Under the pieces are notes generated by a model. The model ran no database searches. It saw nothing but the letters and a program-made list of their open reading frames with translations, and was not told where the DNA came from. From positions 276,892,001-276,956,000 of the forward strand of contig OZ024740.1 of the NCBI GenBank assembly GCA_964016885.1: a stretch of 64,000 nt of DNA, read 5' to 3'. This stretch comes from Eledone cirrhosa. Its lineage: Eukaryota. This document shows, piece by piece, positions 1 through 64,000 of this stretch. Made by a program: the position numbers and the translations under genes. Every line of letters begins with the position of its first letter. The stretch's first letter is position 1.

Positions 1-1033
1 CACATTTCCTTTTTGGCTATTTTAAATGTGGACCTTTTTTGTTGTTTTTCTTGCAGTTACTGCCAATACCTCTATGGGACAGCTAATTGAGCCCTTATCT
101 CCTTCACTTTAACCAATTTGGCTGCCTGTGCCAAGTATGAATTTTCGTTCTATCCAGGAAGATTTTGAAGAATCCAGTAATTGTCTCTACTGTAGACGCT
201 TAAAGTGCGTCTGTTATTTCTTTTGTTATTATCGTGCTCAACTTTGTTGCTGGTGGTGTTCAGGATTTCTGTTGAAGTGGGGTTGCGGGGTTGATTATTT
301 ATTTGCTGTTGTTGTCTTTCTTGTTCATAGTGCTATTGTTATTGCTCTTCTCATTGACATTGTTGTTAGTATTGTTTTCATTAGTACCATTTAAATTAGT
401 CTTGATTCATTGGTTCAACCTACCACTGCTTGCTTTCGTTGTTGTACACATTGTTGACGATATCGTAGTTTTTGCTTCTGTCACCGCTATTATGGCTGTT
501 ACTTTCAGTGATATTTTTGTTGTTCTAGTGGTAGTCTTTGGTATCTTTTAACTTTTTTTTTACTGCTACTCAACGGGTTCAAAGTATAATTGTTGCGGTT
601 GTTTTTGTTCCTCCTGCCAGTGTTGTTGTTGCTATATTTTCGTTCCTTGCATATTTTTGAGATGTTGGTGGTGGTGTGTACTCCAGTTCAGCTCTGTTTG
701 TTCTAGTTGAAATTTGTCTGTTCTATTTTACAGATGCAAAGGGGTGATGTTTGCCTCTATTTTTGTTTAAAAAATAAGAGACGTATTTGCATATGAAATA
801 CACATTTTTCTCTGAAGGACCAAATTTGGAAGAACACCTTTTTTGAGGATTGTTGTAAATAATAAAAACCAGGAATTTACGTATCGATGGATATTAGGAA
901 CACAGTTAAGGTAGTAATAATAATTGGCACAAGGCCAGCAATTGCCCAGAGCATTACTGTTACTTTAATTTATCGACCCTATAAGGATGAAAGGCAAAGT
1001 TAACCTAAGGTAGTAATAATAATAATAATAATG

Positions 1034-1246
1034 ATTTCTACTATAAGTACAAGACCAGCAATTTGTGGAGAGGAGAAAGTCGATTAAATCGACCCCGATG
1101 TACTACTGGTACTTTATTTAATCGACCCCGTAAGGAGGAAAAGCAAAGCTAACCTCGGTGGGATTTGAACTTTGACCGTAGAGGGCCGTACCTCTATGCT
1201 GAAAAGCATTGTGTCACGCTCTACCGATACTTCCAACCAACCAACC
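1034..1246 (-). mobile_element. tRNA-derived SINE (dominant family); a partial copy also lies at ~925-1010
   Basis: Reverse complement of the family consensus GGATTGGCAGTATCGGTAGAG..GTTCAAATCC (B box)..TTTGCCTTTCATCCTTACGGGGTCGATAAAATAAAGTACCAG, with an (ATT)n tail. The central domain resembles the Meta-SINE domain (recalled, not aligned). Confidence 0.8.
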
Positions 1247-1299
1247 ATAATAATAGTAATAATAATAATTAATAATTGATAAATTAAATAAAACTAAAT

Positions 1300-1920
1300 G
1301 AAATTCAATAACATTAAATGTTCTAAGAAGATAGATAATATATATAACAGAACATTTTAAATGTTAGATAAAGTGAAATAAGAAGACCACGACACCCAAA
1401 CAAAGGAAATATTCCATATAACTGATGGAGATTTGAACCATTATTTCCTCAGGAATGTGCAGATATTATACCGGAGAATGCATTATAAACCATCTTAGGA
1501 AACGACAATTGGAGTTATACATATATAGACAACATTCACGATGTTTGGAAAATATTTGTATAGATAATGTATACATACATACATGGTTTTCGTAGAGTAG
1601 CAATAAGCTGTCCATTTCTAATACCTGGATAGCAGACAAATATAATCTAAAAACTAGAGAATTGAGTGATCTCAAAACGATAGGTCAAGCATAAACCTTC
1701 AAATTGTCTATACATTGCACTACGTCTTGACAGAAGCACTAAATAAGTAAATATATCAAGAATTAAATCTCTATCTGAATAATAGAAAAGCTATAAAGCA
1801 GGGTCGTATGACCGTAAATATTGGTTATTAATAAATACAACAATATTAGAAGACTACAGGCAATGAACTAATACATACTGCCTGGATTGGTTAGAAAAAA
1901 ATCCATGATTATATACAGTA
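1300..1920 (+). pseudogene. Highly decayed R4/Dong-like RT fragment
   Basis: Residual similarity to the QKG..KGSYGCKDQLLIN and WIDYKKAYD regions of the Dong ORFs at 9-15 kb; many stop codons. Confidence 0.4.
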
Positions 1921-3147
1921 TTTATAGATCCTTGTACTAATCGTTGATGCAGCGTGTGTCACAGGCTCTTCTTCTCGGCAATATCTTTGCTATTTTGTCC
2001 GTGGAACACAGTCGAGATATACTGCCTAGACTATGACGTAGAGTCTGCCGCTTCCCATTACTTTAGCTAGTTAAATCTTTTTCTCTTTCTGCGTTTTTGT
2101 TTTCATACACAAACGTTGATGAATTGTAAATATCTTTATTTTACCCAACGACTAATTCGCCTTTTTCTATCCACGATAATATTGTATATAAACACAAGTA
2201 AGGTTGATATGAAAATTATTTATAAAGTTCTGACCGTAGCGCAAAAGAAAATAGACACATCGCTTATGAGAAAAAATACAGTCATTCTGTGTTTAAACAA
2301 ATTGTTTATGGGTTATCTACGGTTAGATTTGATACTTTTAATAAAAAAGAATTACATGACAAAACTAAAACATTCAGTTTAATACAAAGAGAAGTACAGT
2401 AATATTTCGAATAACTAAGTGATCTAACCTTATATTCTTCAAACAACGCAACACATTTATCTCAAATTATCTGGTTTGTGACATTTGACTAACCCCACGA
2501 CTAACCTGAAAGACGGACCAGAAGGCCTGAAAAATGTCGGTAAGACCCAGTATTTTCTAAATAGACATGATTTAAAATATGTACTAAATCTAATTATTAA
2601 GCCTAGTTGTTATATGTGGGATCGAATTGATGAAATGTTCAGCCAAACGTTAGTTGGATGCCTCACACTTTACTGTATATCAGCCTTAACAGGATGGCTG
2701 TCTAGAAAATAAGATAGAGATAACAACTTCTTTCAAAATATTGTCAGTAAAAGAAAATAGTTTAAATATATGTGATATGTAATAACAGACTGATGAGGAC
2801 ATATGAGACAACCACTGAGATATCATTATAAAAAAGCAGAATATTCATGTCTTTTGTACTTATTGATGTTGCTTGCTCATCCAAGAAGAACATATCAGTC
2901 AAATTTAAAAAAAAAATTCTATAACGTAAATAGCTGGAAATAAAAATTTCAGATATGTAGCTACACGAATTGTACCTGTAATTATAGAAATACTGAAAGT
3001 AATGAAACGTGATACAAAACAGAACATCAAAGAATTGTTGCGAAAGAGACTGCATGTATAAAGATCAAGTCTCATTCCTGTAGAAAATATCAATGTAATT
3101 ATGACAAACAAAACGAACATCTTATAATCATGAATTTACTTTTAGTA

Positions 3148-3235
3148 TACGAGGGTCGGTTGAAAGTTCATAGAATGACAATGAAGGGTTGATGTTAAAG
3201 CTATGAAACCGTGCATGCATTAATTTCAACTCTTA
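3148..3235 (+). mobile_element. mariner-type terminal fragment
   Basis: Begins TACGAGGGTCGGTTGAAAGTTCA; similar to the reverse complement of 49920-50009. Confidence 0.55.
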
Positions 3236-3242
3236 TTAATAT

Positions 3243-3930
3243 TGGCAAGGGTGTTGGACATATGATCATAATGTCATGGGATCGATTCCTGGGCTGGGTT
3301 GTGTAATGCGTTCTTGAGTAAAACACTGCATTTCACGTTGCTCCAGTATACTCAGCTGAAAATGAATACTAGCAATAGTTAATCCTGCAATCGACTGACG
3401 TCCAGTCCTGGGGGAAGTCTTCTAATGTCAGTTGCTTCACGCCACGGAACGGAATTGTTTCTTTGCAGGGAATATACCTCATTTGGACATTCTATGAGAG
3501 TACCTTGGTCAGCCCTTGAAATGTTCAGCCGACTCAATTTGGATTAATAGAGAATACGAACTATATATAGTAGTAGTAAATGTAGCAATGAAGGTGTGTG
3601 GCTGATTGGTTAGAACATTGGATTCACAATTATGAAGTTGTGAGTTTGATTTCCGGACCGGATGTGGTGTTGTGCCCTTGAGTGAGACACATGATTCCAT
3701 GTTATTCCAGTTCATTCAGTTGCAGAAATGAGTTACAACGTCACTGGTACCAAGCTGTATCGGCCTTTCTCTTTCCCTGGAACAACATCGGTGGCGTGGT
3801 GAGGGGAGATTGGTAGAGATGGAGGACTGGTGCTTTTCCATAAATAAAAAAAAAATTTGCCTGGGCTTGTTACGTGGAGGGGAACTTTCTAGGTGGTGTA
3901 AAATTCATGGTCATTCGTGACCGAAGGTTT
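3243..3930 (+). mobile_element. Two CORE-type tRNA-SINEs (~3243-3450 and ~3589-3930)
   Basis: tRNA-like head followed by a CORE-like segment (TGTGCCCTTGAG..ACAC..TTGCTCCAGT..ACTCAGCTG..AAATGAGT); similar to 51989-52315. Confidence 0.7.
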
Positions 3931-4829
3931 TTTTTAGTAGTAGTAGAAGAAGAAGAAGAAGAAGAAGAAGAAGAAGAAGAAGAAGAAGAAGAAGAAGAAG
4001 AAGAAGAAGAAACAACAACAATTCTTGCATGAACTCAAATATTGAAAGAAGGTCTGGAGACTACGAAGTGGGAATTTGCAACATTCATGCTCTTCCAAAT
4101 ATAATCATTTCTTTTTTTTATTTTCCCTTTTGCCATAAGAGAGAAACTTCCTGATTTCGTGCCTCTGCGATAATTTGCTTCTATTACGAAACGATAACAA
4201 TGAATATTTAATATAAGAGCAATGATAACAACAACAGCAGAAACAACCATAGAGACATCAAGAACAATAATGATAATATCATCAAATACATCATCATCAT
4301 TATTAACAGCAGTAATAGCATTAGCATGATAGCAGCAGCATTAGTGCTAGTATTATTATGGCTGTCGCATTGCTCAGTTTCTTTGGTTTTATCTTCAAGC
4401 TGAACCAGTAGTTAGTTAGTTCTCGGGGATTCGTGCTCACTTCCTATTGAGAACGGAAGGGGAAGAAAGTGAAGGATGAAAGAGAAGAAGAAGAAGAAGA
4501 AGAAGAAGAAGAAGAAGAAGAAGAAGAAGAAGAAGAAGAAGAAGAAGAAGGCAGATTGAAAAAAAAAAAATACGTAAAGCGTAATATTGAATAAAAGAGC
4601 AGTCAACAGAGTTCTTGGAGTTCTTTGTGAAATGGAATCGGTGCGAACTTAGCAGTCTCACAGCATGCCAGATGTCGTACACATTCTTATCAACACCTGG
4701 TGCCTTATCTGTTTTACACACACTGACAAACATGCTTGCACACCCACTCAGATATACACATATGCACATATATCTATGAATAAAGCTGGATATATATATA
4801 TATATATATATATATAAACATATACATAC

Positions 4830-4923
<94 letters not shown>

Positions 4924-5265
4924 ATATTTGGGGAGGCTTATATATATATATATATATATATACATATATATACTGGCATGTATACCTAGGTGTGCGTGTA
5001 AGTGTGTGCATTCATGGATACAAATGCATTGAAAAATATCCTATTCACAATGATACATGTGCAGGTATAGTTGGATGTTACGAGTGTGTGTGTCTGTGTG
5101 CGGGGATATGTATGGGTGTGTGAGACAGAGTGCGTGTGTGTATAGGTTTGGGTGGGTGTGTACATGTATAGGATTATATAATTATGTGTGAACACACACA
5201 CATAACACACACAAACGCACATACACACAAACTAATATGCATATGTATGATTATATATGCATGTA

Positions 5266-5317
<52 letters not shown>

Positions 5318-5477
5318 AAAATATATATATACACACACACATATATATATACATACATATATATATACACATATATATATATACATATATATAAATATAT
5401 ATATGTATATATATATAAATCAATATATATATATACATATACACATATTTATATATGTATAAATACATACATACATG

Positions 5478-5571
<94 letters not shown>

Positions 5572-5881
5572 TATACATACAGAGAGTGAGAGAGGGCGGG
5601 GAAGGAAAAGAGAAATACATATTTATAAACATGTAAAAGAAACGAATGACTCATTGCCGCTTACATCAATAACAATAAGCACATATCTAGATGCAAATAA
5701 AGAGTCTCATATAGAGGCACACTCAAACAAATATATTTCTATGTATATATGTGTACATATGTATGTGGTTAGTGTGGCTGTTCGTGTATTTGCATGTGTT
5801 GGGTAGAAATATTTATGTGTTGAGATATTTTGGGGGTTATATTAATTTCTATCGCGTATTTGAAAATATTCTTATGCTTGC

Positions 5882-5916
<35 letters not shown>

Positions 5917-6040
5917 GCAAAGTCAACCTCGGCGGGATTTGAACTCAGATCGTAAAGGGACGTAACTATGCTGGTGTGTGTGTGTGTGTGTCAGTTCGTT
6001 TAAAGATGCGAGATTGTGTTTTATATATATATATATATAA

Positions 6041-6220
6041 GGGCGGTGGTATCGGTAGAGTGTTGGACGCCATGATTTCCAGCATAGTTACGTCCCTTTA
6101 CGATCTGAGTTTAAATCGCGCCGAGGTTGACTTTGCATTTCATCCTTACGGGGTCGATAAAATAAAGTATAGTAATGCAGTGGGTAATTGCTGGCCTTGT
6201 GCCTAAAGTAGAAACAATTA
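6041..6220 (+). mobile_element. SINE (dominant family); an inverted fragment lies at 5913-5974
   Basis: Direct match to the family consensus. Confidence 0.85.
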
Positions 6221-6260
6221 TATATATATGTGTATATATATATATATATATATGTATATG

Positions 6261-6291
<31 letters not shown>

Positions 6292-6385
6292 GTATACAAA
6301 TATATATTTATATATATATATATATATGTGCACATGTATATATACATGTGTATGTGTTTCTATGGGTATATATATATATGTATAT

Positions 6386-6440
<55 letters not shown>

Positions 6441-6959
6441 TATATATAAGTGTGCGTGTGTGTTTGTGTGAGAAAGAGAGAGAGGCAGAGAGAGGCATAG
6501 AGAGAGAGAGAGAGTGAGAGATAGAGAGAGAGAGAGAGGGGGGAGAGAGAGAGAGAGTGAGAGATAGAGAGAGAGGGGGAGAGAGAGAGAGAGTGAGAGA
6601 GAGAGTTTACATTGACTAGCACACGCATATGCACACTCACACTCACACACATGCATATACATTCATAAATACAAACAATGAACGCACAAGTGCAAACAGG
6701 TTCGCATACTGTTCATGACGTAAGCATGCCATGCTATGCCTGATAAGACGATAAGAAGAGTAGAGATTGCTGACTATCGTAAGAGTTGTCTCAACTATCG
6801 TAATTGTTCCAATTGTCTTCTCTATTCTGTTCTCTTCCAGCCAGGCTTCGGAAAGAGGCAAATGGCATCATGCTTCATCTATGTTGACGCAATTTGTGTT
6901 ATGTGCGTTTCAGTCTACGTCATTATCATCACTTGTAATATGTAATCTGCACGTGCCTG

Positions 6960-7045
<86 letters not shown>

Positions 7046-7104
7046 TATATAAATATATAAATATATATATATATATAAATATATATATATATGTTTCTAT
7101 GTAT

Positions 7105-7173
<69 letters not shown>

Positions 7174-7345
7174 CAGTTTGTTTAAAGATGCGAGATTGTG
7201 TTTTATTATATATATTTTATTTGCATGTATGTTTTCTCTTTCATAATTATGTTATTTTATATCTTAAAGATATACAATGTCGTGTTGCTAAGACATTTAA
7301 AACAAAATAGTATGGTATTAAAATGAGTAAAAAACATATTAAATT

Positions 7346-7544
7346 GGTGGATTGGCAGTATCGGTATAGGGTCGGACGTCATACTTTGACGCATAGAGCT
7401 ACGGCCCTTTCCCTTCTGAGTTCAAATCCCGCCGAGGTCAACTTTGCCTTTCATCCTTAAGGGGTCGATAAAATAAAGTACCAGTATTACACTGGGTAAT
7501 GCTGGCCTTGTGTCTGTATAAGAAACCATTATTATTATTATTAT
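7346..7544 (+). mobile_element. SINE whose (ATT)n tail abuts the 3' end of an R4/Dong element
   Basis: Consensus match; tail CCATTATTATTATTATTAT. Confidence 0.85.
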
Positions 7545-10500
7545 AGCTGCATTTATCTTGCTTTATTTTCATACGAGTTATCACCAGGTCACAACCAGTG
7601 ACCTCAAGAGACAACAAGTTCCGCCATGTTCAAGAAAGAACATACATACTCATACGTGCATCTTTAGGTGTTTAGACTTGTGATGTACTTATATTGACAG
7701 AATCTTCCCTAGTATATGGGCAGTTCCCATTAGTACTATCTTTTGTATTTCTCCTATACGCGGGTTTCCTGGGATTTGCGATAAATAATCATTAGACCCC
7801 TTAGGTATCATTCCTAGAGCGCCTACAACCACTGGTATTGTTTTAGTTCTCAATTTCCACATTTTTCCAATTTCTATCTCCAGGTCCTTATACTTGCTCA
7901 ATTTTTCAAATGTTTTTATAGATACATTCTTGTCTATTGGAACGGACATATCAATTAGCAGGCATACCCTCTTTTTAAAGTCCTTCAATATTATATCAGG
8001 TCTATTTGCATCTATTTTTCGATCTGTTTGGATGCTAAAGTTCCACAAGATTGAGATGTGATCTTTTTCAAATATGGGAGGTGGTTGATGCTCCCACCAA
8101 TTCTTTTGATGGGGCAGGTCAAAATGCTTACACATCATCCAATGTATGTATTGTGCAGCTCTGTCATGCCTGTTTAGGTATTCGGTTGGAGCTATAGAAC
8201 TGCACATTGAAATTATATGGTCAATGGTTTCTGGTTGTTTTTTTACATACACGGCATAATGGGCTGCATCCATTTTTTATTATGTTGGCTTGGTAATTTT
8301 TTGTTGGCAGACACTGATCTTGTGCTGATATAATCAGTCCTTCAGTCTCCGATTTCAGTCCAGAGGATGCCAACCACTGATGGGTTAAAGTTTTGTCAAC
8401 ATCAGGATTGTTAGCTCGTTCTGGGTATTTTCCATACAGAGGCTTTTCTTGCCATTTCTTAGCCAGTTTCTGTAGCAGTTCTTTCTTTGCAGTTACTTTT
8501 ACCTGCTTTGCTTTTTCTGTGTTTTCCATTTCAGCAATACATGGGACTTCTGAAATGTGTAGTCCATTACTGTATCTTCGTGCATCTTTTGTAATGGAGT
8601 ATGATCTTTTGATGCTTTCGTGTTTCAAAACGAGTTTGATCATCCGACCATGTGATTCCCTTAGATATGTAGATAATCCAATTGTTGCAGTGTTCAACGC
8701 AATGTCTAACTGGATTAACCCACGTTCTCCTTCTTTCCTAGGGAGATATTCTATTTGTATCTGCCTTAGGGTGATGCATTCTGTGCATGGTTAGGAATTT
8801 TCGAATTTTTGTATCGAGCCTACGGATCTCTGTGCTTGACCAGTTGATGACATTGTAACTGTAGGTTACTACTGGTATGGCAAGCGTGTTTATGGCATCG
8901 ATCCTATTCCTTGCATTCAATTCCGTTCTTAAGATTGCTCTTACTCTGCGGTAACATTCCTTCCTTATCCTTTCCCTCATTGTCGAGTGCTTGATTCCGT
9001 CTCCTTCACAAACACCTAGCTATTTGTAAGTTTTTTCTTGATCAAGTTCTCTTATCACATTCCCCCGATCAAGATTAATGTCTGAACTTTTCAGCAGCTT
9101 TCCTCTGGTGAACGTTGCTTTGGCGCATTTATCTAGTCCAAACTCCATTTTAATGTCATCACTGAACTGCTCCACAGTGGATAATAGCCCTTGCAATTGT
9201 TCATCATTTTTTGCAAATAGTTTCAGGTCATCCATGTAGAACAAGTGATTAATGGTTTTGTCATAGACTTTATATCCATGTTTTGTTTCATTGAGCATTT
9301 TACTTAATGGTATAAGTGCGATGCAGAATAAAAGCGGTGATAAAGAGTCACCCTGAAAAATTCCACAATTAATATTAACTTCTCCAGCTTCCAGTGATTT
9401 TGTTTCTCTATTCAAAAGGAGTGTCGTTTTCCATGTCTTCATACTGAATGACAAAAACCTCCTGACAACGGGGGATATTTTGAAAATCTCTAAACATTTT
9501 TCAATCCAACTGTGTGGCAAACTATCGAATGCTTTTTTATAATCTATCCAAGCAATCGATAGATTTTTGTGTCTATTATGACAATCTTCCAGTATCATTT
9601 TGTTAACCAAAACCTGATCCTTACAGCCATATGAGCCTCTATTACGCCCTTTCTGCTCAATGGGAAATGGGTCATTTGTTATCAGGTGGTCATATGTGTA
9701 TTCAGTTAGGACTGATGTTAAAATTTTATACATTGTGGTCAAGCAAGTTATCGGTCTGTAATTGTTGGGATTGTTTGTCTCATCATTCTTCGGAAGCAGG
9801 AATGTAATGTCGTTAACTAGCCATGATGGTATCTTTTCTGGCTCCTTAACTATTTCATTGTAAAGTTGGGCTAACGGCTCATGAGACTCTGTGAAGGCAT
9901 TTATCCAAAAGTTTTGTATTTTGTGTTTTCCTGGGGATTTCCATTTGCTGGTTTTTCTTAGCGCCAAGCGAAACTGTTCAACTGTTATATTTTCCCATAT
10001 TTGTTCCTCAAGGTGAGCTGTATCTTTCATTTGTCTGTCTATCCATGGGGCATGTATGTTATGAACTTTTTCTTCGGCCCAGATCTTTTCCCAGAATTCT
10101 TGCACTTCCTCCTTGGGTGGTATTGATTTAGCAGTTATTGTTGACTTACCAATTTTTCTGTAGAAGTTTCTTTGGTTGTTTTTGAACATATTATTGTCCT
10201 TATAGAATCTAGATCGTTTTTCAAAGCGCCTTATACGAGTAGCTTTGGCCGACACTTTTTGCTTGATTATTTCTATCAGCATGTCTATGTCACTTGTTGA
10301 TTTTATACTGTACTTTTTTTTCAATTTTCTAAGTTTAGTTTGTTTAACATGTTCACCTACTTTATAGTTTGTTAAAATTTCTATGTCAGATCGGAGAAGG
10401 TTTATTTGGCGATTGATGTTCTCTTGCCAAGTAGATTTCTTGTGGGAATTCCTTTGTTTTTTCATCTTCACTCCACATAAGTGAGTGGTGACTTTAGCCG

Positions 10501-10620
10501 ATGCATAATAGAGATGATTTAAATCAGTAATGTTTAGTTTGTTTGTGATGATAATGTTTTTGAGAATTATGTTAGTCTTGTGTATTATCTTTTGGTTCTG
10601 TTTGGAGTTCTGGATCTTAT
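7545..10620 (-). mobile_element. R4/Dong-clade non-LTR retrotransposon, 5'-truncated and disrupted (family A)
   Basis: ORF pieces 9020-10471, 8738-8980, 8221-8697 and 7689-8273. RT motifs NYRPITCL, WIDYKKAFDS, GIFQGDSLSPLLF and FYMDDLKL; CCHC knuckle; REL endonuclease RHD..RPDI..D..K..KY. One stop and frameshifts; 3' end lies in (TAA)n. Confidence 0.92.
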
Positions 10621-10896
10621 ATAAAGTACCAGTAATGCACTGGGTAATTGCTGGCCTTGTACCTAAAGTAGAAACAATTATATTATTAATATATGTGGAT
10701 TGGCACGGTGGATTGGCAGTATCGGTAGAGAGTCGGACACCATGCTTTGCAGCATAGAGTTACGTCCCTTTATGATCTGAGTTCAAATCCTGCCGAGGTT
10801 AACTTTGCCTTTCATCCTTACAGGGTCGATAAAATAGAGTACCAGTAATGCAATGGGTAATTTGCTGACCTTGTGCCAAAAGTAGAAACTATTATT
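10621..10896 (+). mobile_element. SINE 3' fragment (10621-10688) plus a full SINE (10697-10896)
   Basis: Consensus matches; the 5' GTGGATTGGCA is duplicated. Confidence 0.85.
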
Positions 10897-12381
10897 GGTG
10901 ACAGGAGCAATGACCAACCAGGAAAAGTCGGTGGGCCTGCAGATCGGCACCCGGAAAGGCAGGTCCATGCCGTCCAAACGGCGTCGTCGGGCGCTGGACG
11001 GACGGACCGGTTAAATTGCTAGTGGTCTGGTTCGGTCCGAACCTCCAGACGGACAAAATACTGGGACGAGGTGACGAGCAGGGTGGCTTCTCTCACCCAG
11101 AAATGGGCCGAGAGGAAGCTATCGCTGAAAGGTCGAGCGGAGGTGGCTAACGCGTACGTCGTGTCCGTCATCTACTACCGCCTGACCGTCGTGCCTTGTC
11201 CTAAGCTTCGCCTGACTGCGCTGGAGCGTTTGCTCTTTCGCTTTTTGTGGAAGGGACGCGCTCCGATGGTCAGGCAGTCCATCTGCTGTCAACACCCGCT
11301 ACGTGGAGGGCTAGGCATGCCGTGGCTGATGATGCGCAGACACGCGCTCAGGCTACGACATCTCCACCTCTTCCTCGACGGTGATCAGGTGTGGTCGCCA
11401 TTTGCCTGACGCGTTTTTCCCCAGCTGATCTCCTTGATGGAGCTGCAGTCCTGGGTCAAGCGAAGACCGAGAGGGAGCGCTTGGAGACTGGAATGTCTTC
11501 AGGCACTCACGGCCCTCGACCAATCGGGCAATGTGATCGGTGGAAACTCCACCCTGGCGTTCTATAGAGGATTATTGGAGAGGAAGAACGACGACGTACT
11601 TGGGGAAACTCTAGGCGTCGACGAAAATCAACTAGCCAATCTCTTTGGAAGAACTTTCGGTCCGGGGCCTATGGACAACTTCCAGAAATCCCTGGCCTGG
11701 CAGTGCTACCAAGGAGCTTTGCCAATTCGGGATAAACTCTATAGGCATGGAGGTGCCGTTTTCCCGGAATGTCCGAGATGCGCGCAGGGCGACGAAACCG
11801 TCCTGCATGCACTCGTCCAGTGTCCGAGCATTGCTGTCGCGTGTAGAACGGATACGACTATCAGCTGAGTCCATTGTGAGGATTGCCCCGCCCTCTTATT
11901 TTAACCGGGAAGGGCTGGCAGTTTTTATCTGTCTGGTGGCCATGGCGAAAGAGATAGTATAGTGGACGCGTCTGAAAGGGCTGAAGACGAGCACTTCCCT
12001 CTTCGGTGATGCCCTGATTAACTTTATCCAATTTCATTTGAAAATGAAAATCAGGGTAGAGAGGGAGGTGCTCCCTTCCCAGCTTTTTGTTGAAAGATGG
12101 GTGAGAGAAGCAAGAATGGCCCGAGTGAATGGACCTACTCTGAGTATATGCCTGTAAATTGAAGGTGGAAAACTGGGAGAGGACAATTGCCCTCGTTGTC
12201 AGGGTCACTGTGGCTTTTTTTAATGGGCTTTATCCACGATGGCCTTCGGAAGTCTCCCCCTATTGGGGAATTTTTCAATGTTTTTTTTACACGCAGAAAT
12301 GCCCATTTGTACCGTCCTGTATTGTCCTGTACTGTCCTTAATGTCTACTTTGTGTAAACCCTTGTGGTTAATAAAGAAAGC
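10897..12381 (+). mobile_element. L1/Tx1-clade LINE, 5'-truncated and decayed ORF2 C-terminus
   Basis: W..RKLSLKGRA, FRFLWKG, GGLGMP and a zf-RVT-like CPRC..ETVLHALVQC in ORFs 11071-11409 and 11434-11868; ends AATAAAGAAAGC(ATT)n. Confidence 0.85.
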
Positions 12382-12414
12382 ATTATTATTATTATTATTA
12401 TTGTTATTGTTATT

Positions 12415-15400
12415 CCTTGAATCTCAGTCATTGATGTTGGTTAACTGGAAAGTCCGTTGGATTGAATATCAAGCCACTACCTGCAGCCTCAGATATTCAG
12501 GACGTATCGGAGGGTTCTTGCCGTTCCAAGCAAGCATGCCTTTTGAAGCGTTCCAAAAAGCGTGAAGGGGCCGATTTTCTTTAACCATCCCTGGAAACCT
12601 TTGGAGATAGTCCCCAGTGCGCCTATGACAATCGGGATCACTTTGACTTCATGGCAGTTCCAAATCCTTTTCACCTCCCACTTTAGGTCCTGGTATCGGT
12701 TAATTTTCTCCCTCTCCTTCTCTTGCACTCTCGTGTCGAACGGGCAGGCCACATCCACAATCAGGCACGATCTTTTTTCTTTGTCCACAACCACCAGGTC
12801 AGGTCTATTGTGTTCCAGTTTTTTGTCCGTCTGTATCCTAAAATCCCACAGCACCTTCACCTGACTGTTCTCCATCACCGCCTCTGGCCTATGCTCATAC
12901 CATTTCTCAGAATGTGGTAGATTGTTTACTTTGCACAGGTGCCAGTGGATCACCCTGCCCATCACATCGTGTCTCCAGCCCTTATAGTGGGTCTGGGCTA
13001 GGTGTTTACACTCGGACACAATGTGAGCCACAGTCTCCTCTCTCTCTCCACAGATCCTGCACAGTGGGCTAGCCTCCTCCTTGTAGATATGGTGCTTCAA
13101 CCACTTCGTTTTGAGGGCCTGCTCCTGCGCAGCCATTAGCATTCCTTCTGTAGCCTTTTTGAGGTCTCCTCTTCTCAACCAGTTCCATGTCTGTGGATCT
13201 CTAAATTCAGTTTTCTCAAAGAAGGTACTATGAAGGGATTTTCCCTTAAGGCTGCTCTTCCTCCTTGATGTTATTTCCTCCTTGGGTATCCCCTGGCCTA
13301 CTGTCCCCTCCTTCAGTACATCTCTGAGCATTGGCTCCTTACTATAGGTCACGTATTTGTATAGGTTGTTTTTCTCCATCTGAACACAGTCCTCTATGCT
13401 GATAAGACCTCTTCCACCCTCAGATCTCCTTAGGTAGAGTCTATCGACATCACTCCTCTTGTGGAACATGTTGTAGATAGTCAATAGCTTCCTAGTCTTC
13501 CTATCCATTTCTTTTTGTTCAGCAACATTCCATCTCAGAATTCCCGCACTGTACCTAATAATAGACACAGCTCGGGAATTTACTGCGCTTATGGCATTTC
13601 TGCTGTTCAGATGTGACTTCAATACGCTCCTTACTCTCCGAATGTATTCAGTTCTTAACAATTCCTTCATTTTTTTGTTCTTTATGCCATCAGCCTCCAG
13701 AACGCCCAAATACTTGTATCCTTCCTCAGAGTCAATTTCCTTTATCATCTCACCTGTTGGTATCTGGATCCCGTTACTTCTGCTCAACCTACCCCTCCTC
13801 ATCACAATGACTCCACATTTACCAATACCAAACTGCATACATATATCACTGCTGAAAATACGGACAGTGTCAACAAGCACATCCAACTCCTTCTCACTTT
13901 TCCCGAAGAGCTTAAGATCGTCCATGAAGAGGAGGTGATTGATGGTAAGCTCTCCCCTTCCCAACTTGTATCCTGCTCTCACTTTTCGCAGCATAATGGT
14001 CAAGGGCATCAGGGCAAGGACAAACAACAGAGGGGACAGGCTATCTCCCTGGAAGATACCTCTCTTGATCTTCACGCTTCCCAAGGATACTCCAGTTGAT
14101 GTCAACTCTGTCTCCCAGGACCCCATACTCCTGCCCAGCAACTGTCTGATGTTATCTGCCACCCTGAAGATCTCCAGGCTTTTGGTGATCCAGGAATGAG
14201 GCACCATGTCAAATGCCTTTCTGTAGTCTATCCATCCCATGGCAAGATCAGTGTGTCTCCTCCTGCAATTCCCCATTACCATCTTATCAATAAGCAACTG
14301 GTCCTTTGTACCACGTGACTTCTTTCGGCATCCTTTCTGTTCGTCCGGCAACAAGTTGTTTGTGTGGAGGTGATGGTAGATTTCCTCAGACACAATGCTC
14401 GTCAACAGTTTCCACATTACGGGCAGACATGTGATAGGTCTATAGTTGGTAACATCATTACCCTTGATTCGGTCTTTCATTATCAGAACTGTGGTACCTT
14501 TTGTCAACCACTCTGGCACCTCACCCGACACCAAGCAGTCATTGAACATGGCCGTCAGCTTCGGGTGGAGGGATGTTAAATGTTTAATCCAATACCCCTG
14601 CACACCATCTGGGCCTGGTGATTTCCAGTTGGTTAGTTTTTTGGCTTGCCCCTTAAGAGTTTCAACTGTGATACTCAAATCAGTCTGTTGCTGTGCCTGC
14701 TCACCGATCTCCCTCTGTACTGTCTCAATCCACCCTGCCTGGGCATTGTGTCTAACATCCTGCTCCCATATTCCTCTCCAGAATGTTTTAGCTTGTTCCG
14801 CCCCAGGGATCAAGTCGTTGCCTCTTTCTTTCCCCTCAAGCTGTCCAAACAGCATCTTCTGGTTGTTGTCGAACATGCGGTTCTGTTTATACTGACTGAC
14901 TCTGTTCTCGTATCGCCTGATTTTGGCACTCTTTGCTACAATGCGTTGCTTCAATTCCTCTATGATAATATTTAGCTTTTTACTCCTAGTTTTGTATTTT
15001 ATTTCCAGTCTATTTTTAGTGCCTATGTTTTTTAGTGTCCCATTCATTAGTGACTCAAGCTTTCCTATGTCATTTCTCATTTCCCCGATTTGCCCACTCA
15101 GTCGCTTCTTCCACCACGGCTCTGCTCTTTCTTGTCTGTTGTTTCCTCTCGCTTTTATACCAAGTAGTTTCCTCACCGTATTTGCTGTTGCTTTGAGGAT
15201 ATTGTTGCACTGGTGAAGACTCCTCGCCTCAAGGTATGGGATGACTTTGTTTACCTTAGCTGTTGTTTCTTTTAACTTTTTCCTGTCTACAAATCTTAGG
15301 TTCATAGGTCTCCCACTATCATTGTTCAACTCATCTACCACTAAATTTAGGATATCAACCGAATCTTGTCCTAGCCCGTCAGCATTCATCCCCTCAGTGG

Positions 15401-15795
15401 CCGTATCTCTGTTCCAGGTATTATTTATCTCAGTATTCAGATCATTGTCTGCTTCGGGTGGTTCCTCCGTTCTCAGGACCTCCTCACCTTCATTTCCCGC
15501 CGGCTCGCTTGTCTGGCATACTACACCCGCCATCTCCAAGCCATTCTCTCTGCTCAGTTCCTCCAGTTCCAGCTCGCTTATCCACCCATTAGTTCTTATT
15601 ACCCGAGCCTGCCCGGCCAATTTTTGTTCATCTAATTTAAATAAACCAATCTCGTTCCAGATGTTATGCATCCGTCTCCTGTAGCCCCTCTCCTTGGGGT
15701 TACTTTTCAGGTAGCATTGCATAACAGTTCTATTCAATTCTTTCGTCCAGTTGGTTCTGGCCCCTTTCCTTCTTCTTCTTCCTCCAACATCAGCA

Positions 15796-15796
<1 letters not shown>
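12415..15796 (-). mobile_element. R4/Dong element (family B) flanked on both sides by (TAA)n
   Basis: (TTA)n at 12382-12414 and 15797-15844; ~75-bp 3' UTR. Dong elements are known to target (TAA)n. Confidence 0.92.
12489..15737 (-). CDS. Intact R4/Dong-clade ORF (RT, CCHC knuckle, restriction-like endonuclease), 1082 aa
   Basis: Uninterrupted ORF with PGPDG, NYRPITCL, EQKG, WIDYRKAFD, QGDSLSP, FMDDL, CRIC..H..SEC, RHD and RPDLVV..DV..P..EK..RY. The frame stays open upstream of the TTG (RTNWTKELN). Confidence 0.95.
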   Translation of the reverse strand: MNRTVMQCYLKSNPKERGYRRRMHNIWNEIGLFKLDEQKLAGQARVIRTNGWISELELEELSRENGLEMAGVVCQTSEPAGNEGEEVLRTEEPPEADNDLNTEINNTWNRDTATEGMNADGLGQDSVDILNLVVDELNNDSGRPMNLRFVDRKKLKETTAKVNKVIPYLEARSLHQCNNILKATANTVRKLLGIKARGNNRQERAEPWWKKRLSGQIGEMRNDIGKLESLMNGTLKNIGTKNRLEIKYKTRSKKLNIIIEELKQRIVAKSAKIRRYENRVSQYKQNRMFDNNQKMLFGQLEGKERGNDLIPGAEQAKTFWRGIWEQDVRHNAQAGWIETVQREIGEQAQQQTDLSITVETLKGQAKKLTNWKSPGPDGVQGYWIKHLTSLHPKLTAMFNDCLVSGEVPEWLTKGTTVLIMKDRIKGNDVTNYRPITCLPVMWKLLTSIVSEEIYHHLHTNNLLPDEQKGCRKKSRGTKDQLLIDKMVMGNCRRRHTDLAMGWIDYRKAFDMVPHSWITKSLEIFRVADNIRQLLGRSMGSWETELTSTGVSLGSVKIKRGIFQGDSLSPLLFVLALMPLTIMLRKVRAGYKLGRGELTINHLLFMDDLKLFGKSEKELDVLVDTVRIFSSDICMQFGIGKCGVIVMRRGRLSRSNGIQIPTGEMIKEIDSEEGYKYLGVLEADGIKNKKMKELLRTEYIRRVRSVLKSHLNSRNAISAVNSRAVSIIRYSAGILRWNVAEQKEMDRKTRKLLTIYNMFHKRSDVDRLYLRRSEGGRGLISIEDCVQMEKNNLYKYVTYSKEPMLRDVLKEGTVGQGIPKEEITSRRKSSLKGKSLHSTFFEKTEFRDPQTWNWLRRGDLKKATEGMLMAAQEQALKTKWLKHHIYKEEASPLCRICGEREETVAHIVSECKHLAQTHYKGWRHDVMGRVIHWHLCKVNNLPHSEKWYEHRPEAVMENSQVKVLWDFRIQTDKKLEHNRPDLVVVDKEKRSCLIVDVACPFDTRVQEKEREKINRYQDLKWEVKRIWNCHEVKVIPIVIGALGTISKGFQGWLKKIGPFTLFGTLQKACLLGTARTLRYVLNI

Positions 15797-15843
<47 letters not shown>

Positions 15844-15844
15844 G

Positions 15845-16920
15845 TTCTTTGAGTCTCAGTCTTTGACGTTAGTTAACTGGAAAGTTTGTTGAGATGAATA
15901 TCAAGCCACTACCTGCAGCCTCAGATATTCAGGACGTATCTGAGGGTTCTTGCTGTTCCCAGCAAACATGCCTTTTGAAGTCTTCCAAAAAGCGGGGCTG
16001 GACTAATTTTCTTTAACCATCCTTGGAAACTCTTTGAGATAGTACCTAGTGCACCTATGACAATCGGGACCACTTTGACTTCATGGCAGTTCCAAATCCT
16101 TTTTACTTCCCACTTTAAGTCCTGGTATCGGTTAATTTTCTCCCTCTCCTTCTCTTGCACTCTCGTGTCGAATGGGCAGGCCACATCCACAATCAGGCAC
16201 GATCTTTTTTCTTTGTCCAAAACCACCAGGTCAGGTCTATTGTGTTCCAGTTTCTTGTCCGTCTGTATCCTAAAATCCCACAGCTCCTTCACCTGATCGT
16301 TTTCTATCACCGCCTCTGGCTTATGCTCATACCACTTCTCAGAATGTGGTAAATTGTTTACTTTGCATAGGTGCCAGTGGATCACCCTGCCCATCACATC
16401 ATCTCTCCAGCCCTTGAGTCTGGGCTAGGTGTTTACACTCGGATACAATGTGAGCCACAGTCTCCTCTCTCCCTCCACAGATCTTGCACAGTGGGTTAGC
16501 CTCCTCCTTGTAAATATGGTGTTTCAACCACTTCGTTTTGAGGGCCTGCTCTTGCGCAGCCATTAACATTCCTTCTGTAGCCTTTTTAAGGTCTCGTCTT
16601 TTCAACCAGTTCCATGTCTGTGGATCTCTGAAGTCAGTTTTCTCAAAAAAGGTACTATGAAGGGATTTTTCATGAAGGCTGCTCTTTCTCCTTGTTGTTA
16701 TTTCCTCCTTGGACATTCCCTGGTCTATTATCCTCTCCTTCAGTACAGTTCTGAGCATTGGCTTCTTACTATCAGTCACTTATTTGTGTAGGTTGTTTTT
16801 CTCCATCTGAACACAGTCCTCCATGTTGATAAGACCTCTTCCACCTTCAGATCTCCTTAAGTAGAGTCTATCGACATCACTCCTCTTGTGGAACATGTTG
16901 TAGATAGTCAATAGCTTCCT
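15845..16920 (-). mobile_element. Second family-B R4/Dong copy, 5'-truncated and frameshifted
   Basis: Diverged copy of 12415-13493; ORF pieces 15921-16397 and 16399-16779. Confidence 0.92.
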
Positions 16921-17093
16921 TGGCAGTATCGGTAGAGGGTCGGACGCCATGCTTTCCAGCATAGTTACGTCCCTTTACAATCTGAGTTCAAATCCCGCCG
17001 AGGTTGACTTTGCCTTTCATCCTTACGGGGTCGATAAATAAAGTACCAGTAATGCACTGGGTAATTGCTGGCCTTGTGCCTAAAGTAGAAACA

Positions 17094-17171
<78 letters not shown>
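16921..17171 (+). mobile_element. SINE with a long (ATT)n tail, joined head-to-head to the Dong 5' truncation point
   Basis: Near-consensus copy starting TGGCAGTATCGG immediately after Dong sequence. Confidence 0.9.
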
Positions 17172-18289
17172 TTCTTTGTTTCCTTTCGTCCTTCTATCTG
17201 TCCTCTTTGTTTTATCATATACTAATCATACCAACTGAAAGATTTATTTTTCTGTTGCAAGATCCAGCACTTTAAAATTTTACTTCCAATTAAATCGTGC
17301 GAAACCATTTTGCTGGTTTGAGAGCTGATAAGGGTGTAGAAGTGTGTGTGTGTAAACTTGTCTTGTACATCACCTTCCAGTCATTTCTATGTGCTAACAC
17401 AATACTCCTTGTCCTCCTCTTTCAATTTTTTCTATATTTCATCTGTTGTCACCGATTTTCTGGATTGTCTCTCTGTTGAAACTGGCCGCTGCTTTTTTTC
17501 TGCTAAGGCATCTTTGCCTATCAGTCTTTGACAGCATGTAGCTCTTTTCACAGCTGTTCTATCTATGAGTTTTATCATTTTAATATGTATTTAAATACAC
17601 CTTCGCTTCGTCCCGATCAGAGACAACATTGTTTTTCTTTTTTATTAATATTTGCTGTTTTTGCTGTTATTGGTGATGGTGTTGTTGTTGTTGTTGTTCG
17701 ACTGGGCTGGTTGGTTTCATCAGGCTTAGCTATTCAAGTTAGATTGGCTGGGACGAGTTGTTATCATCGGATGGTTAGTGTAACATGGTTGGCTGTGCTT
17801 CAGCAGAAGCACATCTGACGGTTGTTACCCCCGAGGCGGCAGGAATGTTCTCTGTCAAGGATACTTTCTGAAAATTCCGCAACTAGCATGCATAAGATAT
17901 TCTACTCGGATTCATTTCTACAAATTACCTAAAATATCTTCTGTTTCTCCAAATTCTTAATGACAAAATTAAAATTCTGTTTAACTGTTTTATGTATGAT
18001 TTAAACAAGTGTATACTTTGCATCTCTTTGTAAAATGCATTCCTATCTGATTTCTGACATAGTTGAATGGTTTACATACAAAGGATACATTCCAGCATTA
18101 TCAATATTTAATTAAGAAAGATTTCGAAAATTATTCATAAAATTCACTGAAAACTCTATCATATCGTCCTATCAATATCGATATCTTCTTCTTAATAAAC
18201 AGATTGCAATCAAAAGGCAATTAACAAAGCATTACGATAGTAACAACGTGATAGGTAATTTGACATTAACATCACCTGATCTTGTGTAA

Positions 18290-18625
18290 GACGTGTGTTG
18301 GATTAGATCGGTTCTGATGACGAGTGTTTTAGTTAGTTGTTTGATTAATGAAACAGCTTGCTTATAAAACTAGAGTGTATGTGACTGAGCATTCTACAGG
18401 CACATGCCCTGTTAACGAAGTTCTCAGAAATATTCATCGTGACATAAGGTGTAACAAGGCAGAACCTTGGTATTACAGGTACAGCTTAGTGTTGTGAGCT
18501 GTGCGGACTGAAGCAATGTGAAAATAATATGTCTTGTTCCAATATACAACGCATTGTCGAGAATCAACCTCATGTCGTTCTGATCATGAGTCCAACACCC
18601 TAATTACGAAGCCACGCATCTCCAG
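18290..18625 (-). mobile_element. Decayed CORE-type SINE
   Basis: Resembles the reverse complement of 51989-52315. Confidence 0.65.
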
Positions 18626-18772
18626 GAAACGTAAAAGTTTGGTCAACATTTATACAATTGGAATACAAGAGTAAAAAATGAATCAGTTCGGTGGAGACCT
18701 GAGAGACGACTATTGGCTGTAAAGTAAAATCATGCTTTCTCTATAGCTCTTAATGTTTCACACACGCGCACG

Positions 18773-18931
<159 letters not shown>

Positions 18932-19311
18932 TCAAATTTCCAGTCGAATTAAATACAAAACCCGGAACATTCCCGATAACCTTATCCATTAATCTGATGC
19001 ATCTACTACAAACATGATAACGACTTAATACTGATCTCAAGAATCAGTGTTTCTGAAATTTTCTTTTATTTTCTTCTATCCATATAAAGTCCATTACACA
19101 TTTAGAACGAAGAAATATATACAGTACTGTTTGTTGTGATAGCAAATTAGCTTTTAAATATGCTGCAGGTTCCCATCGTTAACCTAATGTATTTATTGTA
19201 AATCTATTTCACTCACTTTCTTATTTCAACATCATCTCCATCAGTGTTAGTCACTCTCTTTCTCATGTCTTTTATTTTTATTGTCGATCTCTCAATCTCT
19301 CCAACTCTCTC

Positions 19312-19392
<81 letters not shown>

Positions 19393-19655
19393 GGAAAAAA
19401 TGAAACGAAATTTCATTTCTCACTCTTAGTACGGCTGTTACTTAAATATAGATATGTATACGTACATACATATATGTATACAGACGTACAGTAGTATGTA
19501 TATATATATACATACATGCACACATATATATATATGTATGTATGGATTCACCGAACATTTATTATAATGCTCGGTGTGTTTGTAAACAAACATCCCGAAT
19601 TAAGCCGTAGTGTCCAGCAACCATCGTTGCTCATTTGTTCAACACTGACAAAGGA

Positions 19656-19698
19656 ACGCTGTACTAGTTTCAAGCTTATTAGCTATCGTCAGCAACGT
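19656..19698 (-). ncRNA. Minimal type I hammerhead ribozyme
   Basis: Minus strand reads ACGUUG CUGACGA u-AGCU-aaua-AGCU-u GAAAC-ua-GUA CAGCGU: 6-bp stem I, palindromic stem III (ACUAGU), GUA cleavage site. Confidence 0.85.
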
Positions 19699-20180
19699 AT
19701 ACCTTCCTGCCAGATGGTTGAACGTCTGAAAGTATATACTTTCCTTATGCATATTAACGGCTGAGCAGTCTAATTTGCATATCGAGTGAGTTAATCGGCC
19801 GGGGTACCGAAAACGATAAACGGAAAAAATGAAACGAAATTTCATTTCTCACTCTTAGTACGGCTGTTACTTAAATATAAATATGTATACGTACATACAT
19901 ATGTGTATACAGACGTACAGTAGTATGTATATATATATACATACATGCACACATATATACATGTACGTATGGATTCACCGAACATTTATTATAATGCTCG
20001 GTGTGTTTGTAAACATTATACTAAGAGTGAGAAATGAAATTTCGTTTCATATTTTCCGTTTATCGTTTTCGGTACACCGGCCGATTAACTCACTCGATAT
20101 GCAAATTAGGCTGCTCAGCCGTTAATATGCATAAGGAAAGTATATACTTTCAGACGTTCAACCATCTGGCAGGAAGGTAT

Positions 20181-20223
20181 ACGTTGCTGACGATAGCTAA
20201 TAAGCTTGAACCTAGTACAGCGT
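20181..20223 (+). ncRNA. Hammerhead copy with a core mutation (GAAA to GAAC)
   Basis: ACGTTG CTGACGA TAGCTAATAAGCTT GAACC TA GTA CAGCGT. Confidence 0.7.
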
Positions 20224-20420
20224 TCCTTTCTCAGTGTTGAACAAATGAGCAACGATGGTTGCTAGACACTGTACGGCTTAATTCGGGATGTTTGTTTACA
20301 AACACACCGAGCATTATAATAAATGTTCTGTGAATCCATACGTACATGTATATATGTGTGCATGTATGTATATACATAGTACTGTACGTCTGTATACATA
20401 TATGTATGTACGTATACATA

Positions 20421-20474
<54 letters not shown>

Positions 20475-20885
20475 TATGTATACGTACATACATATATGTA
20501 TACAGACGTACAGTAGTATAAATTAATAAACATTCGTTGTACTGCCACTCTGTTTTGTTCCTGTTCAAATTTTTCCATTATATATATATATATATATATC
20601 ATAAACCATGTCCTTAGAATTATTAGATAAACTATATAACATTTCCTCTTCCAATTAGCATAATTAACCATATAAAAAATCAATTAGACCAAGCTATAAG
20701 AATAAAGGCTCTTATGAAGAAATCTCCGACAAATAACCGAAAGTGGCCTCTTCGCGGTGGCCCCAATAGAGTATTTATCCAACATTTCGACAGCATGTAG
20801 AAACTGACTAAATATACCATCAACCATACACAATTAGGTGTAAAATTAAACTTAGAAGAAATGTGTACATACCGTAATTATATCT

Positions 20886-20961
<76 letters not shown>

Positions 20962-22571
20962 CGTGTGTGTGTGTGTGTGCGTATGCATGTATGTGTGCGT
21001 ATATGTGTACATCTCTCTTTTTCCTTCGCACCATTTGAATGTCTGTGTGTTTGTTTGTTCGTGCGTGCGTATGTGCGTATGTGTGTGTGTGTGTGTGTGT
21101 GTATGAGTGTGTGTACCTGTTTCTGTTACTTATGCATCTATCTATCACTTTTTATCTCACTTTTCCCATATCTAGCTTTCCCCCTATTTTACCACCTGCC
21201 TGACCTTTCTCTTTCTGTCTATCACTCATAATTGTTCTATTTCTTCTCCCCCCCCCCCTCTCTCTCTCTCTCTCTTTCTCCTGAACTCCTTCTATACTTT
21301 CTCAAACTTGATTTGTCTCGATTTCAGTCTGTCTGTCTGTTGCCCTCTGTTACTACTTTCACTTTTCAGTTTTTTCTCATCTCTTCTCATGTAAACATCA
21401 ATCATGCAATATCTCTCTACTGATTTGTCAAATCAATGTGTTCTCTCCATTTATTCTTCAATCACCTGTATGCCTAGACCTTTTTCTTTACATTATGTCT
21501 GTTTCTGTCTGTCTATCTGACTTTTTTCTCTCTCGCCTGTCTTCTTTTTTTTGATGAATTTTTTTTATCTATACATCTATCATTATTTCCACTAAGTTAA
21601 ACTAAATTTAATACCAATCAAAGTTAGGATAACATTTTTGGTAACTTAGCTGACCTTACCAAAACTCAAATGACACATGTCTGCATTGTCTTCAATCTAT
21701 GATAGACTTAAACCAACTAACTTTAGTTTAGTTAAAGCTTCTCCATAAACACTTCTAGAAAGATCTACAATTTAGTAAAAAAAGCAGTTACGGGCTGAAA
21801 TCGTTGTTTCCAAACGAATTATTTCAAAAAAAGCAATTTTTTTCTCGTTCATCATCTAAACGAAGAGTATGCTTGTGAGGAATTCTACTGTGATCCATCC
21901 TAAATGAAATACTTGTATCCAAGAATGCAAACTAATGACATAGTTTTAATCTTTGGGTTGTTCTGTTACAGTAGACAAATGTACATATCATTACGTTTAT
22001 ACACGACTATATCTAACTTGGACTAATCAATTGGCTAAGCTGTTAAGAAACCGGGTTAAAATATTTTGGAATTTATCCCCACATACTACACCCTGAGTTA
22101 AAACACACAGAGGTCACAGAAGTCAAGCTGGCTTTTCATCCTTTCGAGGTCGATAAATAAATTTCGAATCCAGTACTGGGATTGCTTCACTCCTTTTCTT
22201 CTCTGGACGAAAATCTGGTGTGTTTCGACATGGAAAGTAATTGGCTCTGTCAGGTTGGCGTCCCTTATGACTTTACCAGGATTTAAGAGCCCTTTACTTT
22301 TACCAAGATATATATAACACTAAAGTGTTAAACATTATATCTGAATAAAATGTAGTATCTTTACCAGAAACAGAACCACCAACCCTTCGGTTTGTCTTCG
22401 TTTGACAACCTCTCACAACTGAAATCTGAAATTATTAATGAAACACTTTATTACATTGGAAATAAGCTTCAAATTTTGATGGTATATTTGAACTATTCAG
22501 ATACTTTTCGACCCCGACTACATGACATACATTCACTATAATATTTTCCCTGGCCTATTTAATTTGTTTCT

Positions 22572-22842
22572 TGTTATGTCCTTACGGATAAACGAATACA
22601 CTGCAACAGTCTAATAACAATATAATCGAAAGAAGCGGCAATAACCACACGGAACGGAACAACAATATTTTAAGAACCAACAATCCAGCACGCTAACTCG
22701 AACTGTGAGCTTGAACTTCAACTTTGACTATCAACACACGAACTGTAGAACTAGTACCAACCTCCACTTACTCAGGCCGCTACTATTTATATGCAGAGGC
22801 CCAGCCCATTCTCGCCAGGGGTCGTCGTACTCTCGCACAACA
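22572..22842 (-). mobile_element. Probable solo LTR
   Basis: TGTT...AACA ends; flanks TTTCT/TTTAT form a near 5-bp TSD; TATA-like ATATAAATA on the minus strand. Confidence 0.55.
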
Positions 22843-23112
22843 TTTATGTTAAAAACTAAGCTGGAAGTGCTTCAAAATGTATAGGGTTAAAAATAAACCC
22901 TTAACAATTCTTTTAAATGTGTCTAATATCCGTCCCACTATATCAAGCCTGGGTGATATTATTATAATTCTTATCATAACAAAGATTAGATACAAGTAAA
23001 TGAAAGAATTATCATTTTTTAAATGTGTCTGTATTTGGTGTTTTATGGAATCTCCTTGCACCAGACTAACACGAATGTTATTAATTTACGAATTGGTTAA
23101 GTAGTTGTGAGT

Positions 23113-23625
23113 ATTATTTTTTAACGTTGGCCGAGGTTGACTTTGCCTTTCATCCTTACGGGGTCGATAAAATAAAGTACCAGTAATGCACTGGGTAATT
23201 GCTGGCCTTGTGCCTAAAGTAGAAACAATTATTTTTTAACGTTGGATTGGCAGTATCAGTAGAGGGTCGGTCATGCTTTCCAGCATAGTTACGTCCCTTT
23301 ACGATCTGAGTTCAAATGCCGCCGAGGTTGACTTTGCCTTTCATCCTTACGGGGTCGATAAAATAAAGTACCAGTAATGCACTGGGTAATTGCTGGCCTT
23401 GTGCCTAAAGTAGAAACAATTATTTTTTAACGTTGGATTGGCAGTATCAGTAGAGGGTCGGACATGCTTTCCAGCATAGTTACGTCCCTTTACGATCTGA
23501 GTTCAAATGCCGCCGAGGTTGACTTTGCCTTTCATCCTTACGGGGTCGATAAAATAAAGTACCAGTAATGCACTGGGTAATTGCTGGCCTTGTGCCAAAA
23601 GTAGAAACAATTATTTTTTAACGTT
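23113..23625 (+). repeat. Tandem SINE array (one truncated and two full copies) separated by a repeated target site
   Basis: ATTATTTTTTAACGTT occurs four times, with a SINE between each occurrence. Confidence 0.9.
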
Positions 23626-23632
23626 CAACTCA

Positions 23633-23901
23633 TCTATATATCTAAAACAAAGAATGTCTGTTTCTTTGTCTGACTCCCTAAAGCTCGAGAACCACCCAAC
23701 CGTGTTGTTTCAAAATTTACACATGTAATACTTATGGTCGTGTGAGTGTTTTGAGCAAAAAGTACTTCAAATTTTCAATACCCTAGGGACCGCATTAGAT
23801 AGTTATAACGTCGCGCCCTTATAATATCTGTCTGTATGTCTGGCTGTCTGCATTACGACATCATCACACTATCTGTGTGTGTGTGTATATATGTATATAT
23901 A

Positions 23902-23961
<60 letters not shown>

Positions 23962-24539
23962 TGTAACGTTTTTCGAAATATTTGTCTTCTGTGTTCACAG
24001 ATTGAATTATTTAGTTTCAGAAGATTCCGTTAAGGGTGAAAGCAACGATTCTTCGCTTAAACTTTAATCTGTTATTTTAATATATATATATATAATTATA
24101 TATTCGTGTACAGATATTTTTGCATACACAATAACAACATATGAACAAACGTATTTATTTCCCGAGGCTCGATAAGGATAAATATATATCAAATATATAA
24201 AAACCCTAGAGCAAATATTGTTCTCATTGCTGACGAGACAGAAGGGAATATACACGATTGGCTGAAGAAGGACGAGACTGTGTTAGTAGTACAACCAACG
24301 GCCGCTATCACACCAACAGCAGCAAAAGCAACAACAACAAAAAAAAGAGAGGGAACGCAATTACATGATTTTGAAAAATCCTAATGGAAAATTATTTGCC
24401 TATTCACCCAAGGCGACTTCACATTTTATTAGGATTTCTGCATCAATTGGTGAACATACGACGAAACTGTTTCAGAAATGAGGTATAAACATGACAATCT
24501 ATGTTTAGAATCCCGAGCAACGCCGGGCCATTCTGCTCG
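23633..24539 (+). mobile_element. Non-autonomous Helitron with a possible internal solo LTR (~24070-24312)
   Basis: 5' A|TCTATATA; 3' hairpin CCCGAGCAACGCCGGG followed by CTCG|T (decayed CTAG); similar to 36088-36700. Confidence 0.7.
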
Positions 24540-25233
24540 TAATATATAAAGTACAAAAATGAAATAGTCTCTACATTTTTATTCCCTTTCCATATCCCTT
24601 AAATGTATATAGTTTTCATTCTACGCTACGAAAGCTGTATATTAAGGTCAGTTTAAAGCTTACTCTTTACAATTTGTCGAATACTCAGACACATGCCACA
24701 TATATAATACTGATACCACATCACATTATACTATTTGCTAATTTGAAAGTTCATCCAATAAATTTTACTTTTATTCTTTATTTTTGATTACATTCATATT
24801 TTGAAATCCCCTGAGTACAATTACTATCTTTGGATTTCATATTTATTTATTTATTTTGTTATTTTGCATTGTTTGTTATTGTTTGGTTAATGTGGTTTGT
24901 GATTTGTTTCTCTCATCAATTGATTTTTACCACACCAAAACCAAACATTGTTTTGATAATTTATGGGGAAAGTGACTTGATACGCATAATAGCGTATCGA
25001 ACTAAATGCTTTAACTTCGTCACTTTTTCGTTCTCAGTTCAAACTTCACCAAACTTTACCCTTTATCCATCTGGGAGATGGTTGGGGTCGTTAACAAAGA
25101 GCCACTACCTCACTACTAGGGTCGATGCAACCGACTGTATCACACCCTTTCAAAAAGTACAAAATATATATAGGAAAAAGTAGGAGAGAGATACAGATAG
25201 GGAGGTAATTACAAAGAGATACAAAGAGATAGA

Positions 25234-25348
<115 letters not shown>

Positions 25349-26367
25349 GTACAGACAAAGATAAAGTAGAGACTGAATGAAAAGATGAAACGCAACTGGA
25401 CGAGCAGGGTGTAGATAAGGCGGTAGCAAGAACCCAAGGAGGGAAAGGACCAAATTACATATGATATCGATTACAATATGATAGAAGTTTTTCGCATTGT
25501 TTGACAGACGAAAAAGATCACACAATGTGATACAATCAATTGCTTATATGAGCCATCGAAAAGTCATTAAGTTTTTAGTGCTTCCGCATGATCTGTTTGG
25601 CATTAAACATATTAAGTCTCCACTTCAGACTGGGAGTCGTCTAGACCGCAAAACAGAAACAACACACTCGATCGCCCTTCCAATAGAGTCTAGCTAAAAT
25701 GGTACTCAACCAGCCGTCCTTGTTCAATATTTCTATCACGTCTGATTTAATAAGTTACTTCCAGACAAAAGGAAAATATCGAATATAGATAAAGATCCGG
25801 CCTTCTTCATTCCGAAAAAAAAAAAAATCAAATAAGCAAAGCAAAGAAAAAAAAAATAATACAAAATAAAAACAAAATCATGTAAGAAACAAATAAGAAA
25901 AAAATATGAAACTTAAAAATAAAAGAATGAAAGCTAAACGAGCAAACATGAAAGATATATATTAGTTTTTTTGTTATTGCGGTTACTAGTATTAGTATTA
26001 TTATTGTTGTAGTTGTTTTAGTTGTATTTGTTTTGTGGTTGTTATGTTTACTTTTGTTACAATTATTATTGCTGTTTCTGATACACTTTATTGTTTGTTC
26101 TTATTGTTGTCGCTCTAGTTGATTGAGATTATAGTGACGATATTTACAATGTCGTTGATTGTTAGATGTTGTTGTTGTTGTTGTTGCTGTTGATCATTGT
26201 TTTTTTTTTTTATTGCGCTTCATGTTGCAATGTTGTTTGTAGATATTGTTGTAAGTGTTATGATTGCTATCACTCTCATTACTTATGTGATGGTGTGCGC
26301 TATGTGGGTGAACTCGCGTTAATCCCACTCATTAAACTGACCTTGTACCTCATAAAGAAAATAGAAA

Positions 26368-26993
26368 TTGGAAGAATCGGTAGAGCGTCGGACAATATGC
26401 TTTGCCGCATAGAGTTGCTGCTCTTTGCGTTCTGAGCGCTAATCCCGCTGAGGTTAGTTTTGCCTTTTATCCTTACGGGGTCGATAAATAAAGCACCAGT
26501 AATGCACTTGGGTGGATTTAATCGACTTTCCCTTACTCCAAAATTGCTGGCCTTGTGCCTATAGTAGAAATCATTATTATTATCATTATTATTAAGATGT
26601 GGATTGGCAGTATCGGTAGAGGGTCGGACGCTATGCTTTCCAGCATAGTTACGTCCCTTTACAGTCTGAGTTCAAATCCCGCTGAGGTTAACTTTGCCTT
26701 TTATTCTTACGGGGTCGATAAAATAAAGTACCAGTAATGCACTGGGATAATTGCTGGCCTTGTACCAAAAATAGAAACAATTATTATTAAGATGTGGATT
26801 GGCAGTATCGGTAGAGGGTCGGACGCTATGCTTTGCAGCATAGAGTTACGGTCCTTTACGTTCTGAGTTCGAATCCCACCGAGGTTAACTTTGCCTTTCA
26901 TCGTTAAGGGGTCGATAAAATAAAGTACCAGTAATGCACTGGGATAATTGCTGGCCTTGTAACAAAAGTAGAAACAATTATTATTAGGATGTT
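26368..26993 (+). repeat. Three stacked SINEs with a repeated target site ATTATTATTAAGATGT
   Basis: An old copy (26368-26590) followed by two different younger copies, each bounded by the target sequence. Confidence 0.85.
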
Positions 26994-26999
26994 TATAAT

Positions 27000-27515
27000 G
27001 ACCAGCTTTGATGTTGCTTTCAGCTGGTTATTTTAAAGAATATCAGGTTACAACTAGTAGTCTGGGGCAGCTCCAAAATGTTCATATCTTTCCTTGTCAT
27101 TTGACTCCTGCTGATAGTCCACAACCTTTCTCAATATTCGGCCTGTTCCTAGTAGGCATAACATTTTGGATCGGTTCAGTCACTGGTGCAAAGTCATGTA
27201 GTTTTCAAGTTTTGTTGTCACAATGCCAAGAGCACCAATCACCACTGGAGCAATGGTAACTATCTTTACTTCATTACTCCAGCATTTCAAGATCTCATAT
27301 TTTAGGCCTGTATAAGTTCCTATTTCCTCCTTTTGCATCAAAGGGACACGCACTACATCTATGGGAGTACAGCTCCTCTCATTATTAATTACGACAATAT
27401 CTGGTTTCTCGTACTCAATATTAACCTCGGTCTGAATTGGGAAATGCCATAAAACTTTATTTCGTTGTTCTTTAGCATTCTTATCGCATTTTTGACAACA
27501 TGTTCATACTTTGCG
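27000..27515 (-). pseudogene. Decayed R4/Dong endonuclease end
   Basis: Minus strand gives LWHFPIQT..KPDIVV, matching the LWDFxIQTD..RPD motif. Confidence 0.6.
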
Positions 27516-27783
27516 GTATGTAGTTATGACTCTTTACGTTCTGAGTCCAAATCCTCCCAGGGATTAGCTTTAACTTGCATCATTAAGGGGGTCAATAAAA
27601 TAAATAGCAGTAATGTACTGGAGTCGATTTGGTCAGCTTCTACCTTCGTTTCAAATTGCTGGCTTTGTACCAAATGTAGAAACCATTTTTTTTATTACTT
27701 GTTGTAGTTGTTATCTTTAATATTGTTGAAGATATATAGATAGGTACGTAGGTAGGTTGTAGTAGTAGTAGTAGTAGTAGTAA

Positions 27784-27858
<75 letters not shown>

Positions 27859-28149
27859 CTATTGCTATCACATATGCTATCTTCTAGAGTCAAACAGAAC
27901 TCGGAGAATATACTGCTGCTTCTACTAGCAGTGCGGTTGGCATTGAATGATAGTTAGCCTAAATAGCTTCCGTACATATAAGCCAATATTTTTGTATTGA
28001 CATGAATGAAGAATCCAATTAATACAAGGAACATATTCGTTTTTGTTTTTTTAATAATTGAATCATTATATATATATATATATGATTATTATTGCTGTTG
28101 TTAATTTGTATTGATTAAAAGTATTTTCGTTGCTGTTGTCTATATTTCG

Positions 28150-29450
28150 TTAACTAATACGTTGGACCCTATTCAATTGTCAAAACCAGAATTAGTCCCT
28201 AGTACTCGGACACATATGTCCCAAATATCTTCAGAGGCCCCTTTAAATAGAGCAGCAGAGATGAAATTATTTTGCTTTATGTAATTGTTTATAGACCTGC
28301 GAATGATTATTGTCCATTTGAATACACATTACATAGGCTGGAATTTAGAAGACTGATATGTTTATAAATACAGACAGAGATCAATTGATGCTAGTCGTTT
28401 AATCAATATATATAGAAAATCGAATGGCGACCGCTCTTCTTTTGTAACACGCTGATAAAATTTTGTCAAAATTATTTTTAAAAGTATTTCTTTATAATAT
28501 CTTGTTATAATTGCCAGACGAACTGCAATGATCTTGTTGGCCAATGTCATGCTTTACAAAATTAGCAGACTAATATTTATAGCATCGAGTTTACTCGTGT
28601 AAAATGTTCAAAGTTAAATCGTTTTTCAGTCGGCTATAAGGCATTCGTTTTGAAATTACCATACATCCAATAATATATTTCATAAATCACAATAAAACAT
28701 TTCATAAGTCTTAAGTATCCAGATTCAAAAGACCATAAATGGTATTGTATCAGAACACAGCGCCATATTTAACATGGTTATTTAATTGATTTGACTATAT
28801 CCATAAGCTTGCAATTTGTATACAAGGGAGTTCAATTATGTTTATATTTCCTCCTATTGTTTTACTTATATATTTACCAATATTGCTTCCTTGTGGTTCT
28901 TGTATTTCTCATCCTCAATTCACCTGTTATTTTCCGAATATTATTCCGTTATTCAACTAAATACGTTACTAAGCCCTAAAAAATCGTTCAAGATGTTAAC
29001 TTAATATATTTTTTCATAATTTCGAATATATGTTAAAGAGCTGAATTACATCCTGTACTATATTTATTCATGTTCTCCTCATACTTCTAACAACGTTGAT
29101 GTTACCTTTGCTTACTCCACATTCGATAAACTTTCTACCAACATCCTAGAGTGATCCAATGACCATACAGCTACCTTACTCCACTAAAAATGAATTTGTG
29201 TCCTAGTAAAACGAAATCAATAGCATTTACAAGGGATTTTTCACTGACATTCCATAGCAGTTTATCGATTTTCCGATTTGTCTTACTGATGTTAAGAAGA
29301 CTCAGTATTTTCTCACACATTTTATGTTATTCACAGAACTGAAGGGTCAAACAATGAGATTCACTAATGAATAAATTTTAAGGTGACTCTCTTGTACTGT
29401 ATAGTTGATTTCCTTTCTGTTGTATACGCGTTTATTCTATTTGCCGATTC
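28150..29450 (-). pseudogene. Very decayed LINE (L1-like) remnant
   Basis: ISLL..K..LANKIIAVRL resembles RT domain 1; boundaries uncertain. Confidence 0.3.
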
Positions 29451-29949
29451 TTTATCATGGAAGCGTTTTACAATTTCCATTTTATTTTGTATTTGTTAAT
29501 AGTAAGTCTTTTCATTTCCATAATCACAGATCTTTTATGACAGATATAAATTCCTTAAAGTGATTTGAAACGAATAAGGTATCCTTTATGATCAGATAGG
29601 AAGCCATATGTGTAAACCAAGATGGAGAAAAATATAAGTGATTTCTTTGGTACATTTTTGAAATAAAACGTGAATTGATGTTATATATGCTTTAATGGAA
29701 AACTATCATATCATAAAGCTCCATGCTTTTAAAATTAAGCATTTCTGCTACGTATAAGCACTTTGTTATTGATGTATAAAACTATACTGGAAACATTTAT
29801 TTCCTTCCTCTTTACCAATCACTTTACTTGATGTTATAAACCGTCTCCACTTTCCATATTACCGGAAAATATTCGTAACTTTTCTATTAAGCAATAATAT
29901 TCGTCTGGATTGTAGGTTTTTCCACTGAGTATCAATCATACAAAGCTGT

Positions 29950-31150
29950 ATTGAATAGTGAATCTTTCATACGATGAATAATAACTGCTACTACCAATGG
30001 TAATAATCATACAACAGTTATTTCTACAGTCAGTCCAACAAATAATGCAGAAGAAGATGAGGTAAAACAATTCTACTGTGATATAGCAGGATTAATAAAT
30101 TCCAAACTAAGACCTACTATCATCATGATTAGAGGAGAAACACATTCACAATTCACACAAAAGATTCAAAATGATCCCCATTAACATATCGAAATGTACT
30201 GTGTCTTCTCGATTTCATATCTAAATGTAATCTAGTAATCTTGTGTAATTTTCCTTTCATTCACGTGAATGAAAGGAAAATTATGAACTATCAGCTATGC
30301 AAATTGATCAAATAGATAACACTCTGGTCAACAATAATAGAGGAACAGTTTAACAGCTGGATGTGGGGATTCCAGAAAAGCCTCATATAAATCATCGCGA
30401 AAAAATAATGCAAATTCTAAAATCATATGGTATTCTAAAGAAAATTATAAATGACATCAGTATACTTTATACGGATACAATGCTTCAAGTACTCTCGGTA
30501 GATGGTGACACATTTGTTTTGAAATTTTGTTTTGAAATTTTGTTTTGAAATTTTGTTTTGAAATTTTACTGACACCCTACTTTTGTGTTGTAGCATTAGA
30601 ATAAGCTATGAGAATTGCCATAGCTGACCAATTTACCGGAAGTGTGGGCCAAGACACCCAATTAAAATGATAATAAACACATATTTTACAGATGATAGTG
30701 CAGTGTTATCTGATCTAAGTAAAGAAGACAAATAATGTTAAAAAGAGTTGCAGTTGCAGCTGCAAGAGTTGATCTATACTCGACGAAAGAAAAACCGAGC
30801 TCATGTTTCTTAAGCGGCATCCAGAATTCATTATTACCTTAAAGGGGCACAGGTTAAATGAGATGGAACATTTAAAATATCTCGTAACCTAGATAACAAA
30901 TTCGGAGCAGAATACTAATGCATATATAGCTTAAGCTTCATGGGCATCTAACAAAATAGTAACAATATGAAAATCAAATCTAAATCATCTAAATCGCGAT
31001 CTGAACCTTTAAATAATTAGAACAACGATAGAGACTGTGCTGATATATGACGCCGAAGTATGGACATTAATTTACGTCCTACAAAACCAGTGAGACGATA
31101 ATTACACAACATCGTTATGAGCAAGAGACAACGTATCATGGAAGAAACAT
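29950..31150 (+). pseudogene. Decayed RTE-clade LINE
   Basis: YSPTNNAEEDEVKQFY (APE), HREKIMQILKSYGI and FKYL. Confidence 0.6.
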
Positions 31151-31216
31151 AAAGCCGATTTACCACCAATAACATATGCATGGTTATATGTATAAATATA
31201 TATATATGTATGCATG

Positions 31217-31272
<56 letters not shown>

Positions 31273-31289
31273 TATGCATGTCTGTATAA

Positions 31290-31359
<70 letters not shown>

Positions 31360-31483
31360 TGTATATATATATATAATATATACATATAAGCGTTTATTTA
31401 CACATACATATTCCCGAATTTGATTCAAATCGATACACACAAAACTAGTCTCCTCACACTCGCCGAATGATTATACTTGACTC

Positions 31484-31514
<31 letters not shown>

Positions 31515-31800
31515 TGGGGTGGTGCTGGTTCTGTTAGTATCAAAATGGGAATCAATAACAGTACAAAATTGATTGCACTCCTGAATCGCATGACAGGAAC
31601 AACAGTTTGAAAGTTTCAGCCTAGCTTAGCTAGAAATTAATACATCTCTACCTACGGAAACAACTGTTTCCTTCTAAAGTCGTTGTTCGTACCTCTCTTC
31701 TTCCACTTCCATTTTTTCTTACTTATATTAGTGAGCATGTATGTCTGTGCAAAGGCACACTCACGCACATATGCAAATACAATGATTTTATATGCAAATA

Positions 31801-32684
31801 TACGACGTGTGTCGAAAAAAGTTCAACTTTCTTTTTATTTTTATCGTGGGAAATAATGACGTTATGGCTACAAACTTTTACAGAATGAAGCCGCATGCAC
31901 ATGCGTGGTTTTTGGCGACTTCGCGTCAGACATATTCAGGCAACCAACGTGTAAGGAGTTGTTCTACTTACTTGTCGGATTTTCATTTCACCTTGGTTAT
32001 ATGACGTGTGTATACGAGTACGATCCGATAACCAACGCTCAGTCGTCACAGTGAAAGTGTCCATTGTGTTACCAAATTCCCCAAAAGTATGTATGGACGG
32101 AGCAAAATCAAGGTGATATTGACCGGAAAACTCTACTGTTTCCTTCGGATGTTGTGGTTGTTATCCCAGTTTTTTAGGTATATTTCTATTATTAGATTTG
32201 TAAGCAGGTGTATGTGTGGACACGCAGGATTTTCGGAATTCCTCCAACATCTCCTTGATGCAATTCAGCGCAAAAGAGCCGTTCTGTTTGCTTTGCAAAA
32301 CTGGCAGCTGCATCATAGCAACGCTCATACTTATTTGCTGCGGCTGATCTAAGATCTAATCGCAAAGAAAGGCATTTCGCTTAATCACCAGTCTCCCTAC
32401 TCTCTATACGCGCCTCTTTCTCACGTCTAATCCTTTTCAAAATTGAAGGTGCCACTGAATGGCTCTCCTTTTAAAAACCGGAGAACATTGTGTGAACTAC
32501 AAAGGTGGAGCTGAGAACCATTGTAAAAGCATTCTGCACGTGCCTTGAGCAATGAAATGTTTGCGGGGCTAAATATCTGGCGAAAGAAGGTACATATTTT
32601 GAAGCTGAATTGGAACTGAGCTCCACTTTGTCCGAAATATTTACACCCTGGCTAATTTAGAATACATTTTCAACAGAGCTGCGC
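31801..32684 (+). mobile_element. Decayed mariner element
   Basis: Begins TACGACGTGTGTCGAAAAAAGTTC; residual WQLHHSNA and PYS..LFxKLK motifs. Confidence 0.55.
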
Positions 32685-32689
32685 AGGCC

Positions 32690-33605
32690 TCCTTGAGAGG
32701 AACAGTGTCTCAGTTTTCGTAGCAATGATTTTCATTCCAGCCATACAGCATTTGGCATCAAACCTATAGAGCGCAAGTCGAAAATCACCTTCTGTCCACT
32801 GATTTTACACCCGCTAATCGTGATATCACTTCCAACCCGGCTGCACATGTCAATCCTGTTCATGTAAATAATTGTTTCTACTTTAGGCACAAGGCCAGCA
32901 ATTACCCAGTGCATTACTGGTACTTTATTTTATCGACCCAGTAAGGATGAAAGGCAAAGTTAACCTCGGCGGGATTTGAACTCAGATCGTAAAGGGACGT
33001 AACTATGCTAGAACGCATGGCGTCCAACCCTCTACCGATACTGCCAATTCACCACCCTTGTAAATAATGAACAGGAGAGGTGACATTATGCACTCTTGGA
33101 GAGTACGACTCACATATTGAATGGGTTTGATTTAGCACCACTTATCCGAATAAAAATACTCGGGTATTCGTATAGAGATATCAGGGCAGCAGGAGGCTGA
33201 CCATTGACCCCATACTCCTGTAGAACCTTCCACAGCAGGTCCAGAGAAACGCGGTCATATGCCTTTTCAGGGTTGACAAAACGAGAATATACCTCTGGGC
33301 AATACTCCCACGATATCTCGAATACCTGCTGCAGTGTGAATATTTGGTCGGCTGTGCTGCGTCTGGTGCGAAAACCACACTGTTCAGAAGCTAACTTGAA
33401 CTCAACAACCTCTCTGCATCTCTTTTCCAGACACTTAGAATAGACTTTATTGGGGAGAGGCTTAACGAGGAGATCTCTCTCCAATTGGAACAATCCCTCT
33501 TGTCTTCCTGCTTGAAAATTGGAATTATCACTCTCGATTGTCATTGCGTGGGTATCTTTCCAGAGATCCAGGCCACTCGGCACATACGAGTAAGCCATTT
33601 AAGGC
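32690..33605 (-). pseudogene. RTE-like RT fragment interrupted by a SINE
   Basis: EQCGFRTRRSTADQIFTL and EKAYDRV in ORF 33110-33598. Confidence 0.8.
32863..33068 (-). mobile_element. SINE with TSD TGTAAATAAT
   Basis: Consensus match; identical 10-bp flanks. Confidence 0.9.
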
Positions 33606-33675
33606 TTTTAATGCACCTCGTTTACATCAGACGTTAATGGCCTAAATCAGAAACGGTTGCATTATATATTTGAAT

Positions 33676-34554
33676 TACGAGGTGTGTCAGAAAAGTTCCA
33701 GGACTGATGTCACAAAAGATTTATTTCAAACCCAAACTTCACTCTAAGAGTTTTCTCCTTCAAAGTAATCCCCCTGGAGTATGAAACTGTAATCTTAGCT
33801 CTCTGCAGCGATCAAACATTTTTCTTCATAATTTTATATACATGTCCTCTGTTTCAGGTCGTCATGCAATGAGCACAGAGCAACGAACAAACTTGAAAAC
33901 TCCGTCAGAAGCACTGGGATTGCTGCAGCAGCTGTATCGAGATGAGACAATGTCACGTTCACGTGTTTTTGAGTGGTGCAAGAGGTTTAAAGAAGGATGC
34001 GAGGACGTGGAAGATGACCCCAGGAGCGGAAGGCCCTCAACAACCAGGATGGAGGTCAACATTGAGCGCGTCAGGCAGATGGTGCGTAGCGATCATCGGC
34101 TGACTGTTCGACTGATGGCAAATGAGCTGGGCATGAATAGGGACAGCGTCTGGAAGATTCTCACTGAAGATTTGGATATGCGGAAAGTCTGAGCGAAGAT
34201 GGTGCCAAAACTGCTGAACGATGACCAGAAGGGTCGACGCATGAAAGTGTGCCAGGACATCCTCGAGCGTCTTGAAACCGAACCAGACTTGCTAGGGACA
34301 GTCATCACCGATGATGAGTCATGGATCTTCGAGTACGACCCGGAGGGGACCCGCTTTGAAGACGTGGACTACATAAAAAAGGCCGTGACGACGAAACTGT
34401 GGAGGATCCCGGAAGAATTCTTCCAGGGGTGCATGCAAGCGAGGCAGAAAAGGATGGAAAAGTGCATTAGACTCCAGGGGAATTACTTTGAAGTTTGTGT
34501 TTGAAATAAATCTTTTGTGACATCAGTCCTGGAACTTTTCTGACACACCTCTTA
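33676..34554 (+). mobile_element. mariner element with an internal deletion
   Basis: Near-perfect ~55-bp TIRs with TA ends; HTH, VEDDPRSGRP, VPKLL and ITDDESWIFEYDPE fused directly to the C-terminus, so most of the DDD domain is deleted. Confidence 0.92.
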
Positions 34555-34959
34555 GTTCTTCGATTTCATTCCAGAATTAACGTTATTTAAAGCGTAATAC
34601 CGTAACACAGAAATATCGTAAGAAGTAGAATTTGCCATTCTTCTTTTTCAAGTAATGGTTTCTATCATAGGTACAAATGAACTTCATATAAAAAATTCTA
34701 ACTTGATCATGAAGCCACATACTTTAGTGGGTAAACATATATGTTGATTATCTCGAGCCCATCATTCAACTAATATATACTTATTACCGTATCCGAAAGA
34801 ATGAAAAACAAAGTCGAAAATTTATAAGATTTGAACTCAAAATAAAAGAAATCGTAATCAAATTGTAACAAGAATTATGCTGGCCGATTTTCCGATTTCG
34901 CTATCCGCCGCTAAAAGTGCAAGTGAGAAGTATTAACAACCATGAATATTATACGGATA

Positions 34960-35466
34960 TACAAGTAGGCTTCATAAGGTTCGTGGGAAAAGTGCATAGC
35001 TAAAAATCATATGCAGGGACTAACGTGGCATAACATGTTCTATTATGAACCCTTAATTTCATGTTACAACGCGGCGCAGCCAGTGTGATGTCAGCACCCG
35101 CTCGAGCAACATGGCCTCCATCAAAACATCAAAGTCAGGGTGAAGCTAGGGTGGAAGAGCAGGCAAATCATTGACGCTCTGGAGCAAGTTTGTAGGGACA
35201 ATGTCCCAAAGAAATCAACAACCTACAAATGGATAAGTCGTTTTAGAAGTGGAAGAGATGAGGTTGAAGATGATCCCCAGTTGAAGATGTAAAAAAAGCT
35301 GCTTTGACATGGTTTAAATCACATTTACACAGAACTTGAAGGCTGGTATCTACGTTTTCAGAAGTGTATTGTCCAAGATGGAGCATATGTTGAAAAATAA
35401 ACATCCTAGCTTAAACCATTTTTTTTAACTGTCACTTTTCCACGAACTTTTTGAAGCTCCTTCGTA
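34960..35466 (+). mobile_element. Deleted mariner derivative
   Basis: Imperfect TIRs; remnants YKWISRFRSGRDEVEDDP and KCIVQDGAYVEK. Confidence 0.75.
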
Positions 35467-35532
35467 TATAATTTTATCGATTCCTGGAAATAAAAAAATG
35501 CAAAACTGACATTTCTTTTCGTCACTCTACAG

Positions 35533-35578
35533 ATTCTTGTTTGCGCTGAGCTGTCGCCCTGGCTTGAAACTGTATTTG
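35533..35578 (+). other. Candidate 46-nt internal exon
   Basis: Branch-like CTGAC, pyrimidine tract and CAG acceptor; G|GTGAGA donor; two open frames. Product unknown. Confidence 0.3.
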
Positions 35579-36087
35579 GTGAGAAGTATAAATCTCGTAA
35601 AGAACAAGGTGTTGCCTAAAAGCTTTACTAATAAGAAGCTGCACGTGATTTAAATATTGTCTGTAGTAGAGGAAATCAAAGATAAAGGAAATGAATAAAA
35701 CATTGTTACTAAAGAGATGGTAATTTAATTTACGAATAAAAAAAACATTGCAGTTTTTCTGTGAAAATTTCATACCATTATATTGTTTGTTTTGTTTTTA
35801 TAAATAATGTTTTACTAATCTTCCGTAAAAATACTAAAAAGTTAGAAGCTAAAAGATTAGAAATAGAGAGGTGAATTAATATTCGATGTAGCGGCTGTAC
35901 TCAAAGACAACAGAATAATCTTATTGATTTGACAACGAACAAAGCAAAGTTCTGCGGACAAGGGAAATTCATCGGGTGATAGATTTAATTTGAATCTCAG
36001 TAAAATAGCACAACGAAGATCTTGGGTAATACTAGCAAACTAGCTGGCCGCGTGCCGTCAAAAATGATGGCTAATTTTAGTATTTTA

Positions 36088-36700
36088 TCTATATATATAT
36101 AAAACTGAGGATGTGTGTGTGTGTGTATGTCTGTGAGTTTGAAGCCCTAAAACTCGAGAAGTACCCAACCGATCTTTTTCAAACTTTACATGTGTATTAC
36201 TTATGTTTCAGGGAGTGTTATGCACATAAACAAGTTTCAACTTGTTGATCCCTTAGGGCCCGCATTAGGTGAAAAACTGCGTTTTTTTTCCAGCTTTTTA
36301 GGGGTTTTTTGAGGCGTTACGTCAGACCGATTTCCTTGAAATTGTAACTCTTCTTCATACCGTGAGTAAAGAAAATCCAACTTTTTTATGGCCTAGGGCC
36401 CGCCGCATTAGGTGAAAAACTTCACTTTTTCAGCTTTTTAGGGCTTTTTTGAGGCGTTACGTCCAGCCGATTTTCCCGAAATTTCAAAGAATATTATGCA
36501 CATAAAAAAATTCATTTTCTTGATCCCTTAGAGCCCACATTATGTGAAAACCTGCATTTTTCCTGCTTCATCGAGGAAAATCTTAAAGATTATCCAGCCA
36601 TTACATATTGTCCAGGCAGGCAGTTTTTCCACGATTAGGTCTATTGGCGGCCCGCGTTCCAAAATACCCCATCCCGTGCAACGCCGGGTACCACTGTTAG
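36088..36700 (+). mobile_element. Non-autonomous Helitron with internal degenerate tandem repeats
   Basis: 5' A|TCTATATA; 3' hairpin CCCGTGCAACGCCGGG followed by TTAG|T. Confidence 0.75.
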
Positions 36701-37890
36701 TATATATATAAAAAGGGCTCAAAACCAAGTTTTAATTTAATAACTCTTTTATTACAAACTTTTTGGGGGATAAACTATCCGCAACTAACATAGATAACCA
36801 AACTAATATGTTGGTGTTCATATTTATACATTTATATGTGTGAGGATATAAACATAAACACAGAAAGACACACTCACACAAGTAAAAATATATTCACAAA
36901 CATACACTCAAACAAGTGATATAAATACACAAACATTAACACAATAATAATTGTTTCTACTTTTGGCACAAGGCGAGCAATTACCCCAGTGCATTACTGG
37001 TGCTTTATTTTATCGACTCGGTAAGGATAAAAGGCAAAGTTAATCCCGGTGGGATTTGAACTCAGACCGTAAAAACCAATGTTTCTAGCCACATATACAC
37101 ACACAAGTGTAGAGAATATTAGAAAGGTGGTCGCTATTTTCTCTAGTTTGTCACCACCTCCATCTTTCTTCGGTTACCTCGCTTTCGCGACACTTATATA
37201 TAGAAATATACACACATTCGTTATTATTATAGTTGATGATTGCATGTATTCGGCTCTGATGTTTGATCCAATACCATAACGTCTGAACTCTTTCAGGCTT
37301 CGATAGCAACGGTAGAAATATATGTCCACCTACCTTCTTCCTTTTGTTGTCTATGTATAATTAATCTCTTCTCTTTGAAAAGGATTTTTTATCGTAAATC
37401 TGTAAAAAAGGAATAAAATTATACTTTTATTAAACGTATAGTTTGGTTTCTAAATCTGTTCAAACTTTTGATTCACACACGCGTGCACTGGCCCACAGAT
37501 ATATATTGTATTCAGATGATTGTTCAGTTAGTAATCATGAAATTGAAAGTAGCAACAGACTAACATGATAAATTTAATAATCAGTAACATAATAAATATA
37601 TGTCTACATCTTTAGTCAATAGTGAGAAAACCAACAAACCGGCGCTGTTCGCTCAAATTCAACTGTCGATATTTGTTCTGCATCGTATTACACACACACT
37701 CGCACACACATCCATATGCACATACACAATCATACACACTCACACACACACTCTCACACACACGCACACATATATCACACATACCGTCGGGGATACAGTG
37801 AATCACTGATTGTCCTGTAACCAATCTATATAAATATAGTATACGTGTGTTCGTGTATGTGCGTCTGTGTGTGTATGTATGTGTATGTGC

Positions 37891-37947
<57 letters not shown>

Positions 37948-37980
37948 CGCGCAGGTGTATGAGTGAGTGGGTATATGGAC

Positions 37981-38015
<35 letters not shown>

Positions 38016-38018
38016 AAG

Positions 38019-39248
38019 ATAAAGTTATGAATGTAGATCCTGGAGGTAGTAGAGGCGAGGCACATGAAAATCAAAAAGGACTTGGATGGAAGATCTCCAT
38101 CGGCTTCCAGCAAAGCTTGGCCTGGCCCAAGTGAGACCGTCGGACAGAAACACACGGAGACGGACGCTAAGGAGCATAGCCAGGCAGGACCACCAGTAGG
38201 AGAGTAGGTGATAGGTTGTGAGAAGCCGCTCCATTCACCTACTCTCCCACTAGCAACAACACCATTAAGAAAAGTAAGCGCATCAATATACAAACTATCT
38301 GGTTCTCTCCTCCCTTCTCACTCAACGTTAAAACCAATGTAGGAAAAATATTTCTAGCCCTCTTAGATAGACACTTTCCCATTGGTCATAAATACCGCTC
38401 CAGCTTTAACCGACACAAAGTTAAACTAGGATACTCATGCGCTAAGAACATGAAGGCCCACATCACCAGCAGCCTTAGGAGCAACATCCCACCAGGGTGC
38501 TCTTGCAGTAAGCCTGAAGCTTGCCCTCTTCAACAGCAATGCAACACACCAGCTGTACTCTATGAAGCTGTGGTCACTTCCAACCGACCAAACGAACCAC
38601 AGGAGGTCAAATCCTATGTGGGCATGGCGGAGGGCCGATTCAAGAAGCGTTTCCTGAACCACCAGTCTACCTTCAGATACCCGGACAGAGGTTCATCCAC
38701 GAAACTCGTGAGCCACGTATGGTCCCTCAAGGACTCAAATATAGGCTACTCCATTCAATGGAAAGCCATCACTAAGTCCAAGCCATACGCAAGGGGAAAT
38801 CCGACGTGGGGCCTTATGTATTGACGAACGAATAACTATCCTAGAGAGATTACGCAATAGTGATTGCCTAAACACAAGAAGTGAATTTTTCACACGTTGT
38901 CCGCACGTCACCAAACATCTATTGCATAACTACAAGGCTCCGGACTGATTCTTTGTAATTTTATTTTTAATTTTATTTTCAACCTAAACATTTTCCGGAC
39001 TTTCGCAGTTATCTCCGCACGCAGTCTAGTATTGCCTGTGTGAAGTGACCGAGTTTCTGCGCATGCGCGTTCGTACGGTTGTCCTTCCTGTTCCTATAAC
39101 CATACACATCCCGAGCTGAAGATCCGCGAAGGTGAAACAATTGTTCTCGGTATGGTGAACTAACTGTTGTGTAACCACTTCTACCTAACTCGTCCCTTGG
39201 ACTGAGTGCTCTACCACTACGGATATTACCTTCCACTGTTCCACCACT
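38019..39248 (+). mobile_element. Penelope-like element, 5'-truncated (linker, GIY-YIG endonuclease, pLTR region)
   Basis: Frame from 38297 reads IWFSPPFSLNVKTNVGKIFL..DRHFP..FNR..GYSC, then CPLQQQC..VLYEAVV..SYVGMAEGRFKKRFLNH..HVWSLK. Frameshifted C-terminus; ends in (TA)n. Confidence 0.88.
39099..39156 (+). ncRNA. Minimal type I hammerhead ribozyme of the Penelope element
   Basis: ACCAUA..CCGAG CUGAAGA u-CC-gcgaa-GG-u GAAAC-aauu-GUU CUCGG UAUGGU. Confidence 0.75.
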
Positions 39249-39373
39249 ATATATATATATATATATATATGTAAATATGATAATAATGGAGCTGCGGCGT
39301 TGCAAATGGGTTACATATGAAAAAGTTTGTCCTTCATCAGTGATCTTCCAACCATCATATATATATATATATT

Positions 39374-39712
<339 letters not shown>

Positions 39713-39808
39713 TTTTTTTATTTTTTATTTTTTTATTTTATAGAAGGAGCTTCTACAGGACTAGTACTGTTTCATTCATACTGTTTCATATATATATATA
39801 TATATATA

Positions 39809-39903
<95 letters not shown>

Positions 39904-40484
39904 CGCGTAAGTGCGTGTGTTTGTGTGTGTGTGTTAACTTTCCTTAATTTATCATTAATAATCTGTGATGAACATGTTATCTCTGCTCGCCACTTAATTT
40001 CAATGGCTTATATTTTTTAACACGATATCTTAATTTCTCCTCGCTTTATTTCTTCCTTTTCTTTTTTCTTCTTTTATTTTCCTTTATTTCATTCCTGAGA
40101 TGTTGGTGCTATAATAAGATCACACCTTTTCCCTGACGCCACATAAATTCTATATGTAAATTATTATACCTTAATTGATTGCTATAAATGTTTTGTCTCT
40201 TGTCTCTCACTCCACTGGACCACATTTGACGCTGTGAGCCCCGGTGGACCAGCATTACTTTTGGTAGTGGTCAAAAGTGCCAAAGTCCATCTCAACGACC
40301 GATAACCCTTGAGTTGTGTACGCTTCCTTTGTATTTCTATCTTTTTTAAAACAATTTTTGAAGGGTTATCTTATAAAGTTCTTTTTCGGTTTGCTTTGTT
40401 TTCATTCATTGTCTTGTGCTCTCTGTGTTAATTTTCACACACACACACGCACACAGGCACACACACACACACAGACACACACAG

Positions 40485-40555
<71 letters not shown>

Positions 40556-40682
40556 TGTAGATATATAATTACAATGTGCTTATAATCCAATTTAAAAGTT
40601 CAATATATATGTATATATATTTACACACACACACATATACATACATACACACACATATATGTATATATATATATATGTCCAG

Positions 40683-40743
<61 letters not shown>

Positions 40744-40834
40744 CCTTAGCAATTAAGAATTTCGTCTACATGAATAGAACTGTATTCCTGATGATTGGAT
40801 ATGAATAAAACATTTCTAGTCCTGTAGGATTGAC

Positions 40835-40886
<52 letters not shown>

Positions 40887-40890
40887 CTCT

Positions 40891-40927
<37 letters not shown>

Positions 40928-41049
40928 CATTAATCCGACAGTCTCGGATGATGTCAATATGCAGCCTGAGCAATTAATGTTTTAAGTTTCATATGCTTTA
41001 AGTTTGCTTCAGAATGAAAGGCAGACAGACACAAAAACATTATTCCCAC

Positions 41050-42175
41050 AGACAGAAAAAACCCTTAAGAGACAAAGAACGAAGATCTCAAAAAGGTTAC
41101 ATTACAACTAAAGAACAAGAAGGAATCCCATTTGAAGCAGGGACTGTTTGAAAATGAAACTGATCAAAGATTCTCCCATAAAAGGAGAAGGGCAAAAAGA
41201 GAAGCCATGGCTATAGAAAACATAAAAACGATGCATAAGGCTTTTTTTAAATTTGCAAAATAACCGCTTCGATACGCTACGGGATAGGTACACTTTCTCA
41301 TTAAAGAGGCTCACTGACTGCAGACCTCCAAGGGATACATGAGGTACAGAATGAACAATATACAAGTGTTTTCGCACCTCCAATGAGACACATACAAATA
41401 AATAAGTCAGATGAATTCTTTGACACCATTGCGTTTCATAGAGAAATGGCAATCGTCAACTATATAGATATGAAGGAGGAAGCTATAATATCCGCCATGA
41501 GGCAAAATTCAGCTGTTGGCCCTGATGGATTCCCAGCAATCCTCATAAAAACATGCAAATGAACCTAAGAAAAAGCACTGCAGGTCCCCTTCCAAAGCTC
41601 CTTTACTAGTGGTAGACTACCCGGAAAGCTAAAAGAAGGCATATGTCCGATAGAAAAAAAAGGATGCAGAGCAGATGCTAATAGGTACAGACCTGTCTCC
41701 TTGGTCTTACATTTACCAAATCAATGGAACGAACCGTCAAGAGTAAACTGATCTGGTTACTCGGGGGAAATGGTTTTCTAACTGACACACAACATGGTTT
41801 TCGTTTGTGCAGAAGTTCCTTTACATAGGTCTAACAGCATTACCATTGGGTAATGAAACAGCTACTAGACCGTTCGAATGAGGATGTGATATATTACCAC
41901 TGGATATATTACTACTGAGTAAACAGCTACTAGACCGTTCGAATGAGGATGTAATATATTATCATTGGATATATTACCACTGGGCAAACAGCTACTAGAC
42001 CGTTCGAATGAGGATGTAATATATTATCATTGGATATATTACCACTGGGTACTGAAACAACTACTAGACGGTTCGAATAAGGATGTAATATATCTCGACT
42101 TTGAGAAGGCCTTCGATAAGATTAATCATGGAATATGTCACAAATTACGTAATTTTGAAAATGAAGAACAATGAT
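41050..42175 (+). pseudogene. Decayed CR1/L2-like LINE with an internal tandem amplification
   Basis: GPDGFPAILIK, YRPVSL, QHGFR and DVIYLDFEKAFDKINHG; four copies of AAACAGCTACTAGACCGTTCGAATGAGGATGT at 41855-42090. Confidence 0.8.
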
Positions 42176-42316
42176 TACATTCTCCATGCCGTCCTTTAGA
42201 GATCACGATTGGTGGATTCTATTGCGTGTATGACACAGGTAATTAAATTCTCTGCAGCTTAAGATGGAGCAACTATTACCATGTCTCTGGTAGCTATTAA
42301 GTTAGAATAAGCAAGG

Positions 42317-42415
<99 letters not shown>

Positions 42416-42480
42416 CATACATGAATCTAATATATCTCTGTACAATTGCCTCCCGTGTTTTGTTCGTTCATTTTCATATA

Positions 42481-44282
<1,802 letters not shown>

Positions 44283-44529
44283 TGTGTGTGTGTGTGTGTG
44301 TATACAGACATACTCATACATAAATATACACACAGGCACATATACATATATATATAGTAATAAGAATATATATATAATATATGTTTGATACAACTATAAA
44401 TATGGAGGGTAGTACTAAGTACTAGCCGGCTACCGGTATGACAAAAGGCTTAATGCAAATTTTAAAGTGTTTTACAGAGCCGAGATACAAAGTGTTAAAA
44501 CGTTCAAATTTTAGTTTAGAACATTTATT

Positions 44530-44576
44530 TGCTAACAATTGTTTCTTCCAGAGGGAAGTCTGGAATTATCGGAGCA
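44530..44576 (-). ncRNA. Decayed hammerhead in a ~1-kb TA-flanked element (~44390-45418)
   Basis: UGCU CCGAUAA UUCCAGA-cuuccc-UCUGGAA GAAAC-aauu-GUU AGCA AAUAAA; two substitutions in CUGAUGA. Confidence 0.6.
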
Positions 44577-45437
44577 TAGGGAATGTCAAACCATGCTACT
44601 AAAATTATAGTCATTTAGAACATTTAGGGTACATAATTGTTGTTAGTGTCATAGGTAACATGTGGAGAGTCAGGAGTTAAAAGGATGTTCTGCTTGAAAG
44701 AACACAATTACAGGCAGCACTGGTTGAAAGTGTAAGACGTATAAGCGAAAAGCACAAGCAAAAAGAAAATACATGCAAAAAAGTTATAAGCAAGGAAAAT
44801 TGGTGTACAATGCAGGAGGCAATACAGTCAATAAGGCATGTATGAGGAAAGAGTTATAATGCAGTTGAAATAAACATATTTTGTGTGGGATGTTAAAGCA
44901 TGTTATAATTGTTATAAATGTTTAAGGCATGTGATGATAATGTAGGTATTTGTTAGGTGTAATGCAAAGCACGTGATAGAGTTGGGTATGTGATTTTCAT
45001 TCAAGTGTTTTTGTGTTGTAGTTCGTATGTATGTGAAAATGTTGTTTGTAACTCACAGCTATTAACCATGGGATTATTTTGAGTCGTTTATAGTCAATAG
45101 GTGTTTTTTTGTTAAATGTAAATTCCACCGAATTACTGGCCATGTTGTTATTGTAGCTTTATTATCTTATGCAATTTCTTTTTTAATAACGGTTAATACA
45201 AACCCTAGAAAGGATAATTTGTAGAAAAAATTGTAGTTCTATAAACGTTGTGTGACAACTGCAAATTGAATTGAGTCTGAAGTCTAGCTCACTAGTTTCG
45301 CCTGGGAGTGTGGTAGCGGTGAATTTAAGAGAGTGAAAAGGTACTGAGCAGAGGTTTATAAACTTTAGTTGTAATTTATTTCCCTTCTGATAATACCTGC
45401 TGCAGTTGAGAAACTTTTATATATATTATATATATAT

Positions 45438-45742
<305 letters not shown>

Positions 45743-46433
45743 GAGGTATATGGCCTTTAATGCGACGAAATGCCTACGACGGTTGGATGGCCACTGATGA
45801 GGACAAACTTTTTCATATGTAACCCATTTGCAGCGCCGTAGCTCCATTATTATCATATTTACACATATATATATATATGTATATATACACATATATAAAC
45901 ACTGCATTGTACGCAAAACATGCTCTCAGGCACATATATATGTCTGTAATGTTTATATCCATCTTTTAGTAAGATAAACTAACGTGTTCGATATTTCTGG
46001 AAGTTATCAATAAATAAAAAATATAGCATATATTTTGCATGTCAATGTATGTGTGAGTATATATATATGTGTGTATGCATATGTTTGTGCCTGTGTGTGC
46101 CTGTGTGTTCCTGTGTGTGCCTGTGTGTTCCTGTGTGTTCCTGTGTGTCTGTTTCTAAGAGACACAATATAAAAGTACACAATAACTCAGGAAGTAAAGT
46201 CAGTTATTTTTTTTATTTGGTGAATAGTTTACAGAATGAATTCTGTTTCTATGTGTGCCTCTGAGTGCATGTGTAAGTGTATATATATATATAACTTTAC
46301 CTTGTTTATATCCAGTATTTACCCCTTTAAAATGTTTGTCTTCACCGGTGTTTTAATATTTGTGATGGTCATGTAGTGAATAAAGAAACCATCATCATTG
46401 TCATTATTATTATTATTATCGTTGTTGTTGTTA

Positions 46434-46485
<52 letters not shown>

Positions 46486-46526
46486 GATCATTAGTAGTAG
46501 TAGTAGTAATACTAGTAGTAGTAGTA

Positions 46527-46593
<67 letters not shown>

Positions 46594-46606
46594 CCCTATT
46601 ATTATT

Positions 46607-46662
<56 letters not shown>

Positions 46663-47864
46663 CAACGTCAAACCATCATCATTATTAACGTTGTATACCT
46701 TTCTAGGTATCATCGTCTCCAGCACCATCTCTTATATCATCATTTCTATTAGACATTCCAGGCGTTATCGATATTTCTCCCCATTCATTCAACTTTCCAC
46801 ATCCCGAAATTCCAAACCACTAACCCCAACTTCCTCTATGTTCATTTCTTTAAACATCTATCCACCATCATCCCACTTCCTCATTCACATAGCAGACTGA
46901 TTTGGGGGGAAATGAGTTTATGTTAACAAGAACTTTTATGTGTTCATTTTGTTTCATTTTTACGATGTGATCACTGACGCACCTTAGTCAAACAAATTAC
47001 AAGCGGGATAAACAAAACAAAAAAAGGAACAAAAACGCTCTAATAATGTATAAAATAAAATAAAATAAAATACATAAATAAAGAGAGAAAGTAATGTTTC
47101 TTTTGAATGAGGAACAAATATCCTATTTGGTTAAGGGAGCGGAAAATCGGATGTCGTGACAGTAATTCCATTTCTAAAGGTATTGGTGGTGTAAGTGATG
47201 TGAAATGTTTTTGACCGGCAAGAGAAACCGCTCTGTCGATTTATCTTGACTAGATATTAATTCAACATTTCGACACACCTCTTACATAGAGATGTAACAA
47301 CAAATAAACATAATATTAGTTTTGTTGATAATATTAGTTTGGTACTGTATGCGGCTGGATTAATCTAAGTATATTACTGGTAAATATTTCATCGACACAG
47401 TAAAAATGAAAAGTAAAATCCAGAGCCAAAAGATATGTAACGAAAAGTTGTGAAGAGTTTTTATCGGCTTTTCACTTACTTCGATTATCCACTTCCTGAG
47501 ACAGTGAAACCAATTTATGCAGTAAAGGAAATGTAGTCAATGTTACCTATCCAAGAATGCTATTGGTAATTTTATATCGATCAATGTCAGATGAAGAGGA
47601 AAGTCAATTTTGGCAGAATTTAAATGCAGGAAGTCTGTATAACAAAAACAAAACAAAAACATATTTTCTGAACATTCAGTAGTTCAAATATATGTATTTA
47701 CCTCCGGTTTATTTACAGTAGTGTTAGGTGGACCACTGGATTATCTATCGTATCTAACTCTCCAGAAGTTAAGTTAGTAATTTCTGACTGTTATAAAAAA
47801 AAAACTGAGGGGTGTAGAAATACAACAGCGTTTACAACAATTGGAACTCACGTTATAAAATATG

Positions 47865-48020
47865 GTTTATCATTTAGGCATCATGCTAATCATTTTATGG
47901 GAAGGGAAAGTCGATTAAATCGACCCCAGTGTGTTACTGGTACTTTATTTTATCGGCACCGTAAGGATGAAAAGCGAAGTTAAGCTCGGCGGGATTTGAA
48001 CTCAGAACGTAAAGGGGCGT
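47865..48020 (-). mobile_element. SINE (older subfamily); further copies at ~27530-27690, 36950-37075, 58905-59050 and 60255-60452
   Basis: Consensus matches. Confidence 0.75.
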
Positions 48021-49463
48021 ATTTGTTACTTTTCTGCAATATTTGCCCGCCAATGTTTCTTCTCTTATGACGAGATTATCGGATATCATGGGCGAAAGTC
48101 GTCCACTGACTCAAACCACGAGAATTGATCAAGAAACTAGTTAACAGATAAGTTTGTAATTTTTAAATATATACGTGGAGAAAATACACTTCCTGAGAGA
48201 TTAAGGACCCTATTAGAGCACGTCTACTTCTCTTTTAATACAAATAAATTTATTTAAAAGGATGGAGCTTAGTTGATTTTATAACACGTTTGTGGTTCCA
48301 CGCCAAGCTCTGTAAGAGATAAAATACGCTGCCTTACTCGGAATGTCCTCCCCGATTCTTTAGTACTGTGATATAATGAAGCTTAAGATATTTTTGTTAA
48401 ATACCAGCTGACATACAGATGTTGGTGTAACTTAACAAAATCTTTGTTCGCTATCCCTTATTCCTAACAGAATAAAATATTGAAATTAAATGTATCTGGA
48501 TTTGAACCAGATATCGAGGATGAGAGTAGAGAAAAACTAAATTGTATATAGTATTTAATTACTGTTCTACTGTCTTCACCATCTCCAGCAACAGACATGA
48601 TTCTATTATAATGAATAATAACAAGAAGTACAACTATATTAACAATATACACAACCGTATAAAAGTATAAAATGGCCGCTTCCCAAGTTAAATATAAAAT
48701 GAATTACATGTGCCAATAAGCAACGGCTAAATTATCAAAACTGACGCAATTAGTCCCGACAGATTTTATGAATTCAACAACTGACAATGGAAACAAAAAT
48801 CACCCGTTGCTGATTATTTAAATATACCATTGATCATTTCGTTATTGATACATTGAGGAAGTACGGGTGGATAGAAATGGTAGGGTGACGAAGTAAGTTA
48901 TTTATATAATGCAATCTTGAATTTTATATTTTGAGTTCAATTTCTTCCAGAGTTATTTTATCTTTTCATCATTTTCAGTGAGGGGTGGATAATTTAATTG
49001 CTTGTAATATATATATAATGAGATCGATCCCCTTGACGATATACTTCTGCTATAAACTGAGATTTTGTATCCTTATAAGAAAGCAATATTCTCGGGAGTG
49101 TCTTATAGTATGATAAATATAGAACCAAACAGTTGTCTTTGGCGCGAAGGGTCTACGAATATACTTAAGAGACTAACGGAAGGAAATTAACATAATTTAA
49201 TCAGCCATTATTTCTGAAAAACAACATGAATGACACACGGTCTCACTTTTCTCTTTATTCTACCCGGAATGATTCAACCTTGACAAATGAATATTGAAGC
49301 CAAAACATAGTGTAATGTGATATTTAAGACGTCATGGCTCACAACTAAACGAGAGATGATAAATGCCTTTTTGTATCACACATTTGTTTAATACACGCAA
49401 GTGACATTACACATTCATGTACATACACAAGCACACACACACACACAAGCACACACACACACA

Positions 49464-49583
<120 letters not shown>

Positions 49584-49604
49584 AACACCTACACACAGAC
49601 CTAC

Positions 49605-49644
<40 letters not shown>

Positions 49645-49806
49645 GAAAATAAAAGTCAGCACCCCTACGGCTGAGCTCAGCCTTTGGGGTCCTGATTCTT
49701 TTCATATTACCCCCTCTACTAGCCTAAGTATTGAGTACTCTGGTGCGTTGTGGCCCACCTGGTATCTTACCACTCCCTCTTTGTTATATATATATATATA
49801 TATATA

Positions 49807-50009
49807 TACGGGGTCATCTGAAAAGTCCATAGCCTGATCAAGATACTCTTATGGAATGACCAAATAAGGTTTTTTATCAATATAGTCACTGGAAAGAAAC
49901 AATTCAGTAATTAATAAGAATAGTTGAAATTTATGCATGCAAGATTTCACAGCTCTAGCATCAATCCTAGATATTCATCTTATGAAATTTTCAGCAGCTG
50001 GCCCTCATA
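49807..50009. mobile_element. mariner-derived MITE
   Basis: Imperfect TIRs TACGGGGTCATCTGAAAAGT / ATTTTCAGCAGCTGGCCCTCATA. Confidence 0.55.
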
Positions 50010-50054
50010 TATATATGTATACAAATACATGTATATATATATATATATTATATA

Positions 50055-50154
<100 letters not shown>

Positions 50155-50294
50155 GATAGATATATAGATAGATAGATAGATAGATATAGAAAAAACAGGT
50201 AAGCATTAAGAGAAGGATTTTATCCAGGTATTTACGACCGTTTCATTGGTAAGTGCAACCTATATTGCTATACTGCAAATAGCAGCCACTCAAT

Positions 50295-51254
<960 letters not shown>

Positions 51255-51742
51255 TTGTAAGAAGCAAACAGAAATACCAAAGCAAACGACACAGTTGAAT
51301 GAAGAAATATATTAGTTTAACCCTTGAAATAAGAAGAAAGGTGTCTTTATCAGAAGATAGAATGAGAAATCAAAGATGACATAAAAGATGACATAGAAAG
51401 ATAAAGAGCCAGAAGAGGAAGGAACGGAGAGACAATTGAGAAAAACCACACGTGCGTATTTAGTCAGTCATTTTGGAGTGAATCACTATTAAACTACACG
51501 TTTGTAAAAAAATGTGCGCAAATGTCTACATAAATCTACACATTGACTACATAGAAATGTAAACATGTAGAAATTACGTATCTCCCTGTATATTGAAAAC
51601 TGATATTAACCTGAATCGATTTCGATCATTTTTGTGTTAACATCAGAGAATTATCTACATCATCCAACTATGACAAGTGTGCGGAGCTAGTGTGCAGCGT
51701 CAGTTGTCCGTAACGAGGTAGTGATTCATAATTACTTATAAC

Positions 51743-51912
51743 TACCCTATTTCCCGGCCTCGAAGACGCTACTTTTTTCATAAAATAAGTCTCAAAAATC
51801 TACTATGCGTCCTGGAGGCCGAAGATTGTTTATCAATTTTTTCAAATTTTTGGTTGTCAAACTTAGGGTGCGTCCTCGAGGACGAAGCGTCTTCGGCGCC
51901 GAGAAATACGTA
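51743..51912. mobile_element. pogo/Tc1-mariner-type MITE
   Basis: TACCCTATTTCCCGGCCTCGAAGACGC ... GCGTCTTCGGCGCCGAGAAATACGTA. Confidence 0.65.
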
Positions 51913-51988
51913 TTCTTCTTTTTTTTGCTCGTACATACCACAAGGAATAAGTATCTGATGGCATAGCGCAAATAATAGTACCCCTGGA

Positions 51989-52315
51989 GTGAAGGTGCGT
52001 GGCTTTGTGGTTAGGGAATTCAGCTCACGATCGTAAGGGAGGTGTGTTCGATTCCCGGCAGCATGCTGTGTCCTTGAGCAAAACACTTTATTTCACATTG
52101 CTCTAGTTCACTCAGCTGGCAAAAATGAGTATCTGTAATTCGAAGGGCCAGTCTTGTCACATTCTGTGTCACGCCGAATCTCCCTGAGATTTACGTTAAC
52201 GGTACGCGTGTTTGTGGAATGCTCAGCCACTTGTACGCTAATTTCACAAAAAGGCTGTTCCGATGATAGGATCAACTTGAACACTCGTCGTAACCGACGG
52301 GGTGCCTTCCATTCC
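51989..52315 (+). mobile_element. CORE-type tRNA-SINE
   Basis: A box, B box GTTCGATTCC, CORE-like TGTGTCCTTGAGCAAAACACTT and a (TTCCA)n tail. Confidence 0.8.
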
Positions 52316-52415
52316 ATTCCAGTAGTAGCAGTAGTAGCCGTAGTAGTAACAGTAGCATAGTAGTAATAATAGTAGTAGTAACAGTAGCAGTAGTATTAAT
52401 AATAGTAATAGTAGC

Positions 52416-52478
<63 letters not shown>

Positions 52479-52749
52479 TCCTTATTAAATCTGGTAAAGA
52501 ATGTATAGTTGCGCTTATTTATTTACGGAAAGGCATCAAGCCATGGAATATATTAAAAAGAAAGAATTATTTATTAAGAGGTAAAATCAAACTTTCTCCT
52601 TACACATGATTTCTGCCTTCTGCCACACGTAGTGCCCACTAAAAATGTCATTCATCCCTATAAGAACCCAACGCCTCACTGCATCCTGTAGATGATTGAT
52701 ACATGCATGCTTAAAACCTTACATGGATGCGCGTGTGCAAGCGTTCATA

Positions 52750-52817
<68 letters not shown>

Positions 52818-52853
52818 ACATATACATATACATATACATATATATATATATAC

Positions 52854-52911
<58 letters not shown>

Positions 52912-53082
52912 TCTCCATAAACAACGGGAGGAAGGATTACTTCTGCACGCTTGTATACATACATTACATAATTCTTTGTGTATGAATGCTTACGTATTAG
53001 TTCAACTCCTGTAGAAGTCATTTATCTCTGTAACTCTCTATCTCCACCCCCACTCTCCCTATCTCCCCTCTCTCTCTCTCTC

Positions 53083-53152
<70 letters not shown>

Positions 53153-53365
53153 TGTATGGTTGCAAAAAAAATTGCGTCCGTAGGCGGTATGCCGGTTGAG
53201 AACTCGATGCTCACGCAGAGCAGAGTATAATACTATAATAGTAAAGGAACAAGGATTCAGTGTTGCATCATAACATATTTAATAACATATTACATATGTT
53301 TCACTATCGATCACTATCGATCAATTTACGATTGAATGCGGAACCGACGGAAGGTTGATAACAAT

Positions 53366-53408
<43 letters not shown>

Positions 53409-53559
53409 TAGTCATCGTTAATAACCTACCATCGGTTCCGACGATGGATCTACCAGTTGTTCGAACAACGGAACACCTTGCTCCTGACATAACATGTGAA
53501 AATGCTGCGTCATTGAATCAACTCTGGAAGATTTTAGGCTTTTTATTTATTGATCTACG

Positions 53560-54213
53560 TAATTGTCGCTCTAATATATTTTTGATGTGGTTATAAGCTA
53601 ACTTGCCAAAATATTTTTTTTCCAGGTTGAAGGTTCGGGCCGCTACAGCACTTTAAACACTACCCGTCATATAAGTCATGTCACAGCTGGCTGGTTCCAC
53701 AATTGTGTCGGGATGTGAAGACAACTTTGAGTTGTCAAGCTTGGTCAAATGCTGCACAAATCGACGATATCGTCAAAACTGCTTACGGACTAACATTCAT
53801 AGACCATTCACAAGAGGTTCCAAGAGGGCAAGGAGCAATAATGGACCACCGGAGGTGTGGCAGGGAATGGGACATCAGAACGCTAAAGTTGGCCGACAAA
53901 ATTCACAAATTTCTAGACGAGAACCGTTGTGCATCTCTACTGACGATTGCTAAACAATTTGAAGTGGCTGAGAGAAGGTAAAGCTTAGGAGTATCTGCTT
54001 TGCGGATGTGGAGGTGATGAAGGAAGCTGTGACAAGTTCCCTGGATAACTTTACTTTGGACGACTACAAGGGGGCTTTCCAGAATTGGCTGAAGCGCTGC
54101 AAGTGAATTGCAGTTGGAGGATCCTACTTTTGAGGGAGTTTAGAATTCTAAATAGGATTTTAAATAAATGTCTCTATGATAAAAGTCTTAAAACCTGTTG
54201 AGTGTACTACGTA
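53560..54213 (+). pseudogene. Decayed mariner; a second remnant lies at ~56570-56983
   Basis: FLDENRCASLLTIAKQF and C-terminal remnants; the second has LRDNARPH and HTAxSPDL. Confidence 0.6.
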
Positions 54214-54283
54214 TATGTTGCTCCATACACATGCACATGCTCACGCACATGCACACTCTCACGCACACACGAACATTCACTCA

Positions 54284-54319
<36 letters not shown>

Positions 54320-54510
54320 TATATGCGTGTGTGATAAAAGAATATGCGTTGAATGCAATTCATTCTGACTGAACATCCTAGAAGCCTTTGAAGTTGAGTT
54401 TGATGAGTTTAGTGTGTTTGAAGCTTAAAATTACTACTTCAAGCTAAGAAACAGATCAATTTTGTTAACAGAACAGCCTATATATAAATATTTGTTAAGC
54501 TACTTGTACT

Positions 54511-54553
<43 letters not shown>

Positions 54554-54593
54554 GATTTAAATTCAGGAATTTTATATTCTTTGAATGAAAAGA

Positions 54594-54677
54594 ACCTTCT
54601 GACGAGAATCTCTCTTTGCAACGAAGGCCGTATGGCCTACGTTTTATTTTTGGGATTCGAAACCGATCGGTAAAGGT
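54594..54677 (+). ncRNA. Type I hammerhead ribozyme, copy 1
   Basis: ACCUU CUGACGA GAAUC-[43 nt]-GAUUC GAAAC-CGAUCG-GUA AAGGU; predicted cut after 54672. Confidence 0.92.
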
Positions 54678-55077
54678 AACTATAGTAGGTAAAGTCAATT
54701 TTTTTAAAATTTATTTTGAAACTTTTTCATTATTTACTAAACCTTGTTTATATTTGTTCTGGCTCGTTAATTTATTAACCCGCCATTGAACCACACTGGC
54801 ACTTGGTTGGACAATACATGCGTACCTTGGCGCCTTGTGCGTGAAAGGACGTATTTCATATTACTACTACCTCCACAAACGTTGAGAACAAACCGGGTCA
54901 TTCCGACTGCTGCTGATAACAGCGGTGGCTAGTTTGACCTACCTCCTTTTGCCTCTATCTTTACTACGGCCCTTGATAAACCTGTTCTACATCATCCACT
55001 CTCATCCCAGGAACAGTCTTTGATAGCGCTAGTTTGTGATTTAAATTCAGGAATTTTATATTCTTTGAATGAAAAGA

Positions 55078-55161
55078 ACCTTCTGACGAGAATCTCTCTT
55101 TGCAACGAAGGCCGTATGGCCTACGTTTTATTTTTGGGATTCGAAACCGATCGGTAAAGGT
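55078..55161 (+). ncRNA. Type I hammerhead ribozyme, copy 2
   Basis: Identical to copy 1; predicted cut after 55156. Confidence 0.92.
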
Positions 55162-55561
55162 AACTATAGTAGGTAAAGTCAATTTTTTTAAAATTTATTT
55201 TGAAACTTTTTCATTATTTACTAAACCTTGTTTATATTTGTTCTGGCTCGTTAATTTATTAACCCGCCATTGAACCACACTGGCACTTGGTTGGACAATA
55301 CATGCGTACCTTGGCGCCTTGTGCGTGAAAGGACGTATTTCATATTACTACTACCTCCACAAACGTTGAGAACAAACCGGGTCATTCCGACTGCTGCTGA
55401 TAACAGCGGTGGCTAGTTTGACCTACCTCCTTTTGCCTCTATCTTTACTACGGCCCTTGATAAACCTGTTCTACATCATCCACTCTCATCCCAGGAACAG
55501 TCTTTGATAGCGCTAGTTTGTGATTTAAATTCAGGAATTTTATATTCTTTGAATGAAAAGA

Positions 55562-55645
55562 ACCTTCTGACGAGAATCTCTCTTTGCAACGAAGGCCGTA
55601 TGGCCTACGTTTTATTTTTGGGATTCGAAACCGATCGGTAAAGGT
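55562..55645 (+). ncRNA. Type I hammerhead ribozyme, copy 3
   Basis: Identical to copy 1; predicted cut after 55640. Confidence 0.92.
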
Positions 55646-55738
55646 AACTATAGTAGGTAAAGTCAATTTTTTAAAATTTATTTTGAAACTTTTTCATTAT
55701 TTACTAAACCTTGTTTATATATATATATATATATATAT

Positions 55739-56426
55739 ATACAAATGGAAGTTCAGCATAATCGAAGCTCTGGATGCAGCTAAGCTAACGAATGCAATCG
55801 GAATGTGCAGCTAAGCACTCAATAAGGTATTTTACCTCAGGGTAATAATATTACGTTTAGACAGCTTTGCCAATTGAAGATTGTGACCGGTAAACCAGCC
55901 TCAAGGATCAAAGCAACGAGAAAATTGACTCAGGACAATTTGACAAACCTGGACCATCGCGTCGATATTATGCAATATCTCCGCTAGGTTTCTGTGAAAT
56001 CCGATATCAACAAAATCCACATGCGGGGTATGCAAGTTATTGGTTTTGTAAGATCGACCAGAGGTTTCACTTTCTCAACAGGTATCGGTTCTCAACCGCG
56101 CCGGGTGTGATTTTTTTTTGCAGTAAGCACTGCTGGCGGTCACATGGTTTTCCCAAAGGGAGATTTTTGGCGGTCAAAATTCAAATTTTGAACAAAGGAA
56201 TACATTGCTTTCCACAAACCGAATAAAGCTCTCGACCAGACGTTATTAAACAAACATAAATAATTAACCAATCAAGAGAATTGTCCAATTAAATTAATCA
56301 ATTAATCATTAAGTCTAGGAGATAATAATACAAATGGAAGTACAGCATAATCGAAGCTCTGGCCGCAGCTAAGCTAACGAATGCAATCGGAATGTGCAGC
56401 TAAGCACTCAATAAGGTATTTTACCT
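55739..56426. repeat. Unclassified element with ~98-bp terminal direct repeats 589 bp apart
   Basis: 55739-55837 vs 56328-56426, three mismatches seen; no TG..CA ends. Confidence 0.75.
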
Positions 56427-57025
56427 TAGAGTATATAACAAATTACTTTACCATGGCCGTGATTAAGAAATCTTCTCCTTTTCATTTTCTATTTTTTCTT
56501 CATTTGTATGGTCCTTTTAATAGAATAGTGTGTTTTTCTTTTTAGGTACTGCTCAATATGCACTTGCACTTTGATTATTAAATACCGAGGTCTATTGTCA
56601 AAGCAAACGTTATTCTTGCGCGACAATGCACGCCCACATACGACCATCCACACCGTTACAACCATTGGAAATATGGGTTTCGAGGTGCTGAAATACACTG
56701 CATAGAGCCCAGATCTCATCTGTTTCATCTATCACCTCTTTGGACCACTCAAAAAACATCCTCTACGTGATTATCAATTTGCTACAGATGAAAAAGAGCA
56801 GGACGTGGTGCATAAATGTCTCCGCGACCAACCGAAAATCTTCTTCGATAGAATAAGTAAGCTTGTGAAACGCGGGAATTGCATCGAAAATCAAATAAAT
56901 TATGGCGAACAATTGCTCAAAACCTACGTTTGTTTTAATAAATCAAGAAGAAAAACTAGACTGTTTACAACTTTCCCTCGTATACACTCATACACACAGA
57001 CACCCACACACATACACCCCCCCCC

Positions 57026-57090
<65 letters not shown>

Positions 57091-57158
57091 ATATATATAT
57101 ATATCCTGTATTTGGGAGCAAAGATATATATACATAAATATATACATATATATATATG

Positions 57159-57233
<75 letters not shown>

Positions 57234-59302
57234 GTATGTGTATATATATATATATATATATACACATATATATACACATACATATATATATATATACATA
57301 CACATACACATACATATGTATATATATGTATATATACATATACACACACACATATATATATATATACATATATATATGTATGTGTATATATCTATATATC
57401 CTGTATTTGGGAGCAAAGATATATATACATAAATATATGTATATATATATATATATGTATGTGTATATATATATATGTATATATATGTATATGTATATAT
57501 ATGTGTATATATATGTTAATATGTATGGCGTCCATATATATATATATATATGGACACCATACATATTAACATACGTACACATATGTACATAAGTATATAT
57601 AGGCATCCCCATATGCATATGCTTTTTTTTCTTTATTTTACAACTCAGTCTTTGTTTTTCTTCTTTTCCATATTAGATATACGTTAGCTACATCTACACA
57701 TATTCCCATACATGCCAAGTATTTGCTTATGTGTTTGTGTATATACGTGTATGTGCATGCATGCGTGTGCACGAGTATGTATGTGTGTATTTATGGGGGT
57801 GTTTACGCTCTTATACAAATTACTTGACATCATTTAGTCTTTGTTACCGTTCCTCATTTCCACACAATTAATTTATTAATGTATTTAAATATATGTATAC
57901 TTATTTACATTTCTCGCCATTTACCGGGTTGTTTACTTAATTTTGTCGTTTGTCCTCTACTCTATTAAACTGACATTCCAAGTTGATTTCTTTCGCCTTT
58001 ATCTCAGTTACTTTCTCTTTGTTTAATTATTTGTTTATATTCCCAAGCTATGATGTCATGAACAATATTGAGAGAAGTGATTGCAATAACTGATTTGATC
58101 ACAAACACAGTATTTGAATAAAGCCTCCTTCATCTTTATTTAGAGCATCAATGAGAAGGTATAAAGATGCAACGCATATCTCTTTATTTGAAGTGATCTC
58201 TGAAAAGTAACATATTCACTTCTCAATTAACAAATGTCACCACTGCTTATAACAGAGATGAGGGCTGTAGCACATGATGTCACTGATGTCACTGAACTGT
58301 ATCTAGATCTGAAGCCGCGGTAAAGGGCATTTGCCCAAATTGCCATGCAATAGATTCGAACCATCCCTATGATGATTACAATGAGAATTTTATATCGACT
58401 CGAATACATCTGCACCCACACACAATGTAAATACTGAAGTTCTGACTCATCTGAGAGAACATTTAATTGAAAAGAATTAATTTAGATGATTAAAATTTGC
58501 ACAACAAATGTAAAACACCTGAGAAAGTTGAAACAATTGAGTCAAAATAATTCAAAAACATAAGATAAACAACAGTGATTTGGTAACTGAGACGTCAATA
58601 AATTAATATCAAACATGCCAAGTTGTTATTGTTTAAAACTGTTTGTTGTTCTTAACAGTAGCATATATCTTTATCTAAAGAATAACAAAGTACTAAAGTG
58701 AAATTATGTAAAAGTATTTTCTATTAATATAAGGTCATATGCATGCGTGCATGGTCCGTAATTCCTGGAGAAATTTAGGGGCCCCGTATTGACATACAGC
58801 GTTTCTAGGACATTTCTAAACCTTGTGCATCCAATCTCCTCCCCATGTCTGAATACAGATCAGAAAAAGATAGAAAGTAAGAGAAAGAAATATGGAGGAA
58901 GAAGAGAGCCCAGTACTCTACTGGTACTTTTTTTATCGATGTCGAAAAGATAAAGACAAAGCTAAAATCGGCGGGATTTGAGCTCAGTGAGCAGAGAGAC
59001 TAATAAATACAGCAAAGCATTCTATCCGGCGTTATAACGACTCAGACAATTCTCCGCGTTCTAAGATTATATAAGTAACTTCAAATAAATAGGTGTCGGT
59101 CCAATCTAGAGTATACAACTACGTATGCTATTAGCACGTTTAGTTTGTTATTTATTATATTATTTTTTTCAATGAAGAGATATCGATTTTTTCAAGTTAT
59201 TGATATGTTCATTTCGAACTTATATTCATGTTTAATTAAATTTTAAACTATATAAAAATAAATTAAGCGTTTATGAATTCTGGTCATATTTCATGTACAT
59301 TA

Positions 59303-59486
<184 letters not shown>

Positions 59487-59811
59487 CAACACGAACGCTA
59501 ATTATATGCAAATTAGCTCATCCATTTCAGAATACTAAAAGTGATTTGGTATATAAGTGGGCCAAGTATATGTTTCATTGTGGTTGTTTAGATGATATAC
59601 ACGCTTTCTGATAAGGGTCTAATTAGTACTGAAAAATAGATTAAAGGTATTTCTCATTTTATTTAATTTAAAAGGAACTTCGTATTTTCTGGTATGTTTA
59701 CTTGCCTACATATTGAATATGTGTATATTTATATACACTTTGGTGCAGTCAAGATTATCCACAGATATATCTTTATTGTGCAGTTCCTCTGCTAGCCCAC
59801 TTCTTAATATA

Positions 59812-59936
59812 CAGGGTGGCCCAAAAGTCGCGATACATAAAAAAATAATTATGTTTTATAAGAAAGAATGTATTCAAAATAAATAAATATGGAAACTTAA
59901 AATGTTCCTATGTATTGCGACTTTTTGGCCACCCGG
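59812..59936. mobile_element. 125-bp Tc1/mariner MITE
   Basis: TA|CAGGGTGGCCCAAAAGTCGCGATACATA ... TATGTATTGCGACTTTTTGGCCACCCGG|TA. Confidence 0.85.
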
Positions 59937-60469
59937 TATATATCTTGTACTTCAGTTATGATCTTCCTACATTTTGCCTTTTATTATTGGAATTCTATTG
60001 TCACTCATTCTACAAACATTACCATCATAATTGGAATCGGAAAAGATACGACACAAAAATATTAATTTTATATTAAGTGTATAGGTCAATATTTGAAATT
60101 CTGTCATTTAAGCTGTATCCATCCACAAGTGGTCTGAAGGTATCACATAAAATACATCAAACTGTGATTAATGCGTGTTCGATAGGTGACCTCAGATTAC
60201 GATACGTACAGGAGAGTGGAAAGGACTAGATCTTGGTAATCATTAATGCCTATCGATTGGCAGTATCGGTATATGTTTTGCAGCATAGAGTTACGGTCTT
60301 TTATGATATGACTTCAAATCCCGCCGAGGTTAACTTTGCCTTTCATCCTTACGGGGTCGATAAAATACAGTACCAGTCACGCACTGAGGTCGATTGAATC
60401 GACCTTCCCCTCCCGCAAAATTGCTGGACTTGTGCCTATATAAGAAACAATTAATGTCTGTTTCCAATC

Positions 60470-60900
60470 AGTTACTCCGTTCATATCATAGACGCTGATG
60501 AAGTTTGCTCAAAGCATTTGTAGCTTTGTTCATACAATTGACAATTTCATCATCATGAGTACTATGTGAATTTAATCTGCTTCCCAAATATGTCAAGGTC
60601 AATACATATTTCAGGATTTGCGATCGATGATGATGGGAGAGATAAGTAGCTGATTAACTGGCTGTTGCTGTTTTATAGCTCTGATTTGACAACATCAGTC
60701 CTTTTTCATGCTGATGGTGATACTGAGGATTTTACATGAAATAGAGAACCTATTAACAAGCACGTGTGCTGCTTTGATATATGTTGCAACATGTGCAGCA
60801 TCATCAGCAAACAAAAGGTATCGTATCATTGTCATTCAGAAACGTGTTTTTTGCGTTAATGCACTGGTGATTCAAAAGACTACCACTGGTAAGGAGATTG
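60470..60900 (-). pseudogene. Decayed RTE-like RT fragment
   Basis: Minus strand gives LFADDAAHVA and KYVLTLTYLGS. Confidence 0.55.
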
Positions 60901-61016
60901 AACCTAAAAATGTACACCTGTACTTAGGTCACCATAAGCATGATTCAGCCTGACGAAAGCAGAAAGACTGGAGCCATTTCAAAGCTTCGTTTTTTCGTTT
61001 TGTATCGATTAAAATA

Positions 61017-61148
<132 letters not shown>

Positions 61149-61199
61149 CTTTATGTATATATATATATATGTATGTGTGTGCATATATATGTATGTATG

Positions 61200-61246
<47 letters not shown>

Positions 61247-62031
61247 AATGTATGTGTGCTTTATAATGTGTTTTATTAGAACGCTACAGCAATTCAAACC
61301 TTACATAAAATTTTAAGAATAATGAAAAAAACATGTTACAGAGTTACCTTATATATATTTAATAGTCTTTATAATTCAGGGTACATTTTTTTCCTCAAAA
61401 GAGAGATTGGACAAAATATAGTTCGCTGCAGGGTGTCTTGTGTTGTTCTAATGAAGCCGTTCAAGAATGTCAATGAATTAGTTTCCTGAATTCCTCTTAT
61501 AACGAAGGGATTTTCTCCCGTAATATGAGGACTACCTATAACTATACAGCAACATTCTAGTATCTTTTTTAGACATTCAAAATCCCATTTGCATAACTGC
61601 AGTCTTGTAATAAAATACATAATTTCTACATTTCACACAAGGCTCCAAGCAAGCTGTAATATTGTATGATATACACACTCGCACAGGCACACATTATTTC
61701 TTTCACCAGACCCAACCGTATGGATAAAGGAAAGCTGGAGCACATTCGTTGTTACTACTCATTCTACAACTGTCCTTCATTGATTGGCCATTTTTGCGTG
61801 AGTGGCTTTGATATAGCCTTTTCATTGCAGTTTATCTAGGATCGTATCCAGATAAACATCTACAGCAACTCCATGTAGATCACTCAGGATTTTGGAGGCA
61901 TATTAAAGAGCTGAGCATCCTTGAGTCCCAAGCTGTTGCAGTATTAGATCATTACCTTGGATGTGGAAGATGTGATCTTTAGCATTGACGACGCGTCAAT
62001 TTTGCTCAGTGCTTTAGCCTTGCCATGATAA

Positions 62032-62074
<43 letters not shown>

Positions 62075-62213
62075 GAATCGAATATTATTATTAATATTCG
62101 AAAACCTCAGATTACATTTATTCTATTCAGCCATGTAGAGCGATAACGTTTGTAGCTGCCTAAATAACAATTGTAGCTGCCTAAAAGTTATGATAATCTT
62201 TCACACATATGTT

Positions 62214-62288
<75 letters not shown>

Positions 62289-62327
62289 TTGCATTTGACT
62301 CCTGCCTTCACTCCAGAGAGTAGATTC

Positions 62328-62373
<46 letters not shown>

Positions 62374-62470
62374 TGAATATATAAGAGGGATGAACACCGA
62401 TACAAGTACACATGTGTTCGAATTTTCCCTTCCTTGAGCTATTTTATTGTAAAAGAATAACTCAATCTAT

Positions 62471-62525
<55 letters not shown>

Positions 62526-62833
62526 AAAATTAAGATAAATCAAAGTGAATTTAATCTAAATCAAAATTATGGGTGTCATGCCAGAAAGGCATGCGCCATA
62601 TCACCCGTAAAATAAGCTCCAAGATTCTAATGAATAGGTCCGAGCATTTTATAACAACTAGAAATTGATTAACATATAAATAAACATATGAAACAATCAC
62701 AGGGGATAGTTGTTTGAAGTTCTAGTTAACTTTATTTAGTTACCTACCTAGCTATGTGTGCTTACACACTTGTAAAAATTATCCCTTGTGATTGTTTCAT
62801 ATGTTTATTTATATGTTAATCAATTTCTAGTTG

Positions 62834-62898
<65 letters not shown>

Positions 62899-62939
62899 AT
62901 TATATTAATAAATGGAAACTATATTTATAAAACCATAAT

Positions 62940-63005
62940 TATTTTATTATATATATTTCAAGGGCAACCAAGGCAAATTTTGGTGCGCTTTCATCAGATA
63001 AAATA
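62940..63005 (-). ncRNA. Type I hammerhead ribozyme in a ~180-bp TA-flanked mini-element (62896-63078)
   Basis: UAUUUUAU CUGAUGA AAGcGCACCAA-aauuugcc-UUGGuUGCcCUU GAAAU-auau-AUA AUAAAAUA: 8-bp stem I, ~10-bp stem II, AUA cleavage site. Confidence 0.85.
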
Positions 63006-63231
63006 CAAAATTTGTTTTATTAATGTTGACATACCCGCAGAAGAACAACCTTGACGGTTGGAGGTTCGCTGGATAGTATATATATATATATATATATATA
63101 ACGCACCAGAGTACTAGAGTGGGTAATAGGAGAAAGTATGACCCCGACGGCAGAGCTGAAGCCGTTTCGACGGCTATTTCGAAATAGCTGTGCGAAACGG
63201 CTTGAACTCTGCCGTCGGGGTAATACTTTCT

Positions 63232-63270
<39 letters not shown>

Positions 63271-63624
63271 GCATTTCACTCCTGCCTTCACTCCAGAGAG
63301 TAGGTTCTTAATATATATATATATATATATGTTTAAATATGTAATGTGACCACGTGCGTGTCTGAGCGCGCGCGCGCGTACGTGCTTTGCATGCGTATAT
63401 TTGCGTGAGGAAAATGTATATATTTCACAAGAACCCCATCTCAAATCGCGGAGATTACTGTTCTTTGGAAAGTTTACAGATACACACTCACTTACACATA
63501 CACACGCACACAGTCTCTCTCACACACACACAACGTTGACTGTAAACGATACATATTCAAGGCCTATAATGATATAGAGAGACGGTTGAAAAGAGAAGAG
63601 AAACAAAATTAGTTAATGGGAGAA

Positions 63625-63838
63625 TAGCGATGAAAAATAATTGTTTCTACTTTTGGCACAAGGCCAGCAATTATCCAGTGTATTACTGGTACTTTATTGT
63701 ATCGACCCCGTAAGGATGAATGGCAAAGTTAACCTCGGCGGATTTGAACTCAGAATGGCAAGGGACGTAACTCTATGCGTCAAAGCACGGCGTCCGACCC
63801 TCTACCGATACTGCCAATCCTTAGCGATGAAAAATAAT
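63625..63838 (-). mobile_element. Full-length SINE with a 17-bp TSD, TAGCGATGAAAAATAAT
   Basis: Consensus match; identical flanks. Confidence 0.92.
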
Positions 63839-64000
63839 AGATGTGACATATTGGTGAGATTCTCCTATTTGACTGAAGGGAATGAAAGATAGGAAAAATG
63901 ACAAACAGAGAAAAATAAGTCATAAGACAAAAATACAGAATGACAGAGAAGAAAAGAGATCGAGAAGAGAACGAGAATGCGAGAAAGACAGAGAGAGGGA

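What the first reader, a model, noticed from the sequence alone, without database searches (positions are those of the whole stretch)
54551..55720. 484-nt hammerhead retrozyme candidate: rolling-circle-like array inside a (TA)n tract
Seen: ~2.4 essentially identical 484-bp units (one T indel noticed). Each has a complete HHR core (CUGACGA, GAAA, GUA) with all three stems paired. The array starts and stops at different points in the unit, and its right end (TTGTTTATAT) merges into the TA tract through TATAT microhomology. Known: metazoan non-LTR retrozymes are tandem, non-coding type I HHR repeats that yield circular RNAs and are proposed to use Penelope-like RT. Inference: self-cleavage after 54672, 55156 and 55640 releases 484-nt monomers that circularise, and the array is a young product of rolling-circle reverse transcription primed at (TA)n. 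The unit looks longer than the few-hundred-nt monomers I recall for that class. I cannot confirm that the family is undescribed.
Basis: partly seen in the sequence, partly recalled or inferred. Interest (0 to 1): 0.92.

Follow-up and report, generated by a model that had tools for sequence, protein, structure and literature searches.

The report
Hammerhead retrozyme with Penelope-type double ends
A roughly 484-base non-coding repeat carrying a self-cutting RNA motif has been pasted into TA microsatellites at many places in this animal genome, and its insertion ends carry the same two-site signature as a Penelope-like retrotransposon of the same genome, which points to the enzyme class that spreads it and to how that enzyme works.

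Summary
The array is real: 2.4 units of 484 bp, each with a type I hammerhead (cuts predicted after 54672, 55156, 55640), between TA tracts. It is one copy of a dispersed family (1,129 exact ribozyme 29-mers genome-wide; usual unit 483 nt). All 80 loci examined touch (TA)n. End points are not random permutations: 3' ends sit at two fixed sites, A (+81 from the cut) and B (+189-194). In head-to-head two-arm insertions one arm ends at A and the other at B in 38 of 41 loci; pattern coordinates give 32 of 32; sister retrozymes 5 of 5; an autonomous Neptune-like Penelope element in this genome 12 of 12. The two arms share a haplotype, join at unrelated positions, and run across intact cut sites up to ten times. 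Best reading: a non-LTR retrozyme moved in trans by a TA-targeting Penelope-like enzyme that primes both target strands at two sites of one RNA, probably a circle. Cleavage, expression, circularity and the partner's identity are not shown. A new member of a known kind, with unusually informative junctions.

The parts
54513..54550 (.). left part of the (TA)n target tract
   Evidence: TRF; sequence
54551..55034 (+). unit 1 (484 nt); its start is the variable 5' truncation point of a single-arm insertion
55035..55518 (+). unit 2, identical to unit 1
55519..55720 (+). partial unit 3 (202 nt, T6), ending at site A; inferred first-synthesised part
54594..54677 (+). type I hammerhead 1; predicted cut after 54672
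   Evidence: stem pairing kept in sister families
55078..55161 (+). type I hammerhead 2; predicted cut after 55156
   Evidence: identical repeat
55562..55645 (+). type I hammerhead 3; predicted cut after 55640
54673..55156 (+). predicted cut-to-cut monomer RNA (inferred circle)
   Evidence: inference; no RNA evidence
54749..54753 (+). site A (unit 199-203, TATAT; also 55233-55237 and 55716-55720): fixed 3' end of about 70 of 122 arms
   Evidence: 225 exact A-end + TA junctions
54858..54869 (+). site B (unit 308-319; also 55342-55353): second fixed 3' end; the stretch A to B (108-113 nt) is the equivalent of the Penelope 'tail'
   Evidence: 106 exact B-end + TA junctions
55716..55741 (.). right part of the (TA)n target tract, overlapping site A by TATAT

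Best explanation
A non-autonomous, non-coding retrozyme family moved in trans by an endonuclease-bearing Penelope-like element (PLE) that targets (TA)n. Steps: (1) a tandem array is transcribed (inferred); (2) the hammerheads cut, probably helped by pairing of the palindromic stem III of two units, and the 483-484 nt monomer is ligated to a circle (inferred from described retrozymes); (3) the PLE protein, probably a dimer, binds the region downstream of the cut and cuts both strands of a TA tract (inferred from the in vitro PLE work); (4) each DNA end primes at its own fixed site of the same RNA, one at A and one at B (fixed ends and A/B pairing are shown; same molecule is inferred); (5) each reverse transcriptase runs across the cut/ligation point 0-10 times and stops at a variable place (shown as sequence; rolling on a circle is inferred); (6) the two cDNAs are joined head-to-head, mostly by short microhomology (shown), or only one arm is kept, as in this window (A-primed, 2.4 units). 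My odds: retrozyme moved by PLE machinery with two-site priming 0.85; circular monomer as template 0.6; the particular Neptune-like family found here as the driver 0.3.
For: Dispersed and young: 197 matches from 40 scored of 1,587 candidates, the 150 listed 98-100% identical; 1,129 exact 29-mers, control 0. 80 of 80 loci touch a TA tract, 70 on both sides; 118 of 123 arm 3' ends do. Two-arm loci: 38 of 41 A+B, 1 A+A, 1 A+164, 1 interrupted+B. From coordinates: 32 of 32 outward-facing pairs are A+B (11 are loci also, by my inspection). Sister families: 5 of 5 two-arm loci among 8 fetched. Autonomous Neptune-like PLE (L085; RT and GIY-YIG; 4,979-nt monomer with hammerhead, ends in TA at +81 and +147 from its cut): far end opposite to the inverted-arm end in 9 of 9 readable of 10 fetched, plus 3 short A+B copies. 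Arms of a locus differ at 165 of 38,430 comparisons, against medians of 1.2-14.6% between loci. Near-private alleles are in all passes (25; 12 across both arms) or one pass (127), rarely some (5): a one-monomer bottleneck. Both arms exceed one unit in 11 of 41. Sequence across the cut is exact in 225 of 231 passes. Junction offsets are uniform (5 of 41 within 25 nt, 4.3 expected; KS p 0.70), so the inversion is not a fold-back. Literature: two RT start sites bound the PLE tail, both strands are cut and extended, dimer predicted (PMC11167929); tail at one of the inverted pLTRs (PMC3846280; PMC8557442).
Against: No RNA evidence of any kind. No Rfam hammerhead match. In PMC11167929 hammerhead mutants still insert, unprocessed RNA is the main substrate, and no reads end at the cut; in the Li preprint only 1 of 9 predicted dimers cleaved. 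The Neptune-like pLTR has no blastn similarity to the unit and aligns poorly; the matching +81 may be chance, as sister families put site A near +90 and a second PLE family shows two candidate ends about 38 nt apart; 10,597 GIY-YIG candidates exist and few were examined. In this window units 1-2 share a T7 that unit 3 lacks, which one circle does not explain without slippage, later duplication or assembly error. One A+A locus (L111) breaks the rule. A weak excess of 5' ends near the cut (10 of 122 within 10 nt, 5.3 expected, p 0.04, best of four windows, uncorrected) hints that some templates are linear. Both samples were picked on a whole unit or on a 29-mer spanning the cut, so counts of cut crossings are biased upward. 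PMC11167929 reports initiation without homology to the target, whereas both sites here end in TA-compatible letters.
Confidence: 0.65

Rival explanations
1. Same PLE-driven two-site priming, but on a long uncleaved linear multimeric transcript; the hammerhead is silent at that stage and the A/B rule comes from an asymmetric protein-RNA complex, not from a circle holding one copy of each site.
For: Hammerhead cleavage is dispensable for PLE insertion in vitro (PMC11167929); 8 of 9 predicted retrozyme dimers did not cleave; intact cut junctions fit this equally; the autonomous element also obeys the A/B rule.
Against: Alleles found in some but not all passes are rare (5 against 25 in all passes); arms of 9-10 units need source arrays at least as long, while the median arm is 656 nt; the ribozyme's CUGACGA and 5' stem I vary at 0.5% and 0.2% against 5.3% for unit 312-484, and sister families keep stem II pairing through changed letters, which suggests selection for cleavage.
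Confidence: 0.22
2. Insertions are about one unit long and the tandem arrays arise afterwards by local unequal exchange or slippage (a satellite-like route, as discussed in the Li preprint).
For: The window's units 1-2 share a private T7; L142 has 1 difference in 19,898 within-arm comparisons but 10 in 7,949 between its arms, which could be later homogenisation.
Against: Loci nearly identical to the family consensus already hold up to 8.8 units (L045); both arms exceed one unit in 11 of 41 loci; this route does not explain the fixed ends or the A/B rule, so it can only add to the main mechanism.
Confidence: 0.08
3. The unit is only the pLTR or 3' fragment of an autonomous PLE, and the arrays are truncated copies of it.
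For: It shares hammerhead, two ends and TA targeting with PLE pLTRs; only 80 of several hundred loci were read.
Against: In every multi-unit arm of the 80 loci, site B runs on into unit 317-484 and back to the hammerhead, not into an ORF; no stop-free frame above about 85 codons overlaps the array; no blastn match between the unit and 35 GIY-YIG loci at E<=0.1.
Confidence: 0.04
4. The inverted arm forms by self-priming (fold-back) of the first cDNA or of an antisense template, and the tail comes from endonuclease resolution (PMC3846280, PMC8557442).
For: A few junctions are near-palindromic (L039, L047, L142).
Against: Junction offsets are uniform (5 of 41 within 25 nt, 4.3 expected; KS p 0.70); either arm can be the longer (median A arm 587, B arm 656 nt).
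Confidence: 0.03

Closest known systems
Metazoan non-LTR retrozymes (Cervera and de la Pena 2020, PMC7229834; Li, Clavereau and Pollet 2026, 10.64898/2026.07.22.740005)
   Same: Tandem, non-coding, AT-rich units each with a type I hammerhead with a short palindromic stem III; dispersed; co-occurs with PLEs; length within the preprint's 51-972 bp range.
   Different: Longer than the 170-400 nt circles of the 2020 paper; 53-nt stem II. In the parts I read and the term searches I ran, neither paper describes insertion junctions ('inverted', 'microsatellite', 'target site': 0 hits in PMC7229834; 'tail', 'inversion', 'junction': 0 hits in the preprint). Here no sequence likeness to a pLTR was found; the link is the insertion signature. 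RNA not shown.
Endonuclease-bearing Penelope-like elements (Neptune, Penelope/Poseidon, Naiad): PMC8557442, PMC3846280, PMC11167929, PMC4209133
   Same: 5' truncation, tandem and head-to-head structure, hammerhead upstream of two initiation sites, tail on one end only, TA/AT-rich targets.
   Different: No ORF; tail of 108-113 nt instead of 30-40; both arms can be several units long; both start sites can pair with the TA target.
Non-autonomous Chlamys elements such as MRC1 (PMC8557442, passage)
   Same: Non-autonomous PLE passengers with multicopy head-to-tail insertions.
   Different: Those resemble their autonomous partners at the 3' end, and that group is described as lacking canonical hammerheads; this family has a hammerhead and no matching partner found.
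L1 twin priming (recalled, not tested against a paper)
   Same: Both target strands prime, giving an inverted 5' arm.
   Different: In L1 the second priming site is variable and the forward arm starts next to it; here both sites are fixed and both arms can cover the same sequence several times.

Membership tests
non-LTR retrozyme | tandem units, at least two consecutive with a complete type I hammerhead | tested here: met
   three hammerheads in the window; covarying stems in sister families; no Rfam match
non-LTR retrozyme | non-coding, no LTRs | tested here: met
   no frame above about 85 codons; arms map to pure unit multimers
non-LTR retrozyme | dispersed copies | tested here: met
   1,129 exact 29-mers; matches on at least 18 contigs
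non-LTR retrozyme | self-cleavage of the transcript | not testable with these tools
   fold energies only
non-LTR retrozyme | expression as circular RNA | not testable with these tools
PLE-mobilised element | variable 5' truncation with fixed 3' ends | tested here: met
   5' ends spread over the unit; all but about 5 of 122 3' ends at A or B
PLE-mobilised element | inverted 5' copy with a tail at one end only | tested here: met
   38 of 41; 32 of 32
PLE-mobilised element | microsatellite / AT-rich target | tested here: met
   80 of 80 loci
PLE-mobilised element | target site duplication | tested here: inconclusive
   20 of 80 loci show a shared interrupted TA string on both flanks, mostly explicable by the tract itself
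PLE-mobilised element | sequence likeness to the pLTR of an autonomous partner | tested here: inconclusive
   no blastn match to 35 GIY-YIG loci; shared layout with the Neptune-like L085; few families examined
autonomous PLE | ORF with RT and GIY-YIG endonuclease | tested here: not met
Neptune clade (for the candidate partner L085) | RT, cysteine-rich linker, C-terminal GIY-YIG; placement in an RT tree | tested here: inconclusive
   domains and CxxxxCxxC linker seen (motif described); no tree built

The most novel reading that the evidence does not exclude
These arrays record a general Penelope integration mechanism: one protein dimer holds one circular RNA, cuts both strands of a TA tract, and starts two reverse transcriptases at two different fixed sites; both roll round the same circle and their products are joined head-to-head. 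That single mechanism would explain the pLTR, the inverted 5' copy and the one-sided tail of PLEs, and would be junction-level evidence that animal retrozymes use PLE enzymes.
Probability: 0.45. Interest if true: 0.85.

Novelty: new member of a known kind. Interest (0 to 1): 0.62.

Why it matters
Which enzyme moves animal retrozymes, and how PLEs make their tandem, inverted and tailed insertions, are both called open in the papers read (PMC7229834 discussion; PMC8557442; PMC11167929). This family gives a 483-nt substrate, hundreds of recent insertions and a sharp rule (one end A, the other B) shared with an autonomous element of the same genome, so both questions become testable in vitro with one small RNA. 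A system that writes multi-copy cDNA from a circle into a defined microsatellite would also interest people building retrotransposon tools.

Tried and rejected
Rfam found nothing relevant. Sequencing runs: no RNA holder listed; the four contig runs of unknown kind (one study) hold the family and its variants but say nothing on expression. Partner search: GIY-YIG family search, 35 loci compared with the unit by blastn without a match; a protein search of a second PLE family returned that family and the first; ten further upstream regions were, where recognisable, the first family; the blastn table for the second family's 30 loci fell in the cut part and is not used. No solved structure matched the L085 protein. 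Folding of the cut-to-A and A-to-B stretches gave no significant z-score for the retrozyme or for L085, so no shared RNA structure is claimed; sites A and B are mostly unpaired in the circular fold, but so is part of the unused TATAT at 23-27. Target-site duplications could not be read in TA tracts. Fold-back origin of inversions rejected. Linear cleaved monomers with sloppy template jumps are unlikely: 225 of 231 exact junctions. My regex hammerhead scan of the whole window missed the known ribozymes and is not used. Earlier-findings look-ups by sequence and by place were empty. No Repbase or Dfam search is available here, so the family may already be catalogued as an unclassified repeat.

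Full report
Observation. The array is as described: period 484, 2.4 copies, between two TA tracts. Units 1 and 2 are identical. The one indel is a T run: T7 in units 1-2, T6 in unit 3, and T6/A4 is the state in 203 of 236 passes over 80 loci, so the family unit is usually 483 nt. Each unit holds a type I hammerhead: CUGACGA at 54599, stem I of 5 pairs, a 53-nt stem II, and a 3-pair stem III inside a 10-nt palindrome. The catalytic fold lies 2.1 kcal/mol above the local minimum and the palindrome can pair between two units at -16.6 kcal/mol, the dimer arrangement described for metazoan hammerheads (PMC4209133, passages). Rfam does not recognise it; I put this down to the long stem II, which is inference. 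Independent support comes from conservation (CUGACGA 3 of 553 and 5' stem I 1 of 474 deviations, against 670 of 12,608 in unit 312-484; the 3' half of the ribozyme is not usable because 40 loci were picked on it) and from sister families whose stem II letters differ while pairing is kept.

Family. The 3.0-Gb own genome gave 1,587 candidates, 40 scored, 197 matches, and 1,129 exact copies of a ribozyme 29-mer with a control of 0. I read 80 loci: the window plus the 39 other best-scoring loci, and 40 loci taken in order along contig C1 from the first 100 listed 29-mer matches, leaving out those already held (main arms 86-99% identical to the window unit). All 80 touch a TA tract, 70 on both sides, and 118 of 123 arm 3' ends do.

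Fixed ends. Read in the hammerhead sense, 5' ends are spread over the unit, but 3' ends are not: of 122 arms, 68 end at unit position 203 (site A, 81 nt after the cut) and 45 at 311-319 (site B), with a few more at each site where the alignment stops a little short or long. Genome-wide there are 225 exact A-plus-TA junctions and 106 exact B-plus-TA junctions, but only 2 for the unit's other TTTATAT, equal to its control count. So pairing with the TA tract may help but does not choose the site. The window copy is a single arm ending at A.

The A/B rule. 41 of the 80 loci are head-to-head two-arm insertions. In 38 one arm ends at A and the other at B; the rest are one A+A (L111), one A+164 (L129) and one interrupted locus (L122) (class B was set as 293-320 so as to include diverged subfamilies whose flanks show the B end). 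Three more loci show short inverted B stubs by eye (L036, L051, L056) and are not counted; L113 and L143 hold separate insertions and were not counted as two-arm. Using only coordinates (first 100 of 225 A ends, and the 48 of 106 B ends in the same range), 32 of 32 outward-facing pairs are mixed; by inspection 11 of these are loci already counted. Five of 5 two-arm copies among 8 sister-family loci follow the same rule.

The same rule in an autonomous element. A GIY-YIG search gave 10,597 candidates. [quoted passage not shown] Its 4,979-nt monomer carries a hammerhead and ends in TA tracts at +81 or +147 from its cut. Among 30 copies I took the 10 long ones whose inverted arm ends clearly at one of the sites and fetched their far ends, leaving out one complex locus (L163): 9 were readable and all 9 end at the other site. 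Three short copies are also A+B. It has no sequence likeness to the retrozyme beyond layout, so it shows the enzyme class, not the partner.

How the arms were made. The two arms join at unrelated unit positions (5 of 41 within 25 nt, 4.3 expected; KS p 0.70), by microhomology in 24, bluntly in 7 and with a short insert in 10; either arm may be the longer, and both exceed one unit in 11. That argues against fold-back and for two separate priming events on sense RNA. The arms share a haplotype: 165 differences in 38,430 between-arm comparisons (35 of them from L113 and L143), 189 in 97,773 within arms, against medians of 1.2-14.6% between loci. Near-private alleles are either in every pass of a locus (25, of which 12 span both arms) or in one pass (127), and rarely in between (5) (L113 and L143 left out). 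111 of 122 arms cross a cut site and 61 cross two or more, though both samples favour crossing; the junction is exact in 225 of 231 passes. A monomeric circle explains all of this at once, including why the two primers cannot use the same site. An uncleaved multimer held by an asymmetric complex explains most of it and stays the main rival. Against a pure circle: the window's own T7/T7/T6 pattern, one A+A locus, and a weak excess of 5' ends near the cut (10 against 5.3, p 0.04 uncorrected).

Literature. Li, Clavereau and Pollet (10.64898/2026.07.22.740005): read parts 1-3 of 5, abstract to discussion, plus a term search; supplements closed. Cervera and de la Pena 2020 (PMC7229834): parts 3-4 of 6 and passages. 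Frangieh et al. 2024 (PMC11167929): parts 1-2 of 4, the main text. Craig et al. 2021 (PMC8557442), Arkhipova et al. 2013 (PMC3846280), Cervera and de la Pena 2014 (PMC4209133), PMC8969392 and PMC12602865: passages only. No supplements were read; supplementary figures of PMC7229834 and PMC11167929 may show junctions. These papers establish retrozymes, propose PLEs as their movers from co-occurrence and pLTR likeness, propose circles as templates, and describe a tail on one of the inverted pLTRs bounded by two RT start sites. In eight searches I found no paper that shows PLE-type ends on a retrozyme or counts the A/B exclusion; the library lacks most subscription papers, so this is not proof of absence. 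Two earlier AI findings in other genomes (e1-7810660, e1-7881736) report Penelope-type ends on tRNA-bearing tandem repeats; they are unchecked and not support.

Verdict. It works like, and by every feature I could test is, a non-LTR retrozyme: a new member of a known kind. Cleavage and circular RNA are untested. Its value is in the junctions, which tie it to PLE machinery and suggest a two-primer, one-RNA mechanism that can be tested directly. Interest 0.62; 0.85 if the single-circle, two-enzyme model holds (probability 0.45).

Noticed in passing
L225-L232, L037:2720-3700, L126:3060-3300: Sister retrozyme families with units of about 477, 481, 485 and 488 nt share the stem III palindrome and a purine-rich box after the cut; stem II letters change with pairing kept; 1,474 matches to the shared pattern, this family included.
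   Followed up: partly
L085 (G000:C1:145868500-145878000): Full-length Neptune-like PLE, 4,979-nt monomer, hammerhead with the U3-A8 core variant (described in PMC4209133), ending in (TA)n; this copy's ORF is interrupted near its start; 467 candidates for its pLTR end.
   Followed up: yes
L087, L175-L204: Second PLE family with two candidate ends about 38 nt apart joining TA tracts; a 1,289-aa open frame is listed at G000:C3:109896718.
   Followed up: partly
window 55739-56433: A 589-bp unit present about 1.2 times (106-nt direct repeat, 95%) abuts the same TA tract from the other side; relatives lie near L113, L118 and L138; possibly another non-autonomous PLE passenger.
   Followed up: partly
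L041, L042, L045, L068, L069, L107 flanks: Several other short hammerhead-bearing or head-to-head elements sit in the same TA tracts, so these tracts collect repeated insertions.
   Followed up: no
L137 right end: The last 10 letters of the B end are repeated once before the TA run, as if the enzyme had re-aligned on its template; one case.
   Followed up: no
window 38222-38824: 200-codon frame that looks like a PLE endonuclease fragment by eye; no Pfam match.
   Followed up: partly
window 23130-23625 and 26585-26992: Tandem 191-bp (2.6x, 99%) and 197-bp (2.1x, 92%) repeats that look like a SINE (label recalled).
   Followed up: no
window 7689-10759 and 12489-15872, minus strand: LINE-type RT frames, one of 1,127 codons, plus Tc1/mariner-like fragments at 33785-34192 and 42814-43816 (names by eye).
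   Followed up: no
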